Of a stretch of 64,000 nucleotides of DNA, positions 1 to 64,000 are shown one piece after another. Source of the stretch: a virus. Under the pieces are notes generated by a model. It saw only the letters and a program-made list of their open reading frames with translations, had not been told where the DNA came from and did not search any database. How positions within the stretch are numbered: the first letter of the stretch is position 1; each line of letters opens with the position of its first letter. The position numbers were made by a program, and so were the translations under genes. The stretch is from positions 23,129 to 87,128 of the IMG/VR virus record IMGVR_UViG_3300029825_000002; one strand, 5' to 3'.

Positions 1-3000
1 GGTGGTGATGGTCAAGCAATAATAACACCAATAATAGAAGACAGTAGAGTTGGGGAAGAGACAAGCCGAAGAATTCAATTAAGATGGAGAATAAGAGTAG
101 TTGATGGAGTAGACTTTAGTCAATTACCTGAAGGAGTGGGAGCTGTAGGTAGTCCTGCTTTAAATGAATTAGATATCCCCTTTGGTTTAGGAGGAAGTAA
201 TTTATCTAATTCTGATATAGCAAGTAATTTAGATGCCAATTACAGATACACACACCAATTCCATAAAGAAATCCAAAGTTCTTGGAATGTTACAGACCCT
301 CTAATAAATGATGTAGGGTTATATAGAGCAGGATATACTAAGGGGTATCCAATAGAAAATACAGCAGATGGATTTAGTTATGCTATTCCAATGTTTAAAG
401 TTCATAGAAGAAATTCTGGAGGATATAGTACTAATAATGGCAACGGAAGTATAACCTATACCAAAATTACTTTTACAAGACCTACTAGTATAGAAGCACA
501 TGGGATAGGTCAGTATACTGTGTCAGTTTCAGATTATACTAATATTAGTGTTAATGATATATTTATGATGAATTCTATACCCCAATGGAAAATTTTATCT
601 AAAAATGATAATAATACTGTAACAGTATTAAATCTATCAAATGGTATTCAAGGTACAGGAACTATTAGCGTAGTAAAATATACTAGACCAGATATATTAT
701 TAGCAGATATAGTAGATGATAGAGATATATTAGATTTACGTCATCAAGTATCTCTTACTGGATTTAATTATCAAGAACTTTTAGAAGAAAACTTTGATAA
801 GTTATTAAGGGGAGAATTGCAGACAAAAGAAAGAACAAAAATGCTTAAAACTTATCATGGTATACCTAAAACACCTATAGATGCAAATACTGTTTTTTAT
901 GCTAGTTTAGATGGAACTACTACAGCAGAAGTAGGGGGAAACCCTACAGGTGGTAGTTGTTCATTTAGAACTTATCCAACAGGTTTGGGATTTAAAGATA
1001 ATGGAAGTGACCTATATTATACCCTATTAAATGGGATGCCTAGTGAATTTACAATAGATTATTGGGGATTTAGTGCAATATGTTTAACCAAAGGTAAATG
1101 CTCCATTTCTAATAATTATGACACTGGTATTATACTAGGTTCAGATATGTGTTTGTTTAAAGGTGTTGTATATAATACAGGGTTAATACTATCAAAAAAT
1201 AATATGTATCTTACTCATAATAGGTATACTTATAAAGATGGAATTTTTAAAGCATATATTAATGGTCAGTTGCGTTTAAATATAAGTATAGATTTGAGTT
1301 CTTACTTAAATACATTAGACACATTAAATTTATTCCAGTATTCTACAAAAAGGGGTACTGAACAACGTTATTCTGATTTATCTGTATCTAATATAGATAG
1401 AGGTTCTACTTTTGCTACTTTACCACAGGACTTTATTGATGGATATGCCAGAATATCTCCTGCTTTTAATTCACAGCGAAATGTTTTTTCAGATGCACTT
1501 ACTACAGAAACAAAGCAAGAATTAATAAATGTAGATGGCACAAAAAATAAACCTTATATCCATTTAGGAGATGCTACAGATTGGATAAAAGATGATTCTA
1601 CTAAATGGAACGCAGGAGATAAAGTAAAACTTGATACTTTAACTGGAGAAATAATAACAGGAGTAATAGATGCGGATACAGCCATAGCTAAAATAGTAGA
1701 AGTCATAAGTAGTAATAATGGAGATTATAGATATAAATTAAATGATGTATCAAAAATTGTTGTAAATGACAAATTAACTTGCATAGATGGTTCTTACCTA
1801 ATAATAACAGCTATTGACACTACTACTAATATAATAACTGGGGAATCCCATAATATATCTGAGGCAATTTATGCGGGTTTATTAAATTATGCTATAGGTG
1901 ATTTATTATATGAAACTACAGCTTCATCTTCTTCACCTTTAGTTAAATTTAATGCTACTGGAACATTACAATCAGGAGGAACAAATACTATTACATTACC
2001 TTCAACCTATAATATCAATGATAACTTCTATAATGGATTTATAATCAGTATAGATAGTGGAACTGGAGCAGGGCAAGTAAAGACAATAACTGATTATGTA
2101 GGAAGTACAAAAGTAGCTACAGTAGATAGTAATTGGACTACTCAACCAGATAATACTTCTGTTATTACTATTCATAATATAGATGTTGGTGGTACATGGT
2201 CAGGTTTGGGAACGACAGAAGCTATTTATACATTACCTGCAACTTTACCTAGTGGATTAACCAATCAATCTTTAGCATTGACTTATGCCATGACAGAAAT
2301 GTCAGGACAAGGTGGAATACCAGAAGTACTTACACAAACACTTGCAGGAGAATATAAGGGGGATAAATTAATTCCTAATCCTGCACATCATATATTAGAT
2401 GATTTTCAAGGAAAAGTAGCAGGAAGTGTGATAGAAAATCCAAATATAGGTAGACGCACAAATGGAAATGGTAGTCAAACAAGTTTGCTTTTACCTCTTT
2501 CACATAATGAAGCTGAAATGGAACTAGGTGTGAATGATTCAGGTATTACAAATATAGAAAAATTAGATGGTTCTTCCATAGGTACTACTACTAATATAAC
2601 TAATGCCATACCTCAACACTTATTTGCATTTAATTTAATAGAAATAGTAGAGAGAAAATATGGTGTTATTCCAGGTTCTACTATGGCAGATAAAGTTACA
2701 TGGTTAAAAAATAATTTAGCTAGTATTACTTGTAATTGGTGGGGATATGGTTCATGCCCTAGTGGTAATAAAGCAGAATTGAAAAGATTTAACTTTCTTA
2801 GCGGTACATGGTCGACTGTTAATATATCACACACACTAAATTATTCTAGTTTACTAACTTATTCAGACCTTTCCTATAATTTGACTACTGCTACATTAAT
2901 AGATTCTAATGGATTTATATATTATCTTGCTTATACAGATGCTTCAGATGGAACAACACCTTCAACTATATATACAGACTATATAAATATAGAAGTAACA

Positions 3001-3624
3001 CTAAAAATACCTACTGGTTATGATGTTTTAGCTCCAGAAAATCTTAGAAGGGATGCAGGAAAGAGTAATATAATTCTGGTTAGAAAAGAGACTAAAGAAA
3101 TACAATTAATGTTGGGTAGTGGAGATAATTTAAATGGAATAATTACTTATGGAAATACACTAATAAATCAAAGTGTTACAAAACAGACAGGTAATATAAT
3201 ATATACACATCCATTTTTATATATAACTACTAGTGGTACAGGAACTTGCAAAGATAGCACTTTAAAATATAGGGATGTGTCTTGTAGATTACCTAAACCT
3301 AATAATTCTTATGCAGATTATCAATTATCCGAAGATATTATATCAGCAGAATGTGCAGAAAATTTGGCAGTAATATTAGCTACCTGTTCTTTAAAGAGTA
3401 ATTATAGAAATTTAAATAATATTATATCAAGTGATGGAGCAATTTTAGTTGCACCTGCTCTATCTAAGGTTATAAGTAAACTTGTATTAGGAGTAAGTTT
3501 AGTAGATGTAAATGGTCAACTATTCTTAAAAGTTAGATGTAAATTTGATACTAGCAATAATGTAGATAATAATGGGTCAGAAATAGCAGACTATTATTTA
3601 AATCATAAACCTTTAATAAAATAA
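1..3624 (+). CDS. Tail fibre / receptor-binding virion protein (5' end upstream of window)
   Basis: Frame is open from base 1, before the GTG at 136; long T/G/N/S-rich beta-type protein with a LamG-like segment; lies directly upstream of XkdX, holin and lysin. Confidence 0.65.
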   Translation, partial: GGDGQAIITPIIEDSRVGEETSRRIQLRWRIRVVDGVDFSQLPEGVGAVGSPALNELDIPFGLGGSNLSNSDIASNLDANYRYTHQFHKEIQSSWNVTDPLINDVGLYRAGYTKGYPIENTADGFSYAIPMFKVHRRNSGGYSTNNGNGSITYTKITFTRPTSIEAHGIGQYTVSVSDYTNISVNDIFMMNSIPQWKILSKNDNNTVTVLNLSNGIQGTGTISVVKYTRPDILLADIVDDRDILDLRHQVSLTGFNYQELLEENFDKLLRGELQTKERTKMLKTYHGIPKTPIDANTVFYASLDGTTTAEVGGNPTGGSCSFRTYPTGLGFKDNGSDLYYTLLNGMPSEFTIDYWGFSAICLTKGKCSISNNYDTGIILGSDMCLFKGVVYNTGLILSKNNMYLTHNRYTYKDGIFKAYINGQLRLNISIDLSSYLNTLDTLNLFQYSTKRGTEQRYSDLSVSNIDRGSTFATLPQDFIDGYARISPAFNSQRNVFSDALTTETKQELINVDGTKNKPYIHLGDATDWIKDDSTKWNAGDKVKLDTLTGEIITGVIDADTAIAKIVEVISSNNGDYRYKLNDVSKIVVNDKLTCIDGSYLIITAIDTTTNIITGESHNISEAIYAGLLNYAIGDLLYETTASSSSPLVKFNATGTLQSGGTNTITLPSTYNINDNFYNGFIISIDSGTGAGQVKTITDYVGSTKVATVDSNWTTQPDNTSVITIHNIDVGGTWSGLGTTEAIYTLPATLPSGLTNQSLALTYAMTEMSGQGGIPEVLTQTLAGEYKGDKLIPNPAHHILDDFQGKVAGSVIENPNIGRRTNGNGSQTSLLLPLSHNEAEMELGVNDSGITNIEKLDGSSIGTTTNITNAIPQHLFAFNLIEIVERKYGVIPGSTMADKVTWLKNNLASITCNWWGYGSCPSGNKAELKRFNFLSGTWSTVNISHTLNYSSLLTYSDLSYNLTTATLIDSNGFIYYLAYTDASDGTTPSTIYTDYINIEVTLKIPTGYDVLAPENLRRDAGKSNIILVRKETKEIQLMLGSGDNLNGIITYGNTLINQSVTKQTGNIIYTHPFLYITTSGTGTCKDSTLKYRDVSCRLPKPNNSYADYQLSEDIISAECAENLAVILATCSLKSNYRNLNNIISSDGAILVAPALSKVISKLVLGVSLVDVNGQLFLKVRCKFDTSNNVDNNGSEIADYYLNHKPLIK

Positions 3625-3631
3625 AACTAAC

Positions 3632-3660
3632 TTGATTGTTATTAATATTAGGAATATACT
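3632..3660 (+). promoter_or_regulatory. SigA-type promoter for the HNH gene
   Basis: TTGATT-17-TATACT. Confidence 0.55.
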
Positions 3661-3695
3661 TTATGTAGGTTACTAAAAGTTAGGAGGAATACACT

Positions 3696-4316
3696 TTGAG
3701 CAACAAAATATGCAAAGTTGAAGGGTGTCTACATAAAGTATTATCTAAAGGTTATTGTAGTCGACATTATGACCAAATAAGAAAATTGGGTAGAATAAAA
3801 AGAACTAAATGGGATGCCAATGAAATAATAGTACATTCTGATTATGCAGAAATGTTATTGTACAATGGACAAGGAATAGAAGTAGCAAGAACATTAATAG
3901 ACCTAATAGATATACCCTTATTGTCCAAATATAAATGGTATTTAAGAAAAGGTGACCATGGAAACAACTATGTTGTTAATGCCAGTACTAGAGAACCTAT
4001 TCATAGATTTTTATTAAATGTTACTAGTAAAAATAAGGAAGTAGACCATAGAGATAGAAATACCCTAAATAATAGACGTTATAATTTACGGGTAGTTACA
4101 GGATTACAAAATTCTCAAAATAGAAGTGTAAGAAAAGATAGTAGTTCTGGTATAAGAGGTGTACACTTAGAAAAACGAACAGGAAAATATATAGCTTATA
4201 TTACAGTAAATAAACAAAGAATGTTTTTAGGAAGGTATTCAGATATAACTATGGCTACACAAGTAAGAATTAATGCTGAAAAAGAATATTTTGGAGAATA
4301 TAGACCTATAAGTTAA
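3696..4316 (+). CDS. Free-standing HNH homing endonuclease with C-terminal AP2 domain
   Basis: IHRFLL..VDHRDRNTLNNRRYNLR HNH motif; SSSGIRGVH..GKYIAYI..FLGRY AP2 motif. Confidence 0.85.
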   Translation: MSNKICKVEGCLHKVLSKGYCSRHYDQIRKLGRIKRTKWDANEIIVHSDYAEMLLYNGQGIEVARTLIDLIDIPLLSKYKWYLRKGDHGNNYVVNASTREPIHRFLLNVTSKNKEVDHRDRNTLNNRRYNLRVVTGLQNSQNRSVRKDSSSGIRGVHLEKRTGKYIAYITVNKQRMFLGRYSDITMATQVRINAEKEYFGEYRPIS

Positions 4317-4334
4317 TTAAAGGAGGTAATTAAT

Positions 4335-5111
4335 ATGAAAGATATTATGATAGATAGAATTTTGGGAAAAGTAACTTCTTCCCCTTCTCCTGTTAGTATC
4401 ACTGTGCAAGTAGCAGATGATTTCGATTGTGAAAAAGTAATACGAGTTCAGCAAGGAGAAATTCAGAAAGAAGACAGTAAAGGTAATTTGTTGTATTTAG
4501 ACACAACTAAATTAGATGAACAAGGCAATCCTACAGAAACAACAGAAAGTAGAGTTGTAACCAAAACAGAACCAGAACAAATAATTAATAGGTGGGTAGA
4601 TGATAAAGGGGCAGAACAGTCACACACAGTAACAATTCAATCACCTGTAGAATGGTATGATAATGAATTAGAAATGGTTCCTAATATGGTTGATACTAAT
4701 ATAAAATATTCCGAAAATCCTTATGAATTTACTTTGGATGAAATACTAGAAGCTAAATATAAAACCATATTAGAAGCTTCACAGGAAGATAATATATTGG
4801 CAGATATGTTCTTGGATGAAAATGATTTAGATTTAACAGATGTAAATCATAAAGCTAATACTGGAGTAGGAATTTTAGAACTATTACCTGATGGACAGGC
4901 AGTAACCAAAAGTATTACTTTGGCAAAGTCTACTTCTACTTTTACCTTACTAGAATTTAATAGTGATACTGGAGTAGATATTTATATAAATGATGTTAAA
5001 TTTACAGGTAATACTGTTACACTTGCAAGTGCTGTAGATAATTGTACTATAAAATTTGTGAATACGACCAATAAGCTTAAATTAGTAAAATCATATGCTA
5101 TTGGTTATTAA
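4335..5111 (+). CDS. Tail-associated hypothetical protein
   Basis: AGGAGG SD; position between tail fibre and XkdX. Confidence 0.5.
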   Translation: MKDIMIDRILGKVTSSPSPVSITVQVADDFDCEKVIRVQQGEIQKEDSKGNLLYLDTTKLDEQGNPTETTESRVVTKTEPEQIINRWVDDKGAEQSHTVTIQSPVEWYDNELEMVPNMVDTNIKYSENPYEFTLDEILEAKYKTILEASQEDNILADMFLDENDLDLTDVNHKANTGVGILELLPDGQAVTKSITLAKSTSTFTLLEFNSDTGVDIYINDVKFTGNTVTLASAVDNCTIKFVNTTNKLKLVKSYAIGY

Positions 5112-5126
5112 TAAGGAGGAATTTAT

Positions 5127-5252
5127 ATGATACAAGCTACTAGAACTACAGAAAAGAAACCAGAAGAAAAAACAGACACAGAAAAAATTGCTGATTTACA
5201 AACGCAGGTTTATAATCTAACTACTCAATTAGTAGAAAAGGGGGTAGTATAA
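5127..5252 (+). CDS. Small coiled-coil tail-module protein (41 aa)
   Basis: AAGGAGG SD; MIQATRTTEKKPEEKTDTEKIADLQTQVYNLTTQLVEKGVV; not in ORF track. Confidence 0.6.
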   Translation: MIQATRTTEKKPEEKTDTEKIADLQTQVYNLTTQLVEKGVV

Positions 5253-5390
5253 ATGGATTGGTTCACTTTTTGTTCAGATTATTTTAAATTAGGTATAGCA
5301 ACCCCTGATAGTCTTAAAATATATGTAGTAAAAGGGAAAATAACGGCAGACCAATATAAGCAGATAACAGGTATAGATTATGTAGCTTAA
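5253..5390 (+). CDS. XkdX-family protein (45 aa)
   Basis: MDWFTFCSDYFKLG...LKIYVVKGKITADQYKQITGIDY matches the XkdX pattern; usual position before holin. Confidence 0.8.
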   Translation: MDWFTFCSDYFKLGIATPDSLKIYVVKGKITADQYKQITGIDYVA

Positions 5391-5508
5391 TCATTCTTAT
5401 ATTAATTCCTTCTTTTTAACATATTGGATATTTATACTAATGGTAGTAAAATAAATATAGGACATTTAATATTTATTAACTATTATAATAGTTAGATAGG
5501 AGGAATTA

Positions 5509-5907
5509 ATGTATGATATAAGTTTAAGGACAATAGTAGATTCTTTAATATCAATAATCGGAAGTATTTTTACCTTTATCTTTGGGGGATGGGATATTGC
5601 CCTTAAAGTATTAATAGTATTAATGATTGTAGATTACTTATCTGGACTAAATGTGGGAAGAAAACAACATAAAATAAATAGTCATACAAGTTATAATGGT
5701 TTAAAAAGAAAACTTTATATAATGTATATGCTAATTTTAGCAGTTATGCTAGATAGAATATTAGGTTTTCATGTTGTTTATTTCCGCTCCCTTGTTTGTT
5801 ATTTTTATATAACGAATGAAAGTATTAGCATTTTAGAAAACTGTGGTAAAGCAGGTTTACCTTTGCCACAAAGATTAATGAACATACTGGAACAATTAAA
5901 AAAGTAA
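5509..5907 (+). CDS. Holin (phage holin 4 / TcdE-like family)
   Basis: FGGWDIALKVL..DYLSG..NESISILENCGKAGLPLP; hydrophobic segments; upstream of endolysin. Confidence 0.9.
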   Translation: MYDISLRTIVDSLISIIGSIFTFIFGGWDIALKVLIVLMIVDYLSGLNVGRKQHKINSHTSYNGLKRKLYIMYMLILAVMLDRILGFHVVYFRSLVCYFYITNESISILENCGKAGLPLPQRLMNILEQLKK

Positions 5908-5919
5908 GGAGGTTATACA

Positions 5920-7053
5920 ATGACTAAGTTAGTATCAAGACAATGTGTTGACTTTGTAAAATCATTTGAAGGTTTTTCACCCACTGTCTATGATGATGGC
6001 ACAGGGGTTATGACATTAGGATATGGCATGACTGGTTCAGAGATAGAAGGAATAAGCAGTGTAACTGAAGAACAAGCCACAGAAATGCTAGAAGATTTAT
6101 TAGATAATAGATATGCTGCACCAATTAAAAATGATTTAGATAGTAGAGGTATAAAGCTTAACCAGAATCAGTTTGATGCTTTAGTAAGTATGGCTTACAA
6201 TATTGGAACTGGAGGGTTACTTGGTTCTACACTGTATAGACAGATATGTGAAGGTATAACAGACGAAGACATTCTTACAGCAGATTTCTGTATGTGGGAT
6301 AAAGCAGGAGGAAAAGTTTTACCTGGATTATTAAGAAGAAGAAAAGCAGAAGCAACCATGTTTTTTGGAAAATCTGGAACAGATACAAGTGTAGAAGAAA
6401 CTCCAGAGGAAAAAGGTAAAGAATTTATTGGCAGTAGATGTGCAGAACTTCAAACAAAGTTAAAAGAATTGGGATATGATGTTGGAGAAATAGATGGAAT
6501 TTTTGGAGATAAAACTTACAATGCTTTAACTAACTTTCAGAAATATAGCAAATTAACAGTAGATGGTTTGTGTGGAGAAAAAACCTGGGAAGAAATAGAG
6601 AAAGATTTAAAAGCTAAAGGCATAAAAGAAGATACTCAACCAATAACACCAACTAAAGATAATAGCATATCAAATTTACAAACTAACTTAAATGGACTTA
6701 TAAATGCAGGATTAACAGTAGATGGTATACAAGGTGAAAAAACAACAGAAGCTATTAAAAGTTTTCAAAAAATAATGGGATTAAATGAAGATGGAATTTT
6801 TGGAACTAAAACAAGTGAAGCTATTGCTGAAATACTTTCTTGTCCTTTAGACGGTGTTCCTTACCCTCATTATGAATATGCTACTAGATGGATTCAATGG
6901 AGAGTAGGAGCAGATATAGATGGAACTTTTGGTAATGGAACAGCACAAGCAGTAATGAATTTTCAGCAGGAGATAAGAACTAAGTATGAAGCTAATTTAT
7001 CAGTGGATGGAATAGTTGGGGGACAAACATGGCTCTGTATGTTCAAGTATTGA
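5920..7053 (+). CDS. Endolysin: GH24 lysozyme plus peptidoglycan-binding repeats
   Basis: FEG..YDD..TLGYG, NQFDALVSMAYNIG, GLLRRRKAEA; repeated DGIFGxKT / VDGIVG motifs. Confidence 0.92.
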   Translation: MTKLVSRQCVDFVKSFEGFSPTVYDDGTGVMTLGYGMTGSEIEGISSVTEEQATEMLEDLLDNRYAAPIKNDLDSRGIKLNQNQFDALVSMAYNIGTGGLLGSTLYRQICEGITDEDILTADFCMWDKAGGKVLPGLLRRRKAEATMFFGKSGTDTSVEETPEEKGKEFIGSRCAELQTKLKELGYDVGEIDGIFGDKTYNALTNFQKYSKLTVDGLCGEKTWEEIEKDLKAKGIKEDTQPITPTKDNSISNLQTNLNGLINAGLTVDGIQGEKTTEAIKSFQKIMGLNEDGIFGTKTSEAIAEILSCPLDGVPYPHYEYATRWIQWRVGADIDGTFGNGTAQAVMNFQQEIRTKYEANLSVDGIVGGQTWLCMFKY

Positions 7054-7159
7054 TTTTATAGGTTATAGTAAGTATAATTATATTAGGTAGTAAAAATAGG
7101 AGTAGATACTTTTAGTACCTGCTCTTTATTTAAATATAAAATTTAAGGAGGAAGTTAAT

Positions 7160-7711
7160 ATGATAAGTCCAGAATTAATATCAGTAGTATGTGGAATGGC
7201 AGGAGCAGCAGTTATGGGAGGATTTGCTTTAATACCTTATATTCAAAAGTATAATGGAAAGATAGATAAAGTATTGGAAGGGGCAAAAATAGTATTGGAT
7301 ACTTCAGATGCTATAGCAGACAAGTTAAAGCCAGTTGTTCCAATTAAGGACTACACTATAGCAAAAGCAATTATTAAAGCAACAGATATGGGAGTAAATA
7401 GAGCAGAACAATTATTGCATGAAGGTAACATAACACCAGAGGAAAGATATAAAAATTCATTAGACGCTGCACATTTATTTTTAAGTGTTGCTAAAATCAA
7501 TTTAGACGCTGATAGTGAGTTGTTATTAGAATATAGTATAAAGAGTGCCATTAATAAGTTAGGACACGCAAATGATACTCCTATAGTTGTTAAAAACGAG
7601 AATGTAAAAATGCCTTTAAGTGCAGACACAATTAATACTATAACAGAAAAAGTAGCAGCTAAATTAAGTGATGATGAAAAATCAGTAATACTGGAAGAAC
7701 CCATTAAATAA
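7160..7711 (+). CDS. Membrane-anchored hypothetical protein, possibly lysis accessory
   Basis: AAGGAGG SD; one N-terminal hydrophobic helix; follows endolysin. Confidence 0.5.
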   Translation: MISPELISVVCGMAGAAVMGGFALIPYIQKYNGKIDKVLEGAKIVLDTSDAIADKLKPVVPIKDYTIAKAIIKATDMGVNRAEQLLHEGNITPEERYKNSLDAAHLFLSVAKINLDADSELLLEYSIKSAINKLGHANDTPIVVKNENVKMPLSADTINTITEKVAAKLSDDEKSVILEEPIK

Positions 7712-7761
7712 CTAAGTAATAAAAATAACACATCTTTTTAAATTATTTAATAAAAAATCTA

Positions 7762-7809
7762 TTGACAAATTTAAAGACTTGTGTTATTTTCTATTACCTA
7801 CATAATATA
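7762..7809 (+). promoter_or_regulatory. Promoter with 23-nt element duplicated at 57005
   Basis: TTGACA-17-TATTTT then TTTTCTATTACCTACATAATATA. Confidence 0.65.
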
Positions 7810-7922
7810 ATATATATATAATATAAATAATATAATAATATTATATAATACTAATATATTAATATTACATATTAATATATTGTAAACACAGGTCTGTGTT
7901 TACTTTAAAAGAGGTAAATAAA

Positions 7923-10466
7923 ATGATTAAAGTAATAGTAAAAGAGAATAAACAAATTTATGGTTTAACAACTAAACAGAAAAAGAAAATAAAACATGAA
8001 CTAACTTTCATTAATCCAATGTATTTATCTGCTAAGAAGTTTAGTAGAAGACCTCAAAATGTATCTGTGGACAAGTATATTTTTCTGTATAAAGATAATG
8101 GAGCATATTTAACTGTTCCTGTTGGTTTTAATATCCCTTTTGATAAATTATACCTTGAAGATAATAGGATTGAAAATACAGTATCATATGCTCCATTTAA
8201 ATTAAAGCTTAGAGAAACACAAAAAGAAGCTTATTTAACTTATTTACAAGATACAGACAAAGGTACAATAGTTCTTCCAACAGGTGTTGGTAAAAGTTTA
8301 ACTGCAATTTACATAGCTTATTCTCTTAGACAAAAAACTTTAGTCATTGTACATAAAGATGATTTGATAGATGGATGGAATAAAGATATTAAATTAGCTT
8401 TTAATAACAAAGTAAAACCAGGATTAATAAAAGCAAAGAGTAGAAAAGTGGGAAAACAAATAACTTTAGCTACAGTTCAAACATTAAGTAGACTAAATGA
8501 TAAAGAATTTAATAATTTAACTAAACAATTTGGACTTGTTATTATTGATGAATGTTTAGTAGGAGATACTTTAGTTACTTTAGATGATGGTGGTTTTAAA
8601 CAAATTAAGGATATAAAAAATAATCAAAAAGTATTAGGTGGAAAAGTAGCAAATAAATTTAGCAGAATGTCTAGTATATATAGAGTTGAAAGTACCCATT
8701 CTATTTTAGAAGGAAGTCCTACACATCCAACTTTTATCCTAGATGGTTCAAAAGTTAATAAAAAATCTAAAAATGTATTTACTAAAGAAGATTTAGAATT
8801 AAAGTGTTTAAAAGATGTTAAAAAAGGAGATTATATTCCAATAATTAATAAGTTACCTCATACTGTTAAATATAATTGGACAAAAGACCAACTATCTTTT
8901 GTTGCTATGATTATGGTAGATGGTCATTTAGATAAAGCATTAAATAGTAGAAGAATAAAGGTTAATATCACAAAAGACCAAGAGTGGTATAGAAATATTT
9001 TTAAGAAGGGAATAAACTCTTTTGAAAAAATAGTGGGGAAATTAGAAATTAAGGAAAGTTATGATTGTAGGAATAATTTAACGCTTTGGGTTAATTCCAA
9101 TGAATTAAGAAATATATTAAAAAATACTTTTAAAATACCTTATGGGAAAAAATCCAATAAGTTAATTATACCTGAAATGGTTATGTATTCACCATTAGAA
9201 AGTATACAGGCTTTTATAGAAACTCTTTTTAATTGTGAAGGAGATTTTAGTATAACTAAAAATAGTAGACGTATCAATATAGGTATGTGTTCTAAATTAT
9301 TTATACAGGGATTATCTTTACTGCTTAAAAAATTTAATATTCTAAGCAATTATCAAGAAATAGTTAAATACAATAATCATAATTCATTATATAGAATTAG
9401 TTGTGGTGGAATTAATTTTAATAAGTTTATGAATACTTTTAATTTAATAGACAGAAAAAATACAGAGTATAGAAATATAGAACAAAATAGAGGTTTTAAT
9501 ATTGGTGATTATACTTTAGTAAGGGTTAAAAAGTCTTTTATGACTACTAGAAAGGAAAAGGTTTATGATTATACCACTACTTCACATACCTTTATTGCTA
9601 ATGGTTGTTTAACCCATAATTGTCATCACACTCCTGCTAATTCTTATTCTTTAATTAATAAATTTCCTGCACAGTACAAAATAGGATTAACGGCAACAGA
9701 TGAAAGAAAAGACGGATTAGATGAATTAATAACTTTATATCTAGGTGATGTTTGTTATAGATATAAAGCTAAAAGAAATGACAAAAATATTTTACCTGGA
9801 GAAGTTCATATAAAAGTTTTACCCGAAGTTATTTTTTATCCTCACTTTCAAAAGAAGGGAAAGTCATGGAGAAGATGTTCAGATAAATTAGGAACAGCAA
9901 TTAATAAAATAAATTATAAATATAGACCTAGAATTAACTATACAGAGATAGATGATTTTGCAGTAACTAATCCTTTAACAATAATACAAGTAACCTATGA
10001 TATAAAAAAAGAAGTGGAACAAGGTCATAGTTGTTTAATATTCTTTAAGAAAAAAGACCATATTAAAAAGTATGCTGAAGTTCTTAAAGAAATGGGTTAT
10101 GAAGATACACTACTTTTGTATTATGGTGATAGCAAAATGAGTAAAGAGGAAATGAAGGGACTTGCAGAAAGTAGAAAGAAGTTAATTACTTTAGCAACTT
10201 ACTCAATAGCTACAGAAGGAACAAACGTAAAGTCCTGGGAAGTGTGTTTTTTAGTTGGTAATATTTCAGATGGTAAGAATGTTGAACAAGCAGTTGGAAG
10301 GGTAAGACGTATAAAAGAAGGAAAAATAAAAACAGCAAAAGTATATGATTATAGATTCCCCAATGTTTATTCTTTGGGTGGTCAAGGAAAAGAAAGAACA
10401 AAACGGTATAGAGAATTAAAATTTAAAATAATAAATGATTCTAAGCGAAAGAGTATATTCTGCTAA
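7923..10466 (+). CDS. SF2 DExH helicase containing an intein
   Basis: LPTGVGKS Walker A; IIDE-[intein]-CHH; GLTAT; QAVGRVRR; ATG 7923 follows GAGG. Confidence 0.9.
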   Translation: MIKVIVKENKQIYGLTTKQKKKIKHELTFINPMYLSAKKFSRRPQNVSVDKYIFLYKDNGAYLTVPVGFNIPFDKLYLEDNRIENTVSYAPFKLKLRETQKEAYLTYLQDTDKGTIVLPTGVGKSLTAIYIAYSLRQKTLVIVHKDDLIDGWNKDIKLAFNNKVKPGLIKAKSRKVGKQITLATVQTLSRLNDKEFNNLTKQFGLVIIDECLVGDTLVTLDDGGFKQIKDIKNNQKVLGGKVANKFSRMSSIYRVESTHSILEGSPTHPTFILDGSKVNKKSKNVFTKEDLELKCLKDVKKGDYIPIINKLPHTVKYNWTKDQLSFVAMIMVDGHLDKALNSRRIKVNITKDQEWYRNIFKKGINSFEKIVGKLEIKESYDCRNNLTLWVNSNELRNILKNTFKIPYGKKSNKLIIPEMVMYSPLESIQAFIETLFNCEGDFSITKNSRRINIGMCSKLFIQGLSLLLKKFNILSNYQEIVKYNNHNSLYRISCGGINFNKFMNTFNLIDRKNTEYRNIEQNRGFNIGDYTLVRVKKSFMTTRKEKVYDYTTTSHTFIANGCLTHNCHHTPANSYSLINKFPAQYKIGLTATDERKDGLDELITLYLGDVCYRYKAKRNDKNILPGEVHIKVLPEVIFYPHFQKKGKSWRRCSDKLGTAINKINYKYRPRINYTEIDDFAVTNPLTIIQVTYDIKKEVEQGHSCLIFFKKKDHIKKYAEVLKEMGYEDTLLLYYGDSKMSKEEMKGLAESRKKLITLATYSIATEGTNVKSWEVCFLVGNISDGKNVEQAVGRVRRIKEGKIKTAKVYDYRFPNVYSLGGQGKERTKRYRELKFKIINDSKRKSIFC
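8553..9620 (+). mobile_element. Intein with LAGLIDADG endonuclease (356 aa) in the DECH motif
   Basis: Starts CLVGDTLV, ends THN, +1 residue Cys; AMIMVDGH and TLFNCEG LAGLIDADG-like blocks. Confidence 0.92.
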
Positions 10467-10483
10467 AAGATATACTCTTTTTT
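10449..10483 (+). terminator. Intrinsic terminator
   Basis: AAGAGTATAT/ATATACTCTT stem plus T run. Confidence 0.65.
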
Positions 10484-10485
10484 GT

Positions 10486-10514
10486 TTGACTTTGTTTCTA
10501 AATTAATATACAAT
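10486..10514 (+). promoter_or_regulatory. SigA-type promoter
   Basis: TTGACT-17-TACAAT. Confidence 0.7.
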
Positions 10515-10558
10515 TAGTATAAATACTTAATATTAGCTCGAAAGTAGGTGAAAATAAT

Positions 10559-10834
10559 ATGAATAAAAAAGAGTTTGATGAACAACAACTAAGACTTTCA
10601 AGGTATGCTAATGTAACACGAAGGATAGATGACATTAATGCAGTTGTAGACCATCAATCTTTAATAAAAAATAATAATGTTGAAAACACTTCTTTAAAGC
10701 TAGTTTCATATGTTCAAGGTAGTTCTCTTACTAAAGAAGTATTTTTTAATTCTAATCATCCTATTAGCAAAGCAATAATTAAACTTTTAAAAGATGAAGT
10801 TATATGTTTAGAAAAAGAAAGAGATAAAATTTAA
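10559..10834 (+). CDS. Hypothetical protein
   Basis: ORF with AGGTG SD. Confidence 0.55.
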   Translation: MNKKEFDEQQLRLSRYANVTRRIDDINAVVDHQSLIKNNNVENTSLKLVSYVQGSSLTKEVFFNSNHPISKAIIKLLKDEVICLEKERDKI

Positions 10835-10844
10835 GGAGGAAAAT

Positions 10845-11375
10845 ATGAAAAAGTTATTAAAGAAAGTGGGAGACAAGAAAGTAAAAGAAAGTACCATTGA
10901 AGAAGATGTTCAAGAATATAATCTTTTAAGAACCAAAGTCAAAACCATTAAAAATAGAATGGATGAATTGGCAACAAAGATTAAGGAATTTTCTATTAAA
11001 AATGGAACAAAAGATGATAAAGGCAATTGTTATTCTACTAATGATACTTTTATATATGGTGCAAAAGCAGTTAAAAAGATAAAGTGGAATACAGAAAAAG
11101 CAGAAGAATACTTTAGGGGAAAGAAATTGTGGGACAAGGTAATAGACATTAGAGAAAGTATAAATGATGATAAAGTAGAACAGTTAATAACAAATAATGA
11201 ACTCACAGAAGATGAATTGGAAGATTTAGTTGATATGACAGTTAATTATTCAGTAGATGTACATTTAAAAGAAAATGAAGAAAAGATACAAGAGAATATA
11301 GCAAAACATAGTCCTGTTACTACTAAAAGAACTGGACAAACTCAAAGAAAAGTACAAGCATTAAGACATAGATAG
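10845..11375 (+). CDS. Hypothetical coiled-coil protein
   Basis: AAGGAGG SD; helical N-terminus. Confidence 0.6.
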   Translation: MKKLLKKVGDKKVKESTIEEDVQEYNLLRTKVKTIKNRMDELATKIKEFSIKNGTKDDKGNCYSTNDTFIYGAKAVKKIKWNTEKAEEYFRGKKLWDKVIDIRESINDDKVEQLITNNELTEDELEDLVDMTVNYSVDVHLKENEEKIQENIAKHSPVTTKRTGQTQRKVQALRHR

Positions 11376-11391
11376 ATTGGAGGTACTTTTA

Positions 11392-11700
11392 ATGGGTGTT
11401 AAGAAGAAACGAACTATGAAAATAAAAGGGGAGAAAGTTGAGTTATTTTATATTGGTACATTAGCAAAAGAACTTGGAAGAACAGTACAGTGTATAAGAA
11501 AGTGGGAGATTGCAGGATATTTACCTCAACCAATGTTTAAAGATGGACAAGGTAATAGAATGTATTCAAAAGAACAAATAGATGCAATAGTAAAATGTGC
11601 AGTAGAAAGTAAGATAAGACCTGGTTATGCAATAACTAACACACCTTTTCAAAAGAAAGTGTGGAAAGCACTTAAAGAACTAAATAAAAAGTATATTTAA
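11392..11700 (+). CDS. MerR-type HTH DNA-binding protein
   Basis: FYIGTLAKELGRTVQCIRKWE..G.LP...GNRMYS. Confidence 0.75.
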   Translation: MGVKKKRTMKIKGEKVELFYIGTLAKELGRTVQCIRKWEIAGYLPQPMFKDGQGNRMYSKEQIDAIVKCAVESKIRPGYAITNTPFQKKVWKALKELNKKYI

Positions 11701-11711
11701 GGAGGAAAATA

Positions 11712-11942
11712 ATGAAGAAATTAACTAAAGGTAATAAAAAAGTAGAAAAGAAGAAAAATGAGAAAGAGAATAAAGAAAAGGAAATGAAGGTTTATACTAA
11801 AAAGGATTTGCCTGATGGAACTAAAGTATTAGCTAAAGAAGACTCTGTATTTTGTACTGGTGAGAAAGCAGATACTTTTGAAGTAACTTTAGCAGAAGAT
11901 TTAAAAGTTGGCAATAAAGTATTAGCTAAAAAGGTGAAATAA
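11712..11942 (+). CDS. Lys-rich hypothetical protein
   Basis: GGAGG SD. Confidence 0.5.
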   Translation: MKKLTKGNKKVEKKKNEKENKEKEMKVYTKKDLPDGTKVLAKEDSVFCTGEKADTFEVTLAEDLKVGNKVLAKKVK

Positions 11943-11953
11943 TCATTGTACCA

Positions 11954-12211
11954 ATGGAATATGTAATGGAAGAAAATAAGGATATAGATAAAGAAGAACC
12001 TTCTTTAATGTTACTTGAAGAGATAAATAAAATGGTAAGTGAAAAATTTCATTTAGATAAAAATTATCAAGTAAGTAACTTTAGTTTCAGTGGCAGCAAT
12101 GCAAAAATAACTCTTTCTTCCGCTTATTTTGATATATCAGTTAAAGTAAAAGGTAGTGTTCTAAATGACATTATGGACAAGCTAGAATTGGACAAAGATA
12201 TGTTGGGTTAG
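11954..12211 (+). CDS. Hypothetical protein
   Basis: ORF in operon, followed by terminator. Confidence 0.5.
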   Translation: MEYVMEENKDIDKEEPSLMLLEEINKMVSEKFHLDKNYQVSNFSFSGSNAKITLSSAYFDISVKVKGSVLNDIMDKLELDKDMLG

Positions 12212-12216
12212 AAATT

Positions 12217-12246
12217 AGAAGTTGTATTAATTTACAACTTCTTTTT
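12217..12246 (+). terminator. Intrinsic terminator
   Basis: AGAAGTTGTA/TACAACTTCT stem plus T run. Confidence 0.75.
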
Positions 12247-12433
12247 AAAATAGGAGGAATTAATATGTCTTGGGATTTTTCTAAATATAGTTTCTTTGAT
12301 TTTATTAAAGCAGAATATGTACTAAATTGGGAATGAATAAAAAGATATTGGCAGGTATATCTTATAGTAATTTTAGTAGTTATATTAACTTATGCATCTA
12401 TTTATAAGTATGAAAGGAGTAAAAAATGAAATA

Positions 12434-13914
12434 ATGGATGAATTAAAATTATTTGATGCTTTTTCTGGTATTGGAGCTTTACATAAAGCTTTAAATAATT
12501 TAAATATGCCAGTTAGTTTAACAGGTATTAGTGAAATAGACATAGACGCTATAATTGCCTATGATGCTATTTATACTCATACAAATAAAATACCTGTAAA
12601 GTTTAGACACTATTCAAAAAAGAAAATGCGGAAGTATTTAATAAAAAGAAATATAGGTTATGATTTTAAGAATAATAAAAGTAAAATACCTAGATTAAAT
12701 AAATCAAAATTGGTACAGGTATTTCAAGCTTGTATTAGAACAAATAATTATGGAGATATATCTTTAATACCCCCTAAGAATTTACCTGATTTTGATTTAT
12801 TTAACTTTAGTTTTCCCTGTACCAAAATTTCTATAGCAGGTAAACAAGAAGGTATGAGAGATAAAGAAGGGAATGTAACAAGCAGCGGATTATATATTTA
12901 TGGTATTAAAATATTAAAAGTAAAAAGACCTAAATATATAATGATAGAAAATGTCAAGAATTTAGTTAGTAAGAAATTTATTAGTGACTTTTATTCTATA
13001 ATAAATGAATTAAATGAAATAGGATATAATTGTTACTATCCCGAAGATAAAAATAAAGTTGAATGTTTAAATGCTAAAGATTATGGTATTCCACAAAATA
13101 GAGAAAGAATTTATGTAATCTGTATAAGAAAAGATGTAGATATACATGATTTTGAATTTCCTGTGGGTAGAGATTGGGGTATAAGATTAAAAGATATTCT
13201 GGAAGATAAAGTTGACGAAAAATATTATTTAAGTGAAGAATATTTACAAAGATTTAAAGTTAGTCTAAGTAATAAAAAACTTCAGCATAAAATACCTAAC
13301 ACTGGAAGGTGTGAAGTTATAGGAACAACAGTTAATCCTAAAGCAAAAGGAAGTAATTCAAGACATTGGGTATATAATCCTAATAAAATAATTGGTACAA
13401 TAACAGCAACAGATTATAAACAACCTAAACAAATATTAGATAACTCTATAAAAGTAATAGGTAGTACAAAAGCTGAAGGTCAAAAAGGTTTTGATGTTAT
13501 AAATAGGGTATATAGTAAATCACCAACAATAGATACCATGCAAGGGGTAATAGGCAGCCTAAAATAATAGAAATTACAGATAAAAATGAATTAAATCAAA
13601 TTGAAGATATTACTGGAGGTAGTGAACAAGGAAATAGAGTATATGACAGTAATTATTTAGCTAAAACACAATGTTCTAATGGTGGTGGATTAGGTGGAGT
13701 AACAGGATTATATACTGATATTAATAACTATAGAATACGTAAATTAACTCCACTGGAATGTTGGCGGTTAATGGGATTTAGTGATGAAGATTTTTATAAA
13801 GTTAAAAATGCAAATATATCGGATAGTCAACTATATAAAATGGCAGGTAATAGTATAGTTGTTAATGTACTCATGGCAATATTTAAAAATTTATTTAAAA
13901 CAGGAGGAAGTAAA
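12434..13914 (+). pseudogene. dcm: DNA cytosine-5 methyltransferase split by a 1-nt frameshift at 13544-13547
   Basis: FDAFSGIG, FSFPC, IENV, QNRERI in the first frame; RKLTPLECWRLMGF..LYKMAGNSIVV in the shifted frame; one extra G restores MQGGNRQPK. Confidence 0.85.
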
Positions 13915-14256
13915 ATGAAAAAGTTAAATAAAAGTGATAATGGTTTAAAGAGAAGATTAAAGAAGAATACTACATTAGTTCATAGAGAAGGTAGAGAAGA
14001 ACATACAGAAAGAGAAGGGGAACAAATAGATTCTTCAAGTAAACATAATATACAGAAACAAACTGGTGTAAAAACAGTGGGTATGTCCTTTGGACTTACT
14101 AAGAACATGGGTGATTTTGAAAGTTTAAGAGTGGATGCATGGTTAACAGATGAAGTTAAAGAAGGGGAAACACAAGAACAAGCTTTACAAAGAATAAGTG
14201 ATTTATTGCAAACACATCTAGTAGAAACTGTTTCTGATTTTACAGATGAAAATTAA
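13915..14256 (+). CDS. Hypothetical protein, in frame with the MTase C-terminus
   Basis: Own GGAGG SD before ATG 13915; GLTKNMGDFESLRVD segment. Confidence 0.6.
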   Translation: MKKLNKSDNGLKRRLKKNTTLVHREGREEHTEREGEQIDSSSKHNIQKQTGVKTVGMSFGLTKNMGDFESLRVDAWLTDEVKEGETQEQALQRISDLLQTHLVETVSDFTDEN

Positions 14257-14268
14257 GGAGGGAAATAA

Positions 14269-14466
14269 ATGACTATTAGTTATAAACAAGCATTAATTGA
14301 ATTTAAGGATAGTTTACCAGATGGTGAATACAAGAGAATGTTAAAGAAAGATAGACCTGCTTTAAGGTTTGAATGGCAATGTTATATGAATAGTTTAGGA
14401 GGTAGTCAAAGAATAACTTCAAAACAATATCATAGTTGGAGTTATCCAGAGAGTTGGAATGATTAA
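14269..14466 (+). CDS. Hypothetical protein
   Basis: AAGGAGG SD. Confidence 0.55.
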   Translation: MTISYKQALIEFKDSLPDGEYKRMLKKDRPALRFEWQCYMNSLGGSQRITSKQYHSWSYPESWND

Positions 14467-14480
14467 AGGGGTGATATAAT

Positions 14481-14738
14481 TTGTTAAAGAAATTGTTAGT
14501 TAAATTATTTGGAATAAAATTATATAATTATTCTTTTACTTATATTGGTGCAAATAATCTTACTGGTAGAATAGAATTAGATAGACCAACTAAGATAACA
14601 ACACATGAACAATTAGAAAAATTGGATAATATATTTTCAGATAAAAATAATGTTAAATGCATTATTATGAACTTTACTTTATTGCGAACTTATAAAGTAA
14701 GTAAACAGGACTTTAATAAATTAAAGAAATGGGTGTGA
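14481..14738 (+). CDS. Hypothetical protein
   Basis: GGGGTG SD, TTG start. Confidence 0.5.
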   Translation: MLKKLLVKLFGIKLYNYSFTYIGANNLTGRIELDRPTKITTHEQLEKLDNIFSDKNNVKCIIMNFTLLRTYKVSKQDFNKLKKWV

Positions 14739-14744
14739 TAAAAA

Positions 14745-15008
14745 TTGAGAGAATATGAAACTAAAAAGGTGGAGAAGAAAGTTTTATCTAAAGTAACTTG
14801 TGATGTTTGTAAAAAAGAAATAAAGAAAGGGGAAGAATACTATAATGTAACTACACATCATAATGATTGGGGAAATGATAGTGTGGATAGCTTTAAAGAT
14901 TTTGATATATGTTCAGATGATTGTTTAAAAGTAAAGTTTGTTGAGTTTGTAAAAGCACAGGAAGAAACTAAACATATAGATATAGCAAAAGAAAAAGCAG
15001 AAGAATAA
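14745..15008 (+). CDS. Small Cys-motif hypothetical protein
   Basis: CDVC and CSDDC motifs. Confidence 0.55.
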   Translation: MREYETKKVEKKVLSKVTCDVCKKEIKKGEEYYNVTTHHNDWGNDSVDSFKDFDICSDDCLKVKFVEFVKAQEETKHIDIAKEKAEE

Positions 15009-15017
15009 AAGTTGAAG

Positions 15018-15059
15018 TAATACATCTAAGTTGACATTACATTAATTTAGATGTATTAT
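15018..15059 (+). promoter_or_regulatory. SigA-type promoter inside a 12-bp inverted repeat
   Basis: TTGACA(15031)-17-TATTAT; TAATACATCTAA / TTAGATGTATTA arms. Confidence 0.65.
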
Positions 15060-15124
15060 TTTTATAGTTTCTAAATAAACTATTTTAAATTATTTTTAAA
15101 TTATATTAGGAGGTGATATAAACT

Positions 15125-15304
15125 ATGGTTAAAGTATTAATAAAAGAACCTGCTAAACAAAATAGTGTTGCTCTTTGGACATATCAAGAGGAAAAGATAG
15201 ACAAGCTAGTTGGGGAAGAAGACAGAAATAAAAAGAGTAAACTTAGACTATCTTTAATTCGTAGGGGAGTAGATTTAGCTTTAAAAGAATTGGAGGGAGA
15301 ATAG
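15125..15304 (+). CDS. Small putative ribbon-helix-helix protein (59 aa)
   Basis: AGGAGG SD; NSVALWTYQEEKIDKL...SKLRLSLIRRGVDLAL; not in ORF track. Confidence 0.45.
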   Translation: MVKVLIKEPAKQNSVALWTYQEEKIDKLVGEEDRNKKSKLRLSLIRRGVDLALKELEGE

Positions 15305-15306
15305 TA

Positions 15307-15873
15307 ATGGTAACTTTACATAAAGTAAGTAATACCCAGGATATTATGAAAGCTTTTAATGAACTTCATAGTAAATTGGGTATAACGAATGTTAAAAATA
15401 CCATTACTACTAATAAGCAAAGGGAGAGAAAAAACACTAGTTGTAACTGGTATGAAAGATATAAAGAAAAGTTAGATAAGGGAGAATTAGAAAAATTTAA
15501 TACTAGAGATATGCTTTATTTTTTTAAAGAAAAAGCAGAAGAGAATAATATAAGATTTGTGATTGGTAATGCTAAAATCTATATGCATAACTTTAAAGTA
15601 CTCCAGACAAAAGGTTATTCTAAAGAAGATATATTGGCTATGATTGAATTTTTATTTGATAGCGGTCAGAACTATTTACCTAAAGATAAATTGCATCCAG
15701 GTATTCTTCTTACTAATTGGTGTAATACTATTTATCAAGATACTCAATTATGGTTGAAAGATGAATATGTTCCTAGAACTAAGCAATCAAGTAAAAGACA
15801 GAAGTTATTAAAACATAGAGAATGGCAGAAAAAAGATAAGGATGAAAGTGTTATAGGAGAGTGGGGAATATGA
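15307..15873 (+). CDS. Hypothetical replication protein (possible initiator or loader partner)
   Basis: Overlaps the DnaC-like gene; assignment from synteny only. Confidence 0.4.
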   Translation: MVTLHKVSNTQDIMKAFNELHSKLGITNVKNTITTNKQRERKNTSCNWYERYKEKLDKGELEKFNTRDMLYFFKEKAEENNIRFVIGNAKIYMHNFKVLQTKGYSKEDILAMIEFLFDSGQNYLPKDKLHPGILLTNWCNTIYQDTQLWLKDEYVPRTKQSSKRQKLLKHREWQKKDKDESVIGEWGI

Positions 15874-16508
15874 AAAGACCATTAAGAACACATTTATCTC
15901 CACTAAATTTAACTAGGCGTGGAATACCCAAAAATATGCAGAAGAATACTATTAAAGATTTTGATAGTTTCGGAAATAAAGAAAGAGCAAAAATAGGGAA
16001 GTTAATAAAAGACTATATTAATAATATAGATGATAAGTTTGAAAATAATATTGGTCTTTTTTTATTTGGCTCAAATGGAACAGGCAAAACATATCTTGCA
16101 AGTATAATAGTAAAAGAAGCTTATAGACATAGATATACTTCTAAAAGATGCACTTTTGTAAATTACATAAATGAGTACACAAGAGTGTGGGGGACTAAAA
16201 ACAAAGAAGAGAAAGAAGAAGCAGAAGGATTATTTTATAATGATTTTAAAGCTGTAGAATTTCTTTGTTTAGAAGAATTGGGGAAAGAGATAGATACTTC
16301 AATAAGTGTACCTATACTAGAAGATTTATTAAGATATAGAGAAGAGCATGGACTACCTATAATCATATGTACAAACATTTCCCCGAAAGATTTACTAGAG
16401 AAATATGGTTCAAGTATTATGTCACTTATAAAAGGTAATACTGTTCCTATTAAAATGGTTGGACAAGATTTAAGAGAAAGCACTTTTAAAAAGAGGGGAT
16501 TGAGTTAA
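15870..16508 (+). CDS. DnaC/IstB-like AAA+ helicase loader
   Basis: LFLFGSNGTGKTYLA Walker A; LCLEELGKE Walker B; IIICTN. Confidence 0.85.
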   Translation: MKRPLRTHLSPLNLTRRGIPKNMQKNTIKDFDSFGNKERAKIGKLIKDYINNIDDKFENNIGLFLFGSNGTGKTYLASIIVKEAYRHRYTSKRCTFVNYINEYTRVWGTKNKEEKEEAEGLFYNDFKAVEFLCLEELGKEIDTSISVPILEDLLRYREEHGLPIIICTNISPKDLLEKYGSSIMSLIKGNTVPIKMVGQDLRESTFKKRGLS

Positions 16509-16766
16509 ATGGATGTTAAATGTATCAATTGTGTTCATCTTAAAGATAATTCTAAATGGAATTATTATAAGAATGATAAATGTGAACTATGTAGTTGTGC
16601 TATTGAAAGTGATTTTTGGGAAGGTGATATTCATGCAGAATTAGAATATCCAATAGATTGTCCTGATTTTGTAGATAATAAAACTGAAAGATTTATTGTT
16701 AATAATTTAGTATCAATGGTGGATTCCAATAATACAAAGTTATTAAATGCTATAAAAATAAAATAG
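16509..16766 (+). CDS. Cys-rich hypothetical protein
   Basis: CINC..C..C..CPDF. Confidence 0.5.
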   Translation: MDVKCINCVHLKDNSKWNYYKNDKCELCSCAIESDFWEGDIHAELEYPIDCPDFVDNKTERFIVNNLVSMVDSNNTKLLNAIKIK

Positions 16767-16776
16767 GAGGGAAGTA

Positions 16777-17205
16777 ATGATTGGGAATGATTTAAGTAAT
16801 AAATGTGCAGAAGGTTTATTAATAAGAATAGAAGATACTATTGTAACATATAAAGAAGAAACATTAAAAGATACAATATGTAATTTTATTTTTGGTGCAG
16901 AAAATCGGGCAGAGATAAATCAGGATGGAGTAACATTATTAGAATTACTATTTAAGAAAACAGATTTTAATGTTACTTTAGTAGTTAGTCATTCTTACAT
17001 GATAGAACCCTTACAGAAATTATTAAAAGGAATTCCTTATGTGGGAAGTATAAAGGAAATGGATTTAATGTCTATATATACTTTTATGCATTATAGAAGA
17101 TATGCTTTATATGTAGATAATAACATAGAAAGAAGACAGAAAGTTGGGGGCGAAGATATTTGTATAAATGTGGACAAGTGCTTTAAGTATATTAGGAGGA
17201 CATAA
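16777..17205 (+). CDS. Hypothetical protein
   Basis: GGAGG SD. Confidence 0.55.
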   Translation: MIGNDLSNKCAEGLLIRIEDTIVTYKEETLKDTICNFIFGAENRAEINQDGVTLLELLFKKTDFNVTLVVSHSYMIEPLQKLLKGIPYVGSIKEMDLMSIYTFMHYRRYALYVDNNIERRQKVGGEDICINVDKCFKYIRRT

Positions 17206-19734
17206 ATGAAAAAGAAAAAAGTAAATGTTGAGATAGCTGCTATTTCATCTTTAATAGATACTAAAGATTATTTAGCAGTAAAAGATAAACAAATAAATTC
17301 TTACTTCTTTCAAGAGTTTAAAGAGATAGCTAAATTTATAGATGATTACTATTTAAAAAATAGTGCAGTACCTACAGAAAGAGTTATACATTTAAATTTT
17401 CCTGCCATTAAATTAGAACATAAAGAAGATGGAAAAGTAGGAACAGAAGAACCTATTACTTATTGGTTAGATGAATTGCGGAAAAGAAAAAAGCATAATT
17501 ACATTGCAGAAACAACAGAAGCCATAGCAGAAAGCCTAGAGGATTTTGAAACAGATAAAGCTTATGCAGTAATGAAAAAAGCTGTACTTACAGTTGAAAA
17601 TGAAATAGTAGAAACTCAATCATTAGATATAACAAAAGACAGTGTTGATAGAAAAAAGGTGTACCTGGAAAGAGAAAATAATAAAGGTATGATTGGAATA
17701 CCCACTGGAATAAAAGGATTAGATTATGCAATAAAGGGATTACAGAAAAAGAATCTGATAACTATTATAGCCAACACTGGCGTAGGTAAACAAATAGCCT
17801 AAACAATACAATATAATTTATACTTGTGATATACTATACCTGTACAAGCAGTATAGGAGGAAAGTATAATGAAAAGTATAGAAAATAATAAACTATCTAA
17901 TAAAGAAAGACATTTGCAATCTTTAAAAATAGCACATGAAGCTATAGAATATTATCTTAGTAATAAAAGTATAAGTTTAACTAAACTAGCAATTAAATTT
18001 GGGACAACTAGGACTACTTTATATCATTATATGAAAAATTATAACATAGCAGTTAGAGATATGAGCAAAAAGTATTTTTATGATAAAGATTTCTTTAATC
18101 TAATTAATACAGAGGAAAAAGCTTACTGGTTGGGATTTATATATGCAGATGGATATATTTCTAAAGATAATCATTTAGAAATAACTTTGAATAGTGGAGA
18201 TAAACAACATTTATATAAATTTAGACAAGCTATAAAAAGTAATGTACCTATAAAGACTAAATGGGTAACATTAAACGGAAAAAGATATAAAGCTTGTAGA
18301 ATTAATGTTTGTTGCACCAAAATGTGTAAGGATTTAATAAAACAAGGTGTTTTTAATAATAAATCTTTAAATATACAATTTCCTAAAATATTTAGAGCAA
18401 ATTTAATTAGGCATTTTATTAGGGGATATGTAGATGGAAATGGTTGTTTATCTACAAGAAATATGGTGTATATAAGTTGTGGTTCTAAATTATTTTTAGA
18501 AAGTTTACAAAAAGTATTAATTAAAAAGTTAGATTTAACTAAAGTAAAAATATATAGTGATAAACGTTCCAAAAATTATGCTTATGCCAAAGTTGGAGAA
18601 CAAGGTAAACTTATTAGAAAGTATTTGTATAAAGATTGTAAGATTTATTTAGATAGAAAGTATTGCAAGGTATTGCCTATTCTTACTCAACTTCCACTGG
18701 AGAGTAAGAAAGTGTAACGAGCAAAATCGGTAGAGCATATCCAGAAATGGAGATTAGTAGTACCGAGGTAAGTAATTAGATTGCGAAAGGCTAATTGCCA
18801 CCGTAGAGCGTAGGGGATGAATAAATATAATTCCCCCAAGAGTGCTTGTTGCTTTGTGGAGAAATATTAGAGTACAAAATGTACGCCATGCTGAATAGGA
18901 ATTGACCTATTGATGAAAATGAGGGAAACCTCCAGAGTGTAGGATAAAAAGCCTACAGTTAATAACATCCAGAAAACCTGGCTAGAGATTATTATTGGTG
19001 CATATGCAAATATTAATGGATATGCAGTACAACAGTTTGTAACAGAAATGTCTGAGGAACAAATGGAAGATAGGTATGAAGCAGTATTAATTGGAATGAC
19101 TTTAGGTGAATTTAATTATGGCAGATTTAAAAATGGTACTTTAACCAAAGAAGAGAAAGAAAGATATTTTCATTTTTTAGATAAAGTTAAACCTAGATTA
19201 GAACCATTAAAAATAGAACAAGCTTCAAGTGTATCTAATATGTCAGCTAAGATAGACTTATTTAAACCAGATTTAGTTTTAGTTGATGGAGTTTACCTTA
19301 TGGATGACGATAGGGGAGCAGATAGCGATTGGTTAAGAGTAGCACATATAACTAGAGATATAAAGAATTTATGTAAACAAAGAAAAATTCCTTTTGTAAT
19401 TAATACACAAGCAGATAAAAGTACCAGTAAAAAAACAGGTCCAGAACTAGACAATATATCTTATTCTCAAAGTGTAGGACAGGATAGTGATGTAGTGTTG
19501 GGGTTGTTTCGTGATGAACAAATGATTGAAGATAAAGAAGCAAAGTTAAAAGTATTGAAACAAAGAGAAGGTGTCCTAAGTAGTATTATGATGAACTGGG
19601 ACTTTAATAGAATGAATTTTGATACTATTTATACTATTGGTGGACAGAATGAAGAAGAACATAAACATGATGAAAGTAAGATTGTTGGTGAAGATGAAAA
19701 TAATTCTGCTGTATTAGGTGATAACATAGAATAA
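17206..19734 (+). CDS. dnaB: DnaB-like replicative helicase, join(17206..17787,18973..19734)
   Basis: Splicing restores ANTGVG|KTWL Walker A; exon 2 has TEMS, VLVDGVYLM, NTQA, QDSDVV, VLKQREG. Confidence 0.9.
17788..18972 (+). mobile_element. Group I intron in the dnaB Walker A
   Basis: Exon ends in U, intron ends in G; P1 UAGGU/GCCUA; P3 AACGAGCA/UGCUUGUU; P7 GCGUA/UACGC. Confidence 0.9.
17869..18717 (+). CDS. Intron-encoded LAGLIDADG homing endonuclease with N-terminal HTH
   Basis: AYWLGFIYADG and HFIRGYVDGNG motifs. Confidence 0.9.
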   Translation: MKSIENNKLSNKERHLQSLKIAHEAIEYYLSNKSISLTKLAIKFGTTRTTLYHYMKNYNIAVRDMSKKYFYDKDFFNLINTEEKAYWLGFIYADGYISKDNHLEITLNSGDKQHLYKFRQAIKSNVPIKTKWVTLNGKRYKACRINVCCTKMCKDLIKQGVFNNKSLNIQFPKIFRANLIRHFIRGYVDGNGCLSTRNMVYISCGSKLFLESLQKVLIKKLDLTKVKIYSDKRSKNYAYAKVGEQGKLIRKYLYKDCKIYLDRKYCKVLPILTQLPLESKKV

Positions 19735-19945
19735 AAAAGAAAAGGGGAGATTAAAAATGGGAAATGACATATATTCAGAAGATAACTTACGAATATATTT
19801 ACCCTTAAATGAAATGTATTGTGAGGATATTTATAATCCTTTAGTAACTATTAGAAAATCTATGTATATTTTTGAATTACAAACAAATATACTAGATGAA
19901 ACTTTAGAAAAATCCAGTAGATTTAATATCTAGGGGTGAAATGTT

Positions 19946-20920
19946 GTGTCAGTAAATAGATTAACTAGAGAACAAATAATTGACCTTTTAGAATATGTAG
20001 GAGCAGAACATATCATAAATAATGAAAGTAAGAATTGGATAATGTTCTGCTGTCCTGTTCATGGAGAAAATCATCCTTCAGCAGGAGTAAATGTGGAAGA
20101 ACAATATTTTAATTGTTTTTCTTGTCATGCCAGTGGGGATTTTGGTTGGTTATTAACCTTATCTCTACCAGATGATTTTCCCAATGTAGTTAAAGCTTAT
20201 GAGTTTCTAAAGAAAAGGTATGGCTTTAATTATATATGGGATAGTGGAGATAGTATTAAACGGTATGAAGATAAATATGACGAAGAAGAGAAAGAGCAAA
20301 GAAAGGTTTTACCTAATTCATATCTAGCAGCGTTTAGAAGTGGAAAAGAAACTTATAAGTATTTTTTTAATAGAGGTTTTACTAAAAAGACTATGAAAGA
20401 GTTTATGATTGGTAGAGATATTTTTAGTAAAACAGTAACTATTCCAGTATATTATGAAGATGGAAAGTTGGCAGGATGTATTGGAAGATACATTACTAAA
20501 AGAAGAAAGAATGAAAGATACAAAATATATGAAGTAAAAACTGGAGATATATTATTTCCTATAGATAAAATAGATACAAATAAAAATACTTTAATTTTAT
20601 GTGAGGGAATTTTGGATGCTCTTTGGTTACATCAATTAGGCTATAAAAATTCTGGAGCATTGTTAACTAATAATGTTTCAGTTAATCAATCAAAGTGGAT
20701 AAAAGACCATTTTGATAAAGTAGTAGATATGACAGATAATGATGAAATGGGTTTATTTGCAAGTAAGTCTATACAGAAAAGATTAAGTGGATTAAGTATT
20801 TATGGTGTAACTTATCCAGAAGGAAAAAAGGACCCACAAGATTGTTCTAAAGAAGAAATAGAAAATATGTTAGAAAATAAAGAATTTATTATAAAAATGC
20901 ATTTAAAAGTATATCATTGA
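19946..20920 (+). CDS. dnaG: DNA primase (CHC2 zinc finger plus TOPRIM)
   Basis: CPVHGENHPS..FNCFSC; ILCEGILDALW; DNDEMG; KDPQD. Confidence 0.9.
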   Translation: MSVNRLTREQIIDLLEYVGAEHIINNESKNWIMFCCPVHGENHPSAGVNVEEQYFNCFSCHASGDFGWLLTLSLPDDFPNVVKAYEFLKKRYGFNYIWDSGDSIKRYEDKYDEEEKEQRKVLPNSYLAAFRSGKETYKYFFNRGFTKKTMKEFMIGRDIFSKTVTIPVYYEDGKLAGCIGRYITKRRKNERYKIYEVKTGDILFPIDKIDTNKNTLILCEGILDALWLHQLGYKNSGALLTNNVSVNQSKWIKDHFDKVVDMTDNDEMGLFASKSIQKRLSGLSIYGVTYPEGKKDPQDCSKEEIENMLENKEFIIKMHLKVYH

Positions 20921-20947
20921 TTTGCAAGAGACTAGATTATTGCTTGT

Positions 20948-20976
20948 TTGACACAAATTTTGAACAATGTTATAAT
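20948..20976 (+). promoter_or_regulatory. SigA-type promoter with extended -10
   Basis: TTGACA-17-TATAAT with TG at -15/-14. Confidence 0.8.
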
Positions 20977-21021
20977 CTAGTTGTTTCTTTAATTGAAGCA
21001 AATAACGAAGGGGGAAAGAAA

Positions 21022-21864
21022 ATGGGAAAAAATAAAGCTAAAGTGTTATTTAGCACTGGTAGTAAAGCTATAAAAAAAGAACAAGAGCATCAAAAGAAAG
21101 TACAAGAAAGTATTAAAAAAGGTTTATGGCGGTTTTACATAAAGAATGACCAGGAAGAAGCAGACATTAGTTTTTTAACTGCTACTCCAGTTAACTTCCA
21201 TGAACATACTATTAAAACAATACGTAATGGTAAAGAGTATTATGATAGTATTCCTTGTACTGGTGATGATAAATATTGTGAAGAGGGAGATAAACCTTCC
21301 TTTAAATCTGCATGGCTCATAATTGACCATAGAGAATATGAATATACAGATAAAAAAACTGGTAAGAAGAAAAAAGGGCATGACCAGATTAGACCTTATG
21401 TAGTTGGTAGCAGAGTTGCTAGTCAGATTGATAGACTTAATCAAAAATATGGTCTTATTGGTATTGGATGGACAGTAACTAGACTTGGGAAAGATAGCAA
21501 TACCACTTATATGTTTGATAGGGGTGATGAAGAAGAGTATGACGAGGAAGAAATAGAAAATTTGTTACCAGAAGCATTGAGGGAGGAATATGATGGTACA
21601 GAAGAAAGCCTTATTGAATTACTTAAACATCAAATAGAAATGCAGATAGAAGATTCTTCAGATGATGATTCGGATGAAGAAGACGAGGACGAAGATAATT
21701 CAGCTATTGTAGATATGGATGAAGATGAAGAAGAAATTGAAGATGATGACGAGGAAGAAGAACCTGTACATCATCATAAACATTCATCTAGTCATAAATT
21801 ACATTCTTCTAAATCTAGTCATAGGTCTGTAAAGTCTTTATTAAAACACAAACATCATAAATAA
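21022..21864 (+). CDS. Single-stranded DNA-binding protein (gp32-like) with acidic then His-rich tail
   Basis: Position between primase and HU/Pol; long D/E tract; ATG 21022 follows GGGGG SD downstream of the promoter. Confidence 0.6.
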   Translation: MGKNKAKVLFSTGSKAIKKEQEHQKKVQESIKKGLWRFYIKNDQEEADISFLTATPVNFHEHTIKTIRNGKEYYDSIPCTGDDKYCEEGDKPSFKSAWLIIDHREYEYTDKKTGKKKKGHDQIRPYVVGSRVASQIDRLNQKYGLIGIGWTVTRLGKDSNTTYMFDRGDEEEYDEEEIENLLPEALREEYDGTEESLIELLKHQIEMQIEDSSDDDSDEEDEDEDNSAIVDMDEDEEEIEDDDEEEEPVHHHKHSSSHKLHSSKSSHRSVKSLLKHKHHK

Positions 21865-21890
21865 TAAAAAAATTCGGGGAGGAATAAATT

Positions 21891-22202
21891 ATGTCAGAAA
21901 AATATGCAAGTTCAACAGAAGTAACAAAGAAGATGCAGGAGAAATTTAAAATAACTGCGGTAGAAGCAAGGAAGGAATTAGATAGAACAATAGAAGTTTT
22001 AATGTTACTATCTTGTGACCCTAATTACAAAGGGGTACAGTTCATGGGTAAGTTTACTATGGAAAGAAAGTATAGAAATCCCCGAATGGGTAGAAATCCT
22101 AGAACTAAAGAAGAGATAGAAATACCAGGTCATTATACAGTAACAATGAAACCTGGAAAAGAATTTAATAAGCAATTAGAAAAGCTACCTAAACAAGATT
22201 AG
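21891..22202 (+). CDS. HU/IHF-like DNA-binding protein
   Basis: GKFT..R.PRMGRNPRTKEEIEIP..VTMKPGKEF. Confidence 0.9.
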   Translation: MSEKYASSTEVTKKMQEKFKITAVEARKELDRTIEVLMLLSCDPNYKGVQFMGKFTMERKYRNPRMGRNPRTKEEIEIPGHYTVTMKPGKEFNKQLEKLPKQD

Positions 22203-22212
22203 TAACTAGGAG

Positions 22213-22239
22213 AGTAACACTTAATTGTGTTACTTTTTT
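22213..22239 (+). terminator. Intrinsic terminator
   Basis: AGTAACAC/GTGTTACT stem plus T run. Confidence 0.75.
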
Positions 22240-22256
22240 ATTAAAGAAGGTGAGAA

Positions 22257-24392
22257 ATGGTGGGGACAAGTTTACAACTAGATACTGGACTTATTTTAAG
22301 TAATAAGTTAGAAAAGTATGAAATAATAAATAGTATACCAAAGATAAGAAAATTGGCAAACAAGATGAAACGACTTGATGCTTTTGCTTATGATACAGAA
22401 ACAAATACTTTACAAGTTGCAGGACCTAATAAAGAGTTTAGATGTGCAGGTATAAGTATTAGTTGGGGAGTATATAACAATTATTATATTCCTTTAAACC
22501 ATATTTTTGATGGACACCAATTACTAACTAAAACAGTAGTTAAGTATCTTAAACCTATATTTGAAAGAACTGATATTGTTTTAGCTCTTGCGAATGGGAA
22601 ATTTGATATGCACGTATTAGCTAGATTAGGTATACAAATAAAAACTCCTTATTTATTTGACATAGTTATAGCAAGTTGGCTACATGATGAAAATTTATTA
22701 AAAGGTTTAAAAGAAAATACGCAAAGAGTATTATGTGTTAATCAAACTCATTTCAAAGATGCACTTAAAACAATAACAAAAGAAGAAAAGAAAGCAGTTG
22801 GATTGAAAGCTTCATCAAAAGGAAATTTCACTCTTACACATTATAAAGTATCTGCTCCTTATGCTGTAGATGATGCTTTTTATACCTGGCAACTCTATTT
22901 GTATTATATAGATGTTCTTATTAAAGATGGTATGGACAAAATATATTGGAAGGTATATCCTGCTATTATTTATACTTTTTATAACATGGAAGAAAAGGGA
23001 ATAGATGTAGACAAAAAGAGATTAGCTAAAATGGGTAAAGCAATGCAGAAAGATTTGGATGAACTAGAATATAAAATGACAGAATTAGCAGGAGTAACAA
23101 TGTCTTTTACTAGTTCTCAACAGTTAGTTCAACTTTTATTTGGTTATGACAAATTTAAAACAGTATATCCAAACATATTACAAGCGAGTTTTAAATTTCA
23201 ACCAGAAACCCTTACTAAAGGGGGAATACCACAAGCCAATAAAGAATTTTTATTGCATATAGTTAAAAAAACTTATAAAACTAGAAGGAAAAGAGAAGGT
23301 ATAGAATTTTGTAAGCTATTAGCACAACACAAAAAATTGTCTAAATTAAAATCTGCTTTTGTTGATGGACTTTTAGATAAATTATATGATGATGAAAAGT
23401 GTCATCCTGCTTTTAATGTTGTTGGGACAGATTCAGGAAGGGTTAGTTGTTCTAAACCAAATTTAATGCAGTTACCTAATGCTAAGGATGATGACAAGTA
23501 TCAAATAAGGGATGTATTTATTGGTTCTATTAATGAAGAAACTGGAGAAAGAGAAGACATAATATCGGTAGATTTTTCCAATTTGGAAATCCGTGTGGGT
23601 ACACATTTTAGTAAAGATAAAGTATTATATAAAGCTTTTGTTGAAGGGCATGATATTCATGGAGCAACAGCAGTTACTATGTTACAGTTACCATGTGAAC
23701 CAGATGAGGTTAAAAAGAAATATCCTGATTATAGACAAATGGCTAAAAAGATTAATTTTGGTTTATTCTATGGTATGTCTGCACCTACTTTATGTGGTCA
23801 GATAGAAGATGCAGGAGTAGATATGAGTAATCCTAAATTATTAAAGAAGTTTAATGTAAAAGATAAATTAGAATTATCTCAAAAATTAATGGATATGTAT
23901 TTTGAAGGTTATCCTGGTGTTGCAGAATTTATAAAAAAGCAAAAGAAATTTGCACATAAGCATGGTTTTGTATGGCACATTGATGGAAGAAAAAGAAGAT
24001 TACCTAATATAAATTCTAGTAACTATAAACAGTTATCATATAGTGAACGTTTATCTGTAAATGCTCCAGTACAAGGGGGTGGTGCTTCAATAATGATGAA
24101 CGCCCAAAATAAAATAGATGGTACTCTAAAACAAGCAGTAAATAGTAAAGAAATTTGTGACAAGTATAATGATAAACATTTTATTGGTTCAAATAAGCTT
24201 AATGAATTACAATGTAAAATGTTATTACAGGTTCATGATGAATTGATTTTCAGTTGTCCTAAAGAGAATTGTGACGAAGCTATGGCTATTATAAGGGATT
24301 ATATGATACATCCCTTTGGTAATACAGTACATTTGAATGTACCTCTTGAAGTAGGTATGTCGCATGGAAGGTCATATCAAACAGGTCATTAA
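22257..24392 (+). CDS. polA: Family A DNA polymerase with 3'-5' exonuclease
   Basis: YDTET exo I; YAVDDA; DFSNLEIR motif A; KKINFGLFYG motif B; LQVHDEL motif C. Confidence 0.95.
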   Translation: MVGTSLQLDTGLILSNKLEKYEIINSIPKIRKLANKMKRLDAFAYDTETNTLQVAGPNKEFRCAGISISWGVYNNYYIPLNHIFDGHQLLTKTVVKYLKPIFERTDIVLALANGKFDMHVLARLGIQIKTPYLFDIVIASWLHDENLLKGLKENTQRVLCVNQTHFKDALKTITKEEKKAVGLKASSKGNFTLTHYKVSAPYAVDDAFYTWQLYLYYIDVLIKDGMDKIYWKVYPAIIYTFYNMEEKGIDVDKKRLAKMGKAMQKDLDELEYKMTELAGVTMSFTSSQQLVQLLFGYDKFKTVYPNILQASFKFQPETLTKGGIPQANKEFLLHIVKKTYKTRRKREGIEFCKLLAQHKKLSKLKSAFVDGLLDKLYDDEKCHPAFNVVGTDSGRVSCSKPNLMQLPNAKDDDKYQIRDVFIGSINEETGEREDIISVDFSNLEIRVGTHFSKDKVLYKAFVEGHDIHGATAVTMLQLPCEPDEVKKKYPDYRQMAKKINFGLFYGMSAPTLCGQIEDAGVDMSNPKLLKKFNVKDKLELSQKLMDMYFEGYPGVAEFIKKQKKFAHKHGFVWHIDGRKRRLPNINSSNYKQLSYSERLSVNAPVQGGGASIMMNAQNKIDGTLKQAVNSKEICDKYNDKHFIGSNKLNELQCKMLLQVHDELIFSCPKENCDEAMAIIRDYMIHPFGNTVHLNVPLEVGMSHGRSYQTGH

Positions 24393-24431
24393 ATTAATAA
24401 AATAATAAATAAAAGAAAGAGGGAAAGTATA

Positions 24432-25061
24432 ATGTTTATAAGTAATGTAAAGGTATATGATATGGCAGAAAGTATAGTTGCAAGTGGTTATCCTATGGAT
24501 GTAGATTTAAGTAATAAAGATGAAGAAATAAAAGTAATGAAAGATTATTTAAATATTAATAGTCGTAGAGTTTTTACTACAGAAGAAATGCAGAAAGCAG
24601 ATAAAAGATTTAATAAAGCTAAAGATTTAGCTAAGTTGGGTAATGCTCATGCTCAATTTTTATCTGGAGTAAGAGTAGCTTTTGATTTAACTTGCAGTAA
24701 TAAAATGTGGGTGGAACTGGAGAGATATAGATTTATTACTTTTGTAAGTAGTCAATCTACTATGCACAGGATAAGTAAGTTTAATTTAGCAGACCAGTAT
24801 GTAAAGTATGTTGACCCTAGAATTATTACTATTATGGAAGAACTAAAGGATAACTATAATAAAACTAATAGTAAAGAAGATTATTTAAAATTACTATATT
24901 CTAATCCATGTGGTTTTCAATTAACCGCTAGACTTACTACTAACTATAGGTGTTTGCATAATGTATTTGGACAGAGACATGACCACAGACTTCCAGAGTG
25001 GAGACAGTTTGTAAGAGAAATGGGAGAAAAGCTACCTTATGCTAAAGATTTAATATTGTAA
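24432..25061 (+). CDS. thyX: Divergent ThyX-like flavin-dependent thymidylate synthase
   Basis: HAQFL, ERYRF..SSQSTMHR, NYRCL..QRHDHRLPEW resemble ThyX motifs. Confidence 0.55.
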   Translation: MFISNVKVYDMAESIVASGYPMDVDLSNKDEEIKVMKDYLNINSRRVFTTEEMQKADKRFNKAKDLAKLGNAHAQFLSGVRVAFDLTCSNKMWVELERYRFITFVSSQSTMHRISKFNLADQYVKYVDPRIITIMEELKDNYNKTNSKEDYLKLLYSNPCGFQLTARLTTNYRCLHNVFGQRHDHRLPEWRQFVREMGEKLPYAKDLIL

Positions 25062-25229
25062 TATTGGCTAAGTATCATTATATAGAAAGTTGGGAAACAT
25101 ATTGGGAGAGAGAATATAATCGGTTAATAAAATTGGGTTATAACAATTATGATGCTAAAGTAAAAATTACTAAAAGAAAGATTTATTATGATTTTTGTAT
25201 TTGGAAATACTTTAGTATCTTTTAATTGT

Positions 25230-25258
25230 TTGACATTTATTTGGAAATATAATAGAAT
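25230..25258 (+). promoter_or_regulatory. SigA-type promoter upstream of abrB
   Basis: TTGACA-17-TAGAAT. Confidence 0.75.
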
Positions 25259-25301
25259 TCACTTGTAATCAAAAATTAAATATAAAAAGGAGAGATACAT
25301 T

Positions 25302-25547
25302 ATGAAAGCAACAGGAATTGTAAGACGATTAGATAATTTGGGGAGAGTAGTATTACCTATAGAGTTAAGAAGAACTCTGGACATTAAAGAAAAAGATGCA
25401 TTGGAAATATTAATTGATGGAGACCAGATTATATTGAGAAAGTATGAACCTGCTTGCATATTTTGTGGCAGAACAGAAGGGGTAAAGAATATTAAGGGGA
25501 AGAATATTTGTAGCAGATGTTTAAGTGACTTGAAAAAGGAAGTGTAA
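25302..25547 (+). CDS. abrB: AbrB transition-state regulator, clostridial type with C-terminal CxxC pair
   Basis: MKATGIVRRLDNLGRVVLPIELRRTLDI..DALEI..IILRKYEPACIFCG..KGKNIC..C. Confidence 0.95.
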   Translation: MKATGIVRRLDNLGRVVLPIELRRTLDIKEKDALEILIDGDQIILRKYEPACIFCGRTEGVKNIKGKNICSRCLSDLKKEV

Positions 25548-25550
25548 TTA

Positions 25551-26075
25551 ATGCTTTCTTTTATTTCTAAACTTAATATTATGGAACAGGCAGAATTAAA
25601 TAAATATATAAATACAGAAGTGAATTTAAGAGTAAGCAAAGCAGCTTATGAAGAAATGGCTGCTTATAAACAAACTAATGATAATACATGGCAACAAATA
25701 GAAACATGGCTTTATACTTCTATGAGGGAACATAAAATTTCAAAAGAAAGAATAAAGGATATAGAAAAAAGAATAATAGAATTAGCAGATGAACAAGAAA
25801 AGTTGGGGGTAAATAATATCCTAATTGGTGAAAGTCCTAAAAGTAAGTACAAAGTTTTAACAGATGAAGATTTTCAATATATTCTTGAAAATTTATTACA
25901 TTCTAATTGTTTTAATTGTAATAAAAAACATAAGAATTGTGATATATTTAATATACTACAAAAATATAAAGTACCTTATTTTACAGGTTATCATCATGCT
26001 TGTAAATATGGTTATAATGAAAATGGAGGAATGGGAAAATGGGAAAGAAAGAACCAAAAGTTGAAACAAAAATAA
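25551..26075 (+). CDS. Hypothetical protein with C-terminal Cys cluster
   Basis: CFNC..C..CKY. Confidence 0.55.
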   Translation: MLSFISKLNIMEQAELNKYINTEVNLRVSKAAYEEMAAYKQTNDNTWQQIETWLYTSMREHKISKERIKDIEKRIIELADEQEKLGVNNILIGESPKSKYKVLTDEDFQYILENLLHSNCFNCNKKHKNCDIFNILQKYKVPYFTGYHHACKYGYNENGGMGKWERKNQKLKQK

Positions 26076-26374
26076 AACCAGTATGTGTTATTAGTGACGA
26101 GACTAAGCATAAAAATGTATGTAATGAAATACATCAACTATATGTAGATAAGAATCATGATTATGGTGATAGTGCAGCTAAGATGTATAAAGAGTTTGGA
26201 CTAATGTCCATAGTGTATAGATTACAGGATAAAGTGAATCGGCTTAAAGTACTAGCAAATGAAGATGCTAGAGTAAAAAATGAAAGTATACGTGATACTC
26301 TAATGGACATATCTAATTATTCAGCTATTGGTATTGTGGAACATGATAAATTAGTAGAAAAACTTAATAAGTAA
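26039..26374 (+). CDS. Nucleotide-modification-associated domain 1 (DUF1599-like) protein
   Basis: KNHDYGDS..RLQDKVNRL..ESIRDTLMDISNYS. Confidence 0.8.
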   Translation: MGKKEPKVETKIKPVCVISDETKHKNVCNEIHQLYVDKNHDYGDSAAKMYKEFGLMSIVYRLQDKVNRLKVLANEDARVKNESIRDTLMDISNYSAIGIVEHDKLVEKLNK

Positions 26375-26383
26375 TAGAATTCT

Positions 26384-26411
26384 GGAGACTATTGATTTAG
26401 TCTCCTTTTTT
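26384..26411 (+). terminator. Intrinsic terminator
   Basis: GGAGACTA/TAGTCTCC stem plus T run. Confidence 0.8.
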
Positions 26412-26417
26412 ATTTGT

Positions 26418-26446
26418 TTGACAAATTTATGTACAAGCAGTATTAT
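26418..26446 (+). promoter_or_regulatory. SigA-type promoter for the recA operon
   Basis: TTGACA-17-TATTAT. Confidence 0.7.
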
Positions 26447-26506
26447 ATTCCTAATGAACATTATGTTTATAATGTTTATAATGTATCAAGGAAAGGAGGG
26501 ATTTAT

Positions 26507-26695
26507 ATGTCTGAATGTTATTATCAATTACCTTTTCCAGATGAAGAACTTAGAAATAATACAAAATTAATAGCTGCTATAAATGGAGAAACATTAAAAG
26601 ATTTTATACTTAATGCAATAAGAGATAGGTCAAAAGAAGTGCAGAAAAGAACAGGGGTGAATTTAGATGAAATTAAAAAGCAAAGGAAATCCTAA
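26507..26695 (+). CDS. Small putative RHH DNA-binding protein
   Basis: AAGGAGG SD before ATG 26507; ELRNNTKLIAAINGETLKDFILNAI. Confidence 0.5.
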   Translation: MSECYYQLPFPDEELRNNTKLIAAINGETLKDFILNAIRDRSKEVQKRTGVNLDEIKKQRKS

Positions 26696-28761
26696 TAAAA
26701 AGTTTCATTCTCTAGCTAATAAATCCAGTAACAAGAAAAGTGAACCAGATAACAATATGTCTGAAAGAAGAAAACAGTTAAGAGATATTACTAATAGCAT
26801 GAATAAGGATTTTGGAGTTAATGCAGTAAGATTAGGTTGTGATTTAACAGAAGAAGAAAGAGTAATACAGAGAATACGAACAGGTAATGTATCCTTAGAT
26901 ATTGCTCTTGGTGGTGGTAAGAGATTGCCTAGTATTATAGTAATGTAATACTGTAAATTTGTTAACTGCTGGAAAGCTAAGTCGAAAGATAGGCTAATCA
27001 GCATCTATTAAATAAAATTAAGGAGGAGTCACCATGAAAGAAATATGGAGGACAACTAAAATAAGTAAATATTATAAAATAAGCAATTTGGGAAGAGCTA
27101 TGAGTATAGATAGGGTTATATCATATTTAAAACAAGGTAAAGTAAGAAAACTAAATGTAAAAGGTAAAATTCTTAAACAAAAGATTAATGATAAAGGATA
27201 TTGTAGTATACAAATACAAGATGCTGAAAATAAAATACACAAAGTTGTTTTAATACACAGACTTGTAGCTGAAGCTTTTATTGCTAATCCTAATAATGAA
27301 CCTTTAGTATTACATTTAGATGATAATCCTAGAAATAATAGATATGATAATTTAATGTGGGGAGACCAACAAGAGAATATGAGACAAGCTTCTGAAAGAA
27401 ACAGAATACCTGATAATTCAGGTAGGTTTAAAAAAGGTCATAAACCTAATCGTACCTCTTTTAAAAAAGGTCATATATCTAAACCCATTTTTCCAGTGGG
27501 GTATAAAGCTTATAATGTTAAGAAGTTGGAATGTTCTAATGGATTAATTTTTGATTCATCCTATAGAGCTGCTGACTGGATAAATAAAACTTTATATAAT
27601 AATACACATAAAATAACCTCTATATCTCAAAATATACGAGCTTGTGCTAATGGAAGAAGAAAAACGGCTTATACATTTACTTGGAATTTTATTTAGTAGT
27701 TCAGAGACTATCCCATAAAAGGGAGTACACTACCTAGTGGAGTGGAAATGCAAATTACCCTATTTAAATATAGAGTAGGGTAGAGATATAGTCCGATACT
27801 TTATTGAAAAATAGAGCAGTCTAGCATAGACGGGTAGGAAGTAACGATTCTTACCGAACTTTTGATTCCTATTGGGAGAATGACAGAAATAAGTGGAGCT
27901 TTTAGTTCTACCAAAACAACTGAAGCAATACACATAATGAGAAATGCAATTTATAGAAATAGCTTTAACGTTTTATTTCAAGATGTAGAAGGAACAAGTG
28001 GTAAAGAAAATGGAGAACCAGATGAAAAGTATTTTAATGCTTTAGGAATAGATGTTAATGACTTTATTTATAGCAGACCAGATAGTTTAGAAGAGTGTAC
28101 TCAAATGATATTAAATGCTCAACAAAGTGGACAAGTTCAAATGGCTATTTGGGATTCTTTAGCTATGACTGAACCTAATAAAATATTAGATAAAGATATG
28201 GAAGATACAGTTCAAATGGGGGTAAAACAAAGGTTAGACAATGAGTTTTTTAGTAAATATCAACTCAATAATAATAGATTAGTAAGAGAAGGGAAAATAC
28301 CCTTCACCCTTGTAGTAATAAATCAATTAAGAGAAAAGATAGGTGCAATACACCAGGACCCTGAATATACACCAGGGGGGCGTGGTAAAAGCTTTGCAAG
28401 TTCTGTTGAAATACGATTTAGACAAGGTGATTGGATAAAAGAAAAAGACAAAATAGTTGGACAGGTAGTTAAGTACAAAATTAATAAGAACAAGACCTAT
28501 ATGAGAATGAAGTCGGGAGAGTTTGATATTTATTTAGATGAAAATAATTTAGGTGTTCCAAAGTTCTATACTGATAATGAAAAGTCCCTTGTAATAGAAG
28601 CTGTTCAGTATGGACTAATAGAAAAAAGGGGCGGTTGGTATTATGTTGATAATGAGAAGTTTCAAGGTTTAGATAAAGTTTTATCCTATTTACGAGAACA
28701 CCCCAAAGTGGTAGATAAGTTTCGGGAACAAATACTTGATTTAGATAAAAAGGTGAAATGA
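26667..28761 (+). CDS. recA: RecA-like recombinase, join(26667..26918,27864..28761)
   Basis: Splicing restores SLDIALGGG|IPIGRMTEISG; WDSLA; INQLREKIG; TPGGRG; KNKT. Confidence 0.92.
26919..27863 (+). mobile_element. Group I intron in recA
   Basis: Exon ends GGU, intron ends G; CUGCUGGAAAG..AAUCAGCA core; UUCAGAGACUA and AGAUAUAGUCC (P7). Confidence 0.9.
27034..27696 (+). CDS. Intron-encoded HNH homing endonuclease (NUMOD4-HNH-NUMOD1 type)
   Basis: YKISNLGR; LIHRLVAEAFI.NP..VLHLDDNPRNNRYDNLMW; KTAYTFTW. Confidence 0.9.
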   Translation: MKEIWRTTKISKYYKISNLGRAMSIDRVISYLKQGKVRKLNVKGKILKQKINDKGYCSIQIQDAENKIHKVVLIHRLVAEAFIANPNNEPLVLHLDDNPRNNRYDNLMWGDQQENMRQASERNRIPDNSGRFKKGHKPNRTSFKKGHISKPIFPVGYKAYNVKKLECSNGLIFDSSYRAADWINKTLYNNTHKITSISQNIRACANGRRKTAYTFTWNFI

Positions 28762-28762
28762 T

Positions 28763-28987
28763 ATGGGAAAGATACAATTCACAGAAGGGTCACAAGATAT
28801 TCGGGAAAGAGTAAAAAAGTATGCTAGATTTAGCAGAAGTTGTGATAACTGCAATGACTTCTATCAAGCACCTAGAGATACCGAAGAACTTTGTCATAAT
28901 AATAATGTTCTTCAATATGATATATGTTCGGAAGGTAGTAGAGTTTATTGTAGTTTCTGGAATGGAGTAAAGAAAGGAGTAGATTAA
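28763..28987 (+). CDS. Cys-rich hypothetical protein
   Basis: CDNC..C..C..C. Confidence 0.5.
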   Translation: MGKIQFTEGSQDIRERVKKYARFSRSCDNCNDFYQAPRDTEELCHNNNVLQYDICSEGSRVYCSFWNGVKKGVD

Positions 28988-29197
28988 TATGATAAATGAA
29001 AATATGATAAATGAATATGTATTAAGTGCTAATAAAATGAATGGTGTAGTATTAATTCCTGCCAATTTACCTATTTCTGTCATGCAGAAAGTAGGAGAAA
29101 AAAGAAAGATTTAATGTATAGAACTACTTGTTATGTAGATTATGATAATGTTACAGATGTTATTTCTTTTGTTATACCAGATTAGAAAGGGGAAGAC

Positions 29198-29395
29198 ATG
29201 TTAGATTATATATCATGCAACTTAACTTATTATAAGAAAGGCAATGGAAAAGGGGATAAGAAATATTCTAATACTTTTAAGATTTTGTTTTATTCTATTA
29301 TAGAATATATAAGATTTAAAAGAGAAGATAAAAAACCTGTAGATGAATTACAACTTAAAAGAAGAGAAAAACGAAATAAAGAAAGGTGGTATTAA
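29198..29395 (+). CDS. Hypothetical protein
   Basis: AAGGGG SD. Confidence 0.45.
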   Translation: MLDYISCNLTYYKKGNGKGDKKYSNTFKILFYSIIEYIRFKREDKKPVDELQLKRREKRNKERWY

Positions 29396-29396
29396 T

Positions 29397-30125
29397 ATGA
29401 AATTATTAGTGGGAGAAAGAAGAAGTGGAAAGACAACAGAGTTAGTTAAAAAGTCACATAAAGATTGGACATATATAGTGTGTTTAAATCGTCAACGTGT
29501 AGAAGTAATAGAAGAAGTTGCAAGAAAGTTAAAGTTAGATATACCTTATCCTATAACTGTACATGAATTACCTACTCAACAACATTGTCATTGGATAAAG
29601 AAAGTGTTGGTAGATGACATGGATGAGATATTAGAGAGTTTAATTAGTAAGCCTATAGATTTAGCTACTACATCATGTGAAATAATAAAGAAAGCTAATA
29701 CTTTACAAGAATATTTAAATTATCATAAAGCAATTAAGAATATATTTCTTAGGTCACACTTTAAACTAACTATAAATCCTATTCTTTTTAATTGTGATTT
29801 AGAACTGTTTCCAGAATTAAAAAGATATGAACCACCTTATGAATTTGGTAAAGAGTTATTGAGTATTTTAAAAGATATTCATATTTATTTTAAAGAAAAA
29901 GTATTACCTGAAGATTTTCCTCATGCTTTTAATAGTGCTACAGATGTTACACTTGCTATCATAAACTATGAAAAATGGAATAAAGTTAAATTAGGTGATG
30001 TGTGGTTAGCTGCTTTTGGTGTAAGTGAAAATAAAAAAGCTATATCTATATGGAATAAGTATAAAGGAATAAATCAGGAGAAGTTTAATATTACAGATGA
30101 TTATATAGATACTAATTTTAAGTAA
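29397..30125 (+). CDS. Hypothetical protein with N-terminal P-loop-like motif
   Basis: GERRSGKTT; VLVDD. Confidence 0.55.
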   Translation: MKLLVGERRSGKTTELVKKSHKDWTYIVCLNRQRVEVIEEVARKLKLDIPYPITVHELPTQQHCHWIKKVLVDDMDEILESLISKPIDLATTSCEIIKKANTLQEYLNYHKAIKNIFLRSHFKLTINPILFNCDLELFPELKRYEPPYEFGKELLSILKDIHIYFKEKVLPEDFPHAFNSATDVTLAIINYEKWNKVKLGDVWLAAFGVSENKKAISIWNKYKGINQEKFNITDDYIDTNFK

Positions 30126-30138
30126 AGGGTGATTTATT

Positions 30139-30393
30139 ATGATAACAGATATGATAATAAAAGTATTAAAGGCTAATAATATAGATTCAATAGTAGCAGT
30201 TCCTATAGTATGGCTTTTGTTAAGTATACTTATAGGTGTTGTCTATACGAGTAAAAGATGGACTGTTTTTGATTTAGAAGAAGGACATTTATATGTAGCA
30301 GATATTCTAGTAGGATTAATTTGTTTACCTGTAACTATAATTGTAGGATTATGCTTGGGTACTAACAAATTGATTCATATAAAAATTAAGTAA
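30139..30393 (+). CDS. Small membrane protein
   Basis: Two hydrophobic segments. Confidence 0.5.
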   Translation: MITDMIIKVLKANNIDSIVAVPIVWLLLSILIGVVYTSKRWTVFDLEEGHLYVADILVGLICLPVTIIVGLCLGTNKLIHIKIK

Positions 30394-30567
30394 AGGGGGT
30401 AAAATAAATGCCTAGTATAATGGCTACTGGTTTTGTTTCAGAAGAACAAGAAATGTATTTAATGAAGAATGACCCTACTTTGTATAAAGCAGTATTAAAG
30501 AAACATGGACATTGGGGACAGAAAAGAACTTATAAACAACCTAGTAAAATACAAACAAAAATGAGGG

Positions 30568-30822
30568 GTGAATAAAGTGGATGAACTTGTTAAGAAGTTA
30601 AATGTAGAGGTAAATAAAAAATATGTAGATTCGGGAAAAAAAAAGATATTGGATTTAGATACTATTAATGGTTTATTAAATGCAGAAATTAAATGGGCAA
30701 AGACACATGAAAAAGATAGATTTAATTTAACGGTTGAACAAGTAAAATGGTTTATTAAAGGTTTAGAACAAGCTAAAGTAATATTAACTCATGCAGAGGA
30801 AAATAAGGAGGGGAATAAATAA
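30568..30822 (+). CDS. Hypothetical protein
   Basis: ORF in operon. Confidence 0.45.
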   Translation: MNKVDELVKKLNVEVNKKYVDSGKKKILDLDTINGLLNAEIKWAKTHEKDRFNLTVEQVKWFIKGLEQAKVILTHAEENKEGNK

Positions 30823-31226
30823 TGAGTTGTGATTATTGTAGAGAAATATATACTAATCCAGATGACCTAGAAGGAACAGACGGAATTTTATATAATGAAA
30901 AAGAACAAGCCTATTATCATTATGCAGAATATTTTCAAGGTGAGAAAGTAAGTATACCTATTACTCATTGCCCTAATTGTGGAGAAGAACTTGGAGTTGT
31001 AATAATTAGAATAAATAAACGAAAATCAGACCTTGTGAAACTATTAAATTTGATAGACTATTGTAATTTATATCAATTAAAATTGTTACAATATAACGAA
31101 GGAAATTCTGGTGAACTAAGTTATGCTTCAGCTATAGATACTGATAATAAAGTATGCAATTTAATTTATATGGGTAAATGGCAGTTTCAAGGTGTAATTA
31201 AGAAAGGAAGTAACAAAAATGAGTGA
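30822..31226 (+). CDS. Zinc-ribbon hypothetical protein
   Basis: CDYC..HCPNCG. Confidence 0.55.
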   Translation: MSCDYCREIYTNPDDLEGTDGILYNEKEQAYYHYAEYFQGEKVSIPITHCPNCGEELGVVIIRINKRKSDLVKLLNLIDYCNLYQLKLLQYNEGNSGELSYASAIDTDNKVCNLIYMGKWQFQGVIKKGSNKNE

Positions 31227-31638
31227 TTTATTAAGTAGACCTGGAACACTTAGAGTTAGTAGAAGTTTAATTGAACATGACCCCGAAGGGTTATTAATTA
31301 TGTTGAAAGATGTATTGGTAGTTAAGATTGAGGATGAAGCTTTTACACCTAATGCTATTTATTATGGCTATTCTAAACATTTTGATGTACAGGAGGGTGA
31401 CAGTATTCCACCTAGATATTGGTTTTCTATTATAGATGGTAAAGTAGAATGGCGAAAAGCAAATACTTATAATAGAGAAGATGTACATGATATGATGGCT
31501 AAACTAAGAACAGATATGAAAGAAGATTTTTTGCAATTAATACATCAGGTATATGGTCAGCATCATAGTAAAGAAGGGAATGAAAATCTGGATGAATGTA
31601 AAGAAAAAGTCACAGATACAGGAAAAAAGAGTAGCTAA
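31219..31638 (+). CDS. Hypothetical protein
   Basis: Overlaps neighbours in operon. Confidence 0.5.
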   Translation: MSDLLSRPGTLRVSRSLIEHDPEGLLIMLKDVLVVKIEDEAFTPNAIYYGYSKHFDVQEGDSIPPRYWFSIIDGKVEWRKANTYNREDVHDMMAKLRTDMKEDFLQLIHQVYGQHHSKEGNENLDECKEKVTDTGKKSS

Positions 31639-32125
31639 AGAAATAAATGGACAACCTACCATAGCAAGTGGAGCAATCTGGACGCAAAAAGCGGATGCAA
31701 GAGCAGATTTATTTTTGTGTGAATGTAAGACAACAGATAAAGCTTATTATCCTTTACAAGTAAAAACATGGTTAAAGATAGAAAAAGAAGCATTGAAAGA
31801 TAGTATAAGAACTCCTATTATGTGCATTGATTTAAGAGGTGGAAAGAATAAAATTGCAGTAGTTAGATATTTAGATTTAATTAGTTTGGATATTCCAGAC
31901 CATGTTCAGTTTTTGGGTAATGCACAACCAGAAATAATAGAGAATAAAAGCTATAGAATAACTCCAGATTTTACTTATCAGTTAGCTAATTATGATACTA
32001 GAATGTACATTAAAAGGCATGACTTTAAATTTGTGGGAGTAAACGACCATCAAAGAGCAACTAGAAGTATTCATTTAGTAATGCTTGAATGGGATGATTT
32101 TCTAAGATTATCAAAGGAGGATTAA
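31580..32125 (+). CDS. PD-(D/E)XK nuclease, Holliday junction resolvase-like
   Basis: SQIQEKRVAK..ASGA..KAD..LCECKT. Confidence 0.7.
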   Translation: MKIWMNVKKKSQIQEKRVAKEINGQPTIASGAIWTQKADARADLFLCECKTTDKAYYPLQVKTWLKIEKEALKDSIRTPIMCIDLRGGKNKIAVVRYLDLISLDIPDHVQFLGNAQPEIIENKSYRITPDFTYQLANYDTRMYIKRHDFKFVGVNDHQRATRSIHLVMLEWDDFLRLSKED

Positions 32126-32129
32126 TATA

Positions 32130-32531
32130 GTGGGTAATTATAATGATGACTATATAAAACAGCAGGAAGATAAAAAGAAATGGTTAGAAAATTTAAAAGT
32201 TGGGAATGAAGTAGCTTGTTATAGTGGTGGTTGGAGTAGACCTACCTATTCTTTAATTGTAGTAACAAGAGTAACTAAGACATTGATAGTTACAGATGCA
32301 GGGCGTTTTAGAAAAGATAATGGAGTAGCTTACGAAAAATATGGTTCTAATTCTATTCATCCTGTAACTAAAGAAGTAAAGGATGAAATACTTAAACAAA
32401 GATTAATTTCTACTATATCACCTAAATTAGATAAATTGAAGTCAACTTTATATGAATATGAATTAGATATTTTACTTAATTTTAATACTCTTATAGATAA
32501 AACTATGCTAAGAAATGGAGAAACAAAATGA
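32130..32531 (+). CDS. Hypothetical protein
   Basis: AAGGAGG SD, GTG start. Confidence 0.55.
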   Translation: MGNYNDDYIKQQEDKKKWLENLKVGNEVACYSGGWSRPTYSLIVVTRVTKTLIVTDAGRFRKDNGVAYEKYGSNSIHPVTKEVKDEILKQRLISTISPKLDKLKSTLYEYELDILLNFNTLIDKTMLRNGETK

Positions 32532-32684
32532 ATAATTTAATTGTATGCCATTTACAGGTTGGTTGTGATAATTATGATTGTCAATGTGACATATGCAGAA
32601 GAAATGATATGGCTAAACATCCTAAGTATGATTGTTATGAAAATAAAGTAATAGAAAAAATGGGAATTGGAAAGGAGAAATATA

Positions 32685-33035
32685 ATGGCTAATTGTAATC
32701 AAGTTAACTGTGCTAATGTTGCCACAGTAAAATGTATAATGTGTAAATACAACACTGTTACTATTAATAATGGTAATAACTTTGATATGTACAAAGCAGT
32801 ATCACCTCTTAACTCTAAAATGCGAAGAATTATGCAAAGTAGCTTTGTTCAAGGAATATTTTTTGTTGGTGGAATGATTTGGGGGTTACTAAAAATATTA
32901 TGTAGTATTATAGGATGGCTAGTTTTATTAGAATCAATTTATTGTCTGTATAAAGGTTTATATCTTCAAGCTTTTTATTTCTTAATCTTTGGAATGTTTG
33001 TAATCTATATAGATGACAAAGGAGGGGATAAATAA
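32685..33035 (+). CDS. Membrane protein with N-terminal Cys cluster
   Basis: AAGGAG SD; hydrophobic C-terminal half. Confidence 0.5.
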   Translation: MANCNQVNCANVATVKCIMCKYNTVTINNGNNFDMYKAVSPLNSKMRRIMQSSFVQGIFFVGGMIWGLLKILCSIIGWLVLLESIYCLYKGLYLQAFYFLIFGMFVIYIDDKGGDK

Positions 33036-33202
33036 TGGTTGATTGTGAATTTGCAGAAAGATGTGCAAATGAAGATAGTGAGTGTGATTTTTGTTGTTAT
33101 AATCCCGAAGCTTGCACACAAAATTTATTTGAACCAAAAGAAGGTTGTTTTGATTTAACAGATGAAGAACAAGACAGGATGCAAAGTTAAGGAGGGAAAT
33201 AA

Positions 33203-34108
33203 ATGAGTTTAAATAATATTTTTAAAGTGATGAAGACAGATGGATTAGTGGTTAAACCCCTAGAGAAATATTTACTAGGTTTAAATACCTTAGATAATGA
33301 TAGAGCAATTAATGTTAATGCACCTAGTCAATTGGGTGGATGCTGTAGAAGTAATTTTTATTCCCGAATGAAGTACCCTAGAGATTGTTTAATAGACCCT
33401 AGAACAAGACGGATATTTAACAATGGGGATTATGTTCACATTAGACTACAACAGTACCTAGAAGGAGCGGGACTTCTCTTAATGAGAGAAGTTCCCCTTA
33501 TAGATACAGAATTGAACATACAAGGTCATACAGATGGATTTTTAAATTTAGATAAAGTAAAAAATGCACATAAGATAAAAGATTTAAAGATACTGGAGAT
33601 AAAGTCTATTAATGATAATGCATTTAGCAAATTGAAAGATGCCAAAGAGGAACATAAAATACAAGGAACTACTTACTTGTATTGTACTGAAAGAAGAAGA
33701 CAATATTTGAGAACAAAATATAAATCGGAAGAAGAATTTAAAAAGAGTAGTCTGCACAGAATGATTAGATTTAAAAATAGATTTAGTTATTTAAAAGGTG
33801 GACACAAACATACTAAAGCAGAAAAGATAACATTACAAGTTAAGCTATGTTTGAAAGCAGATAATATTTTATTTCATACAGTTAATCCAATAACAGATGT
33901 TGTTTTCTTATATGAGGATAAAAATAATCAGGAACTTAAAGAATTTTTGGTAAGTAGAAATGAGGAAACAGTAGACTATATTAAAAATTATGCTAAGAAA
34001 TTAAACGCTTATTGTAACAATAAAGAATTACCTCCTAGAGAGGGAACAAGTAAATCTTGTAATGATTGTAGATGGTGCAATTATAGGAATACCTGTTGGG
34101 TGGTGTAA
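33203..34108 (+). CDS. Cas4/RecB-like PD-(D/E)XK exonuclease
   Basis: APSQLGGC; HIRLQ; GHTDG; LEIKS; C-terminal CNDCRWC..C cluster. Confidence 0.8.
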   Translation: MSLNNIFKVMKTDGLVVKPLEKYLLGLNTLDNDRAINVNAPSQLGGCCRSNFYSRMKYPRDCLIDPRTRRIFNNGDYVHIRLQQYLEGAGLLLMREVPLIDTELNIQGHTDGFLNLDKVKNAHKIKDLKILEIKSINDNAFSKLKDAKEEHKIQGTTYLYCTERRRQYLRTKYKSEEEFKKSSLHRMIRFKNRFSYLKGGHKHTKAEKITLQVKLCLKADNILFHTVNPITDVVFLYEDKNNQELKEFLVSRNEETVDYIKNYAKKLNAYCNNKELPPREGTSKSCNDCRWCNYRNTCWVV

Positions 34109-34233
34109 AATGCTAAAAGTAATAGTTAAGATTTTATTTGATATTTTTATGACCTGGTTTATTTGCATATTAATTATGATATGTATTTTGTTATTCTTGT
34201 ATATGTATTCTAAATTATAAGGGGGAGATTATT

Positions 34234-35022
34234 ATGTGTGAATATTGTGAAATGAAATCAAATGGAATGGGTCAGACTTATTATTCAGGAAGGGTTAATT
34301 TGGATGATGATACAGGTATAATGGCTATTACAGATAAACATCAATTAGCTGTCAATATTGGTGGTGGTCGAATAAATGCACCTATTAAGTTTTGTCCTAA
34401 TTGTGGAAGATTTTTAAATGGTGGTTCTAATGATTTGTTAACCACAGGACAAATGAAACAGCAATTAATTGAACAAGCTAAACTAATAGAAGATTCTCGA
34501 AAAGAGATAAAGTATTTGCAACAATTTGAGCCTAAAAATCATATGTTGGGAATACCCGTAGACAAAATAAAAATGCAGGAGTTAAAACATCAATGTATAG
34601 ATTTAATAATTAAACTTACTAGAGATAATATCTTAAAGCAGCTAACACCTTCTGAAAAGATGTTTTTAGTAAGAATGAATCAACAGTTACTAAAGGATAA
34701 TGTATCTAAAGATGATTTACACCAAATAATAAATTCTTTTGCTAGGTTGCTAGAAAAGTATAAAGATAATACTCTAACTTATTCTGAAGTATTAGCTAAA
34801 ATTGATAATAATGAAATGTATGAAGAAGTTGAGGACAAACCTAAAATGGATACTTTAATAATTATTAAATTGAATGATAAAATTGAAACATATCTTGGAG
34901 ACAATATAAGAGGGGTATATTTAGAACTGCAAATTGATGCTATAAATTTAGAACCAACTTTAAGATTTAAGAAGTTAAAAGGTAAACAACTAGCAGAAGA
35001 ATTTAAAAAATTGGTGGTATAG
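34234..35022 (+). CDS. Hypothetical protein with N-terminal zinc ribbon
   Basis: CEYC..FCPNCG. Confidence 0.55.
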   Translation: MCEYCEMKSNGMGQTYYSGRVNLDDDTGIMAITDKHQLAVNIGGGRINAPIKFCPNCGRFLNGGSNDLLTTGQMKQQLIEQAKLIEDSRKEIKYLQQFEPKNHMLGIPVDKIKMQELKHQCIDLIIKLTRDNILKQLTPSEKMFLVRMNQQLLKDNVSKDDLHQIINSFARLLEKYKDNTLTYSEVLAKIDNNEMYEEVEDKPKMDTLIIIKLNDKIETYLGDNIRGVYLELQIDAINLEPTLRFKKLKGKQLAEEFKKLVV

Positions 35023-35024
35023 TT

Positions 35025-35585
35025 ATGAAAAAGTTACGTAGAGTTTCTAAAGGTATTAACCCTAAAAAGGTAGTAAAAGAACGGCAGAAGAATTTAGTAG
35101 ATTTTATATCAGATTCAGTAAAAGACAAAGGGGTAGTAATATTTACCCCTGACACAAATTTAAATATAAATAATGATTATTTAACCTTACCTTCGCAACT
35201 TTCAGAAGTAAAAAGTAGAGAATTAGGAGATTATCTAAATGCTTTTACTCAACAACAAATGTATATGAGAACTTTGTTAGGATGGCAAGAATTAGTTGTA
35301 GAACAAACTAAAAGAGAATACTTTGATAGTTGTAATACTCTTTATAATGATTTAACAGAAAAGAATAAAAAAATGAGTGAAACAGCAAAAGAAAGAATAG
35401 TTAATAATACTCCAGAAGTAAAACCTTATTTCATTAAATATAAAGATGCTAAAGAAAGATTAAAGTTAATGCAATATTCTATGGAAAGTATCGGGGATGC
35501 AATATTTTTATTATCAAGAGAAATATCCCGAAAGAGTGGAGATATAACAATAGAAGGGAGAAATAATAATGTGCAAGAAAAATAA
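35025..35585 (+). CDS. Hypothetical coiled-coil protein
   Basis: ORF in recombination operon. Confidence 0.55.
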   Translation: MKKLRRVSKGINPKKVVKERQKNLVDFISDSVKDKGVVIFTPDTNLNINNDYLTLPSQLSEVKSRELGDYLNAFTQQQMYMRTLLGWQELVVEQTKREYFDSCNTLYNDLTEKNKKMSETAKERIVNNTPEVKPYFIKYKDAKERLKLMQYSMESIGDAIFLLSREISRKSGDITIEGRNNNVQEK

Positions 35586-35874
35586 AGAAACGGTTTATAT
35601 TTCTGGTAAAATAACTGGTTTAAAAGATTATAGAAAGAGATTCAAAGAGGTAGAAGATAAATTAACAGCAGAAGGTTATTTATGTATGAACCCTGCTATA
35701 TTACCCGAAGGTTTTCCTTATAAAGCTTATATATCTATAAGTATAGCTATGTTAGAACAATGTGATACAATTTACATGATGGATAACTGGAAGGATAGTG
35801 AAGGTGCTAAATTTGAATTAATGTGTGCTAAACTATTGGGTAAGAAAATAATGTATGAAAGAGGTGATAAGTAA
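35569..35874 (+). CDS. DUF4406-like (nucleoside deoxyribosyltransferase fold) protein
   Basis: VYISGKITG..NPA..MLEQCDTIYMMDNWKDSEGAKFE. Confidence 0.85.
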   Translation: MCKKNKETVYISGKITGLKDYRKRFKEVEDKLTAEGYLCMNPAILPEGFPYKAYISISIAMLEQCDTIYMMDNWKDSEGAKFELMCAKLLGKKIMYERGDK

Positions 35875-36143
35875 TGTTTAAAGTTAGAGTTAAATGGGAC
35901 AAAATAACTCATCAATGGGAATTAAGTAGCACTGAAATTGAAGCTTATGCTTGTGGTGATACTTTTGAGGAAACTTTAGATATGTTAGCAGATAATATTA
36001 TGGCTTTACGAGAAGACTACTTTAATAATATAAAGACATATTTAAATATTCCAAATATGAAAAAGCAATATCCTTATTATTTATGGATAAAGGCATACAG
36101 TAAAGAAATGCTTTTAGAATTGTTAAAAGAAGATATAGTATAA
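35874..36143 (+). CDS. HicB-like fold hypothetical protein
   Basis: AYACGDTFEETLDML resembles the HicB N-terminus. Confidence 0.4.
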   Translation: MFKVRVKWDKITHQWELSSTEIEAYACGDTFEETLDMLADNIMALREDYFNNIKTYLNIPNMKKQYPYYLWIKAYSKEMLLELLKEDIV

Positions 36144-36164
36144 TAAAGAAAAGAGGTGATAAAA

Positions 36165-36431
36165 TTGGCAAGAAAAAAGAGTAGTAAAAAAGGTGGAAAT
36201 AAAACTAAATTTAAAAGTCCTGGTCATTATACTAAAGCAGATAGAAAGAAGATACCTACTTCATCTTTTGCAGGACCACATCAATCTTTCCCTATAGTGA
36301 CACAGCAAGATGTTTATGACGCGGCTAGGTTAACTGGTCATGCTAGTAATCCAAATGCAGTAAAAAGTAAAATAAAAAGAATAGCTAAGAAAAAAGGGTT
36401 TAAATTGCCTAAATCTTGGAGAAAAAAGTAG
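36165..36431 (+). CDS. Small basic DUF6582-like protein
   Basis: FAGPHQSFPI..DV.DA..G.A..VKSKIKRIAKKKG..LPKSW; TTG start after GAGGTG. Confidence 0.6.
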   Translation: MARKKSSKKGGNKTKFKSPGHYTKADRKKIPTSSFAGPHQSFPIVTQQDVYDAARLTGHASNPNAVKSKIKRIAKKKGFKLPKSWRKK

Positions 36432-36460
36432 TTGACTAAGAAAAATTAAAGGATTATACT
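36432..36460 (+). promoter_or_regulatory. SigA-type promoter
   Basis: TTGACT-17-TATACT. Confidence 0.65.
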
Positions 36461-36587
36461 TTAAACGTAAAGTTAAGTAATACAATTTTTAACTTTTAGC
36501 TATTTAAGATTCTATTTATCAACCATTTAACAAATACCCCATAGACAATAAAAACACCTAATTAAATTTAAAAAAGGAGGAATATGA

Positions 36588-36836
36588 ATGAGTATATCTG
36601 TAGAAGATGCTAAGAAACTCAATCTGGATGAACCAGTAGTTTTAGTTGACCCTCAACAGAACAAGCCAGTACAAGGCGTGATAAAGGGTTTACAAGAAAA
36701 TGATGATGGCACAGATGTTGATGTTACTGTTAAGTACCCAACAATAGCAAAGAACACATTTAGTGCTAAAGATTTGAGTTTACCTGGTCAGGAAGTAGTT
36801 CCTAATGGTCAAGGTGAAGCACCAGAACAAAAGTAG
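36588..36836 (+). CDS. Small acidic hypothetical protein
   Basis: AAGGAGG SD. Confidence 0.6.
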   Translation: MSISVEDAKKLNLDEPVVLVDPQQNKPVQGVIKGLQENDDGTDVDVTVKYPTIAKNTFSAKDLSLPGQEVVPNGQGEAPEQK

Positions 36837-37010
36837 AGAGTTCAAAACATTTAATAAATAATCTAATGAAATATGTGATTTATTTGTTATTAATAATGAG
36901 ATTGGAGAATCAATTTTTGGTTGATTGAAAATAAGAGGTATTTTCTACCTCTTATTTTATTGCAATTTATTACTTAATAGTTGTATAATGTGGTCAGGAG
37001 GTAGATAACA

Positions 37011-37610
37011 ATGAAATTAAAAAAAGTATCTAAAGTAGAAAAGAAACCAGTAGTTAATAAGAAAAAGAAGATAAGAACTAGAAAACAAGTAAAAGCAGAA
37101 ATGATGGCTTTACGAAGAATTATTTTGGACAACCATAGAGCCACACCAGAACAGAAAGAAAAATTGGAAAGTTTACAGAAAGAATTAAAAAGTAAAATTG
37201 GTAGAAGTTCAAAGAATAAAGGAGCTAATTATGAAAGAAATTTAGCTAAATTATTCAATGAAGCATACAGAATAGAATTGAAAAGAACTCCCCAAAGTGG
37301 CGGATTTGCAAAGAAAAGTAGTAAAGCAGATGATTTTCGGGGAGATATAATAACAGTAGATAAAGATATAAACTTAAAGCTTCATATAGAAGCTAAGAAT
37401 CATAAAAAAGCTAATATTAATGGATGGTTAAAACAAGCCAATGATGATTGTCCAGAAGGAAAAATACCTATTGTAATATGGCATAAGGAAAATACTAATC
37501 CTAAAGTTGGTGAACAAGGAAATCAACAGGATTTAGTTCTAATAGATTTGAAAGACTTTTTTAGGTTAGTACCAAAGGCAAACATTATAGAAGAGAAACG
37601 AGGTAAATAA
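37011..37610 (+). CDS. Hjc-type Holliday junction resolvase
   Basis: SKNKGANYER..RTPQSGG..GDI..IEAKN..WLKQA. Confidence 0.8.
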   Translation: MKLKKVSKVEKKPVVNKKKKIRTRKQVKAEMMALRRIILDNHRATPEQKEKLESLQKELKSKIGRSSKNKGANYERNLAKLFNEAYRIELKRTPQSGGFAKKSSKADDFRGDIITVDKDINLKLHIEAKNHKKANINGWLKQANDDCPEGKIPIVIWHKENTNPKVGEQGNQQDLVLIDLKDFFRLVPKANIIEEKRGK

Positions 37611-37611
37611 C

Positions 37612-38001
37612 ATGGTTCATATTGCAGAAATTATTGGATGCCTAATTGGCATAGGAGTAGTACTCTGTTGTTTTTATGTTGTCAGAGTTGAAGGTACATC
37701 AATGCTCCCTACGTATAAGCGTGGTGATATTCTTTTAGCTACACGAGTATTTTCAAGAAAACATCTTGAAATAGATAGTGTTTATATAATAAAAACATCT
37801 AAGTTTTATAATTCAATAATATTTAAAAAGATGTTTCCTCATAAATTTATTATTAAAAGATTAAAAGTTTGGGATGCCAAACATCATTTAGTATGGATTG
37901 AAGGGGATAACAAAGCAGAATCATATGACAGTAGATATTTTGGTTTTATCACAGAAAAAAGTATTGTAGCAAAAGTATTGTGGCAAATAAAGAAGAGTTA
38001 A
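37612..38001 (+). CDS. S26 (signal peptidase I-like) serine peptidase
   Basis: N-terminal TM; VEGTSMLPT catalytic Ser; IIKRL catalytic Lys; GDN..SYDSRYFG. Confidence 0.88.
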   Translation: MVHIAEIIGCLIGIGVVLCCFYVVRVEGTSMLPTYKRGDILLATRVFSRKHLEIDSVYIIKTSKFYNSIIFKKMFPHKFIIKRLKVWDAKHHLVWIEGDNKAESYDSRYFGFITEKSIVAKVLWQIKKS

Positions 38002-38032
38002 AATAACAACTAATACAGGAGGAATGATAGAA

Positions 38033-39305
38033 ATGGATAAGAAGAAAAATATATTAAAAGTAGCGGGTAAAAGTAATGTCTCTAAAGTATCTGGAAGTAT
38101 AATTAAAAGCATAGAAGATAACAAAGATGTTGAACTTCATTCAATAGGTGCTAAATAGCATTGGCTCCTAGTAAAAAACACTGCGAAATTAAGCGGGAAG
38201 GCTGAAAAGTTAATCCGAACCGAAGGCGTGTTGTAAAAACACTAAGCTATGTATGAATGGCATAGCTATAAGCTTAAAAACTTAGTCAGGGGCAGAGCAT
38301 AGGGAGTGAACCTATAATTATAGAATATAATCTCCTCACGAGGTCGCAGTAATCTATTTTATTTCTTGCACAGTTTGATTAAATATGTTAATGTTAATAT
38401 GTAATTAATCAAACAAGTAAGGAGTGATTAACATTGTCTAATCAATATAGTAAGCAAACTTTAGCTAATATACTTACAAAAGAATATCTTGAAAAAGAAT
38501 ATGTGCAAAAACGAAGATTTATAAAGGATATATCATTAGAGGTTGGTTGTAGTTTAAATTCAGTTAGAAACTATTTAAAGAAATATAATATAGATATAGA
38601 AAATAGATATGAAGATAGACAAACCTTTAAAGGTTTAAATCCTGCTAGAAAAATAATGACTAAAGTTTATTTAAAAGAAGAATATGTGCATAAAAATAGG
38701 TCACTAAATAATATAGCTAGAGAACTAAATTGCTCTAGTGCTTTAGTCAAAGAAATGCTTTTAACACATGGAATAAAAGTAGACAAGCTAAAGTATGGTG
38801 AAACTTTTGAATTGTGCAATGGAGTTTCAGAAAGTCATGGTTATTTATTAGTCTATATGCCTAATCATAGATTAGCGGATAAGAAAGGTTATGTAAGATT
38901 ACACATATTACTAGCAGAGCATTATTTTAATAGACTAGTTAAAAAAGGTGAAGTTGTACATCATAAAAATTTTAATAAATTGGATAACACACCTGATAAT
39001 TTAGTTATTATGACTAAAAAAGAACATGACAGACTTCATGCTCAATTAAGATGGGATAATGATAATTTTAGATAGATTAAAAAGATATGCCGAACTAATA
39101 CAAATATAAGTATTAGAATTATAGGATAAAAAGCCTATAAGATAACATTATGGCTGCTGTAAATCAAGGTGCAAAAGCAATAGCTACTGCAAGAGGAATA
39201 ATGGCTACAAAAGGATATGACATTTTAGTTAAAATTGGCTTTGATGAAGTAGAGATTGAGGGAGAAACACGAACTATGCTGAAGTTTATTTTAGTTGTAC
39301 AGTAA
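38033..39305 (+). CDS. spoVS: SpoVS homologue, join(38033..38152,39153..39305), 90 aa
   Basis: Spliced product ILKVAGKSNVSKVSGSI..SIGA|AAVNQGAKAIATARG..GFDEVEIEGETRTMLKF follows the SpoVS pattern; absent from the ORF track. Confidence 0.9.
38153..39152 (+). mobile_element. Group I intron in spoVS
   Basis: U|...G| boundaries; P1 UAGGUGCU/GGCUCCUA with U-G; P3 ACUGCGA/UCGCAGU; P7 GCAUA/UAUGC. Confidence 0.9.
38434..39075 (+). CDS. Intron-encoded HNH endonuclease with two N-terminal HTH-like repeats
   Basis: GYVRLHILLAE..VVHHKNFNKLDNTPDNL; repeated L.KEYL..EYV..I..E..CS. Confidence 0.88.
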   Translation: MSNQYSKQTLANILTKEYLEKEYVQKRRFIKDISLEVGCSLNSVRNYLKKYNIDIENRYEDRQTFKGLNPARKIMTKVYLKEEYVHKNRSLNNIARELNCSSALVKEMLLTHGIKVDKLKYGETFELCNGVSESHGYLLVYMPNHRLADKKGYVRLHILLAEHYFNRLVKKGEVVHHKNFNKLDNTPDNLVIMTKKEHDRLHAQLRWDNDNFR

Positions 39306-39610
39306 TGGTTCATCTAGGACATTTTATAATATTTAAACATAGTGGTGGGTTTATTGTTTATAATGAACATAAACCCTTTCATCATAAAGGTATTAAAGGA
39401 CATTCTCATTTGCGGAATTATTCTAGTGCTAGATATGCAGTTATTTGCGTAAAGCAGAATAAAATTCCTCGAAAGTGTTCTTTAAGATATTTAGAAACAT
39501 TAATAAGACTTTCGGAAGATGAAAAGTATATAAAGAAAGTACAACAATTAATTAAAACTAGAAAACAAAAAGGAAAGAAACAAAAACCAGTAAAGAAAAA
39601 ATTAAAGTAA
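39305..39610 (+). CDS. Basic hypothetical protein
   Basis: Start overlaps the spoVS stop (TAATG). Confidence 0.6.
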   Translation: MVHLGHFIIFKHSGGFIVYNEHKPFHHKGIKGHSHLRNYSSARYAVICVKQNKIPRKCSLRYLETLIRLSEDEKYIKKVQQLIKTRKQKGKKQKPVKKKLK

Positions 39611-39631
39611 AAATATATGGAGGTAATTAAT

Positions 39632-39757
39632 ATGGAAAATAACTTATTATATAATGGAGGGGCAATAGTTAGTGTAACAAAGGTATTTAATGACATTTCA
39701 TGTTCTCATTTCTTAAAAGAGTATCAAGGTAAAGAAGGTGTTAAATTTGGGTACTAA
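39632..39757 (+). pseudogene. Orphan 5' fragment of queD (41 codons)
   Basis: GGAGGT SD; VTKVFNDISCSHFLKEYQGK parallels the QueD N-terminus. Confidence 0.7.
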
Positions 39758-41039
39758 AAGAGTTATAATATCCAAAGAACAGCTTCAAGAATGTCTTGAT
39801 TTAGGTTTAACAAGAATAAAGATGGCAGAAAGATTTAAATGTGGTGTAGTTACATTAGATAGAAATATGAAAGCTAATGGATTAGAATATCTTAAATCTA
39901 GTCATTTTAATAGTGGTGAAGGTAATCCTGCCAAAAGACCTTCAGTTAGAAGAAAGATAGCTAATACTGTTGCAACTTTATGGGAAGATGGTTTTTATGA
40001 CAATAGAATAGATGGTATGAGTTATAAAACAGGATTTGATGACCCTAATTATAAAGGTCATAAATGGGATTATAGAGATTATCTTGCTAAATATCAGGAT
40101 ATAAATGTATGTGCTGAATGTGGTAGAACAATAAAAGATAGTAAAATTGATGTTCACCATGTGGATGAAAACCATGAAAACTGGTTAATCACTAATTTAA
40201 AACCTTTATGTGTTAAATGTCATCAAACTAAACATTATAAATCTATGAAAACTCCTTATGTAACTATAGGTATTAAAAGCCATTTTGATTCTGCTCATAA
40301 TCTTTTAAACTATAAAGGTAAGTGTTCTCGAATCCATGGACACCGATATTTTTATGAAATTAAAATTAAGGATAGAATAAATAGAGAAACAGGAATGGTA
40401 ATGGATTTTAAGGTTCTGAAAAAACTTATAAAAGAAGGATTTGAAGAAGTAGTTGACCATGAATATTTAAATTATGTTTTACCTTTTAATACTACAGCAG
40501 AAAATATGGTAGTATGGATGTTTGAATTTTTAAGTAAAAGGCAATTAGTAAAAGGTATACAAGAAATTTCTTTATGGGAAACTCCTGAATGTATAACTAC
40601 ATTTACTTATAAAGATTTATTAAGAAGCTACATGGAAAACAAATTAGATTGTTTTACTACTAATTTTGAAGAAGATACAAAGAATTTTGACACCCAGTTA
40701 GTTGAAGATAATTTAGCAAAGAAAATGCAGGAGCAAGTATTTATTTATTGTGGTGAACGTCAACAATTGGGTAAAACTACTGGTTTAATTAATCAAGTAA
40801 GAAAAGATTCAGATGGAATACTAATTGTAGCTAATAGAGTAACTTCTAAACTGATTTATAGTAGATTTGGTATGAGAAGAAATAAAGTTTGGACATTAAA
40901 AGAATTAATGCAACATTCACCAGAGAGATTTAATTTGTATATAGACAATTTAACTCCAGAGCAAAGAGTAAATTTATTAAATTATGTTAATAGGAATAAA
41001 GGTTACTATATAATCAGAAATATGATTATAGAAGCATAA
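39738..41039 (+). CDS. queD: HNH endonuclease - QueD - P-loop-like fusion
   Basis: CAECG..VHHVDENHEN..LCVKCH; FDSAH..KCSRIHGH..GMVMDF..DHEYLN..TTAEN..LWET; C-terminal GERQQLGKTT. Confidence 0.88.
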   Translation: MLNLGTKRVIISKEQLQECLDLGLTRIKMAERFKCGVVTLDRNMKANGLEYLKSSHFNSGEGNPAKRPSVRRKIANTVATLWEDGFYDNRIDGMSYKTGFDDPNYKGHKWDYRDYLAKYQDINVCAECGRTIKDSKIDVHHVDENHENWLITNLKPLCVKCHQTKHYKSMKTPYVTIGIKSHFDSAHNLLNYKGKCSRIHGHRYFYEIKIKDRINRETGMVMDFKVLKKLIKEGFEEVVDHEYLNYVLPFNTTAENMVVWMFEFLSKRQLVKGIQEISLWETPECITTFTYKDLLRSYMENKLDCFTTNFEEDTKNFDTQLVEDNLAKKMQEQVFIYCGERQQLGKTTGLINQVRKDSDGILIVANRVTSKLIYSRFGMRRNKVWTLKELMQHSPERFNLYIDNLTPEQRVNLLNYVNRNKGYYIIRNMIIEA

Positions 41040-41054
41040 AAGAGGTGACAATTA

Positions 41055-41690
41055 ATGATATATTATCAGAATATCTTTACAAGTATTCAAGGAGAAGGAT
41101 ATGATTCAGGGAAACCTTGTACCTTTGTTAGATTATATGGTTGTAACTTACACTGTAAGTATTGTGACCAGATACAGACAGAGAAAGATAGAAAAACAAT
41201 TTCGGTAAAAAGAATGGTTGAATTAGTAAGAAGTAAGCATATACAGAATGTATGTATTACTGGAGGTGAACCTCTATTACAATCAGAAATATTTGAAGTT
41301 ATTTATGAATTAGTTAAAGCTAATTATAAAGTTAGTATTGAAACCAATGGATGTTGTCTTATACCAGATGACCCTTACGCCAGGTCATTTAAGTATGTTA
41401 TGGATGTTAAAGGACCTTCTAGTGGAATGGTGGCAAAGAATATTTATAGCAACCTGGATATACTTCATGCAGAAGATGAAGTTAAGTTTTTAATTTCAGA
41501 TAGAAAAGACTATGACTTTGCTTTAAAAACAATGCAGAAGCACCCTATTAAATCTAAAATACTATTTAGTCCAGTAATGGCTAAAGGGAAAGCTACCATT
41601 GGAAAAGAACTTGTGCATTGGATGATTGAGGATAAATTAAATAATGTTAAGTTGCAGATTCAGCTTCATAAAGTGGTTGGGGTAATGTAG
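41055..41690 (+). CDS. queE: 7-carboxy-7-deazaguanine synthase (radical SAM)
   Basis: SIQGEG..FVRLYGCNLHCKYCD; TGGEP; IETNG; QLHK. Confidence 0.95.
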   Translation: MIYYQNIFTSIQGEGYDSGKPCTFVRLYGCNLHCKYCDQIQTEKDRKTISVKRMVELVRSKHIQNVCITGGEPLLQSEIFEVIYELVKANYKVSIETNGCCLIPDDPYARSFKYVMDVKGPSSGMVAKNIYSNLDILHAEDEVKFLISDRKDYDFALKTMQKHPIKSKILFSPVMAKGKATIGKELVHWMIEDKLNNVKLQIQLHKVVGVM

Positions 41691-41768
41691 TATGAAAAAG
41701 AATGATGTGGTAGACCAGTTTATAATATTTATGATTGTTGTTTATGCTATAACCTTTATTATATTACT

Positions 41769-41981
41769 GTGGTAAGTGATAAAATGACTAAAAAGAAACA
41801 AAAACCTTTTATGGATATACAATTAGATATAACTAAAGAAGGAGTTAAATATGGAGTAACAATATCTAAGGATGAAGATGGTTACTTTGCTAGAACACAT
41901 AGAGCAAGTTCAAGAAAAAGATATAGCAGTAAAAGAGCCATTCCTAAAAGTGTATTAAAAAGTGTAGAAAGGACTGGTTAA
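41769..41981 (+). CDS. Small basic hypothetical protein
   Basis: ARTHRASSRKRY. Confidence 0.5.
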   Translation: MVSDKMTKKKQKPFMDIQLDITKEGVKYGVTISKDEDGYFARTHRASSRKRYSSKRAIPKSVLKSVERTG

Positions 41982-42018
41982 AATTAATAAAGATAGAATA
42001 ATTGAATGTAGTGTAAAT

Positions 42019-42249
42019 GTGGCTTTTAGATTAGTAAGAAGTCTTTTCTTTCTATTAATGATTATTGGGTTACTTTCACTACTTAATATATGTGGAACAG
42101 ACCCTTTAAAGAATAATTTACTTAAACTCATATTTTTAAGTATTCTTACTGAAATAATGGTAACACAAATATTTTATACAAATGATATAACTAATCAACT
42201 AAATAGATTAAAAGAAAGGGATGATAGTGAATGTCCCAAAAGAAAATGA
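42019..42249 (+). CDS. Small membrane protein
   Basis: Two hydrophobic segments. Confidence 0.45.
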   Translation: MAFRLVRSLFFLLMIIGLLSLLNICGTDPLKNNLLKLIFLSILTEIMVTQIFYTNDITNQLNRLKERDDSECPKRK

Positions 42250-42446
42250 CAAGAACGGAAATATCTAAAAAGCCTAACAATGAAAAGATTAAAGTATATG
42301 CAGGTGGAGAAGTAAGAACAATAACCTTTAGACAATTAAAAAAGAATATGGGTATACCTGATAGAAGTGGGGGTGATAATATGGGTAAGTGTAAAGGTGG
42401 AAAGAAATCTTCGGGTTCTAAAAAGAAATCTAAAAGTAGCAAATAA
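42231..42446 (+). CDS. Small K/G/S-rich basic protein
   Basis: AAGGG SD; KCKGGKKSSGSKKKSKSSK tail. Confidence 0.55.
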   Translation: MSQKKMTRTEISKKPNNEKIKVYAGGEVRTITFRQLKKNMGIPDRSGGDNMGKCKGGKKSSGSKKKSKSSK

Positions 42447-42460
42447 AGGAGTATATAACA

Positions 42461-43195
42461 ATGCTAAACAAATATAATTGGTACAATAAAATTAAGGATA
42501 AAAGAATAGTATTACTTCAAAGTGGGGGATTAGACAGCAATATTGTAGCAGCTTTACTATCTTATTATCATTTTTCTATACAGCATCTATTTATAGATTA
42601 TGGTCAGAATATGCTAGAGCAAGAAAGGAAAAATGCTAGACTAATAGTAAAACATTATGGTGGGAAACTAACAGAAACTAAAATAGATTTACCCTGGTTA
42701 AAAGAAGCCACGAATTTAGTAGATAATGTTGTTAATGATGAAGGAGCAATAGGAAAGTTTAATACCTATGATGTGGGAACTTATGTACCTTTAAGAAATC
42801 ATGTACTATTAAGTATAGCAGGTTCTTTAGCTGAAGCCTATAAAATACCTAATATAGCTTGTGCTTTTGATGGTTGTCAAAATATTCTAGGAAAACCTAC
42901 AGGTGGAACAACAGATAAACACCCTAAATTTATACACAGGATTGAACAATCTATTAATGAAGGTTCAGCTATGTATCATATTGAACATAAACCTATCCAG
43001 ATACTAACACCTATTATGAATTTTTATAAAACAGATACGATTCAGTTAGGTTTAGAGTTAAATGCAGATATGTCTATTAGTTGGAGTTGTTATAATAAGG
43101 GAGATAAACCTTGTGGTCATTGTAGTGCTTGTGAAGATAGAGAAGAAGCCTTTAGAGTATTAGGAATAGACGACCCCGCTTTATCTGAAAAATAA
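42461..43195 (+). CDS. queC: 7-cyano-7-deazaguanine synthase
   Basis: SGGLDS; YVPLRN; SWSCY..PCGHCSACEDR. Confidence 0.95.
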   Translation: MLNKYNWYNKIKDKRIVLLQSGGLDSNIVAALLSYYHFSIQHLFIDYGQNMLEQERKNARLIVKHYGGKLTETKIDLPWLKEATNLVDNVVNDEGAIGKFNTYDVGTYVPLRNHVLLSIAGSLAEAYKIPNIACAFDGCQNILGKPTGGTTDKHPKFIHRIEQSINEGSAMYHIEHKPIQILTPIMNFYKTDTIQLGLELNADMSISWSCYNKGDKPCGHCSACEDREEAFRVLGIDDPALSEK

Positions 43196-43260
43196 GGTTG
43201 TTTTAATTCTTTATTTGTATTACAATATAACTATAGAAATTAATTAAGGAGGGATGTAAA

Positions 43261-43404
43261 ATGTCTAGTACATCAGGAAGTCCAGGTCAGAAAAGAGCTA
43301 ATAAAGTATTTGGTGGAAAGAAGCTTTCAGCAGGAAATGTTACTTTAAAAGGTAATAATAAGTTGCGTGGAAATAATGGTAATACACAATCAAAAGGTAA
43401 ATAA
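43261..43404 (+). CDS. Small G/K/N-rich basic protein (47 aa)
   Basis: AAGGAGG SD; MSSTSGSPGQKRANKVFGGKKLSAG...; not in ORF track. Confidence 0.55.
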   Translation: MSSTSGSPGQKRANKVFGGKKLSAGNVTLKGNNKLRGNNGNTQSKGK

Positions 43405-43416
43405 GTAAGTAAACAG

Positions 43417-43444
43417 AAAGGACATTTAATTATGTCCTTTTTTT
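43417..43444 (+). terminator. Intrinsic terminator
   Basis: AAAGGACAT/ATGTCCTTT stem plus T run. Confidence 0.75.
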
Positions 43445-43485
43445 GTGTTATAATTTATTTAAATAACATTTAGGAGGAATTTAAT

Positions 43486-44094
43486 ATGAATTTAAACGAA
43501 GAATTAAATGAAGGTAAAAAGCAGTTAATAGAAGATAAAGTTGGGGAAATAATGAATATTTTAGATTTATCTCTTACAGATGATAATAGAGAAACACCTA
43601 GAAGAATAGCTAAAATGTTAGTAGATGAATTATTTAAAAATAGAAATGGTAATAATATAGAAGAATTAAATAATCAGATGAAGCTATTTAATTCACCAGA
43701 ATATCCTGACCTTGTAGTAGTTAAAGATATTCCTTTTCATTCTGTTTGTAGTCATCATTGGTTGCCCTTCTTTGGGAAAGTTGCAGTAGGATATATACCT
43801 AATAAGAAAATAATTGGATTAAGTAAAATACCTAGAGTAATAAAATATTTTAGTCAAAAACCACAAGTACAAGAAAGATTAACAAATGAAATAATGGAGT
43901 ATTTATGTAAAGTAATTCAGCCACTATATATAATTGTGTATATGTATGATGTTAGGCACACTTGTATGACAGTTAGAGGTATAGAAAGTGAAGGAGTAAC
44001 AAATACTTATGTAGATACCTATGACGAAGATAAAGTTAATTTAACTAGCATGATTAGATACAAAGAAAGATTTTTAGGAATGGTGGGGAAATAA
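43486..44094 (+). CDS. folE: GTP cyclohydrolase I
   Basis: ETPRRIAKM; SVCSHHWLPFFG; GLSKIPR; QVQERLT; HTCMTVRG. Confidence 0.95.
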   Translation: MNLNEELNEGKKQLIEDKVGEIMNILDLSLTDDNRETPRRIAKMLVDELFKNRNGNNIEELNNQMKLFNSPEYPDLVVVKDIPFHSVCSHHWLPFFGKVAVGYIPNKKIIGLSKIPRVIKYFSQKPQVQERLTNEIMEYLCKVIQPLYIIVYMYDVRHTCMTVRGIESEGVTNTYVDTYDEDKVNLTSMIRYKERFLGMVGK

Positions 44095-46143
44095 ATGAAA
44101 CTAAAGAAAGTGGGGAAAAAGCATCTAAAGAAACTTAAAAAGATTAAACCAAAAGAAAATAAATATGATAACATAAAAGATATTGTGGACAGAAAACAAC
44201 CTTTTAGATTGATTTATTCGGGAGTAGAAGGAAAGAAGTATTTCACTATTCTATATAACATGGGAATAAAGAACTATTTAATGTCCTATCATTATATTAG
44301 AGAGAAACATATTAAAATGTCTAAATATATTGATATGGGATTAAAATTTTTCATTGATTCTGGAGCATATACTTACCAAAATGATGAAAAGTATCAGGAT
44401 TATACTGAAGAACAGTGGGAACAGCAAATAAAAGAATATTTAGATTGGGCGAGAGATAATAAAGAGACTATATTTGCAATAGCTAATTTAGACTTAGAGT
44501 ATCTAGTAGGACAAGAAACAGTATGTAAATGGAATGAAGAATACTTTGAACCATTTATGCTTGAAACTGGTATACCTGTATGTTTTATATGGCATGATGT
44601 TACTGGTATAGAAGAATGGGAAAGATATTGTGAAAGATATTCCTATGTTGGTTTTCCTTGGTTACTAAATGAAGGTTTATATGGTGGTGGTTATAATAGA
44701 TGCAGTAAGTTATTAAAGATTGCAGAAAAGCATAATACATTAGTTCATGGTATGGGTATGACTAGAGCATCTATGTTAACTAAACTTCCTTTTTACTCTT
44801 CTGATTCTACTACATGGAAAATGGGACTAGAATATGGGAACTTTCTTGTGTTTACTGGTAAGAATATACGGCAGATAAAGAAAGACCAATATGATACAGC
44901 AGTTAGATACATGAAGAATTATAAACCATCCCTAAAAATAGATTATAAGAAGCTGTATGACTATGATGTGGAACAGGTGGTACAAACTTGTGCTTATGCT
45001 TTTATTTTAGCAGAAAAGTATATACAAACAAGATTAAGAGCTAGAATGTATTGGTTAAAACCAGAACAAATTGAGCAATCAGTAAATGATATTGAATTTC
45101 CTTCCCCTGATTATTTACTTAATGAACTATCTGAAGATGAAACAGAGTATAAAGAATGGGCGAAGAAGTTTAATATTAATCCAGATAATGAGGATGTAAA
45201 CTATGTTAAGAATAGTATTATAGATATTACTTGCTTGTTAAATTGGGATGATGAAGAATATGAAGAAGCTATTCAACATTTTTATCCTAGTGATGATACC
45301 CTTAAAGAAGTTTATGACCTCTACATTAATAAACCTTGTGATTCCAAAGAAGAAATGCTTTCAGACCTCATTGGTTTTTGTACAGATGTAATAGAAGGGA
45401 GAAATGATAAACTTCTAGTGGCAGGTACTAACTTTGATAGAATGGCTAAAGAAAGAGATAACTATATAACAGATGAAGAATATGAATATGTAGATGTTCC
45501 AAAAGAAGAAGTTCAGCAGGAATTACACAAGCTTTTACCTTCCCCAGATGATACTAAAAGCATAGCACCAGAAATAGATAATATGGATGATGAAATCTTT
45601 AGTAACTTAGAAATAGTTCCTGTAAGAGATAAAAAAGGTAGATTCTTAAAAGGGCAAAAGAAAGTAAGAAAGAGAAAGAACATTTATTCAGAGAAATATC
45701 CTAAGTTAATTTGTAGTACCTGTTATGCTGCACAAACTTGTCCAGAGTACAAAGATGGCTATGTATGTGCTTATAATAGAATGTTTAAGCGTTTTGACTG
45801 CCGTAACCCTAATGACATAATAGAAGCCATACAGGGTATGATTAATCTTAATATGGAACGTATGCAGAGAACAGCTATATTTGAAATGCTAGATGGTGGT
45901 ATGCCTGATGGGAATGTAACGAATTTTATAGACCAGAATGTAAAGTTACTTACTACTTTAAAGACTATGTATAAAAATGATAGTGAGTTAATGAAACATA
46001 CCAGAACTATTAATGCAGATGGAAGTATGCAAGAAACCACTAGTATCAAACAAGGTGGTGGGGGAATAATAGAACAGATGCTAAAAAGTATGACTATGCA
46101 ACAAAATACTAATAATGAGGATGAAAATGATAAAGAAGTTTAA
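44095..46143 (+). CDS. dpdA: DpdA/TGT-like guanine transglycosylase fused to a Cys-containing C-terminal domain
   Basis: LMSYHY, FIDSGAY, NLDL, VHGMG, SSDSTTW motifs; directly after folE; C-terminal CSTC..CP..CAY. Confidence 0.65.
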   Translation: MKLKKVGKKHLKKLKKIKPKENKYDNIKDIVDRKQPFRLIYSGVEGKKYFTILYNMGIKNYLMSYHYIREKHIKMSKYIDMGLKFFIDSGAYTYQNDEKYQDYTEEQWEQQIKEYLDWARDNKETIFAIANLDLEYLVGQETVCKWNEEYFEPFMLETGIPVCFIWHDVTGIEEWERYCERYSYVGFPWLLNEGLYGGGYNRCSKLLKIAEKHNTLVHGMGMTRASMLTKLPFYSSDSTTWKMGLEYGNFLVFTGKNIRQIKKDQYDTAVRYMKNYKPSLKIDYKKLYDYDVEQVVQTCAYAFILAEKYIQTRLRARMYWLKPEQIEQSVNDIEFPSPDYLLNELSEDETEYKEWAKKFNINPDNEDVNYVKNSIIDITCLLNWDDEEYEEAIQHFYPSDDTLKEVYDLYINKPCDSKEEMLSDLIGFCTDVIEGRNDKLLVAGTNFDRMAKERDNYITDEEYEYVDVPKEEVQQELHKLLPSPDDTKSIAPEIDNMDDEIFSNLEIVPVRDKKGRFLKGQKKVRKRKNIYSEKYPKLICSTCYAAQTCPEYKDGYVCAYNRMFKRFDCRNPNDIIEAIQGMINLNMERMQRTAIFEMLDGGMPDGNVTNFIDQNVKLLTTLKTMYKNDSELMKHTRTINADGSMQETTSIKQGGGGIIEQMLKSMTMQQNTNNEDENDKEV

Positions 46144-46147
46144 CTGT

Positions 46148-46176
46148 TTGACTTTAATATCCAGAGAATTTATAAT
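46148..46176 (+). promoter_or_regulatory. SigA-type promoter
   Basis: TTGACT-17-TATAAT. Confidence 0.8.
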
Positions 46177-46235
46177 AAGCTCATACATTGAGAAATCAGT
46201 GTACAAGCTTATTTTTTTATAAAGGGGAGATTTAA

Positions 46236-46778
46236 ATGTTAAGAGTGATAGTTACTAAGAATGAGAAAGCAAAAGGTTTAATTGGATTTGTAATGAGTGG
46301 GGAGAATAAACATAAAGTATGTTTCTTGGACAAGTCTATTGTTATACCAGATTACTTAACTGGTTGTGGCGTTTATGAATTAAATGAAGATGATTATGTG
46401 AATGAAGGTAAAACAATTCATATAAATAACCTAGAGTTTCCTGTTTTACAGCAAGTAGCAGATGGATTAAATGTTTTATGTAATGCTAGTGTGGACAAGT
46501 TGAGCAGAGGTTATGAACCTAATCATCCACAGTGTTTAGTTGGAAAGATACATCCTAGAGCTTACTTTTATGATGTGCATAAAATAAGATATATTGATTT
46601 AGCACATAGTCATGATACTTATAAATATGATGCATCCAAACGTATAGTGCAATTGTGGTATATAAATAAACCTTTTAAGCCTATACATGGTGATATTATC
46701 TGGATAGATGTTTATTCAGATGAAGGTATTATGAATATGGACAACCCTTCAGCATTGTTTATAAAGCTAATTAAGTAG
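46236..46778 (+). CDS. Hypothetical protein
   Basis: AAGGGGAG SD. Confidence 0.6.
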   Translation: MLRVIVTKNEKAKGLIGFVMSGENKHKVCFLDKSIVIPDYLTGCGVYELNEDDYVNEGKTIHINNLEFPVLQQVADGLNVLCNASVDKLSRGYEPNHPQCLVGKIHPRAYFYDVHKIRYIDLAHSHDTYKYDASKRIVQLWYINKPFKPIHGDIIWIDVYSDEGIMNMDNPSALFIKLIK

Positions 46779-46833
46779 AAATATTGGGGAGTTAATTCTC
46801 CCCTGTTAATCAAAATATAAGGAGGAAATAACA

Positions 46834-47118
46834 ATGAGTAGAAATGTAGAATTAGAAGAACAAGAATTGCAAAAGGAATATGATGTGAAAGAACAAGAGT
46901 ATGTAGAAATTTCGGGAAGAAAAGCACCTTTACCTAATTTACTCAATATGCTAAAGAAGGGAGAATACAACCTTAGACAAACATGGGATAAACAACAAAA
47001 GTTAAAAGAATATCAGAGAGAACAACTACATAAAAGTCAGACAAATGTTTTATTAAATAAAAATAAAAGAAAGACGTTTAAGAAACTGTCTTGTCATATA
47101 GAAGAAGGGGATGAATAA
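46834..47118 (+). CDS. Hypothetical protein upstream of mazF (candidate antitoxin)
   Basis: AAGGAGG SD; stop 2 nt before the mazF start; no MazE motif recognised. Confidence 0.5.
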   Translation: MSRNVELEEQELQKEYDVKEQEYVEISGRKAPLPNLLNMLKKGEYNLRQTWDKQQKLKEYQREQLHKSQTNVLLNKNKRKTFKKLSCHIEEGDE

Positions 47119-47120
47119 AA

Positions 47121-47531
47121 ATGAAGTTAGCAGAAGCAGCTACAATTAATAACATTAATCAAGAAGGAATATTTCGGGGTCAGATTTATATTGCTAACCT
47201 TGGAGAAACTATAGGATGTGAACAAAGTGGAGAAAGACCGGTTTTAGTTGTACAGAATAACAAAGGATATAAAAGTCCTACTATAACTGTAACAAGCATT
47301 ACATCTAGCACAAAGAAGTTACAGAAGTATTGTCCTTATCATACCAATATCATAGTAACAGATGATAGAGCAAAATTTTCGGGATTATATAAAAAAGATT
47401 CAGTAGTGTTATGTGAACAAATAAGAACCATATCACGAAAGAGGTTTAAAAAATTTGTGGGAGAATTACCAGATAGTGATATGAAAAGAATAGATAAGGC
47501 TTTAATAGTAGCTTTAGGTTTATACAAATAA
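47121..47531 (+). CDS. mazF: MazF/PemK-family endoribonuclease
   Basis: RGQIYIANL..GCEQSGERPVLVVQN; ITS; DSVVLCEQIRTISRKRF. Confidence 0.9.
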   Translation: MKLAEAATINNINQEGIFRGQIYIANLGETIGCEQSGERPVLVVQNNKGYKSPTITVTSITSSTKKLQKYCPYHTNIIVTDDRAKFSGLYKKDSVVLCEQIRTISRKRFKKFVGELPDSDMKRIDKALIVALGLYK

Positions 47532-47727
47532 AAGAAAAAAGGAAGGGTAAACAAATGTTAAATAAGATGTATACTTTGTTATATGGTATGGGTATTGGGG
47601 GAAGTGTAGTCTACTTAAATAAAAGTCATTTAGCTAAAGGTAATGATACTATAGTGGGCATACTACTTATTGTATTGATACTGTGTGCAATATATGAAAT
47701 TGTAGTAAATAGGGAGGAAGAAGTAAA

Positions 47728-48024
47728 GTGAAAGCTTTTGATAAAATACCAGAATTTATAGACAGGGTTTGTAATTTATGTACAGAAGATGATATTGATT
47801 TTAAGTATCGTTATAATGAAATTTCAATGTCTTATACCTTTGAATTTAAAAAAGAAGCTTTTTTAAAAGATATAAAAATAGTTAGAAGTATACCAATAAC
47901 TTTTACAGCTATAGAAATAATAGATTCTCCTTTTTTAGAAAATCTATTAGAAAGAGTTCAATTAAAGTTGAAAGAACTTCAGGATGATTTAAGAAATGAA
48001 TTAGATAGAAAAAGAGGGTGGTAA
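47728..48024 (+). CDS. Hypothetical protein
   Basis: GGAGG SD, GTG start. Confidence 0.5.
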   Translation: MKAFDKIPEFIDRVCNLCTEDDIDFKYRYNEISMSYTFEFKKEAFLKDIKIVRSIPITFTAIEIIDSPFLENLLERVQLKLKELQDDLRNELDRKRGW

Positions 48025-48025
48025 A

Positions 48026-48214
48026 ATGAAAAGAAGTAATAAAAGAGTAGTGTGCAAAGTTAATGATAGTACCAATTTAACTTATGATAAAGAATATAAG
48101 GTTTTAATTGATAATCCAGTAGAGGAAGTATATTTAATTAAGGATGACACTGGTAATAAATCAGTAGAGCCTTATTGTGAATTTAATAAAATATCTTTAT
48201 TAACAAAAAATTAA
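48026..48214 (+). CDS. Hypothetical protein
   Basis: ORF in operon. Confidence 0.5.
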   Translation: MKRSNKRVVCKVNDSTNLTYDKEYKVLIDNPVEEVYLIKDDTGNKSVEPYCEFNKISLLTKN

Positions 48215-48231
48215 ATGAAGGAGAGATTTAT

Positions 48232-48552
48232 ATGAAAGATTTAGAAGTTCAAATGATACGTGTGGAGAATGTGTTAGTAATTAAACTTGTGTATATAGCA
48301 CCAGATTTAGTAAATAAATTGTCAGAAGAGGATGAAGATAAATATTTTATGCTGAAAAGTCTCAATGGTACTATAACTACTAATGGAACAAGGTTAGATG
48401 TGGGGTCAAAAGATGGAATGGTTACAAGCTATCGTTATGATTCAGTTGAAAGTGCTAAAGAAGCAGGAGAAGCTTTCAGACAACTTATTACTAATTTTAA
48501 TGAAAGAAATAAACCAGAAATAAAAAAATTAGATGTGGAGGAAATAATGTAA
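48232..48552 (+). CDS. Hypothetical protein
   Basis: AAGGAG SD. Confidence 0.55.
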   Translation: MKDLEVQMIRVENVLVIKLVYIAPDLVNKLSEEDEDKYFMLKSLNGTITTNGTRLDVGSKDGMVTSYRYDSVESAKEAGEAFRQLITNFNERNKPEIKKLDVEEIM

Positions 48553-48842
48553 TGAAATATATAAAGAAATCACAAGTAGTAGAAGCGTTTAAGTGGACAG
48601 GAGACAAAGAACAGACAGAAGACCCAGTATGGATTATAGAAGCAATAAAGAATAAAGTTGTGTTTTTTATTAATCAAGGAACAGAGGATGTTGAAATGAT
48701 AATAAGCTTACCCCATAGTGGTTTAATGACAGCTTATAGGGGAGATTATATCCTTAAAGATGCACAAGGGAATATCACTAGAAAGAATCCAGAAGAATTT
48801 CAAGAATTATATATGAAAGTGGGTGAAGATAGTGAAATATAA
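48552..48842 (+). CDS. Small phage protein (VEAFKW..GDYI..F..Y pattern)
   Basis: Pattern familiar from Firmicute phage hypotheticals; not verified. Confidence 0.55.
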   Translation: MKYIKKSQVVEAFKWTGDKEQTEDPVWIIEAIKNKVVFFINQGTEDVEMIISLPHSGLMTAYRGDYILKDAQGNITRKNPEEFQELYMKVGEDSEI

Positions 48843-48867
48843 AAGAAAATCAGGAGTAGTTGATAGT

Positions 48868-49041
48868 ATGAAATGTCCAAAGTGTTTAAAAGAAATTAAG
48901 GATAACAATGATAACTTTTGTAAAGAATGTGGGGCAAAATTAAGAGAAACCTGTAATTGTTGGATGAAGAATAAACCTTATAATTGTGGACGAAGTATAT
49001 GTCCTGGTTATTCTTTACCCTTAGTAGTAAAGCATAGTTAA
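48868..49041 (+). CDS. Zinc-ribbon protein
   Basis: CPKC..FCKECG..C.C..C..CPG; AGGAG SD before ATG 48868. Confidence 0.65.
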   Translation: MKCPKCLKEIKDNNDNFCKECGAKLRETCNCWMKNKPYNCGRSICPGYSLPLVVKHS

Positions 49042-49047
49042 TTAATT

Positions 49048-49076
49048 AAGAGTACCTTTAATGAGTACTCTTTTTT
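49048..49076 (+). terminator. Intrinsic terminator
   Basis: AAGAGTAC/GTACTCTT stem plus T run. Confidence 0.75.
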
Positions 49077-49437
49077 ATTATCTAAAATAGGGGTAGCATT
49101 AACGGAGTATATTTAGGGGTATACTTAACTAGGATATTATATATAGGATTTTGTAAGGAGATTTTGTTGATGATTTTGCAGTATATCTTTGAATTTATAT
49201 CTAGTTAAAACTATCTAAAAAGTAGAAAATTTTCGGGAAAGAATTTAATAATTATTATATTAATTATAGAGATAGATATACATGAAATATATACAGAAAT
49301 AACACTCAAATACGCCTCAAATATACAGGACAAATACTACTTAATATTTTAACTAATAATAGGTATTTAAATATGTTTTATAAGAATATTACGCTAAATT
49401 AATAATTTTATTAAAATCGAATTTTTCCTCAAAAAAT

Positions 49438-49631
49438 GAAAATGTTGCGGTAGAAAATGAACCTTTATTAATGATTATAATAGTAGTAATAACAACAATG
49501 ATATAAACAATAATAATAATAGTAGTAATGATGATAACAATAATGATTGTATTAAATGAATTCTATACTATTGATTAAACTATTATAATAACTATTATAA
49601 TAACTATATTAAAAATGAGAAAATGTTGCGG
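49438..49631. repeat. Direct repeats GAAAATGTTGCGG x2 flanking a tandem AACTATTATAAT repeat
   Basis: 13-mers at 49438 and 49619; 12-mer tandem at 49578-49607. Confidence 0.8.
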
Positions 49632-50171
49632 AAGAAATGAAAGTATTAGTAGTTGTTATAAAGAGAGTAAAGATACTAATAGTAATAAGAATAATACATA
49701 TAGTTATAATGAATATAGATTTATACACTAAAATACCTGATATACGTTCCCTCAACCCCCTTTACACTTCTCTGTACCTAGGCACACTTTTATTAATTTA
49801 GTTAATTTTTAAGGTAATTAAGGTTAATTTAGGTCAATTGGAAAAAGAATTACCAATTTATTTTACGAGAAATCAACGTCTAGTGTCAATCTCTACAGGG
49901 GTAAAACACTTAATAATTTCCAGTTTTATTTCCAATTCCATAGGTTATCAGGTTATTTTTAATAGGTACAGGCTAGGATTACTCGCCACCCCCTCTCTGA
50001 ACCACGATTAAAGAAACCTTCTTTTCCGATTTTCTAGGAGCTTTTAAGGACTTTATAATATGATAGGAATAACCTGATTAGGAGTTATATTTTAACTAAT
50101 TAAGTGATTCTGCATAACTTATTAAGGATATACTTCAAAATGCTCTTATTTAGGATGAATTTCAACCGTCA

Positions 50172-50515
50172 TTAATAACATATAGGTTACTTTTATACAA
50201 GTTACTTAATAACATATAGGGTATTCTATTTAATTAGGTTATCTATATTGAATAACTATATTAATAAATATAGTTAGGTTTATTGAAATGAACTTTTACT
50301 CTAGGTTACTTTCTCTTTTTTTATTACTTATTACTACTATAAAAAGTAACTCATTAATGATTATTACTATTATATGTTTAGTTATTATTCTTTATTACAT
50401 CTTATATTATATAGTTATAAAAAGTAGCGTCAATCACACTTTTATCCGCTCATTTACCCACTTTTTAGTCAGGTTACTTGTTACTCTATGAGTTGTTTGT
50501 ATTATATAGTTAGGT
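50172..50515. repeat. Iteron-like direct repeats
   Basis: TTAATAACATATAGG at 50172 and 50206; ATATAGTTAGGT at 50268 and 50504; AGGTTAC x3. Confidence 0.7.
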
Positions 50516-50567
50516 CATGATATAATAACCATATTGAATTATAACTTAAAAAAAAGAATAGGGGCGG

Positions 50568-51146
50568 TTGAAAATGAAATTACATTTAAAAAAGAATATT
50601 AAGGATGATAGCTTAGTAGGTATGTTTTATATTATTGATTGTAGCAGGAAAGATAACCCTGATTTTTGGCAATTAAGGACTAGGAAGGAACACTTTGTGT
50701 TGAGTGCTACTGGAGGTAAGGATAAAATACTTGAATGTTTAACTAATATAGTAAAAAAATATAAGTATAAACACGTTATTAATAGATTAGTAACTCAACA
50801 AATAAATGATTATAATCATTTATCAGGTGGTACTAAAAATGTAGATTTAACTCCCGCGGAACGTTTATCATTAAGAGAAAAGCATCAAAAGGAATTAGAC
50901 GCAGAGTATGAAACAAAGGGAAAGCAATATAATCAGGAAATAAACAATATAATTAGAAATATAGAAGGTAATAGAACTAATAACGTTAAACATAGGAAAC
51001 CTCATATAATTGGACTTAAAAAACATACTACTAATAATACTGGAACTATTAATGTAGAATTAAATTTACCTGCATCTAAAATAAATATATTGAAGAAAAA
51101 ACCTATTAAACATAATACTTTTAAGAAACTTAAATTAAAACATTAA
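50568..51146 (+). CDS. Isolated basic hypothetical protein
   Basis: 192-aa ORF between non-coding tracts with its own terminator. Confidence 0.6.
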   Translation: MKMKLHLKKNIKDDSLVGMFYIIDCSRKDNPDFWQLRTRKEHFVLSATGGKDKILECLTNIVKKYKYKHVINRLVTQQINDYNHLSGGTKNVDLTPAERLSLREKHQKELDAEYETKGKQYNQEINNIIRNIEGNRTNNVKHRKPHIIGLKKHTTNNTGTINVELNLPASKINILKKKPIKHNTFKKLKLKH

Positions 51147-51155
51147 TAATTCTCC

Positions 51156-51182
51156 AGGCACCTTTTATTGGGTGTCTTTTTT
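51156..51182 (+). terminator. Intrinsic terminator
   Basis: AGGCACC/GGTGTCT stem plus T run. Confidence 0.75.
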
Positions 51183-51491
51183 CTTGCCATTTTTACTCTA
51201 TGTTATTTAAAAGCGTTTTAAGCTTATTTTAAGCTCATTTAGTATTAAGTCATATATTTATACCTTTTTTCATTTCTAATTGATTTTAGAGCCAATTTGA
51301 CACGCTTATTTATATACTATTCTTTAGTTGTTCAGAGTAACCTATTTTACTAGTCTTCATTAATTTATATGCTTATTTTACTAAGAATATTACTAATTTC
51401 AAAAAAATTTTTTGAAGTTGTAAAGCATTGATACATCTATTGTTAAGTTACTTTGATTATGACCAAATATGACAAAATCAAAAAATTTTTC

Positions 51492-51520
51492 TTGACATAC
51501 TTATACACTTGATGTACTAT
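51492..51520 (+). promoter_or_regulatory. Strong SigA-type promoter with A/T-tract UP element
   Basis: TTGACA-17-TACTAT preceded by AAAAAATTTTTC. Confidence 0.85.
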
Positions 51521-51568
51521 AATAACTGTAAACAAGAAATGCATAAACAAAACAACACAAGTAACACA

Positions 51569-51580
51569 GTTCTTTGACAA
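51569..51580 (+). promoter_or_regulatory. BoxA-like antitermination element
   Basis: GTTCTTTGACAA resembles the Firmicute rRNA-leader boxA GTTCTTTGAAAA. Confidence 0.5.
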
Positions 51581-51589
51581 ATAAATATA

Positions 51590-51890
51590 TGAAAGTAACT
51601 ATATGAAAGCACTATACGCTTATATAATTGTTATGTGATTGACAATTAAGCACTAATTAAAATATAGGTATAAGAAAGTTGGCGGAAATAGGAATACATT
51701 AGTTAGTGTGTTGAGTAAAGTAATAGTTTATAAGTAGTGTATGACTAAGTGAGTACAGAGTGTTTACAATGTAAATACGTGTCAACGGTGAAATATTCTA
51801 ATGACCTAAAGATTTTATTGTAAAGAAAATAAAGTCTGAAGTATAAAAGTAATATAGTTACCAGTAATGTATTTTATATCGTTCCTCCTT
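51590..51890 (+). ncRNA. Putative structured leader RNA (~300 nt) with crossing long-range helices
   Basis: No ORF; perfect 10-bp and 9-bp long-range complements plus three local hairpins (see findings). Confidence 0.55.
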
Positions 51891-51917
51891 TTAGTTTTCA
51901 ATTTTAATTATTTATTG

Positions 51918-51966
51918 ATTATTGTTAGAAGGTATATTAAGTTTTGTGTACCCTCTATAGAGTAAT
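51918..51966 (+). repeat. Intergenic hairpin repeat 1
   Basis: ATTATTGTTAG-[stem-loop]-CTATAGAGTAAT. Confidence 0.8.
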
Positions 51967-51996
51967 TAAAATTTTAAATGAAAGAAGTGTTTTATT

Positions 51997-52230
51997 ATGA
52001 TGTATAAAAAGTTAAAAATAATGATTAATGACTTAGTTGACCAAATTCCAGAAAAACATATTAGATACAGCCTATTTAATAAATCTGAAATTAAACAAGA
52101 GTATATCGACCAGGTTAAAAATAATGATTATGAGTGTATGTTTAATTATTTACATTCTTTAAACATTAATACTAATTCATTGTTAAAACTTATAATCAAA
52201 ACTAGATTAAGAAAAGAAGGTGAAATGTAA
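51997..52230 (+). CDS. Hypothetical early protein
   Basis: ORF after hairpin 1. Confidence 0.55.
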   Translation: MMYKKLKIMINDLVDQIPEKHIRYSLFNKSEIKQEYIDQVKNNDYECMFNYLHSLNINTNSLLKLIIKTRLRKEGEM

Positions 52231-52349
52231 TGGTAAAAGTAATATTTATCAATGGAACTGTAAAAGAATATAATAGAAGATATTTTCAGGATATTATAAT
52301 AAATTATTTCCGCAGGTCCATCTTTACATGGAAATTCATTTAGGTTACA

Positions 52350-52400
52350 TAGTTATTGTTAGAATACATACTCAAATGTATGTATTCAATAGAGTAACTA
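52350..52400 (+). repeat. Intergenic hairpin repeat 2
   Basis: TAGTTATTGTTA-GAATACATAC..GTATGTATTC-AATAGAGTAACTA. Confidence 0.85.
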
Positions 52401-52446
52401 AGTTACTTTAAAATTAAAAATTGATAAACGAAAGGATGATAAAATA

Positions 52447-53253
52447 ATGAAAACTATAAAAAAAGAAGATATGGTAAAGGATATAGTAGCAGGAAGAAAA
52501 AATGCTTGTGAGGAATCAAAAGCTATAATTGATTTTATAGCAACAACTTTTAAGGACAATCCTAGAAATTTAACATTAAAGGAGATACAAGACAATCAAG
52601 CTAGGATATTTACTTTGAATAAACAAGCTAAACTTCCTATTGAAGCTAATAAGAAAAAACTTAAAAAATCAGACAAGAAAAATCCAAAGGATAAAGTAGA
52701 AGAGGTTGCAGAAAAAATAGTTAATATAATAGATGCTAAAAAACCTATTGAAACTAGTACTAAGGTATTAAAGAAAGTGGATAAGAAAGAGGATAAAAAG
52801 GACACTAAAAAACTACATAAGAATAAAGACAACAAAATAACTTTAAAAGTCAAAGAAGTTCCACAAATTTTCCCACCTCACTTTGAGAATAAAGAAATTG
52901 GGAAGTTTCAATTAAGAAGTGATATTAAAAGTATTAAAGATTTATACAAAGAAATAGAAGACGGAAAGGAACTTTATATTTGTACCTATTGGAATAAAAC
53001 AGACCTTAAAAAATATACTTATGACCCATTAAGTATAAATAAAGAGGATATTCCAGAATTTGAACTTGACCTAGATATTATGTCAATTATGTTTTGTAGT
53101 GAAGAAGGTAAGGTTGTTTATGGGGTAAGTTTATATACTGAAGTAAACTCCGCTTTCCTTCCTCATGGTTTTAAAACAGACGAAAAAACAGGTTGTAGAT
53201 ATACAAATGGAATGGAATATCAGGTTTATGAGCTTGTATCAGAAAAAAAGTAG
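52447..53253 (+). CDS. Lys-rich hypothetical early protein
   Basis: AAAGGA SD; its TAG stop forms the first bases of hairpin 3. Confidence 0.7.
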   Translation: MKTIKKEDMVKDIVAGRKNACEESKAIIDFIATTFKDNPRNLTLKEIQDNQARIFTLNKQAKLPIEANKKKLKKSDKKNPKDKVEEVAEKIVNIIDAKKPIETSTKVLKKVDKKEDKKDTKKLHKNKDNKITLKVKEVPQIFPPHFENKEIGKFQLRSDIKSIKDLYKEIEDGKELYICTYWNKTDLKKYTYDPLSINKEDIPEFELDLDIMSIMFCSEEGKVVYGVSLYTEVNSAFLPHGFKTDEKTGCRYTNGMEYQVYELVSEKK

Positions 53254-53299
53254 TTATTGTTAGAATGTATTCTAAGGAGTACATTCTATAGAGTAACTA
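53251..53299 (+). repeat. Intergenic hairpin repeat 3
   Basis: TAGTTATTGTT-AGAATGTATTC..GAGTACATTCT-ATAGAGTAACTA. Confidence 0.85.
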
Positions 53300-53339
53300 A
53301 GGTTACTACTTTAAAATTAAAAATTAGGGGGAAATAAAA

Positions 53340-53825
53340 ATGATGAATAAAAATGATTTAATAAATGATTTTATAAGTGGAGAAACTAAAGGTAAGGCTA
53401 GTAATTTATATATTGAAGGTGATAAACTTGTCAATTATAGTACTGTAATTGCTTTTAGGTGTAGTACTTCAGGTCATTCTGATATTATACTTGTAAATAC
53501 TGATTATTACAGTATGACAACTAGGCAAAATCAATGCAATATAATTAGGTCTATGTACTATGGTTATAAAATACCTGATGAAAAAGCTTTTTATAGAACT
53601 ATGAGTTATTTAAAAACATATGGTTTTACACCAGAACTAAAAGAACAACTTGAAATGTTATCATTAAATATTAGTATGGCAGAGGGTAGAAAAGAGGATA
53701 GACCTAAAGGAGTAACAAAGAAAATGGCAGGAGAGAATTTAATGAAAAGAATAGAAGAGTTTAGAAAGTTTTTAATAACACCTAAAGAGGAAATAGAATC
53801 TAAGGAAGTAGCTATTACAGAGTAA
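53340..53825 (+). CDS. Hypothetical early protein
   Basis: AGGGGG SD; LVNYSTVIA..YYSMTTRQNQ. Confidence 0.65.
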   Translation: MMNKNDLINDFISGETKGKASNLYIEGDKLVNYSTVIAFRCSTSGHSDIILVNTDYYSMTTRQNQCNIIRSMYYGYKIPDEKAFYRTMSYLKTYGFTPELKEQLEMLSLNISMAEGRKEDRPKGVTKKMAGENLMKRIEEFRKFLITPKEEIESKEVAITE

Positions 53826-53881
53826 TAAACATTGTATAGAGTGCATATAATATGTATTATACGCACTCAATAGAGTGTTTA
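53826..53881 (+). repeat. Intergenic hairpin repeat 4
   Basis: TAAACATTGTATA-GAGTGC..GCACTC-AATAGAGTGTTTA. Confidence 0.85.
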
Positions 53882-53910
53882 ACACTTAATAAAGTTTTGG
53901 AGGTAATAAA

Positions 53911-54264
53911 ATGAAGGATAAATATGAAAACTACGGAGACATAAACCCATTAGTATATGGAGGACAGTGGATTAAACAAACAGGGGAAAGTGAATATGAC
54001 ATTATTACTTTACAAATAGATGAGGATAATGGAAACTATTATTTAGGTGGATGCTTATTAGATATAACGGATACCTGGATAAATAAAAAAAGTGTAGAAG
54101 ATAATATGGACACTATTAAAGATAATAAACTTTATGCACTTAATGTTGTTGGTTATTATGGGGTAGAGAACTGCGGTGGTAGTATAGAAACTTTAAAAAC
54201 ACAGGAAGAAGTAATAGAAAGATTAAATGATATGGGAATAACTGAATTGGGAGAATTGGAGTAA
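53911..54264 (+). CDS. Acidic hypothetical early protein
   Basis: GGAGG SD; ENYGDINP..YGG; TAA stop starts hairpin 5. Confidence 0.7.
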   Translation: MKDKYENYGDINPLVYGGQWIKQTGESEYDIITLQIDEDNGNYYLGGCLLDITDTWINKKSVEDNMDTIKDNKLYALNVVGYYGVENCGGSIETLKTQEEVIERLNDMGITELGELE

Positions 54265-54315
54265 ACATTGTTAGAGAATACACAGCACTTAGGTGTATTC
54301 TGTATAGAGTGTTTA
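54262..54315 (+). repeat. Intergenic hairpin repeat 5
   Basis: TAAACATTGTTAG-AGAATACAC..GTGTATTCT-GTATAGAGTGTTTA. Confidence 0.85.
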
Positions 54316-54344
54316 TACATTCAAAAGTTTAAGGAGGGGTATAA

Positions 54345-54524
54345 ATGGATGCTAAAATTATGGATGAAAAATTGGATAAATGCATTGAAGAAGCAGGAAA
54401 GGATGAAGTTATCAGGAGTTTATTTTACTGGTTAGATGAGTCAGATAGGGAGGAATTTTTGGATGCATTTATGATTAATTGGAATATACCTGATAAGGAC
54501 TTTGAAATAGAGGGGGAGGAATAA
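54345..54524 (+). CDS. Small acidic protein (59 aa)
   Basis: AAGGAGG SD; not in ORF track. Confidence 0.6.
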   Translation: MDAKIMDEKLDKCIEEAGKDEVIRSLFYWLDESDREEFLDAFMINWNIPDKDFEIEGEE

Positions 54525-54526
54525 AA

Positions 54527-54925
54527 ATGGAAGGTAGTTTTACATATACAGTTAACAAGGATATAGTATCTTTAATAGATGCTACTACTATGAATAAGGT
54601 ATCAATTAATATTGATACCCTTCAAGCAACTTTAAATGAGATTAAAATTAAGAAGTTTACTGACTATTTTATGAATTCTAATAAGAATTTAATTGACTTA
54701 ATTAGGGAAACTCTTTTAGAAGGACTTATACCTTATTATAGATATGATATTTTAGGTTGTTTTGATGTACGTTCTATAAAAGGTAAATCCATAAAAGTTG
54801 TGGATATTACTAATAAAGTTACTTATATACCAAAGAAGGAATTTACTATTAAGGATTACCCAAAACAAAACTTTTATTTTAAAGTATATGAAGATGCTGT
54901 GGAAGATGTAAGGGAGGATTTATAA
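54527..54925 (+). CDS. Hypothetical protein
   Basis: GGAGG SD. Confidence 0.6.
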   Translation: MEGSFTYTVNKDIVSLIDATTMNKVSINIDTLQATLNEIKIKKFTDYFMNSNKNLIDLIRETLLEGLIPYYRYDILGCFDVRSIKGKSIKVVDITNKVTYIPKKEFTIKDYPKQNFYFKVYEDAVEDVREDL

Positions 54926-55176
54926 TGACTATTAATGAACTTGTTAACGCTCTATATAAGAATAATTTAAACGCCTTTACTTTCGGCGTTTATTATTTTA
55001 ATCATAAGTATACAATGAGTTTAAAAGGTTCTTATCCTGAAGAGTATGCACCACTTCTAGGTTTTATTGGTGGTAATTCTAATATTAATTATACTAAAAA
55101 GGAGATTGAGGATGAAATAATAGAAATGCAAGTATGTAGTGTATGTTATATAAATAAGGAGGAATTAAAAAAATGA
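54925..55176 (+). CDS. Hypothetical protein
   Basis: Translationally coupled ORF. Confidence 0.55.
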   Translation: MTINELVNALYKNNLNAFTFGVYYFNHKYTMSLKGSYPEEYAPLLGFIGGNSNINYTKKEIEDEIIEMQVCSVCYINKEELKK

Positions 55177-55622
55177 ATATTAAAGAATACGTCGGGGAAA
55201 ATAAGAACTTTAAGGAGACTTATATCAAATTAATTAATGAAATAGGATTTACTAGATTATATAACTTGTTACCAGAAAAAAGAAAGGAGGTTTTAATAAA
55301 GAAGTATAAAAAGGATAAAAACTTAAATAATATTCAAATAAAAAGTTGGGATAATAAACAACCTTATATAAAACCCTTGTTAAAAAACTTAGGAATTAAT
55401 TGTATTTGTGTTTCTGATATTGTATGCCTGTTAAAAGAAACCGCTATATTATATATTAAATATTGTACCTGGACTGAATCTTGTATTAAGGTTACTCATG
55501 GATTAAGTAATCAGGAAGAAGATGAAATTGCAGGTAAGTTCTTTAATGAATATTTAGGTGAGCCTGTTTCATCCCTTACCATATTACAATTAAGTAAAGT
55601 TTATAATAATGATTTTAGATAA
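55173..55622 (+). CDS. Hypothetical protein
   Basis: AAGGAGG SD. Confidence 0.55.
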   Translation: MNIKEYVGENKNFKETYIKLINEIGFTRLYNLLPEKRKEVLIKKYKKDKNLNNIQIKSWDNKQPYIKPLLKNLGINCICVSDIVCLLKETAILYIKYCTWTESCIKVTHGLSNQEEDEIAGKFFNEYLGEPVSSLTILQLSKVYNNDFR

Positions 55623-55656
55623 TTATTTTAGTAACCTTGTTACATACCTTTTATAT

Positions 55657-55682
55657 AGCACCTTTTTATAGGTGCTTTTTTT
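55657..55682 (+). terminator. Intrinsic terminator
   Basis: AGCACC/GGTGCT stem plus T run. Confidence 0.75.
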
Positions 55683-55696
55683 ATTGCCTATTACAT

Positions 55697-55746
55697 AAAA
55701 AGAAAACCGTTATATAGTTAACTCTATACAGCGGTTTCTTTTTTTT
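55697..55746. terminator. Bidirectional terminator
   Basis: AAAAAGAAAACCG..CGGTTTCTTTTTTTT. Confidence 0.7.
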
Positions 55747-56977
55747 AAGTTATAGGAGAGACTATTACACTATGTTATTTACAGGCACTTATTATACTAC
55801 TCTTTATATACCTTTATGTCAAACGCCTTTCTATATATGCCTTTCTATTACCCTTCTATATAACACATATACAGGACCTTATATGTAGTACCTTATATAC
55901 ATTTTATATCATGTTATTATATCAATCATATAGCACTATATAAGACACTTATATATGATTACTATATAAGTATACCTATATGTATATAAACAATGTTATA
56001 TCATGCAATATGATTGATATAATAACATATAACTATATAACAACTATATAATACAATATACAATTACAATATAACTAATGTATATAAGAATGTAATAAAC
56101 AAATAACAAACAAAACAATATAATAATAAATATAAAATATAATCATATAATATAATCAATAAAGTAATAACCTATGTTGCTATGTTGGCTATTCATGCAT
56201 GAATAAGAATAGAAAGAGCGGGAATATTCAACTTAAAAGAAAGATGCAAGAACGAAAGATATATAAAAAGAATGTTACTTTTAATTTATGCATTATATAT
56301 ACTATATATCTGAAAAATGAATCATGGTAACTTAATTATGCAAGGATAGTTGCCATGCAAACGGTTCTACAATGACCCCACCCTTAAACAGGGGTAGCAT
56401 GATATAGGCATTGCACCTACTGCCACACAAGTGCGATATAAAAATAAGGTTAGTATGTGTTTTTCTTTTATTAATTTATACTATTATTTAGTTACTGGCA
56501 AACATATGCGGAATATTTTTATAGGTATGCATGGTTTAATTTTCAATAGTGCCATACACTTGGAAAGTAAATTTTAGGTATACATATGTTTTTAATTAGT
56601 GCTTTATATATATATATATATATATGAATGATTTTTTAAGTATAGTAAGAGAAAAATTAATAATTACTTCTGCTACTATTAACTTAAATAAGGTTACTTA
56701 AAAATATTCTGGAGAAAAATAAAACATAAAAACACAGGAGTGTTACTTACTTATAAATTTCGTAGTCGTTTGAAACGTCCACAAATATATTATAAAAAAA
56801 TCATTGAAATTAGCTTAGTTAAATACTAAAACACATAAATATACCTAAAATAACTTAGGATAACTAAAAGTAACCTATATGGTTAAATAAATAACATCTA
56901 AATAACATATCTTTACCCCACTTGTATACTATTCAGAGTTTAATTTAAAAATAATTGAAAAATTTAATAAAAAGTAC

Positions 56978-57027
56978 TTGACAAAACACTACAAATAGTG
57001 TATTTTTTCTATTACCTACATAATATA
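56978..57027 (+). promoter_or_regulatory. Promoter with the 23-nt element duplicated from 7787
   Basis: TTGACA-17-TATTTT then TTTTCTATTACCTACATAATATA. Confidence 0.65.
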
Positions 57028-57188
57028 TAATATATAATATATGCTATATAATATTATTTATTATTATGTGTATAATAGGAACATTTCTTTTAGGACATAA
57101 ATCAAAGATTTATTGTTCACTTCGTTCACGTACTCACTAGCGTTCGTACTTTACATTTAAATAAATGAGTTATTAAATTTTAATTGTT

Positions 57189-57217
57189 TGACCTTAACAC
57201 TTAAACATTTTATAATC
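57189..57217 (+). promoter_or_regulatory. SigA-type promoter
   Basis: TTGACC-17-TATAAT. Confidence 0.7.
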
Positions 57218-57268
57218 TAACCATGCTTTAATTTAATAACGTTTTAATAAAAATAAGGAGGGGAAAGT

Positions 57269-57715
57269 ATGGTTAAATTATTAAAAGTGAAAAGATGGGT
57301 AAAAGAACATGATATTAAGTTATCTATAGATGAACCAGATTGTTTAATGGGATATTTTGATAATGATATTGCATTTAGTATTGAACCTGCACTATCACTA
57401 AAGAAAAACTTTACGCATTTTAAATTAAAAATTGGTAATACTAATTTTGATTGTACAAGTCAGCAGTGTATAATTCATGCACTTAACGGTTACTATTTAT
57501 CTATTTTAAAATCTCAATCAAAACCAATTAATGTTTTAATAGATACCTGTACTAATTTAAAAGACGAAAAGCAGTTTAGATTTAGTGCTACTATTCCAGA
57601 AGAAAAAGACGTAGAATATTTATTAAGATTTATGAAAAGCAGATGGAATGTAAACTGTAAATGGGTTAAAGAACATCCTACAGATGCTAACAAAACAAAC
57701 ACAGATGATGAATAA
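57269..57715 (+). CDS. Hypothetical protein
   Basis: AAGGAGG SD. Confidence 0.6.
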   Translation: MVKLLKVKRWVKEHDIKLSIDEPDCLMGYFDNDIAFSIEPALSLKKNFTHFKLKIGNTNFDCTSQQCIIHALNGYYLSILKSQSKPINVLIDTCTNLKDEKQFRFSATIPEEKDVEYLLRFMKSRWNVNCKWVKEHPTDANKTNTDDE

Positions 57716-58106
57716 ACTTAGGTTAATACTAAATTGGAGTAATTGTATTATTAATTAATAAAGGGTGTTAAATTATTATGTATGAAGTACCTGCAAAATG
57801 TATTAATTGTGACCACTGTGAACCAGAAGGGATAGGTTGGAGTTGTACTCCAGAATGTATGCTTTATAAAGAAAAATGTGATGTTGCTTCGGGTTATTGT
57901 GATGTAAATAATAAAAGAGGTGATAAGTAATGTTTAATGTTATAGAAAAGAATACTGGTAAAGTTACTACAGTATATACAACACAGATAATAGAACCAAG
58001 TAACGTAACTATATTTTTAGTTTGGATTGGTAGGTGGAAATGGATTCCTTGTTCAGAGTATATAAACCAGTATTATAAACTAGTATAAAATAAGGAGGGG
58101 TTAGTA

Positions 58107-58670
58107 ATGAAATTTGATTTTAAAGTGGAATTTGACCCAGTATTAGATAAAAACGGAGAGAAGAAAGTTAAAGTAATGTTTGATGATACAAGTAATGCCT
58201 TTAATGGTTTACCTGATAATTATCATAATAATTCTGTTTATGCTACTATTGATTTAGATGTATGTCATAGAGTTTTAACTGTAAATGATGGAGAACATGA
58301 GATTATGGAACTTATGAATAATCAAGTAATAACTATAGAAGAATATAAGGAGTATAAACCAATATTAGATAAAAGTTTTGAAGTATTACAAAAATTCTTA
58401 TTACGAGCAGATGAATTAATAGAAAAGAATAAAAGTTGGCTGACACATGAATCTGCTTATTCTGGATTTAAGTATGAAACACCTAAAGAAGAAAATAAAG
58501 AAAAGTATACACAAAGATTGCAAGGATGTTTAAATTGTTGTTTCTTTAAAGATGATTATGAAAATGCTAAAGTAATTGATATTAATACTAAAACTAATAA
58601 AGTAACTTTAGAGGTGAAATGTCATATGATGTATAACTGTCCTAAAGTAACACATGAATTTCCTAGATAG
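58107..58670 (+). CDS. Hypothetical protein with C-terminal Cys cluster
   Basis: AAGGAGG SD; CLNCC..C..CP. Confidence 0.6.
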   Translation: MKFDFKVEFDPVLDKNGEKKVKVMFDDTSNAFNGLPDNYHNNSVYATIDLDVCHRVLTVNDGEHEIMELMNNQVITIEEYKEYKPILDKSFEVLQKFLLRADELIEKNKSWLTHESAYSGFKYETPKEENKEKYTQRLQGCLNCCFFKDDYENAKVIDINTKTNKVTLEVKCHMMYNCPKVTHEFPR

Positions 58671-58717
58671 AAGGTGACATTATTAATACTGATTTAGTAA
58701 CTGGACTTAAAAACATA

Positions 58718-59050
58718 TTGAAATTAATAGGTATTCCTACAGATTTTATTTTAGATATACGAAAGCAAAGTAAATCATATTGGGGAAGATATGACCCTAA
58801 TAAGAAAGAAGTTATTGTTTATTCCCCACATGATACTGATTCTACAGTGGAATGGTGGGAAGAAGCAGTAATACATGAAAGTATTCATCACTATCAATAT
58901 TATCATACTAAATATACAAGAAAGAGAGGTGTAATGCATGACCCAAAGTTTAAAGCATTATTCCAAACATTTAAAAGTAAGTTTGAAAGGATGCTCACTA
59001 ATACCAAGTTTAAAGAAACTGTGGAATATATTGAACGAAACCTTATTTAG
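58718..59050 (+). CDS. SprT-like HExxH metallopeptidase
   Basis: WGRY; VIHESIHH; H.PKF. Confidence 0.7.
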   Translation: MKLIGIPTDFILDIRKQSKSYWGRYDPNKKEVIVYSPHDTDSTVEWWEEAVIHESIHHYQYYHTKYTRKRGVMHDPKFKALFQTFKSKFERMLTNTKFKETVEYIERNLI

Positions 59051-59197
59051 ATTAATACTTCTATTAACCTTTTTGGGGTTTGTACCATTAATAATATATA
59101 TCTATTATCATGTTGTTTATTTTAGTCCATTTCATGTTATTATTGGTATAATTGTATTGTTAACAATGATGAAATTAAATAAAGGGGTGCAAAAATA

Positions 59198-59506
59198 ATG
59201 GAACAAGCAAAAAGTACTAGTTTTATTGGAAGTATAGTTGATATGCCATTGGATAAATTTAAAGATAGTTACAATACTTCTAATAGAACTCAAAATGATT
59301 TAAAGATATTACATGATATATTAGTTAAAGCATATCAAGCAACTACTTTTCAAAAAGATAAAGTTTTTAAGCTAAAAATAACTAAAGAAGCAAAAGGAGA
59401 TAAGAAAGATTTAGATAGAATAAAAAGATGTCTAAGTAATCTATATTCCTATCTTCAAGTAATAGAGAATAAGGTTGTTTTCCTTGATTCTCTAATCAAA
59501 AAGTAA
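59198..59506 (+). CDS. Hypothetical protein
   Basis: AAGGGG SD. Confidence 0.55.
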   Translation: MEQAKSTSFIGSIVDMPLDKFKDSYNTSNRTQNDLKILHDILVKAYQATTFQKDKVFKLKITKEAKGDKKDLDRIKRCLSNLYSYLQVIENKVVFLDSLIKK

Positions 59507-59510
59507 CTGT

Positions 59511-59539
59511 TTGACATTAGATTTGATACTTGTTATAGT
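59511..59539 (+). promoter_or_regulatory. SigA-type promoter
   Basis: TTGACA-17-TATAGT with TG extension. Confidence 0.75.
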
Positions 59540-59598
59540 ATTAAGTGTTCAAGAGATAACAAACAAAAATTAATATAAAAATTAAAGGAGAGATTAAT

Positions 59599-60696
59599 AT
59601 GAAAAAAACAGTAGTAAACTTTACAAAAGAACAACAAGAGGTAATTGATGAAGCAGTTAAACAGATGGTGGATGTAATAGCTGAAGCAGTAGCAGGTGGA
59701 ATTGAAGAAAAAATTTCAACTAAGAAACCTAGTAAGAAATTAGATAAGAAAGCAGTTAAAGATGGAGAACCAGACGAAGAAGAATCAGAAGATGCAGAAG
59801 AAGAAACAACTTATACTAAGAAAGATTTAGAAGCAATGCAGTATTCTGACCTTAAAGCTTTAGCGAAAGAATCTGGTGTAAGTGCAAAGGGAACAAAGAA
59901 AGATTTAGTTGATAGAATTTTAGAAGCAGTTTCAGATGAAGAAGAAATAGAAGATGAAGACGAGGAAGAATCAGAAGAAGTTGAAGATAAAAAAGGTAAG
60001 AATAAGAAAGTAGTAGATATTAAAAAAGGTGCTAAGAAATTAGGCAAAAAAGCTGAAGATGAAGAAAAAGACGAAGAGGAAGAATCAGAGGAAACAGAAG
60101 AAGCTGAAGAAGAGGAAACAGATGATGGACTTTATGAACAAGTTGAAGCAGCTGTAGAAGATATGGACATTAAAGAACTCAAAGCTTATTGTAAGGAGAA
60201 TGAGATTTCAGATAAAGGAAAAAGAACAGCTTTAATTGCTAAGTTAGTAGAAGCAGTAAAAGCAGGTAAGATTGACCTTGAAGATGACAGTGAGGAAGAA
60301 TCAGAGGATGAAAGTGAGGAAGATGAATCTTTTGAAGATTGGTTGGCTACATTCTTAGATGAAATGGAAGGTAGCAAAAAGAGAAAGAGTGTTGCTAAGA
60401 AGTTATCAAGCAAGATAGCTAAACAGTATGATGATGAAAAGCTTACAGATAAAACAATAGTTAAATTCCTTAAAGGTTATGATGAAGAAACAGCATGGGA
60501 TAAAGAAGATGCAGAAGACAATTTAGAAGAGTATATTGCAGTTAAATGTAACTTGATAGATGATGACGGAAAAGAACATGAGTTATCAGATGCATACCAG
60601 GTTGGTGAAGATTATTATTGCTGTGGTGAACCTCTTAAAGAAGTAGATGACCAATTAGTTTGTGAGAAGTGCGGAGAAAGTTACGAAATGGAGTAA
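59599..60696 (+). CDS. Very acidic protein with two SAP/Rho-N-like helical motifs and a C-terminal zinc ribbon
   Basis: DLEAMQYSDLKALAKESGVSAKGTKKDLVDRIL and DMDIKELKAYCKENEISDKGKRTALIAKL; CCG..CEKCG. Confidence 0.65.
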   Translation: MKKTVVNFTKEQQEVIDEAVKQMVDVIAEAVAGGIEEKISTKKPSKKLDKKAVKDGEPDEEESEDAEEETTYTKKDLEAMQYSDLKALAKESGVSAKGTKKDLVDRILEAVSDEEEIEDEDEEESEEVEDKKGKNKKVVDIKKGAKKLGKKAEDEEKDEEEESEETEEAEEEETDDGLYEQVEAAVEDMDIKELKAYCKENEISDKGKRTALIAKLVEAVKAGKIDLEDDSEEESEDESEEDESFEDWLATFLDEMEGSKKRKSVAKKLSSKIAKQYDDEKLTDKTIVKFLKGYDEETAWDKEDAEDNLEEYIAVKCNLIDDDGKEHELSDAYQVGEDYYCCGEPLKEVDDQLVCEKCGESYEME

Positions 60697-60703
60697 AAAT
60701 ATT

Positions 60704-60726
60704 AGCAGGGGTTAATCCCTGCTTTT
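60704..60726 (+). terminator. Intrinsic terminator
   Basis: AGCAGGG/CCCTGCT stem plus T run. Confidence 0.75.
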
Positions 60727-60750
60727 ATTATATAGATAATTATAAGGAGG

Positions 60751-61311
60751 ATGTTAAAAGTGGATATAGAAGTAAAAAGACAAAGAGGTTTTGAATTTGT
60801 TTCACCAAAAGAACTAGAAAGAAGTTATGATTGGGAAGAAGAATATACAAAGAAAACAGGAATAGAAGTGTATAATTTAGCAGATAATCATGTTGGAAAC
60901 TTTAATACTAATGGTGAAAAGTTACCTTTCCGAAAAACAAAAGGTAGTAGTGGGTATGATTTTTATTTACCTACTCATTTTATGTTTGTGCATCCTAAAG
61001 AAACAGTAATGCTTGTTACTGGTATTAGAGCTTATATGCAGGAAGATGAAGAACTTAAATTGTATATAAGAAGTAGTGTCGGTTTACAAGGACTAATGAT
61101 TGCAGATATAGTTCCTAAAATTGATTCAGATTATTATTACAGTGAAAATGAAGGTAATATAATGATACCTTTTTATAATTATAGTAATGAAATGCTAAAA
61201 TTTAATAGAGGTGATAGACTAGTGCAAGGTAGTTTTTATAATTATCTTGTAAGTGATAATGGAAACGGTAATCAAGAAAGAAAAGGTGGATTTGGTTCTA
61301 CAGGGAGGTAA
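60751..61311 (+). CDS. dut: Trimeric dUTPase
   Basis: SSGYDF; RSS; IDSDYY..NEGNI; RLVQG; RKGGFGSTG. Confidence 0.93.
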   Translation: MLKVDIEVKRQRGFEFVSPKELERSYDWEEEYTKKTGIEVYNLADNHVGNFNTNGEKLPFRKTKGSSGYDFYLPTHFMFVHPKETVMLVTGIRAYMQEDEELKLYIRSSVGLQGLMIADIVPKIDSDYYYSENEGNIMIPFYNYSNEMLKFNRGDRLVQGSFYNYLVSDNGNGNQERKGGFGSTGR

Positions 61312-61316
61312 ATATA

Positions 61317-61607
61317 ATGAGTTGTATTTATTATGAAAGTTCTATCTGTAAAGATTATGATGGTTATTGTGATAATTGTCCTGTATATAAAAAGACATTA
61401 AAAGAACAACCAGAAATGACATTAGACATAGCTATAAATAGTGGAAAAGAGTTTACTAATGATTTAATAGCTTATACAGTAGAAGGTCAAAAGTGGTTTA
61501 AGAATTCACATGAACTACTAAAGTATATGTTTAGTAAATATGATGATGCTAAACAGATAGATAGTATTTTGGGGAGTAATAAGTGGAAAATAAGGGAGGA
61601 TAAATAA
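61317..61607 (+). CDS. Hypothetical protein
   Basis: GGAGG SD; N-terminal Cys cluster. Confidence 0.5.
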   Translation: MSCIYYESSICKDYDGYCDNCPVYKKTLKEQPEMTLDIAINSGKEFTNDLIAYTVEGQKWFKNSHELLKYMFSKYDDAKQIDSILGSNKWKIREDK

Positions 61608-61772
61608 AATGAAATGTAGAGAATTAATTGAAAAGGCACGGATGGAGACATAAAAAAGATAATTATGGTGTTAAATTATTAACTGGAACATTAAAAGATT
61701 TAGGAGAAGAATTAAGGAATTTTAAAAATACTGAAGTAAAAATGCTGAAATAGATATTTTAGTTTTAGAAAG

Positions 61773-62261
61773 TTGGTGATTAAACTGCAAAAGGGAAAGT
61801 TACTTAGCATATCTTTATTGACAGGACTTTTTCTTTCCCTGTCTACAGTAAGTGTTGTTACAGATTTAAAAGCAGTACCTAAACATAAACATATTGTTAC
61901 TAAAAAAATACTTACTAAAAAGATTAATAAACCTCCAATACAGAAGATAAAACCTCAAAAAGAATGGGTTACTGTTAGATTATCCTATTATACTAACAGT
62001 ATATCTGATTGTGGTAAAACAGATGGAATAACAGCTAGTGGAGTATCCATTAAATCTGGAATGTGTGCAGCCCCTAAAGAATATTCTTTTGGTACACAAT
62101 TTCATTTAGAGAATGGAAAAGTATTAGAGGTTCAAGATACAGGTGGAGCAATAAAAATAAGAAATGGGGTAGTGTGGTTAGATGTATTTGTACCTAATGC
62201 TAGTGAAGAATATATAAAGTCATTAGGAGTACAAATAATGAAAGCATATATCGAGAGGTGA
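61773..62261 (+). CDS. Membrane-anchored 3D-domain (MltA-like) cell-wall protein
   Basis: N-terminal hydrophobic helix; SYY..GITASG..CAAP..FGT..QDTGGAIK..LDVF. Confidence 0.85.
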   Translation: MVIKLQKGKLLSISLLTGLFLSLSTVSVVTDLKAVPKHKHIVTKKILTKKINKPPIQKIKPQKEWVTVRLSYYTNSISDCGKTDGITASGVSIKSGMCAAPKEYSFGTQFHLENGKVLEVQDTGGAIKIRNGVVWLDVFVPNASEEYIKSLGVQIMKAYIER

Positions 62262-62506
62262 TTAAATTGGATAAAATAATACCTAAAGACTTTGTAACTA
62301 AATTGCATGATGAAACAGAATTAAACTTTAATCGGGCAGAAGGATTAGTAACTTTTATACTTAATTATAATGGTGATTTAGATTTAGCTTATACTATTTT
62401 AAAAGAACAAGGTTTATATGCTTTTAATTTTTATGTATCAGGTTTAAGAATAGCATACTATGATTCAATAACTAAAATGGAGAAATTGGAGGATGTATCA
62501 AAATGA
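62258..62506 (+). CDS. Hypothetical protein
   Basis: GAGG SD, GTG start. Confidence 0.5.
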   Translation: MIKLDKIIPKDFVTKLHDETELNFNRAEGLVTFILNYNGDLDLAYTILKEQGLYAFNFYVSGLRIAYYDSITKMEKLEDVSK

Positions 62507-62976
62507 GTAGATTAAGAATAATGATTGGATTACCTAGAAGTGGAAAGACAACATGGGTAAATAGTAATAAGGAAGAAAATGAAGTAGTTGTTTCAGCAGA
62601 TACTTTGAGAGAATTAATCTATGGACAAAGATGGTTTAAAGAAGGTGAACCATATGTTTGGTCAGTAAGAGGAACAATACTTCATATGTTAATGTTACAG
62701 GGTGTGAATATCATAATAGATGAAACTAACATATTAATTAGAAATAGAAGTGTATTAAGAAAATTTGCAAAGAAATATGGTTATGTTGTGGAGTATATTT
62801 ATGTTGCTACTTCCAAAGAAAAATGTATAGAAAGAGCTAAAGAAACAGAAAGGGAAGATTTAATACCTATAATAGAAAGAATGGAACATCAATGGAATAC
62901 AGCAGAATACATTTCTATAAAAGAGAGTAATGAAATAAATAAATGCATAGAAATAATAAATGAGGTATCCAAATGA
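62503..62976 (+). CDS. Polynucleotide-kinase-like P-loop kinase (AAA_33)
   Basis: MIGLPRSGKTTW; VVSADTLR; IIDETN. Confidence 0.85.
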   Translation: MSRLRIMIGLPRSGKTTWVNSNKEENEVVVSADTLRELIYGQRWFKEGEPYVWSVRGTILHMLMLQGVNIIIDETNILIRNRSVLRKFAKKYGYVVEYIYVATSKEKCIERAKETEREDLIPIIERMEHQWNTAEYISIKESNEINKCIEIINEVSK

Positions 62977-64000
62977 ATATTAAAGTTAGAAATAAAAAGG
63001 TAAATAAAAAAGGGGAAATAATTTCTTGTGACTTCATTGATTTAGACACTGGAGAATTAATTTCTCCTTTATTCTCTAAATATAAATCTATTGAAGATTA
63101 TAAAAGAGCTAATGTAAGATTTATAACTCCTATGTGTGCAAAAGAATATCAGGATGAAGATATGTTAAATGAAATGCTAGATAGTGAGGATTATATGCAA
63201 GAGGAAAAGTTGGATGGAACAAGAGCAACTATGCATATAGGAAGTCAATATTCAAGAATATTTAGTAGAAGAATATCTAAAAAGACAGGATGGTTCGTTG
63301 AAAATAGTGATTCTTTACCTCAATTAAGAGAAGTAGCATTACCAGAATTTAATGATACTATTATTGATGGAGAAATGAGAATTGACGGAAAAGATTTTAA
63401 AGAAGTAGAAAGTACATTAAATTGTTTATGGAATACTGCAATATTAAGACAACTTGATTGGGGTTTTATAACTCTGCATACTTTTGATGTTATTTATTAT
63501 AAAGGTGTTTTTGTTGGTCATATGCCTTTATATAAAAGAAAAGAATTACTTAAAAAAGTAGTAACTGCTATAGATAGTAAATATGTTAAAGAAGTTCCTT
63601 ATACCAAAAATATTGTAAAGAAACTTTCAATTAATTTTTTGAAAACTTTAGAGCCTTTATACACTAGAGATAAAATGGGTTTTAAAATAAAATACCCTAA
63701 TTTATATAAACTTCTAAATACTATGTTGAGTTATGAAGTTTTAGCTGAATATACTACTTTAGATAAAAGAGCTTACCATGAATATATAATAGCTTGTGGG
63801 GGAGAAGGAACAATGTTAAAAAGTATTTATGGTAAGTATCATTTTAAAAGAGGTAGAGAATATACAAAGTGGAAGAAACATATAACTAGAGAATGTATTA
63901 TTATTGGCTTTGCATCCCCTACCCATTTTTATAAAATAACTGGTAAGAGTAAAACATGGGATTACTGGGAAAATGAAAAATATAATAATATTATGACAGA
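62973..64000 (+). CDS. ATP-dependent DNA ligase (3' end beyond window)
   Basis: EEKLDGTR adenylation motif; FSRR; IIDGEM; FDVI; EGTMLK; missing from the ORF track because it has no stop in the window. Confidence 0.9.
   Translation, partial: MNIKVRNKKVNKKGEIISCDFIDLDTGELISPLFSKYKSIEDYKRANVRFITPMCAKEYQDEDMLNEMLDSEDYMQEEKLDGTRATMHIGSQYSRIFSRRISKKTGWFVENSDSLPQLREVALPEFNDTIIDGEMRIDGKDFKEVESTLNCLWNTAILRQLDWGFITLHTFDVIYYKGVFVGHMPLYKRKELLKKVVTAIDSKYVKEVPYTKNIVKKLSINFLKTLEPLYTRDKMGFKIKYPNLYKLLNTMLSYEVLAEYTTLDKRAYHEYIIACGGEGTMLKSIYGKYHFKRGREYTKWKKHITRECIIIGFASPTHFYKITGKSKTWDYWENEKYNNIMT

What the first reader, a model, noticed from the sequence alone, without database searches (positions are those of the whole stretch)
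38033..39305. Group I intron with HNH endonuclease hidden in a phage spoVS gene
Seen: neither exon appears in the ORF track. Joining 38152 to 39153 gives a 90-aa protein with IGA|AAVNQ..KAIATARG, aligning with SpoVS (IGAGAVNQ). P1 has the U-G splice pair, and P3, P7 and the terminal G are present; the HNH ORF sits in the P8 region. Established: phage group I introns mostly sit in DNA-metabolism or structural genes. Inference: homing into a 90-codon host-derived sporulation gene implies spoVS is common and conserved among co-infecting phages, and makes SpoVS output depend on splicing. I know of no described case, but could not search.
Basis: partly seen in the sequence, partly recalled or inferred. 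Interest (0 to 1): 0.75.

Follow-up and report, generated by a model that had tools for sequence, protein, structure and literature searches.

The report
Self-splicing intron inside phage spoVS gene
A 1,000-base group I intron carrying its own HNH homing endonuclease interrupts a phage copy of the small sporulation-family gene spoVS; this is an ordinary kind of mobile element in a host gene where it had not been reported.

Summary
Exon 1 (38033-38152) and exon 2 (39153-39305) match the SpoVS Pfam profile at positions 1-35 and 36-82, with no gap or overlap. Joining them gives a 90-aa protein that aligns without gaps to uninterrupted SpoVS genes of syntenic phages such as Bacillus phage BCD7.

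The 1,000 bases between them (38153-39152) have group I, subgroup IA anatomy:
- P1 with a U.G pair at the 5' splice site
- a P3/P7 pseudoknot, P4-P6, P7.1 and P8
- two P9 hairpins and a terminal G

The HNH_3 gene sits in the P8 loop. The RNA belongs to a large phage intron family (at least 106 IMG/VR contigs, 43 GenBank phages). On that family, 29 of 40 tested pairs show compensatory changes. A model of the family also hits the Twort and T4 nrdD introns. Rfam's Intron_gpI model misses it.

Four other diverged spoVS alleles carry the same intron and an orthologous HNH at the same codon. Their closest relatives lack it, which is the pattern homing produces. Splicing and cleavage themselves are inferred, not shown.

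Verdict: real, a new member of a known kind, of modest interest. The same phage carries at least two more group I introns; earlier notes of this scan on the same window had already flagged those two introns and the queD insertion.

The parts
38017..38022 (+). Shine-Dalgarno (AGGAGG) of spoVS, 10 nt before the ATG at 38033
   Evidence: read directly. The alternative ATG at 38024 is only 1 nt from it.
38033..38152 (+). spoVS exon 1, 40 codons, ends ..IGA
   Evidence: Pfam SpoVS profile 1-35, E 9e-8; PHROG 35646 positions 4-43
38153..39152 (+). group I (subgroup IA) intron, 1,000 nt. An in-frame stop (TAG, 38156-38158) lies two codons past the 5' splice site.
   Evidence: The intron's second codon (the third in-frame triplet after the splice site) is a stop in the relatives L117 and L120 too.
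38145..38170 (+). P1: exon 38145-52 pairs with the internal guide sequence 38163-70. U38152.G38163 marks the 5' splice site. There is one U-U mismatch at 38149/38166.
   Evidence: The guide base opposite the Gly wobble covaries in L117 (G with C) and L120 (A with U).
38181..38186 (+). P3 5' strand, pairs with 38344-38349
   Evidence: all 6 pairs have compensatory changes in the family (helix 1). Also found in the single-sequence fold.
38194..38217 (+). P4 (38194-97 with 38214-17) enclosing P5 (38200-03 with 38208-11, GAAA loop)
   Evidence: read from alignments A2/A3. P4 and P5 change on both sides between subfamilies. P5 appears in the fold. No formal column count was possible.
38219..38291 (+). 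P6 (38220-21 with 38289-90), P6a (38225-27 with 38285-87) and a window-specific insert of three hairpins
   Evidence: P6 columns: helix 2. Insert hairpins.
38297..38301 (+). P7 5' strand, pairs with 39086-39090. It crosses P3, forming the pseudoknot.
   Evidence: helix 3: two pairs change on both sides in L029 and L088. A further compensatory variant occurs in L117.
38302..38336 (+). P7.1 (38302-06 with 38332-36) with an inner hairpin P7.1a (38312-15 with 38320-23). This is the subgroup IA hallmark.
   Evidence: helix 4: 5 of 5 pairs compensatory, 100% of cells paired
38337..38343 (+). conserved joining segment (CACGAGG) between P7.1 and the P3 3' strand
   Evidence: nearly invariant in 31 family members
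38344..38349 (+). P3 3' strand
   Evidence: helix 1
38350..38356 (+). P8 5' strand, pairs with 39073-39079
   Evidence: falls in the family's P8 columns, where 6 of 6 pairs are compensatory
38373..38435 (+). inverted repeats ahead of the endonuclease gene: 38373-85 with 38402-14, and 38390-98 with 38427-35. The second overlaps the TTG start and may repress translation.
   Evidence: A similar hairpin sits before the ORF in L117 and L120. Function is inferred.
38434..39075 (+). HNH_3 homing-endonuclease gene, 213 aa. It has a TTG start, its own AAGGAG ribosome-binding site and two helix-turn-helix-like N-terminal repeats. Its stop codon lies inside the P8 3' strand.
   Evidence: Pfam HNH_3 40.1 bits; PHROG 7545, E 1e-25. 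It is 48-57% identical to the ORFs of the other spoVS introns.
39073..39079 (+). P8 3' strand
39086..39090 (+). P7 3' strand
39095..39116 (+). P9 hairpin (39095-101 with 39110-16)
   Evidence: helix 6; fold
39119..39140 (+). P9.1 hairpin (39119-25 with 39134-40) with a conserved A-rich loop
   Evidence: helix 7; fold; the loop motif recurs in at least 106 viral contigs
39152..39152 (+). terminal G of the intron (omega G). It is the only G in the last 11 bases.
   Evidence: A G precedes exon 2 in the other spoVS introns and in most family members.
39153..39305 (+). spoVS exon 2, 50 codons plus TAA, starts AAVNQ
   Evidence: Pfam SpoVS profile 36-82, E 2.8e-11; PHROG 35646 positions 45-92

Best explanation
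Bases 38153-39152 are a mobile subgroup IA group I intron inserted at a codon boundary in the most conserved motif of a phage spoVS gene (IGA|AAVNQ).

Shown here:
- the two exons are an exact, gapless split of a SpoVS protein;
- the intervening RNA has the full group I core, and its helices fall in the columns of a family alignment with strong covariation;
- an intact HNH_3 gene lies in the P8 loop.

Inferred mechanism:
- On the pre-mRNA the intron folds and binds guanosine at P7.
- It cleaves after U38152, then joins exon 1 to G39153 after releasing G39152. This gives mRNA for a 90-aa SpoVS.
- Unspliced RNA yields only a 41-residue stub, because a stop lies two codons into the intron.
- The HNH protein is translated from its own ribosome-binding site. 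It cuts intron-less spoVS alleles of co-infecting relatives, and repair copies the intron in (homing).
- The ORF's stop codon lies in P8 and hairpins cover its start. Translation of the endonuclease and folding of the ribozyme therefore probably compete, as in other phage introns.
For: - Exon continuity: Pfam SpoVS profile 1-35 and 36-82. The 90-aa product aligns without gaps to BCD7 gp031 and to P0003.
- Synteny: the order signal peptidase, SpoVS, QueD, QueE is shared with BCD7 and with contigs L117, L120 and L122.
- Predicted structure: RNAalifold on 33 rows finds P3, P6, P7.1, P8, P9 and P9.1 unaided.
- Covariation: with the P7 pseudoknot added, 96.2% of cells pair, against 30-44% when partners are slid. 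29 of 40 pairs change on both sides. No shuffle of 500 reaches any of the five measures.
- Family model in the window: model R1 hits both halves of the intron, 48.0 and 59.7 bits.
- Family model elsewhere: R1 hits the Twort intron cluster (E about 2e-8) and the T4 nrdD intron core (E 8e-5).
- P1: the guide sequence follows the exon's Gly wobble in two other spoVS introns.
- Distribution: four other spoVS alleles, below 50% identical to one another, carry the intron at the same codon. Their HNH ORFs are 48-57% identical to this one.
- Patchiness: the window's allele is 66% identical to an intron-less one but 39-46% identical to intron-bearing ones.
- Target site: a distant uninterrupted spoVS has an exact 23-nt match to the spliced junction.
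- Coding constraint: nonsynonymous differences are far below synonymous ones in every pair where the estimate is defined, for example 0.20 against 0.74.
Against: - No RNA data: splicing is not observed.
- Rfam RF00028 gives no match here at any threshold tried. It also gives none at gathering score on 14 loci holding family members, most of them ORF-less.
- P1 has an internal U-U mismatch.
- P6 is only two standard pairs in this copy, and P10 is weak.
- P4 and P5 could not be counted formally, because MAFFT put the subfamilies in different registers.
- The patchy distribution fits repeated precise loss as well as gain.
- The HNH ORF has no match to any solved structure by sequence, so its target and cut site are unknown.
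Confidence: 0.9

Rival explanations
1. The intron is a decayed relic that no longer splices. On this view spoVS is a dead gene in this phage and the HNH gene is simply a resident selfish ORF.
For: Rfam finds no group I match. P1 carries a mismatch and P6 is short. spoVS is dispensable for most phages: only 5 of 50,697 GenBank records carry it.
Against: - Every core helix is intact and sits in register with the family.
- Both exons keep open frames and score above the Pfam cut-off.
- Nonsynonymous change is well below synonymous change among intron-bearing alleles.
- Three intron-bearing lineages keep complete exon 1 and exon 2 frames, and two partial contigs keep exon 2.
Confidence: 0.05
2. 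It is a split gene rather than an intron. A free-standing HNH cassette landed inside spoVS, and the two halves are translated separately (44-aa and 51-aa ORFs) and work together.
For: Exon 2 is preceded by an in-frame ATG at 39150, and gene callers report it as a 51-aa SpoVS-domain protein.
Against: - No ribosome-binding site precedes 39150.
- That ATG is part of the conserved intron tail. In relatives it reads TTG or GTG, or is missing as a start.
- The flanks of the HNH gene are a covarying ribozyme core, not spacer.
- No intein or Hint domain is present, and a stop follows the junction.
Confidence: 0.03
3. It is a group I intron, but its 5' boundary lies one codon earlier (after 38149, GGU). 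That would give an 89-aa product reading IG|AAVNQ.
For: 38149 is also a U at a codon boundary, and the frame would be kept.
Against: - U38149 lies opposite U38166 in P1, not opposite a G.
- The Pfam profile positions are contiguous only with 38152.
- Homologues have eight residues, IGAGAxNQ, with no gap.
- L117 and L120 place the U.G pair at the same GCU codon.
Confidence: 0.02

Closest known systems
Subgroup IA self-splicing introns of Staphylococcus phage Twort (the cluster near 17-18 kb beside an annotated intron-encoded nuclease) and the T4 nrdD (sunY) intron
   Same: - Same RNA kind: the family model R1 hits them at E about 2e-8 (Twort) and 8e-5 (T4).
- The core is shared: the P3/P7 pseudoknot, extra pairing between P7 and the P3 3' strand, and a P7 strand motif followed by GAAC.
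- They too interrupt phage protein-coding genes at conserved sites.
   Different: - The host gene differs: spoVS rather than structural or nucleotide-metabolism genes.
- This copy has no P2.
- It has a P6 insert.
- It has an A-rich P9.1 loop typical of its own subfamily.
- The T4 nrdD intron carries a GIY-YIG enzyme (I-TevII) after the core, not an HNH in P8.
- Rfam's model does not score this family at its cut-off.
Bacillus phage SPO1/SP82 DNA-polymerase intron encoding the HNH nicking enzyme I-HmuI (recalled from memory, not tested)
   Same: A Firmicute-phage group I intron that carries an HNH-type homing endonuclease inside the ribozyme.
   Different: R1 gave no significant match in SPO1 (E 0.61). 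The HNH ORF here has no sequence match to any solved structure. The target gene also differs.
Group I intron in psbA of cyanophages (Zeng, Bonocora and Shub 2009, cited in PMC3984707)
   Same: A group I intron inside a host-like auxiliary gene of a phage rather than a replication or virion gene.
   Different: Per that paper's title, the psbA site is targeted by a free-standing endonuclease. Here the endonuclease is encoded in the intron. The gene family and the host phylum also differ.
Uninterrupted phage spoVS genes: Bacillus phage BCD7 gp031 (YP_007005882.1) and metagenomic P0003 (contigs L122-L124)
   Same: Same length (90-91 aa), same neighbours (S26 signal peptidase upstream, QueD/QueE downstream), and 47-66% identity to the spliced product.
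   Different: No intron. The Ala codon before the insertion site ends in C or G instead of the U that the splice-site pair needs.

Membership tests
Group I intron | P1 helix between the 5' exon end and an internal guide sequence, with a U.G pair at the splice site | tested here: met
   38145-52 pairs with 38163-70, U38152.G38163. The guide sequence covaries with the exon wobble in L117 and L120.
Group I intron | Terminal G before the 3' splice site | tested here: met
   G39152. A G is conserved before exon 2 in the four other spoVS introns and in most family members.
Group I intron | Conserved core with the P3/P7 pseudoknot and P8, supported by covariation | tested here: met
   P3 6/6, P8 6/6 and P7 2/6 pairs with compensatory change. 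96.2% of cells pair, against 44% or less when partners are slid. The window's strands fall in those columns.
Group I intron | P4-P6 domain | tested here: inconclusive
   P4, P5 and P6 can be drawn, and they differ on both sides between subfamilies. P6 was counted. P4 and P5 could not be counted because the alignment registers differ.
Group I intron | Score at or above the gathering threshold of Rfam RF00028 | tested here: not met
   No match. Relatives, most of them without an ORF, also score nothing at the cut-off. This is an operational test rather than a structural one. The model appears blind to this subfamily, and the 640-nt ORF splits the core.
Group I intron | Detectable kinship with introns recorded as self-splicing | tested here: met
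   Family model R1 hits Twort (43.2, 42.9 and 36.2 bits) and the T4 nrdD intron (28.8 bits). That these introns self-splice is from my own knowledge, and for T4 from the record's annotation.
Group I intron | Guanosine-dependent self-splicing | not testable with these tools
   Needs RNA work.
Subgroup IA | Extra pairing (P7.1 with P7.1a or P7.2) between the P7 5' strand and the P3 3' strand | tested here: met
   38302-06 pairs with 38332-36, with an inner hairpin., helix 4: 5/5 pairs compensatory. I did not try to assign IA1, IA2 or IA3.
HNH homing endonuclease (Pfam HNH_3, PF13392) | Profile match above the cut-off with His/Asn/His motif residues present | tested here: met
   40.1 bits against 24.8; PHROG 7545, E 1e-25. 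The motif HH..N..N..H can be read in residues 167-200.
HNH homing endonuclease (Pfam HNH_3, PF13392) | Cleaves the intron-less allele near the insertion site | not testable with these tools
   Indirect only: the intron is present or absent at a single site.
SpoVS (Pfam PF04232) | Full-length profile match and typical size (86-91 aa) | tested here: met
   The exons cover profile 1-82 of 83 contiguously, each above the cut-off. The product is 90 aa.
SpoVS (Pfam PF04232) | Role in sporulation | not testable with these tools
   The host is unknown. A homologue also occurs in a Stenotrophomonas phage, so the family name may overstate the function.
Intein | In-frame insertion with Hint splicing blocks | tested here: not met
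   A stop lies two codons after the junction. No Hint or intein domain was found.
Group II intron | Domain V and a reverse-transcriptase or maturase ORF | tested here: not met
   No meaningful Rfam group II match: only one chance-level hit on the opposite strand, 16.6 bits against a 65.5 cut-off. The ORF is an HNH nuclease.

The most novel reading that the evidence does not exclude
The intron may act as a gate on SpoVS production rather than as a neutral passenger. Unspliced RNA gives only a 41-residue stub. The endonuclease ORF ends inside P8, so its translation competes with ribozyme folding. The amount and timing of SpoVS would then depend on the folding and guanosine state of the infected cell. 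That would link a phage protein of a sporulation-associated family to host physiology through RNA catalysis.

A second, more likely point: this intron family is a large group of phage introns that the standard Rfam model does not detect. Many phage genes may therefore be annotated as two fragments.
Probability: 0.08. Interest if true: 0.7.

Novelty: new member of a known kind. Interest (0 to 1): 0.36.

Why it matters
- Annotation: it corrects a gene call. Two small 'SpoVS-domain' ORFs and an orphan HNH gene are really one spliced gene plus a mobile intron. The same error is present in at least four other metagenomic phage lineages.
- Range of host genes: spoVS joins the short list of auxiliary, host-like phage genes known to carry group I introns.
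- Evidence of homing: the case is clean. One codon in the most conserved SpoVS motif is occupied or empty in a way that does not follow the gene's own tree.
- Detection gap: the family (at least 106 viral contigs, 43 GenBank phages) is invisible to Rfam RF00028 at its cut-off. A dedicated covariance model would recover many split phage genes.
- What it does not change: how group I introns are understood to work.

Tried and rejected
- Rfam on the window, on the region and on the whole genome found no group I match at this locus. An E-value-limited Rfam run on related loci returned nothing. I therefore built the structural case from homologues.
- tblastn of exon 1 against GenBank phages found nothing.
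- A close-relative scan of viral contigs with exon 2 found nothing.
- Word-indexed protein searches found only the window's own exon 2 ORF. The exhaustive HMMER search was what found the relatives.
- The HNH protein has no sequence match in the PDB.
- No convincing promoter lies inside the intron; promoter-like sites are at the chance level.
- An exact search for the spliced junction in viral contigs found nothing. The one metagenome hit is a distant spoVS that happens to share the 23-nt site, not an intron-less copy of this phage.
- SPO1 gave no significant match to the family model.
- Intein, group II intron and two-polypeptide split-gene readings were considered and rejected (see the rivals and the membership table).
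- dN/dS values are rough, because synonymous sites are saturated.

Full report
**What is there.** The window is part of a 91.8-kb virus record. At 38033-39305 lie three ORFs:
- a 40-codon ORF behind a good ribosome-binding site;
- a 213-aa ORF, 38434-39075;
- a 50-codon ORF.

The first and third hit Pfam SpoVS at profile positions 1-35 and 36-82. Each is above the family cut-off. They also cover PHROG 35646 'sporulation protein' at 4-43 and 45-92. The middle ORF is an HNH_3 endonuclease and matches PHROG 7545. Joining 38152 to 39153 gives a 90-aa protein with ..IGA|AAVNQ... The same 5.2 kb is base-for-base identical in independent ENA and JGI assemblies, so it is not a mis-assembly.

**The gene context.** Bacillus phage BCD7 has the order signal peptidase I, SpoVS (90 aa, uninterrupted), two small genes, QueD, QueE. 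The window has S26 peptidase (37612-38001), split SpoVS, a small gene, QueD and a radical-SAM QueE. Metagenomic contigs L122-L124 have the same module with an uninterrupted 91-aa SpoVS. That protein is 66% identical to the spliced product. All of these align without a gap at the junction.

**The RNA.** Rfam's Intron_gpI model finds nothing here. BLAST nevertheless showed that both ends of the insert resemble non-coding stretches inside split genes of other phages:
- Staphylococcus phage vB-SscS-F1 (major tail protein);
- crAss-like cr6_1, just after an 'intron-encoded endonuclease';
- Clostridium phage phiCD211.

Many of these copies have no ORF and are about 250-300 nt long.

I aligned 31 such copies with the two halves of the window's insert. 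RNAalifold predicted P3, P6, P7.1, P8, P9 and P9.1 unaided, and 27 of its 33 pairs showed compensatory changes. I then added P7, which crosses P3; this is the group I pseudoknot. With it, 96.2% of cells pair, against 30-44% when the 3' partners are slid by 1-3 columns. 29 of 40 pairs change on both sides, and no shuffle of 500 reaches the observed values.

The window's bases occupy those same columns:

| Helix | 5' strand | 3' strand |
|---|---|---|
| P3 | 38181-86 | 38344-49 |
| P7 | 38297-301 | 39086-90 |
| P7.1 | 38302-06 | 38332-36 |
| P8 | 38350-56 | 39073-79 |
| P9 | 39095-101 | 39110-16 |
| P9.1 | 39119-25 | 39134-40 |

- P4 (38194-97 with 38214-17) and P5 (38200-03 with 38208-11, GAAA loop) can be read. 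They differ on both sides between subfamilies. MAFFT placed the subfamilies in different registers, so I could not count them formally.
- P1 pairs exon bases 38145-52 with 38163-70, with U38152.G38163 at the cleavage site and one U-U mismatch. Single-sequence folding recovers P1, P3, P5 and the P9 hairpins.
- The intron ends in G39152.
- The HNH gene lies wholly within the P8 loop, and its stop codon (39073-75) forms part of the P8 3' strand.
- The pairing between P7 and the P3 3' strand marks subgroup IA.

**Link to known introns.** I built a covariance model of the family's 3' half, R1.
- In the window it hits both halves of this intron (48.0 and 59.7 bits). It also hits a second family member in the DnaB-like gene (68.6 bits) and, weakly, the recA-like intron (18.2 bits).
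- In reference phages it hits three sites at 17.1-18.0 kb of Twort, two of them significant, beside an annotated intron-encoded nuclease. It hits a fourth Twort site at 57.5 kb (E 2e-8 to 1e-6 for the three significant sites).
- It also hits the core of the T4 nrdD intron, which the record annotates as a group IA intron encoding I-TevII (E 8e-5).
- SPO1 was not hit significantly.

**Other spoVS alleles.** An exhaustive HMMER search with exon 2 returned 90 cluster representatives. Four of them (P0005, P0010, P0012, P0013) begin with residues translated from the conserved intron tail, followed directly by G/S-A-x-N-Q. Their contigs show:
- exon 1 (where the contig reaches it), an HNH_3 ORF and exon 2;
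- where the contig is long enough, the same peptidase, SpoVS, QueD order.

Their HNH proteins are 48-57% identical to the window's. The ORFs of other family introns are unrelated.

In L117 and L120 the intron starts after the same GCU codon and has a stop as its second codon. The guide-sequence base opposite the Gly wobble changes with it: G with C, and A with U. L117 also has a doubly compensated P7.

Presence of the intron does not follow the spoVS tree. The window's allele is closest to an intron-less one (66%), and L120 is closest to intron-less BCD7 (61%). Intron-bearing alleles are only 39-47% identical to one another. A distant uninterrupted spoVS (L138) has an exact 23-nt match to the window's ligated junction. 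The site therefore exists unoccupied in nature. Nonsynonymous differences are well below synonymous ones in all pairs where the estimate is defined, so the interrupted genes are under coding constraint.

**Mechanism.**
- Shown: the split, the RNA architecture and its covariation, the intact endonuclease gene, and the present-or-absent pattern at a single codon.
- Inferred from the established behaviour of group I introns and their endonucleases (review PMC3984707): guanosine-initiated self-splicing restores the mRNA. The HNH enzyme cuts empty sites in co-infecting relatives. Repair copies the intron in.
- More tentative: the hairpins at 38373-38435, one of which overlaps the TTG start, and the ORF's run into P8 suggest that endonuclease translation is held down and competes with ribozyme folding.

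**Novelty.** Full-text searches found no paper linking spoVS to an intron and none linking phiCD211 or BCD7 to group I introns. Phage spoVS is already reported as an auxiliary gene in several of the papers listed. Group I introns in phage genes are well known (PMC3984707, PMC11878797), including one in the host-like psbA gene of cyanophages. This is therefore a new host gene for a known kind of element. The useful side result is that a large phage intron family escapes the standard Rfam model.

**Earlier notes of this scan.** Notes on the same window had already flagged the DnaB intron, the recA intron and the HNH insertion in queD. What I saw agrees with them, and R1 gives independent support for the first two.

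Noticed in passing
window 17206-19734: A DnaB-like helicase gene is split right after its Walker A motif by another member of the same intron family. A LAGLIDADG ORF (17869-18717) lies ahead of the core. The core and tail at 18799-18972 score 68.6 bits with family model R1, and the 3' motif matches exactly at 18940-18954.
   Followed up: partly
window 26667-28761: A RecA-like gene is split (N-terminal part 26667-26948, C-terminal part 27862-28761) by an insert that holds a 220-aa endonuclease-like ORF (27034-27696). Rfam RF00028 scores 29 bits at about 27536-27816, below its cut-off. R1 scores 18.2 bits at 27697-27854, with a T4-like P7.
   Followed up: partly
window 39617-41039: A 433-aa ORF fuses an HNH domain (residues about 105-172) in frame to a complete QueD (177-290) and to a further roughly 140 residues with a P-loop-like motif. 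A 46-aa ORF just upstream (39617-39757) looks like an orphan QueD N-terminus. This points to an endonuclease insertion with a partial duplication rather than an intron.
   Followed up: no
L117:2443-4215: In a related contig the QueE radical-SAM gene next to the interrupted spoVS carries an intein (Pfam Intein_splicing). These phages seem to collect several kinds of mobile insertion in one gene module.
   Followed up: no
L002:2300-2870 (Clostridium phage phiCD211, record 28.6-29.2 kb): An unannotated, ORF-less member of this intron family ends about 20-30 nt before the record's annotated Intron_gpI feature. Two introns may therefore sit almost back to back between the minor tail and tape-measure genes.
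   Followed up: no
L003:1695-3600 (Staphylococcus phage vB-SscS-F1): The 'major tail protein' is annotated as two CDS pieces. An RF00028 hit (45.9 bits) lies upstream of the first piece, and a second, ORF-containing family intron lies between the two pieces. The gene probably carries two introns.
   Followed up: no
IMG/VR loci L011-L116: The intron family defined by the A-rich P9.1 loop motif is widespread: at least 106 viral contigs, plus 43 GenBank phages of Staphylococcus, Clostridium, Clostridioides, Enterocloster, Streptococcus, a cyanophage and a crAss-like phage. The ORF sits in different loops in different members: upstream of P4' (in or before P5), in P8, or ahead of the core. Rfam reports none at its gathering score on 14 loci tested.
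   Followed up: partly
window 37612-41039; L005, L117, L120, L122: A conserved phage module places an S26-type signal peptidase and SpoVS directly upstream of the 7-deazaguanine genes (QueD, QueE, QueC). It is shared with Bacillus phage BCD7. Why a signal peptidase and SpoVS travel together is unexplained.
   Followed up: no

Follow-up and report, generated by a model that had tools for sequence, protein, structure and literature searches.

Homing elements that replace one end of a conserved gene are so far known from yeast nuclei and fungal mitochondria. The WHO homing elements at yeast FBA1 (Coughlan et al. 2020, eLife, PMC7282813) do without an intron or intein, swap one end of a conserved enzyme gene for a copy of their own and leave the old end as a non-functional fragment beyond the endonuclease gene, which has been proposed to act as a homology arm. 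In PMC4019555, the mobile ORF in atp6 of Allomyces macrogynus and related C-terminal duplications of fungal mitochondria are described, in which an endonuclease ORF was inserted into a protein gene together with an in-frame foreign copy of the displaced gene end, the native end being left over. Phages harbor free-standing homing endonucleases capable of intronless homing (T4 seg/mob and I-HmuI-type HNH enzymes, reviewed in PMC3943268), and phage nuclease genes at exchange boundaries are treated in PMC10448857. The locus analyzed here resembles the WHO elements in all the features just named and the atp6 ORF in carrying a foreign gene copy past a stranded native end. With the free-standing enzymes it shares a phage HNH nuclease with accessory DNA-binding modules, the lack of a self-splicing vehicle and a presumed spread via double-strand-break repair with co-conversion of flanks.

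The locus lies in the window, a 64,000-nucleotide stretch of a viral genome (IMG/VR record IMGVR_UViG_3300029825_000002, positions 23,129 to 87,128), and its features are collected in Table 1. A first-pass annotation made from the sequence alone had noted a 41-codon ORF with a good Shine-Dalgarno (SD) sequence followed by an overlapping ORF encoding an HNH endonuclease, and both are present as described. The reading we favor, and consider probable, is that a homing cassette disrupts resident queD genes always at one site and brings along a fused QueD of its own; the small orphan ORF would be a relic of the disrupted gene.

Table 1. Features of the HNH-QueD locus, in window coordinates
Feature	Position	Strand	Remarks
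ORF101, phrog_9079 (unknown function)	39305-39610	+	PHROG 1.5e-25
Shine-Dalgarno GGAGG of orphan ORF	39619-39623	+	8 nt 5' of ATG; read directly
Orphan ORF	39632-39757	+	41 codons + stop; ATG 39632, TAA 39755-39757
QueD-like part of orphan	codons 12-34, 39665-39733	+	first strand and H..L..Y.GK motif
Junction	39734-39746	+	QueD likeness stops after codon 34 (K, 39731-39733)
HNH-QueD ORF	39747 (TTG) or 39738 (GTG) to 41039	+	430-433 codons; overlaps orphan ORF
Nuclease module	39747-40245	+	HTH, basic helix, Cys4 HNH
Complete QueD domain (6-carboxytetrahydropterin synthase)	40246-40685	+	in frame behind HNH
C-terminal tail	40686-41039	+	117 residues, in frame; Walker-A-like GxxxxGKT
queE, radical-SAM 7-carboxy-7-deazaguanine synthase	41055-41690	+	Pfam Radical_SAM and Fer4_12

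The fusion gene encodes a helix-turn-helix (HTH) region, an HNH domain, a complete QueD and a 117-residue tail, in that order. The TTG at 39747 is the likelier start because the resulting N-terminus matches those of relatives, and GAAGGTG (39734-39740) is its SD sequence. The HTH region has helices of good confidence between residues 13 and 46, and at residues 68-83 there is a conserved basic helix, which appears NUMOD3-like by eye and is not detected as NUMOD3 by Pfam. The HNH domain (PF01844, residues 125-167, ~40110-40238) has a Cys4 motif and scores 28.9 bits against a Pfam cut-off of 21.4. In the AF2 model a block with pLDDT of ~90 or more begins at residue ~111, and the HNH strands (137-141, 154-158) and helix (159-166) reach ~88-95. 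The nuclease module matches PHROG HNH endonuclease families and has the beta-beta-alpha-metal arrangement, catalytic His and Asn and metal-binding His of an HNH endonuclease, with a Cys4 zinc site; a PDB sequence search with it gave no meaningful match. All HNH and QueD catalytic residues are invariant across the family alignment of 17 sequences, namely C125, C128, H141, N153, C158 and C161 in the HNH and H187, C196, H200, H202, D240, H241 and E281 in QueD, the latter being residues whose catalytic roles we take to be those seen in QueD structures. Additional histidines of the HNH (H140, H162, H166) occur in at least 90% of the aligned sequences.

The QueD domain (PF01242, 2.3e-29, residues 177-290) covers positions 2-119 of the 121-position profile, matches the solved QueD/PTPS structures 2OBA, 4NTM and 3QN0 at 1e-10 to 5e-12 and possesses the full T-fold, the three zinc-binding His, the catalytic Cys, the Asp-His pair and the Glu of this enzyme family. 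No other PF01242 match occurs in the 91.8-kb genome, which is 100% complete and codes for FolE, QueE and QueC as well. An internal start that would yield free QueD (ATG 40246) was considered and rejected, as it has no SD sequence and its Met is not conserved. The tail, which the first-pass annotation did not notice, is missing in all relatives, whose proteins end where it starts. It has no Pfam or PHROG match and no homologue in a word-indexed search of 5.8 billion clusters covering lengths of 64-205 aa only; AF2 pLDDT is below 50 over most of it, and a single-sequence AF2 model was unusable (pLDDT 37).

Proteins of the same HNH-QueD order were found in 19 further clusters (272-401 aa, 38-67% identity), and both domains are conserved down to 35% identity. 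When the HNH part alone was searched with phmmer against 1.84 billion representatives, QueD lay directly behind the HNH in ~24 of the 28 best other relatives (E<1e-10), and a full QueD followed the HNH in 34 of 148 newly listed representatives. Just one of the 80 best matches in 185,579 prokaryote genomes was fused, on a 100-kb contig of an archaeal MAG, the rest being plain cellular QueD. The fusion is not described in any paper recovered by full-text literature searches that combined QueD with HNH or homing endonuclease. GenBank phages contain no megablast match to 38400-43200, and tblastn with the QueD part returned distant plain QueDs only. As judged from these searches, the family is apparently almost wholly viral, widespread and undescribed; such proteins are now labelled just QueD or HNH.

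The surroundings of the fusion gene differ among loci, which we designate by L numbers. Its 5' neighbor may be spoVS, queC, an HTH gene or the DNA polymerase region, while the Radical_SAM gene (queE) lies directly 3' in L012-L018 and a plain queD intervenes in L019 and L034. Fused QueDs group apart from 19 plain ones in a tree (SH-aLRT 85), and identities of the HNH and of the QueD 3' part co-vary (r = 0.59, reached in 0 of 2000 Mantel permutations). On this comparative evidence the HNH and the whole of QueD form an old, widespread, co-diverging cassette and no fresh invasion. The first-pass annotation had the insert bring only a replacement N-terminus for QueD, a proposal that these data contradict. 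Among close relatives the head domain has been swapped between HTH and zinc finger, as is typical of homing endonucleases. Since L019, L034 and protein P0040 have a second complete QueD besides the fused one, the fused QueD is cargo of the element.

The orphan ORF is preceded by a 13-mer including its SD sequence, GGAGGTAATTAAT, which also precedes the gene at 4335 and the HNH-QueD gene of the relative L013. Its QueD-like part was delimited in an anchored alignment with other remnants and plain QueDs; codons 35-41 are merely another frame over the SD sequence and start of the HNH-QueD gene. On its own sequence the orphan is only marginal as a QueD. Scores against QueD profiles in hmmsearch are 4.0-5.7 bits, with E of ~0.8-2.4 among the 1064 ORFs of the window, and Pfam PTPS does not report it. 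Neither a homologue of the orphan nor an insert-free allele was found in 5.8 billion clusters by a word-indexed search against longer proteins, and the orphan is absent in the nearest relatives. All this would suit a chance frame or an unrelated leader gene that happens to contain a string like H..L..Y.GK, yet we judge such an origin very improbable. The same scores place the orphan at rank 2-5 of the 1064 ORFs, and hhalign aligns it to QueD in the correct N-terminal register (P = 0.0026) at a place where seven other distinct loci have clearer relics ending alike. It has a consensus SD sequence, and its frame runs on without a stop into the HNH start, a trait found in each of the four other out-of-frame cases. 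It is these equivalent remnants, in the corresponding position in front of other members of the family, that make the orphan convincing as a QueD relic. The first-pass annotation had suggested alignment with queD loci of related phages; the insert-free allele beginning with the orphan fragment that it anticipated did not turn up in the databases searched and the fragment aligns weakly with QueD, so that support comes from the other loci.

Two other origins of the orphan were considered and rejected. A recent tandem duplication in this phage does not agree with the few residues that the orphan has in common with the N-terminus of the fused QueD, nor with the lack of significant DNA identity between them. 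A copy of the spoVS 3' end in the orphan tail, hinted at by MAFFT, was not supported by local alignment against shuffled sequences, and the resemblance to L013 is confined to the SD and start region. ORF101 and the orphan together make up the stretch that is missing between spoVS and HNH-queD in the nearest relatives, and in L012 and L013 spoVS abuts the fusion gene. ORF101 was also rejected as a usual queD neighbor: it has homologues in L020 and L021, and in L020, the one examined, the homologue lies beside a likely terminase. Scans of 37500-43500 for promoters, terminators and composition showed nothing distinctive. The genome is rich in homing endonucleases, and an HNH_3 gene lies inside the split spoVS next door.

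QueD 5' remnants, directly upstream of HNH-QueD or fused to it in frame, were found in the seven other loci (10 with near-duplicates), which represent at least six further phage lineages, giving eight distinct relic loci with the window (11 with near-duplicates). All relics stop at QueD profile positions 28-32 of 131, at most ~3 codons from the catalytic Cys codon, between GK and C..HGH, and the window shares the QueD position of its break with L023, L031, L022, L060 and L034. Out-of-frame relics, whose stop overlaps the HNH start, occur in the window, L023/L024, L026/L028/L059, L003 and L034; those of L022 (= P0026), L031/L137 and L060 are fused in frame. Similarity to QueD is clearest in L026/L028/L059 (26.8 bits, E = 2e-6), and the L023/L024 relic reaches 15.9 bits (E = 0.005). 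In L034 the relic equals codons 1-22 of the intact plain queD just downstream of the cassette (66 nt, one mismatch), with identity beginning at the ATG and ending at the break, and a direct repeat brackets the cassette. L022 has, beyond the stop of the fusion gene, a remnant of a QueD 3' end (profile 105-127, 16 bits).

One defined insertion position in a conserved target is therefore seen in independent lineages, as for a homing endonuclease gene, and these relics predict that queD is cleaved immediately 5' of its catalytic Cys codon. The relics of L023 and L026, and those of L022, L031 and L060, may each share common ancestry, and as few as four independent events may be represented. Relics are lacking in about 14 of the 24 distinct fusion loci examined. 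When IMG/VR was scanned for insert-free alleles with the exact DNA of the L034 and L026 relics, only the same contigs came back, and presence/absence polymorphism, by which homing is recognized, was not found at any locus searched, sampling being thin. The first-pass annotation proposed that an HNH endonuclease had invaded queD. The stranded queD 5' end, the intron-less HNH and the fused QueD all stand, and the event can be called recurrent and site-specific; the notion of a one-off invasion does not stand.

The near-repeats at 39722 and 40311 noticed in the first-pass annotation are present, and joining 39730 to 40320 is in frame, with a GGT codon at both sides. Such an arrangement could mean that a group I intron, an intein or translational bypass unites the orphan and the distal QueD into a plain QueD. 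The adjoining spoVS is indeed truly split by an HNH-bearing insert. Nevertheless, we give this explanation almost no credence. In agreement with the first-pass annotation, which saw no group I core or intein motif, cmscan of 38000-42000 at E<=10 recovered no family of Rfam, which likewise failed to recognize the probable intron in spoVS, and a group I intron is rejected mainly because there is no non-coding room for its core (~13 nt between the relic and the HNH ORF) and because relatives keep the same “intervening” ORF without an upstream exon. An intein is rejected since no Intein_splicing/Hint match was found in Pfam, relic and insert are read in different frames and the distal QueD needs nothing added to be complete. 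In T4 gene 60, programmed bypass runs between matching codons for take-off and landing that lie ~50 nt from each other, a stop standing directly behind the first. Here the GGT codons are separated by 589 nt, more than ten times that gap; the take-off codon has no stop behind it, and what lies between is a conserved ORF.

It is also conceivable that no homing is involved, HNH-QueD being a domesticated two-domain protein (for example, a nuclease that attacks unmodified DNA joined to a QueD that feeds the modification pathway) and the relics scars of illegitimate recombination between mosaic phages. A purine-rich, SD-like run encoded by E-G-K codons of queD (GAAGGNAAR) is found at the break in four of the five out-of-frame junctions; those of the window, L023, L003 and L026 fall within or next to such a run, which serves the HNH start. 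The common break point could reflect microhomology between these codons and the SD sequence of the fusion gene instead of nuclease specificity. The conservation of both domains over the whole family, the many members without relics, the failure of searches to find an empty-site allele and the tolerance of an intact “target” in L034 all agree with shuffling of this kind. However, L034 and the in-frame L022, L031 and L060 have no SD-like run at the junction and yet share the break position, and the exchange of HTH and zinc finger heads is a trait of homing endonucleases. The cassette is found in unrelated genomic contexts, in a neighborhood rich in bona fide mobile endonucleases and inteins. We consider shuffling without homing rather unlikely.

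According to the homing reading, HNH and QueD would travel and evolve jointly as a cassette aimed at phage queD genes. On entry it would interrupt a resident queD just 5' of the catalytic Cys codon and leave the first 22-34 codons of the resident with their promoter-side context, ribosome-binding site and start codon, while the QueD of the cassette would take over the role of the enzyme. The 41-codon ORF of the window would be such a relic, now serving as a leader that ends in overlap with the weak start (TTG/GTG) of HNH-QueD; it probably delivers ribosomes to this start by translational coupling. The relic may also be a left homology arm for further homing, as in the yeast WHO elements. We infer cleavage of plain queD by the HNH in the vicinity of the break, copying of the cassette into the cut gene during repair, and escape of the cassette-bearing genome from cutting.

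The first-pass annotation attributed this escape to a diverged copy of the target site. L034 puts that view into question: an intact presumed target lies beside an intact HNH gene, and immunity based on sequence fails to explain self-protection there. Another idea is that the HNH cuts unmodified queD DNA at the GK/C..HGH site and spares DNA containing 7-deazaguanine, so that immunity would come from the QueD pathway itself. If so, the targets would be freshly injected or competitor genomes, HNH-QueD would be a hybrid of homing endonuclease and restriction-modification logic, and the L034 arrangement would be explained; we regard this idea as speculative and quite unlikely to be correct. That the HNH has been conserved over long times would agree with a domesticated function, too.

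If homing is the right explanation, HNH-QueD would represent a selfish nuclease made indispensable, as it knocks out the resident enzyme gene and makes its own polypeptide the only working copy. Because the cassette QueD would do the job of the enzyme, loss of the nuclease gene would mean loss of 7-deazaguanine synthesis, and deletion of the parasite would cost the phage its DNA-modification pathway. The cassette is also a possible route for exchange of 7-deazaguanine gene clusters between unrelated phages.

Comparison with the described systems shows where HNH-QueD stands apart. Classical free-standing endonuclease genes lie between genes and encode separate proteins, whereas here the nuclease is the N-terminal domain of an enzyme of the target family, with the enzyme as cargo. 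WHO proteins are intein-derived LAGLIDADG/zinc-finger proteins of yeast nuclei and replace the 3' end of their target from a separate gene, while HNH-QueD is a phage HNH protein that replaces the 5' end or the whole gene and is fused to the enzyme. By mechanism the window is WHO-like, with an endonuclease between a functional target gene and a relic end; by descent, which would call for LAGLIDADG and zinc-finger domains related to HO/VDE, it is not, as no Hint or LAGLIDADG match was found. The WHO elements are thus an analogue and no homologue of HNH-QueD. The atp6 ORF and its relatives, as described in PMC4019555, differ in being mitochondrial, in replacing a C-terminus and in belonging with intron-borne endonuclease insertions; HNH-QueD leaves a 5' end as its relic, carries a full enzyme domain and has diversified into a large family. 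WHO/FBA1 and Allomyces atp6 appear to be the closest mechanistic analogues, and HNH-QueD would widen this class of elements to include phages, replacement at the 5' end of the target and a persistent, diversified in-frame fusion of nuclease and enzyme.

In the window, which belongs to a 91.8-kb IMG/VR record with a completeness rating of 100% (GC content 25-33%), we confirmed the arrangement described in the first-pass annotation: a 41-codon orphan ORF with a good SD, its stop overlapping the start of a long HNH ORF, and QueD behind. An alternative start of this HNH-QueD fusion gene, TTG 39747, lies 6 nt past GAAGGTG and gives an N-terminus that agrees with relatives. The fused QueD is the sole PTPS-family match in the 91.8-kb genome. 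The absence of a group I core or intein was also upheld, as the region matched no Rfam family and its Pfam results contained no intein family. In an AlphaFold model based on a 17-sequence alignment, block pLDDT was ~84-89 for the HTH, ~87-96 across the HNH and QueD parts, and <50 for most of the tail. No homologue of this tail was found in Pfam, in PHROG or in a word-indexed search of protein clusters of 64-205 aa, its predicted fold is of low confidence, and relatives have a stop codon where it begins; loss of the queD stop codon may have added a small ORFan gene to the reading frame.

Features of the window and of comparison loci
Locus	Feature	Position	Strand	Remarks
Window	spoVS N-terminal piece, 41 codons	38034-38159		
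Window	HNH_3 endonuclease ORF inside split spoVS	38434-39075		
Window	spoVS C-terminal piece, 51 codons	39150-39305		phrog_35646 positions 44-92 of 93
Window	ORF101 (phrog_9079, unknown function)	39305-39610	+	ATG overlaps spoVS stop (TAATG)
Window	Orphan ORF, 41 codons	39632-39757	+	Consensus SD GGAGG at 39619-39623
Window	Long ORF (HNH-QueD)	GTG 39738-41039	+	Start as chosen by ORF calling
Window	Long ORF, part 1: HTH head			
Window	Long ORF, part 2: Cys4 HNH motif			PF01844, 28.9 bits vs cut-off 21.4
Window	Long ORF, part 3: complete QueD/PTPS domain			PF01242, 2.3e-29, profile positions 2-119 of 121
Window	Long ORF, part 4: 117-residue in-frame tail	40686-41039	+	Walker-A-like GxxxxGKT motif
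Window	queE, after HNH-QueD	start 41055		
Window	queC	42461		
Window	folE	43486		
L034	Relic, 31 codons	2651-2746		
L034	Fusion gene	2743-3810		After relic
L034	Complete plain queD	3828-4277		After fusion gene
L026	Second HNH-profile ORF	4251-4592		
L027	Second HNH-profile ORF	1309-1650		
L059	Second HNH-profile ORF	1618-1959		
L061	Second HNH-profile ORF	1828-2172		

Taken alone, the orphan is borderline as a stranded 5' end of queD. It aligned to two QueD profiles at 4.0-5.7 bits, which places it 2nd-5th of the window's 1064 stop-to-stop ORFs, and hhalign against QueD gave the correct register with P = 0.0026; in a word-indexed search of the protein database, no entry had the word overlap with it that scoring requires. 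The orphan is absent from the nearest relatives, L012 and L013, where spoVS abuts the fusion gene, whereas ORF101 and the orphan stand between these genes in the window. The decisive evidence for a queD relic is comparative, coming from other loci.

When the QueD profile was scanned against six-frame translations of all fetched loci, several carried a QueD N-terminal fragment immediately 5' of the HNH-QueD gene. This relic is a separate overlapping ORF in L026/L028/L059 (26.8 bits, E = 2e-6), L023/L024 (15.9 bits, E = 0.005), L003 (5.5 bits) and L034 (6.6 bits), and is read as part of the fusion protein, as its first 22-24 residues, in L022 (= P0026; 5.1 bits), L031/L137 (4.7 bits) and L060 (8.4 bits). 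The end points all fall within positions 28-32 of the 131-position profile. Aligned by anchoring on the conserved His, fragments end directly before the catalytic Cys in the window, L023, L031 and L022, at the equivalent place in L034, two codons earlier in L003 and one to two codons later in L026. This clustering is not a search artefact because other QueD parts are equally detectable, a 3' remnant having been found directly behind the fusion gene in L022. The chance of five further independent relics within one five-position span is roughly estimated at ~1e-7, assuming end points even over ~110 positions and with independent events numbering maybe only four. Of the five out-of-frame junctions, four have an SD-like stretch of purines, made up by the E-G-K codons, that is also the SD of the HNH gene; the shared break point may be partly owed to microhomology.

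The relic and the plain queD of L034 have 66 nt in common with one mismatch; the identity runs from the ATG to exactly the break, and sequences 5' of the two ATGs differ. In L034, the target's first 22 codons are therefore directly repeated on either side of the cassette. This arrangement, which retains an intact presumed target beside the carrier's cassette, shows what appears to be a recent event. Such a repeat would be the expected outcome of a mirrored version of the model for WHO elements, yeast homing elements that replace one end of their target gene, in which the far-side relic is a homology arm for the endonuclease gene and the displaced gene end is restored by the element itself (PMC7282813).

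The most economical reading of these data would be homing in four steps. The HNH would break plain queD near the Cys codon, the predicted cut; with the carrier genome as repair template, the cassette would be copied in; the recipient's first codons would persist as the relic; and the cassette's QueD would be the working enzyme. No empty-site allele was found by comparing the orphan with longer proteins or in exact IMG/VR DNA scans with the L034 and L026 relics. In the window, the cassette may have entered an ORF101-queD arrangement already in place, or it may itself have been resident when ORF101 came alongside with a queD 5' piece; these histories predict identical window structure. The ORF101 homologue in L020 lies just upstream of a likely terminase. 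The earlier proposal, that an HNH gene invaded queD, left its 5' end orphaned and supplied a replacement N-terminus, is partly supported, with relics recurring elsewhere at one QueD position, and is better broadened to a family of mobile HNH-QueD cassettes. The interest of this system lies in a predicted target site, a 'hostage' logic and a possible modification-based immunity, each open to direct test.

All five out-of-frame relic ORFs are open up to their stop, where they overlap the start of the HNH gene by 1-14 nt (ATGA/TGATG in L034 and L003), and the window HNH-QueD start, TTG or GTG, is weak. The relic may thus give a strong RBS and hand ribosomes to HNH-QueD through termination-reinitiation coupling; in the in-frame subfamily it provides just the start codon.

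The fusion defines a family and is no isolated accident: among 5.8 billion protein clusters searched, 19 other proteins had the same domain order (272-401 aa, 38-67% identity), and family members are almost all viral or metagenomic. HNH zinc and catalytic residues are invariant in the family alignment, as are the QueD zinc ligands, Cys, Asp-His and Glu. When only the nuclease part was used as phmmer query against 1.84 billion representatives, full QueD was directly behind HNH in ~24 of the 28 closest other relatives (E<1e-10), and QueD was present in 34 of 148 newly listed representatives. Only one fused protein was among the 80 best matches with one genome per prokaryote species, on a 100-kb contig in an archaeal MAG bin. 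This contig, L137 (DAOUSF010000001.1, 100.8-kb, Methanosarcinales archaeon MAG), has a relic of the in-frame type, is near-identical to L031 and is probably a viral contig or provirus. Genomic contexts of the fusion gene are unrelated between loci: it lies behind spoVS (L012, L013), behind queC (L016), behind an HTH gene in a Sak/YqaJ-type, temperate-looking genome (L017, L018) or near DNA polymerase (L015, L019), with queE downstream, either directly or with plain queD between.

A quick maximum-likelihood tree built from 84 QueD domains places the fused QueDs together, with three plain QueDs nested inside, separate from 19 plain QueDs (SH-aLRT 85). The HNH and QueD-3' parts lose identity to the window in step with each other, and their pairwise identities correlate (r = 0.59; 0 of 2000 Mantel permutations as high). 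The tree grouping and these identities indicate that HNH and QueD have travelled largely as one unit. Heads are swapped (HTH vs CxxC zinc finger) among otherwise close members, and head-domain swapping is typical of homing endonucleases. A plain 130-residue QueD (L051:2424-2816) lies inside the fused clade as sister to P0036, and represents either a cassette after loss of the nuclease or the target/ancestral allele type. P0040 (421 aa) is one HNH-QueD-QueD protein, and at L019:3058-4328 a distinct plain QueD, very divergent in sequence, lies behind a fusion whose HNH is without conserved H162 and H166.

The 7-deazaguanine cluster of related phages is a hotspot for mobile insertions, with a 527-aa QueC-radical SAM fusion, an intein-carrying gene after folE and an intein-interrupted FolE joined to a QueF-like part (L013, 7371-8954 and 9987-10921; L016, 6464-8131). 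In the window, spoVS (38034-39305) is split by ~1 kb comprising the HNH_3 ORF and structured-looking non-coding sequence; this is probably a group I intron, and no Rfam intron model matched it even at E<=10. Four loci have another ORF with a match to the HNH profile that detects the fusion gene (E 1e-7 to 1e-10), located ~500 nt 3' of that gene; this points to a stacking of endonuclease genes like that of WHO clusters.

Full-text literature searches found no description of an HNH-QueD fusion. The mechanisms that come closest are those of the WHO elements at yeast FBA1 (PMC7282813) and of the mobile ORF in Allomyces atp6, with its counterparts in fungal mitochondria (summarised in PMC4019555). 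These are analogues whose nucleases differ from the HNH described here; they act at the other gene end and involve no translational fusion to the enzyme, whereas the HNH here would leave a 5' relic and is itself fused to QueD.

Follow-up and report, generated by a model that had tools for sequence, protein, structure and literature searches.

A phage DpdA-family transglycosylase carries a C-terminal Cys4/helical-hairpin module that may be a small terminase

The window considered here is a 64,000-nucleotide stretch of a viral genome (IMG/VR record IMGVR_UViG_3300029825_000002, positions 23,129 to 87,128 of that record). It holds a block of genes for the synthesis of preQ0, in which QueC and FolE lie directly upstream of a gene of the DpdA family, in the same gene order as in Bacillus phage BCD7. 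By the ORF coordinates, the stop codon of FolE abuts the start codon of DpdA. The features of the locus, numbered from the first letter of the window, are as follows.

39738–41039, plus strand: HNH endonuclease–QueD fusion ORF of the preQ0 block (phrog_2389, QueD-like, E = 5e-21, plus HNH families)
42461–43195, plus strand: QueC, preQ0 synthase (Pfam PF06508, E = 4e-38)
43486–44094, plus strand: FolE, GTP cyclohydrolase I (Pfam PF01227, E = 6e-47)
44095–46143, plus strand: whole ORF of 682 aa, DpdA-family transglycosylase with a Cys4/helical-hairpin module (ORF list; phrog_887)
44179–45054, plus strand: TGT/DpdA-type (beta/alpha)8 barrel, aa ~29–320 (AF2, Foldseek, VIA, conserved residues)
45106–45429, plus strand: helical domain, the "M" region, aa 338–445, subfamily-specific (AF2; M-profile)
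45430–45609, plus strand: acidic linker, aa ~446–505 (pLDDT 51–74; alignment of close relatives)
45610–45699, plus strand: basic arm with RDKKGRFLKGQKKVRKRK, aa 506–535 (AF2 beta-hairpin; invariant residues)
45700–45774, plus strand: Cys4 knuckle, aa 536–560 (P536, C540, C543, C549-P550, C558; homologue alignment)
45808–45981, plus strand: long antiparallel helical hairpin, aa 572–629 (fragment model, pLDDT 92–98)
45994–46044, plus strand: beta-hairpin with conserved DG..E.TT, aa 634–650 (AF2 strands; G643 invariant)
46048–46107, plus strand: C-terminal helix with the tail motif GGGGIIEQML, aa 652–671 (AF2 helix 658–671)

The 682-aa ORF is matched by phrog_887 over aa 32–681 (E = 2e-63, PHROG search), has more than 250 full-length homologues of 650–700 aa each, and gives a full-length AF2 model with a mean pLDDT of 83. 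The elements that a preliminary description had listed from the letters could all be located: the acidic linker at ~446–505, RDKKGRFLKG at 511–520, the four cysteines at C540, C543, C549, and C558, helices at 572–629, and GGGGIIEQML at 653–662. Its coordinates for the extra part, 45400–46143, correspond to aa 436–682. The layout that it gave for the region after the TGT-like part holds for the linker and the module but not for aa 338–445, which form a folded helical domain (helices H338–433 at pLDDT 92–98, AF2), so that the linker is confined to ~446–505. The profile of the helical domain matches closer fusions only, and the linker contains a conserved APEIDxLDDEIF. An internal start at M497, which would allow separate expression of the module, was rejected; it is not preceded by a Shine-Dalgarno sequence, and across the family this position is Leu.

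The preliminary description had also called the N-terminal part TGT-like, and the structural comparisons bear this out. The barrel is modeled at pLDDT >90 over aa 30–320 (AF2), Foldseek pairs it with Z. mobilis TGT (E = 1.5e-5, probability 1.00), and VIA-align of the full model against bacterial TGT gives Z = 19.6 with an rmsd of 3.3 Å over 278 aligned residues; the VIA alignments with bacterial TGT reach as far as model residues 542–550. Across 62 sequences, D237 (in DSTTW) is invariant and D88 (in FIDSGA), D133, and H167 are nearly so, with G219 also among the conserved barrel residues. The key residues of S. Montevideo DpdA (PDB 7UI4) are Asp95, Asp130, His181, and Asp256, which comprise a catalytic Asp general acid/base, an Asp nucleophile, and a base-binding Asp/His (PMC10164549). 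By their order in the sequence, D88, D133, H167, and D237 appear to correspond to this set. The DpdA family also has a conserved structural Zn site, CXCX2CX22H, which pins Ins8 to helix alpha8 (PMC10164549). Neither this site nor any other conserved Cys/His cluster is found in the alignments of aa 1–505, and the sole conserved Cys cluster of the protein, CX2CX5CX8C, lies at aa 540–558 within the added module. Pfam and NCBIfam returned no matches to the whole protein or its C-terminal part, Pfam TGT included, and phmmer and profile searches of PDB sequences gave no match to a TGT, a DpdA (7UI4 included), or a small terminase.

Within the module, conservation is concentrated in the arm, the knuckle, and the hairpin. 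Every one of 15 close relatives has D512, G515, F517, K519, G520, Q521, R589, E597, and G601, and the four cysteines are invariant in 131 diverse homologues. The basic arm, whose strands span 507–511 and 517–525 in the AF2 model, is a probable DNA-contacting element. The knuckle, at pLDDT 97 in the fragment model, is presumed to bind Zn. The hairpin comprises helices 73–100 and 107–132 of the module fragment model (pLDDT 86.5 overall) and is a candidate oligomerization core. The tail motif, G[ILVM][ILVM]xx[ILMF][FLM], which recurs in stand-alone forms too, is present in 76 of 121 homologues, with a family consensus of GGILxxLFG; this GGGGIIEQML/GGILxxLF peptide is a candidate for binding a partner, possibly TerL, the large terminase subunit.

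Small terminases (TerS) are highly diverse proteins that form rings of 8–12 subunits, bind pac or cos DNA, and bind and regulate TerL. Their hallmarks are a gene just upstream of TerL, an N-terminal helix-turn-helix, and a helical core that is often followed by barrel-forming strands. The modeled architecture of the module, a helical hairpin followed by a beta-hairpin and a C-terminal helix, fits a TerS, and the helical core, one of the features that the preliminary description had cited for this proposal, is present. However, the fold likeness is not specific. Foldseek of the module model against the PDB gives nothing at E ≤ 0.001, the wide VIA search and a second look with VIA recover only generic helical hairpins (Z 8–9), and the T4-family TerS structures 3txs and 9oox, at Z 8.0–8.1, are tied with ∼50 unrelated chains. 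"TerS" matches in BFVD are weak (E = 0.04–0.05), and profile searches did not connect the module to any solved TerS or to a Pfam TerS family. A helix-turn-helix domain is missing from the module in the AF2 models, where the basic beta-hairpin arm and the Cys4 knuckle precede the hairpin instead.

The support for a TerS comes from the distribution of the module. With phmmer, the module finds 477 matches among 1.84e9 representatives; in the best 149 of these 477, it is fused to a DpdA barrel in 46, stands alone (up to 340 aa) in 63, and follows another N-terminal part in 16, and the pattern CxxCx5CPx6-9C is present in 121. The stand-alone module proteins are 215–330 aa long. In Gordonia phage Woes, gp6 (YP_009273397.1, 465 aa) carries the module at aa 294–440 (pairwise E = 1e-10), overlaps TerL (gp7), and is followed by the portal (gp8). 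Alignment of Woes-like proteins to the fusion family with hhalign (99.7% probability, E = 3e-25) matches the module and not the barrel. No DpdA-like barrel was recovered in gp6: the N-terminal 290 residues gave no hhalign match to the DpdA barrel, and an ESM Atlas search with the Woes-like N-terminus gave no usable match. The complete Woes genome contains neither QueC nor another phrog_887 match, so the module also occurs where 7-deazaguanine genes are absent. The only TerS-labeled PHROGs that match the module are phrog_6902 (E = 6e-5 to 1e-7) and, via Woes gp6, the related phrog_16015; phrog_6902 probably owes its name "terminase small subunit" to gene position and not to experiment, and Woes-like gp6 is called hypothetical in most GenBank records.

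Searches of IMG/VR with subfamily alignments identified further lineages. In three uncultured ones (L010, L011, and L012), a stand-alone module ends 0.6–0.9 kb upstream of TerL, which is followed by a phrog_64 portal; these TerL proteins are 33–38% identical to TerL of this phage or of BCD7, and the records, which span 12.7–46.7 kb, show no DpdA. In L010 and L012, the module gene and TerL are separated by one or two small ORFs without annotation, and these could be the true TerS; neither they nor gp105–108 of BCD7 match a TerS family, and they are mutually unrelated, which led us to reject them as candidates. A tblastn search of cultured phages with the stand-alone forms returned BCD7 only.

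We looked for a second TerS in the full genome, which is 100% complete by CheckV, and found none: the Pfam TerS families PF03592, PF05119, PF11053, PF16677, and PF10668 have no credible match, and the only TerS-labeled PHROG match in the whole genome is the fused module, present in one copy. Since TerS proteins are so diverse, this is weak evidence. All five complete relatives (5/5) carry exactly one module, each inside an ORF of 691–733 aa. Adjacency to TerL, usual for a TerS, is not seen for the fusion gene, which is in the que cluster at genome positions 67223–69271, ∼19 kb from the start of TerL at 88631. Upstream of TerL, 37 relatives have no conserved alternative TerS; the interval between the ligase gene and TerL measures 73–2914 bp, with ORFs of at least five unrelated families among the relatives, and three lineages have nothing there (73–105 bp). 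The 191-aa ORF that precedes TerL in this phage was rejected as a TerS; it encodes a Zn-ribbon, has no homologue in 44 relatives, and has no PHROG match. Taken together, the proposal that the module is a small terminase draws partial support from comparative genomics (stand-alone forms before TerL, single copy) and not from its fold, the missing helix-turn-helix, or the position of its gene. We judge the chances about even that the module is a small terminase fused to DpdA in a bifunctional protein.

A different reading, which we consider unlikely but which accounts for several observations, is that the module is a DNA-binding or oligomerization accessory of this DpdA clade, perhaps derived from a TerS, with no role in packaging, the true TerS being a small protein, so far unrecognized, that is encoded elsewhere. 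By analogy, it might tether or multimerize the barrel on DNA as DpdB assists bacterial DpdA. The cultured phages with a que pathway (BCD7 and the Streptomyces phages GiJojo, LuckySocke, and Alone3) agree with this, the module always being attached to DpdA, as do the place of the gene within the que operon, away from TerL, and a short fusion of 479 aa in lineage L023. In lineage L014, DpdA (336 aa) and the module (326 aa) are two distinct proteins, encoded 2.5 kb apart in one block, and the stand-alone modules of high-GC lineages (L019/L020, L021/L022, L026, and L027) have no TerL within 2.7–3.4 kb downstream. An accessory of DpdA is harder to reconcile with Woes, where the module occupies the TerS slot with neither QueC nor a detectable DpdA barrel, with the DpdA-free TerL–portal blocks of L010–L012, and with the failure of the 37 relatives to offer a conserved alternative TerS upstream of TerL.

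The Cys4 knuckle could also be the structural Zn site of TGT/DpdA, displaced and docking on the barrel, with the hairpin a clade-specific extension and the stand-alone forms fission products that act in trans with a DpdA-like barrel. The absence of CXCX2CX22H from aa 1–505, the uniqueness of the cluster at 540–558, and the extension of the VIA alignments to residues 542–550 agree with this, yet we regard it as improbable: the spacing is CX2CX5CX8C and not CXCX2C...H, ∼220 residues, including the low-confidence linker, separate barrel and knuckle, Woes-like proteins align to the module and not to the barrel, 63 of the best 149 representatives are short and barrel-less, and L010 and L012 have no barrel gene near the module. 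Least probable, in our view very much so, is a generic zinc-knuckle coiled-coil adaptor whose proximity to TerL is coincidental, for example one whose GGILxxLF peptide brings proteins to a factor for replication or late transcription. In favor of this, the hairpin has a generic structure, gene contexts differ between lineages, and the separate L014 DpdA ends with a similar tail peptide, QGVVSQLFA; against it, four independent lineages, which are of one TerL/portal type or actinophages, have the module upstream of TerL, and a whole clade conserves the module, always in a single copy.

Should the module be a small terminase, the protein might work as follows. The N-terminal half, which appears to be an active DpdA-type DNA guanine transglycosylase, would insert into phage DNA the preQ0 that the neighboring FolE, QueD, QueE, and QueC produce. 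The module (aa ~506–671) would be the packaging-initiation subunit, a member of an undescribed TerS family. Its basic arm and Cys4 zinc knuckle would contact DNA in place of a helix-turn-helix domain, the helical hairpin and beta-hairpin would assemble it into a ring, and the C-terminal GGILxxLF helix would engage TerL. Sister lineages encode the module in a gene of its own before TerL, and in the BCD7-like clade it has been joined to DpdA. We propose that, as a consequence of the fusion, each TerS ring would carry several transglycosylase barrels onto the concatemer, and that this crown of barrels would couple hypermodification physically and temporally to the recognition and packaging of the genome. 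Such physical coupling of modification to packaging, which the preliminary description had suggested, is an inference. Extended to a clade of ∼85–92-kb myophages, in which one polypeptide would be both transglycosylase and small terminase of a new TerS family and would couple modification to packaging, the proposal is tentative, and we hold it a little less firmly than the assignment of the module itself.

The prevailing view is that phage DpdA enzymes act once the DNA has been replicated, and modification levels range from <1% to 100% of guanines. A DpdA fused to the packaging subunit that recognizes the genome would provide a direct targeting mechanism and would predict patterns such as a gradient of modification from the pac site. 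The Cys4/helical-hairpin module would then represent a new, widespread TerS family with a zinc knuckle in place of the helix-turn-helix. More broadly, the module may define an unrecognized family of small terminases or packaging-associated DNA-binding proteins with hundreds of members, which are at present annotated as hypothetical or hidden in "queuine tRNA-ribosyltransferase", and phage annotation would improve accordingly. These ideas can be tested in the cultured relative BCD7, whose host is a laboratory strain of B. cereus.

The protein shares with the known DpdA enzymes (DpdA1–4, PMC6884629, PMC10516641; 7UI4, PMC10164549) a TGT-type barrel with an Asp/Asp/His/Asp set, placement of the gene after FolE and QueC among genes for preQ0, and a predicted role in the post-replicative exchange of guanine in phage DNA. 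Unlike them, it lacks CXCX2CX22H and has ∼360 extra residues (helical domain, linker, and Cys4-hairpin module). These three papers mention neither terminase, nor packaging, nor such a fusion, and we found no published description of a DpdA–module fusion. With T4-family gp16 (phage 44RR, 3TXS; T6 TerS in 9OOX), the module has in common an antiparallel helical-hairpin core (∼64 residues, rmsd 2.4–2.5 Å); there is no sequence similarity, PF11053 is absent, and gp16 has neither the Cys4 knuckle nor the beta-hairpin. Woes gp6 shares the Cys4 knuckle, the helical hairpin, and the tail. The closest cultured counterpart is gp021 of BCD7 (YP_007005872.1), which is annotated as a queuine tRNA-ribosyltransferase with its C-terminal module unannotated. 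It is longer (757 aa) and has the same architecture, with 35% identity over aa 36–677 and 45% in the module. BCD7 differs in having four small unrelated ORFs, gp105–108, between ligase and TerL; it shares the order QueD-QueE-QueC-FolE-DpdA, has a related TerL (50% identity) and portal, and, like the phage described here, has no annotated TerS.

The contig is a single phage genome of 91,836 bp (100% complete by CheckV; the window is genome 23129-87128), with a GC content of ∼29% and nearly all genes on the + strand. The phage is myovirus-type and related to Bacillus phage BCD7, and carries a tail sheath, a phrog_64 portal, and a major head protein. The 682-aa fusion ORF (window 44095-46143, + strand), which joins a DpdA/TGT barrel to a C-terminal module, lies downstream of two genes:

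Window 42461-43195, + strand: QueC
Window 43486-44094, + strand: FolE, with its stop codon at the start of the fusion ORF

Further upstream, one ORF (window 39738-41039) is HNH endonuclease-like at its N-terminus and QueD-like at its C-terminus (phrog_2389, E 5e-21, and HNH families). About 1 kb downstream of the fusion is a MazF/PemK-family toxin gene (window 47121-47531; Pfam E 4e-27), preceded by a 94-aa ORF (window 46834-47118) that could be an antitoxin.

The full-length protein was modeled with AlphaFold2 from 62 homologues (mean pLDDT 83, pTM 0.70), and aa 500-682 were modeled separately from 131 homologues (pLDDT 86.5). The models give the following anatomy:

aa ∼29-320: alpha/beta barrel
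aa 338-445: helical domain, very confident
aa 446-505: acidic linker, low confidence
After the linker: basic beta-hairpin arm bearing RDKKGRFLKGQKKVRKRK
C540, C543, C549, C558: Cys4 knuckle
aa 572-599 and 606-629: long antiparallel helical hairpin
aa 634-650: beta-hairpin
After the beta-hairpin: C-terminal helix with GGGGIIEQML

The C-terminal features listed in the preliminary description are all present and all conserved, and the four module cysteines are the sole invariant columns in an alignment of 131 sequences. More than 250 full-length homologues of the fusion protein were found. Pfam, NCBIfam, and PDB sequence searches with it do not reach TGT; only PHROGs identifies it (phrog_887, "queuine tRNA-ribosyltransferase", E 2e-63), with a profile that already takes in the C-terminal module.

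To judge from its relatives in sequence, the module exists as a unit in its own right and is widespread. When 1.84 billion cluster representatives were searched with aa 430-682 (phmmer, E ≤ 1e-3), 477 matched, and we sorted the best 149 with barrel, middle-domain, and module profiles. These 149 comprise 63 short proteins in which the module stands alone (up to 340 aa), 46 fusions to a DpdA barrel (480-1150 aa, in some cases with inteins), 16 proteins with a different N-terminal part (360-620 aa), and 24 fragments. The stand-alone forms begin with a basic low-complexity stretch and continue with the knuckle and hairpin seen here and a GGILxxLFG tail. A compact fusion of 479 aa occurs in the locus L023, and Streptomyces phages such as GiJojo have fusions of ∼500 aa. 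On L014, a 61.7-kb high-GC phage fragment, the two parts are separate:

L014:3061-4071: separate DpdA (336 aa), downstream of ligase
L014:6638-7618: separate module protein (326 aa), 2.5 kb further on

The fusion therefore appears to exist in several lengths, and its two parts also as nearby separate genes. The tail of the separate L014 DpdA, QGVVSQLFA, resembles the module tail GGILSRLFG, which hints that the two proteins may bind a common partner via this peptide. In five DpdA-module fusions of 1119-1152 aa (P0006, P0057, P0068, P0128, P0146), intein/LAGLIDADG insertions (PF14890, PF14528) split the barrel.

In three IMG/VR lineages, L010 (with L009), L011, and L012 (with L013), a stand-alone module gene encoding 285, at least 195, and 303 aa, respectively, ends 0.6-0.9 kb upstream of TerL, which is followed by a phrog_64 portal. 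Because their TerL is 33-38% identical to that of this phage or BCD7, these lineages and this phage evidently share the same packaging module. Upstream of the stand-alone genes lie a MoxR-type AAA ATPase (PF20030, E 3e-30) and a ∼530-550-aa protein without a family match (L010:3490-6341, L012:2371-5301), not DpdA, and no DpdA barrel was detected in the available L010-L012 fragments (12.7-46.7 kb). A similar arrangement is found in Gordonia phage Woes, where the module makes up aa 294-440 of the 465-aa gp6 (pairwise E 1e-10; hhalign 99.7%); gp6 overlaps the start of TerL gp7, with the portal gp8 next. The complete Woes genome has no QueC and no phrog_887 match other than gp6. Two PHROGs labeled "terminase small subunit" take in Woes gp6: phrog_6902, which it defines, and phrog_16015, which it matches. 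The label is probably positional, since most GenBank relatives of gp6 are called hypothetical.

The TerL of this genome spans the contig ends (genome 88631-88798 and 89945-91252, with the last residues at 432-578) and is twice interrupted, once by an insert that bears an endonuclease and once by one that resembles an intein. The loci outside the window are as follows:

Genome 88631-91836 and 1-581 (L003:4551-7837 and L002:1-581, the genome's own ends): interrupted TerL
Genome 87523-88630 (L003:3524-4550; compared across loci L032-L075): hypervariable slot between ligase and TerL

The first insert is intron-like, follows residue ∼57, and holds a 294-aa endonuclease ORF (phrog_4645); it is common to L032 and L033, and the 5′ part is uninterrupted in ∼35 other relatives. 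The second, with a HINT-type start and a LAGLIDADG Pfam match, lies near residue ∼490, across the contig ends. We compared 44 IMG/VR loci with TerL 32-69% identical to this one. In 37 of them DNA ligase is the upstream neighbor of TerL, at a distance of 73 to 2914 bp. Three lineages have nothing in between (73-105 bp); across the rest, the intervening ORFs fall into at least five families with no relation to one another. The 191-aa Zn-ribbon ORF in this genome's own slot has no homologue in any of the 44 relatives and no PHROG match. Because the slot is empty or filled by unrelated ORFs, and its own ORF is unique, this clade evidently lacks a conserved TerS in front of TerL. Neither the module nor a DpdA barrel lies within 6 kb of TerL in any of the 44 loci, in a search in which positive controls scored. 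Profile searches in all six frames locate a single copy of the module in the genome, and each of five complete relatives (84-92 kb) likewise has exactly one, within a 691-733-aa ORF. Searches of the full genome for another terS detected none: five Pfam TerS families gave nothing credible, and the only match to a TerS-labeled PHROG is the module copy itself.

The most economical account, to which we give even chances, makes the module a packaging-initiation protein of TerS type, from a family not yet described, that has been fused to DpdA in the BCD7-like clade. The zinc knuckle and basic arm would replace the HTH, and in this clade the module, once fused to DpdA, would be gone from the TerL-proximal slot. 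By inference the module would oligomerize, bind DNA and TerL, and couple modification to packaging, this last as the preliminary description had proposed for a small terminase. Fold searches with the module model do not discriminate: T4-family TerS structures (3txs, 9oox) are among the VIA matches to the module hairpin (Z 8.0-8.1), but within a tie of ∼50 helical hairpins (Z 8-9), and Foldseek against the PDB gave nothing significant. BFVD returned uncharacterized homologues and two weak "TerS" matches (E 0.04-0.05), and the module has no helix-turn-helix domain.

It is possible, if doubtful, that the module is instead a DpdA-specific DNA-binding or oligomerization accessory with no remaining part in packaging. 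The stand-alone gene of several high-GC metagenome lineages has no TerL within 2.7-3.4 kb downstream, and in L010 and L012 the space between the module gene and TerL holds one or two small ORFs, as yet unannotated, that could be the real TerS. The module is unlikely to be a displaced TGT Zn-subdomain with an extension. The fusion protein lacks CXCX2CX22H, the structural Zn site that is reported to be conserved across DpdA (PMC10164549). When bacterial TGT is aligned with VIA to the model of the full-length protein, the match reaches residues 542-550, so the knuckle might dock at the Zn-site position of TGT/DpdA. That the module is a generic adaptor seems more improbable still.

The barrel is, on the model, a TGT fold (Foldseek E 1.5e-5; VIA Z 19.6, rmsd 3.3 Å, 278 residues). 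D237 never varies across 62 sequences, and D88 (FIDSGA), D133, and H167 almost never do. This set matches the order of the Salmonella DpdA active site, Asp95, Asp130, His181, and Asp256 (PMC10164549), so the transglycosylase looks active by prediction. Terminase, packaging, and a fusion at the C-terminus go unmentioned in the DpdA papers (PMC6884629, PMC10516641, PMC10164549), and in full-text searches the literature joining DpdA and terminase consists only of genome descriptions. Set beside these known enzymes, the protein found here is a DpdA to which a module, probably of TerS type, is fused.

Follow-up and report, generated by a model that had tools for sequence, protein, structure and literature searches.

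The genome of an uncultivated phage raises the question of what occupies an 850-nt gap (51147-51996) that has a 192-aa gene on one side and a 77-aa gene on the other. The DNA analysed here, referred to as the window, is a 64,000-nt stretch comprising bases 23129-87128 of a 91,836-bp IMG/VR phage record; the source is an assembly from fermentation metagenomes. GC content is 25-31% and nearly all long ORFs lie on the + strand. Judged by its DNA polymerase, the nearest cultured phage is Bacillus phage BCD7 (35% identity).

The original prediction placed in the gap, at 51527-51900, a compact pseudoknotted RNA of about 300 nt, which would act on RNA polymerase like put or EAR or be processed into a trans-acting ncRNA. 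The explanation that we consider probable, based on sequence likeness and analogy, is an rrn-type Nus-factor (NusB-S10) antitermination signal carried in a long, otherwise loosely structured 5' UTR.

The promoter, the leader and the operon

The upstream part of the gap contains a predicted intrinsic terminator (51156-51188, + strand) with an 8-bp stem and a T run, which would close the transcript of the 192-aa gene; nothing else in 50000-53000 resembles a terminator. The operon ends at a similar one (55658-55688) and so has a terminator on each side, at 51156 and at 55658. Its first ORF (51997-52230, + strand) encodes the 77-aa product, which belongs to no known family; it has neither a family match nor an arginine-rich motif. 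The gene for a 268-aa protein follows at 52447-53253. No intrinsic terminator is predicted inside the operon; the target of antitermination, perhaps Rho, is therefore conjectural.

Within the gap, a host sigma-A/sigma-70-type promoter (TTGACA-17-TACTAT; 51492-51520, + strand) is preceded by an A/T tract and has a predicted start at about 51527. Its layout, TTGACA-N17-TAxxxT, is that of seven others in the genome. It had been ranked as the strongest promoter, a description that does not hold: there are at least seven other TTGACA-N17-TATxxT promoters in the genome, among them a perfect consensus at 20948. The GC and AT skews change from -0.13 and -0.21 upstream of the promoter to +0.25 and +0.12 in the leader, where they are gene-like. 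This shift of strand composition, from the type of an untranscribed spacer to that of a gene, falls exactly at the promoter and so supports transcription from 51492-51520.

About 470 nt between the promoter and the first gene had been described as devoid of an ORF. This is accurate; the distance to the ATG at 51997 is 470 nt, and no credible ORF is found in it under codes 11, 4, TAG=Q or TAA=Q. The sole ORF in the leader, of 32 aa at 51867, has no Shine-Dalgarno sequence. There is no codon-usage signal in the leader, and each frame contains 9-19 stops. Stretch 51527-51996 is thus best explained as a long 5' untranslated leader of an early-type operon extending from 51997 to about 55622; the start and the transcription are those predicted from the promoter, and we regard this assignment as probable. 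No paralogues of the leader are found elsewhere in the genome, where the hairpin repeat described below alone recurs.

The leader is closed by a hairpin (51918-51970, + strand; core AUUGUUAGA ... AUAGAGU) that occurs five times in all. The further copies, at 52350, 53251, 53826 and 54262, stand ahead of successive genes. All five are far more stable than shuffles (z = -4.4 to -6.8), and the hairpin pattern has 6 matches compared with 0.72 expected. Between copies the core is conserved, the inner stem is variable and the outer stem covaries. By analogy, the hairpins probably serve RNA processing or stability. In a sliding fold scan the sole strong structure is 51900-51979 (z of about -4.3), just outside 51527-51900; since this structure is the first repeat hairpin, the series of intercistronic hairpins of the operon starts at the end of the leader. 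Just 5' of this terminal hairpin is UCCUCCUUUUA, a pyrimidine tract resembling an anti-Shine-Dalgarno sequence (51883-51893, + strand). TCCTCCT occurs as a single copy in the whole genome; comparable pyrimidine tracts, CCGCUUUUA and CCUCUUUAG, are found in the leaders of two related phages, L023 and L021. A scan of IMG/VR with the hairpin pattern gave 13 single matches, which is approximately chance by a rough estimate; three of these records were tested for the DNA polymerase of the phage and had no match.

Pairing and stability of the leader RNA

Every pairing on which the predicted fold was built is present. GTAACTATAT (51595-51604) is perfectly complementary to ATATAGTTAC (51852-51861), giving helix H1, and AATACATTA (51693-51701) to TAATGTATT (51865-51873), giving helix H2; H1 and H2 cross, with their 3' strands next to each other. 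The remaining pairings and the three hairpins are also found. These pairings are real but not significant. A perfect complement of at least 10 nt is found in 18.7% of 1000 dinucleotide shuffles, and two complements of at least 9 nt in 14.7%. Natural sequence was sampled as 1830 windows of 374 nt from the same genome, of which 25% have a complement of at least 10 nt, 24% have two of at least 9 nt and 12% have a crossing pair. The prediction had cautioned that short complements arise by chance in AT-rich DNA; shuffles and natural windows agree with this.

Comparison with dinucleotide shuffles, by which the fold was to be judged, gives a minimum free energy of -63.1 kcal/mol for the segment versus -63.3 +/- 4.4 kcal/mol for the shuffles (z = 0.04). 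The minus strand of the segment has z = 0.00, and the leader body of the window has z = 0.06. Rfam, also proposed as a check, returns no match at the gathering threshold for the whole window; at E<=10, positions 51100-52100 give noise only, and the EAR-type families are likewise without a match. Locally, two hairpins (51760-51778 and 51810-51837, + strand; the latter with loop GUAAAGAA) have pair probabilities above 0.9 and z = -2.8; 1 of 200 shuffles is as stable, which is mildly unusual.

Related leaders, described in the next section, allow the helices to be compared between phages. The closest leader is that of L023; in the best pairwise alignment, it and the window are 45% identical overall. 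H1 keeps 7 of 10 pairs in L023, with two substitutions becoming G-U. The pseudoknot helix H2 keeps 2 of 9 pairs; the other helices keep 0 of 7 (H3), 0 of 8 (H4) and 2 of 7 (H5), and the three hairpins keep 1 of 7, 3 of 8 (51760-51778) and 5 of 10 (51810-51837). As this comparison involves two sequences and a poor alignment, H1 is possible but unproven; the pseudoknot is not supported. Covariation among homologous leaders had been named as a further check: RNAalifold finds 0 consensus pairs in ten 5' leaders. For the window and L023 together, the consensus is only -5.5 kcal/mol and does not contain H1, the 3' strand of which pairs with a different upstream segment.

The leader after the boxA motif (see below) ranges from 117 to 755 nt among relatives, so the body of about 300 nt is not a family feature. 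L027, L036 and L032 have only 117-161 nt in this position, which suggests that such a body is dispensable. The leader bodies of L018 (z = -5.1), L037 (z = -2.8) and L030 (z = -2.5) exceed shuffles in stability, unlike those of the window, L028, L036, L032 and L038.

A compact pseudoknotted RNA acting like put or EAR, or giving rise to a trans-acting ncRNA, is thus highly improbable. In its favour, the complements exist, H1 (both strands + strand sequence) has an ensemble pair probability of 0.95 and is largely kept in L023, three relatives have leader bodies of greater stability than shuffles, and cleavage at the terminal hairpin might free a discrete leader fragment. These points are outweighed by a stability equal to that of shuffles, by complements, including those of H1, at chance level, and by the lack of a consensus structure; the leader is probably not a compact pseudoknotted RNA. 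What survives of the original prediction is the role: an antiterminator is plausible given the boxA signal, whereas the folded-RNA mechanism of the put or EAR kind lacks support, there being no significant fold and no Rfam match. More generally, short perfect complements in AT-rich leaders are no evidence of a fold.

A boxA motif shared by the leaders of related phages

Close relatives of the phage are not found by routine searches. There is no match by blastn to 50,697 phage records or by tblastn of the 268-aa protein to phages; scans of IMG/VR with five proteins are empty, and word-based protein searches return only the phage itself. Other contigs with the same proteins are 100% identical over the region. 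An exhaustive HMMER search with the 268-aa protein identifies 264 clusters of distant homologues (identity up to 39%), and contigs from about 20 of these 264 clusters were examined.

Homologues of the flanking 192-aa and 268-aa genes (28-51% identity; 28-42% for the 192-aa protein) are present in about 15 other uncultivated phages, which have a GC content of 28-48%. They have a common layout. The 192-aa homologue and a terminator are followed by a gap, 0.7-1.2 kb of non-coding DNA that contains a sigma-A promoter, and then by the operon, with zero to two small genes, the 268-aa homologue and spacers of about 85 nt between genes. As in the window, these operons are punctuated by hairpins. The first downstream gene is not positionally conserved, being absent in L024 and L025. 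The shared layout indicates that the gap is orthologous across a clade of uncultivated phages.

The window and L023, whose proteins are about 36-44% identical, share an 81-nt block (51532-51610) that is 83% identical by pairwise blastn; a 25-mer common to both has 0 matches in IMG/VR. The block includes most of the leader 5' end (51527-51568, + strand; GUAAACAAGAAAUGCAUAAACAAAACAACACAAG...), which is A/C-rich, G-poor and poorly structured (fold windows with z = +1 to +1.9) and can be aligned with L023; similar GUAAAC(C)AA/CA-rich starts occur in L018, L019, L029 and L030. Farther downstream are two tandem UAUAUGAAAG(U/C)A units (51583-51612, + strand), in place of which L023 has three xAUGAAAG units.

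Between these elements lies GUUCUUUGACAA (51569-51580, + strand), an rrn-type boxA and putative NusB-S10 site about 43 nt after the predicted start and directly 5' of the tandem units. It belongs to the one block that is common to all of ten leaders in a MAFFT alignment with anchored display, G(U/A)(U/A)C(U/C)UUGA(A/C)AA; in the window this block covers the second TTGACA. GTTCTTTGAMAA has a single exact match in the 64 kb on both strands, compared with 0.01 expected, and boxA occurs just once in the 92-kb genome. Across 197 kb of non-redundant loci of the relatives, the pattern G[ACT][ACT]C[CT]TTGANAA has 15 matches, all within leaders; since the pattern was built from the same sequences, the independent statistic is only its absence outside leaders. 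Two of the leaders have a second copy of boxA farther downstream. Relative to predicted -10 elements, boxA in the relatives lies about 0-100 nt downstream, with starts judged by eye.

RNAalifold finds no conserved pairing around or after boxA. In the equilibrium fold, boxA of the window is no more accessible than the leader average, which lends no support to the antitermination reading. A hairpin upstream of boxA is present in L018, L019 (same GUAAAGAA loop, with an A-U to G-C change), L027, L028 and L036; no boxB-like hairpin is obvious just upstream of boxA in the window or L023.

The motif corresponds to a known signal of bacterial ribosomal RNA operons. In B. subtilis, rrn leaders contain a boxA-like element with the consensus AUGAUCUUUGAAA, which directly follows a small 5' hairpin and binds NusB according to a 2026 study (PMC13753749); the E. 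coli boxA consensus is UGCUCUUUAACA (PMC13753749). NusB-boxA binding has been shown in Firmicutes, while rrn antitermination has yet to be demonstrated functionally there (PMC13753749). The main nucleotides in contact with NusB-S10 are G2, C5 and U6, or C6 in Aquifex (PMC3177189). The contact G, C and U are kept in 16 of 16 leaders. The window sequence GUUCUUUGACA agrees at 10 of 11 positions with the gamma-proteobacterial consensus GYTCTTTAANA (PMC5725501); the differing position, A to G, has the Firmicutes state.

Agreement extends to individual variants. The leaders of L018, L019, L027, L028 and L036 contain GUUCUUUGAAAA, which is identical to the Bacilli element, and GAACCUUGACAA of L037 is identical to the Kineothrix rrn leader. 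Two Clostridia genomes have a hairpin followed by AGAACCUUGAAAAAUGAACAG and a hairpin followed by AGAACCUUGACAAGUAAACAG in their rrn leaders; clostridial rrn leaders have GAACCUUGA(A/C)AA after the hairpin, and a clostridial rrn spacer has ACCUUGAAAACUGCAUAAU. ACCUUGAGAACUGAAUAAC of L021 and the clostridial spacer element agree at 16 of 19 positions. UUGACAAAUAAAUA of the window matches UUGACAAGUAAACA of Kineothrix at 12 of 14 positions. A CA-rich run stands beside boxA in Bacillaceae rrn leaders and also in the phage leaders, on the opposite side.

The 16-mer TGTTCTTTGAAAACTA, which we take to be a Firmicutes spacer sequence, was used as a query against one genome per species. The matches listed are mostly from Bacillota, many of them on tiny high-coverage contigs; in 6 of 8 loci checked with Rfam, the 16-mer is directly upstream of 16S or 23S. 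As a possible clue to the host, 301 genomes of Clostridia were searched for GTTCTTTGACAA. The 8 copies in one of them (G103) lie at the end of a repeated mobile element and not at rrn, and the sequence was discarded for this use.

On the basis of sequence, the segment probably holds a new, phage-borne member of the boxA class. The presence of an rrn-type boxA in the leader makes a cis-acting antitermination role plausible. In the open-access papers searched, no description was found of boxA in leaders of non-lambdoid or Gram-positive phages.

Mechanism and competing explanations

We infer transcription start, Nus-factor binding, antitermination and hairpin function to proceed as follows. The host-type promoter at 51492-51520 would fire, and boxA, some 43 nt behind the 5' end, would be exposed on the nascent RNA. 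The precedents of rrn operons and lambda nut sites suggest that host NusB-S10 would bind it there, and that a Nus-factor complex with NusA and NusG would then nucleate on RNA polymerase. Elongation would become resistant to Rho, and possibly also to hairpin-induced termination or pausing; the polymerase would thereby get through the untranslated RNA, about 430 nt long, and the five large hairpins between the genes. Outside boxA, the leader would be a variable spacer with some local hairpins and perhaps the long-range H1.

The context of the motif is like that in rrn operons, with long untranslated RNA, an A/C-rich 5' end and large hairpins downstream. Likenesses to the leader and spacer boxA of E. 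coli rrnTAC and B. subtilis include the 12-nt sequence with its contact nucleotides, the position within the first ~100 nt of a long untranslated transcript and, in several relatives, a small hairpin 5' of boxA. The second boxA copy in two relatives is comparable to the copy in the 16S-23S spacer, and the large downstream hairpins to the rRNA processing stems. In contrast to rrn, the phage transcript encodes small phage proteins rather than rRNA, and the window and L023 lack a clear boxB-like hairpin.

Lambda nutL and nutR are also found in a phage early transcript and have a 5'-proximal boxA that recruits host NusB-S10, as is proposed here. Lambda, however, requires the phage N protein and, on the 3' side of boxA, a boxB hairpin. 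The present leaders have no conserved hairpin after boxA, and the 77-aa product has no arginine-rich motif. Their boxA is of the Firmicutes type (UUUGA, not UUUAA), and the presumed host is a low-GC Firmicute. By sequence, then, the locus does not appear to be a lambda-type nut site.

The T7 early region has promoters A1-A3, a non-coding leader of about 390 nt and RNase III sites R0.3-R1.3 between the early genes. Common to T7 and this phage are a promoter for host RNA polymerase, a long non-coding leader that runs into the first of five intercistronic hairpins, and short early genes. T7 differs in having no boxA; in the phage, hairpin cleavage is only putative and the extra TTGACA boxes of the window have no convincing -10 elements. 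HK022 put and Bacillus EAR/LoaP resemble the phage locus in that a cis-acting leader element is proposed to bring about processive antitermination. They act via defined folded RNA domains, whereas the phage element is a linear protein-binding motif in a leader whose fold is neither significant nor conserved. As a short, single-stranded site to which proteins bind, boxA works by a mechanism unlike that of put and EAR.

Other explanations accept the motif and assign it a different function. boxA might be functional without cis antitermination; the leader would titrate NusB-S10 off rrn as a decoy, or Nus binding would repress the downstream genes. The motif evidence fits this as well as it fits antitermination, a promoter near consensus with an upstream A/T tract is consistent with it, and Nus/boxA-mediated repression is documented at E. 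coli suhB (PMC5725501), which provides a precedent. Nothing specific speaks against decoy or repression as a class, although repression of the suhB type requires boxA near the start codon, which is 417 nt away here (first ATG), and a decoy would not explain why boxA always heads the same syntenic operon. We consider this reading quite unlikely.

Very unlikely, in our judgement, is a motif that acts at the DNA level, whether as the -35 of a second tandem promoter (compare T7 A1-A3) or as an operator, for example for CodY (box AATTTTCWGAAAATT). The boxA motif of the window contains TTGACA, which leaves a DNA-level role conceivable for this one phage; TTGACA is clustered here, with 4 occurrences on the + strand within 51297-51644 compared with 18 in the whole genome; and TTGACA(51574)-17-AACTAT retains A2 and T6 of a -10 element. 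Most relatives, however, have TTGAAA and no conserved -10 at 16-18 nt downstream, and the conserved flank (G..C upstream, AA downstream) is outside the -35 hexamer. Tandem promoters formed by the extra TTGACA boxes were rejected because their -10 elements are poor and lack conservation. In favour of an operator, AATTCTTTGAAAAAT has been given as a putative CodY site in C. difficile (PMC12772354); the window site, however, has 5 mismatches to the 15-nt consensus, and the clostridial-type variants GCACCTTGACAACGG and GTACCTTGAAAACCG lose the dyad. All variants coincide with known rrn boxA variants, which argues against both forms.

The least probable explanation is an ordinary spacer or a decayed gene in which the motif is kept by chance or through recent exchange. 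Most of the leader is unalignable between relatives and its gene-like purine skew could be a coding relic; against a decayed gene are the stops in every frame and the lack of codon usage noted above. A neutral spacer is at odds with a motif confined to leaders in 15 loci; at the low identity of the flanking proteins (28-51%), non-coding sequence free of selection would be expected to have been randomised.

A bolder extension of the antitermination reading may be considered, which we regard as unlikely. A clade of Firmicutes phages would copy the exact rrn boxA variant of the host at the head of its early operon and thereby hijack the rRNA antitermination complex without a factor like lambda N; the leader, highly expressed, might also be a NusB-S10 sponge that starves host rrn. 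It would possibly be set free as a stable RNA fragment, with H1 and the terminal hairpin closing it. If this were true, the boxA variant would be a host-range marker too.

boxA/Nus antitermination is textbook knowledge for E. coli rrn operons and lambdoid phages. The leader of this phage, with its promoter, boxA, long untranslated RNA and hairpins, is a compact natural test system. Since these fast-evolving leaders keep only the host-type boxA, they provide independent evolutionary evidence that the element functions as a signal in Firmicutes. As the boxA variants of the phages coincide with rrn variants from different classes of Firmicutes, the motif may be of use in assigning hosts to uncultivated phages.

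Repeats and loops in the leader

Directly after boxA, a putative NusB-S10 site, the leader carries tandem xAUGAAAG units (window 51583-51612; 3094-3140 in L023, the closest related leader). The window has two of these units and L023 has three; the 3' strand of H1, the long-range helix of the original prediction, is complementary to the bases immediately 5' of each. The hairpin loop GUAAAGAA is recurrent, being found at 51820-51827 in the window and at ~1323 and ~1562 in the related phage loci L018 and L019, respectively. The window copy forms the apex of the hairpin at 51810-37, and those of L018 and L019 the apex of a hairpin just 5' of boxA, whose stem changes from AACGU/ACGUU to GCGU/ACGC.

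The pyrimidine tract UCCUCCUUUUA (51883-51893) lies directly 5' of the terminal hairpin; it includes the only TCCTCCT in the 92-kb genome. Similar tracts are also present in L023 and in a further related locus, L021. Its minus strand, AAAAGGAGGAA, would make a strong Shine-Dalgarno sequence; no ATG, GTG or TTG start codon follows it.

In the Clostridia genome G103, which was scanned for boxA-like sequence, a multi-copy element (ACTCAACTTTCCCACACAAATATTGGATGTTCTTTGACAAATTAATAC...) contains GTTCTTTGACAA 35 nt in from its end at three loci (L180-L182). At least seven contigs break at this end; assignment of GTTCTTTGACAA in G103 to rrn was rejected, as the site is a mobile element end.

Promoter surroundings and flanking genes

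Upstream of the leader promoter is an A/T-tract palindrome, CAAAAAAATTTTTTG (51395-51419). Several relatives, including L018 and L019 (~95-100 nt upstream of the -35), have it as TTTTTTAAAAAATTTT ~85-100 nt 5' of the leader promoter. It could act as an UP-like or bending element. TTGACA occurs four times on the plus strand within 350 nt (51297-51644), compared with 18 times in the whole genome. One of the four is the promoter -35 and another falls within boxA; neither the hexamer at 51297 nor that at 51639 has a good -10.

A 268-aa gene (52447-53253) and a 192-aa gene (50568-51146) lie on opposite sides of the leader. The 268-aa protein has no match in Pfam or PHROG; 264 clusters of homologues are found in metagenomes. 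The conserved C-terminal domain of the protein contains YWxKRxLKQ, F.NDLDL and S.Y. Its gene is always syntenic with one homologous to the 192-aa gene, the leader lying between the two.

A second non-coding gap

The window contains a second non-coding gap (55623-57268), larger than that of the leader and lacking boxA. Two tandem terminator hairpins are found in it (55658-80 and 55702-45). An inverted repeat with 33-nt arms (55911-43/55996-56028; 91% complementary, fold z = -5.6) sits among densely arrayed CTATATAA/CTTATATA words; a (TA)n run comes next, and then a promoter at 56978. The gap is a possible replication origin or regulatory hub.
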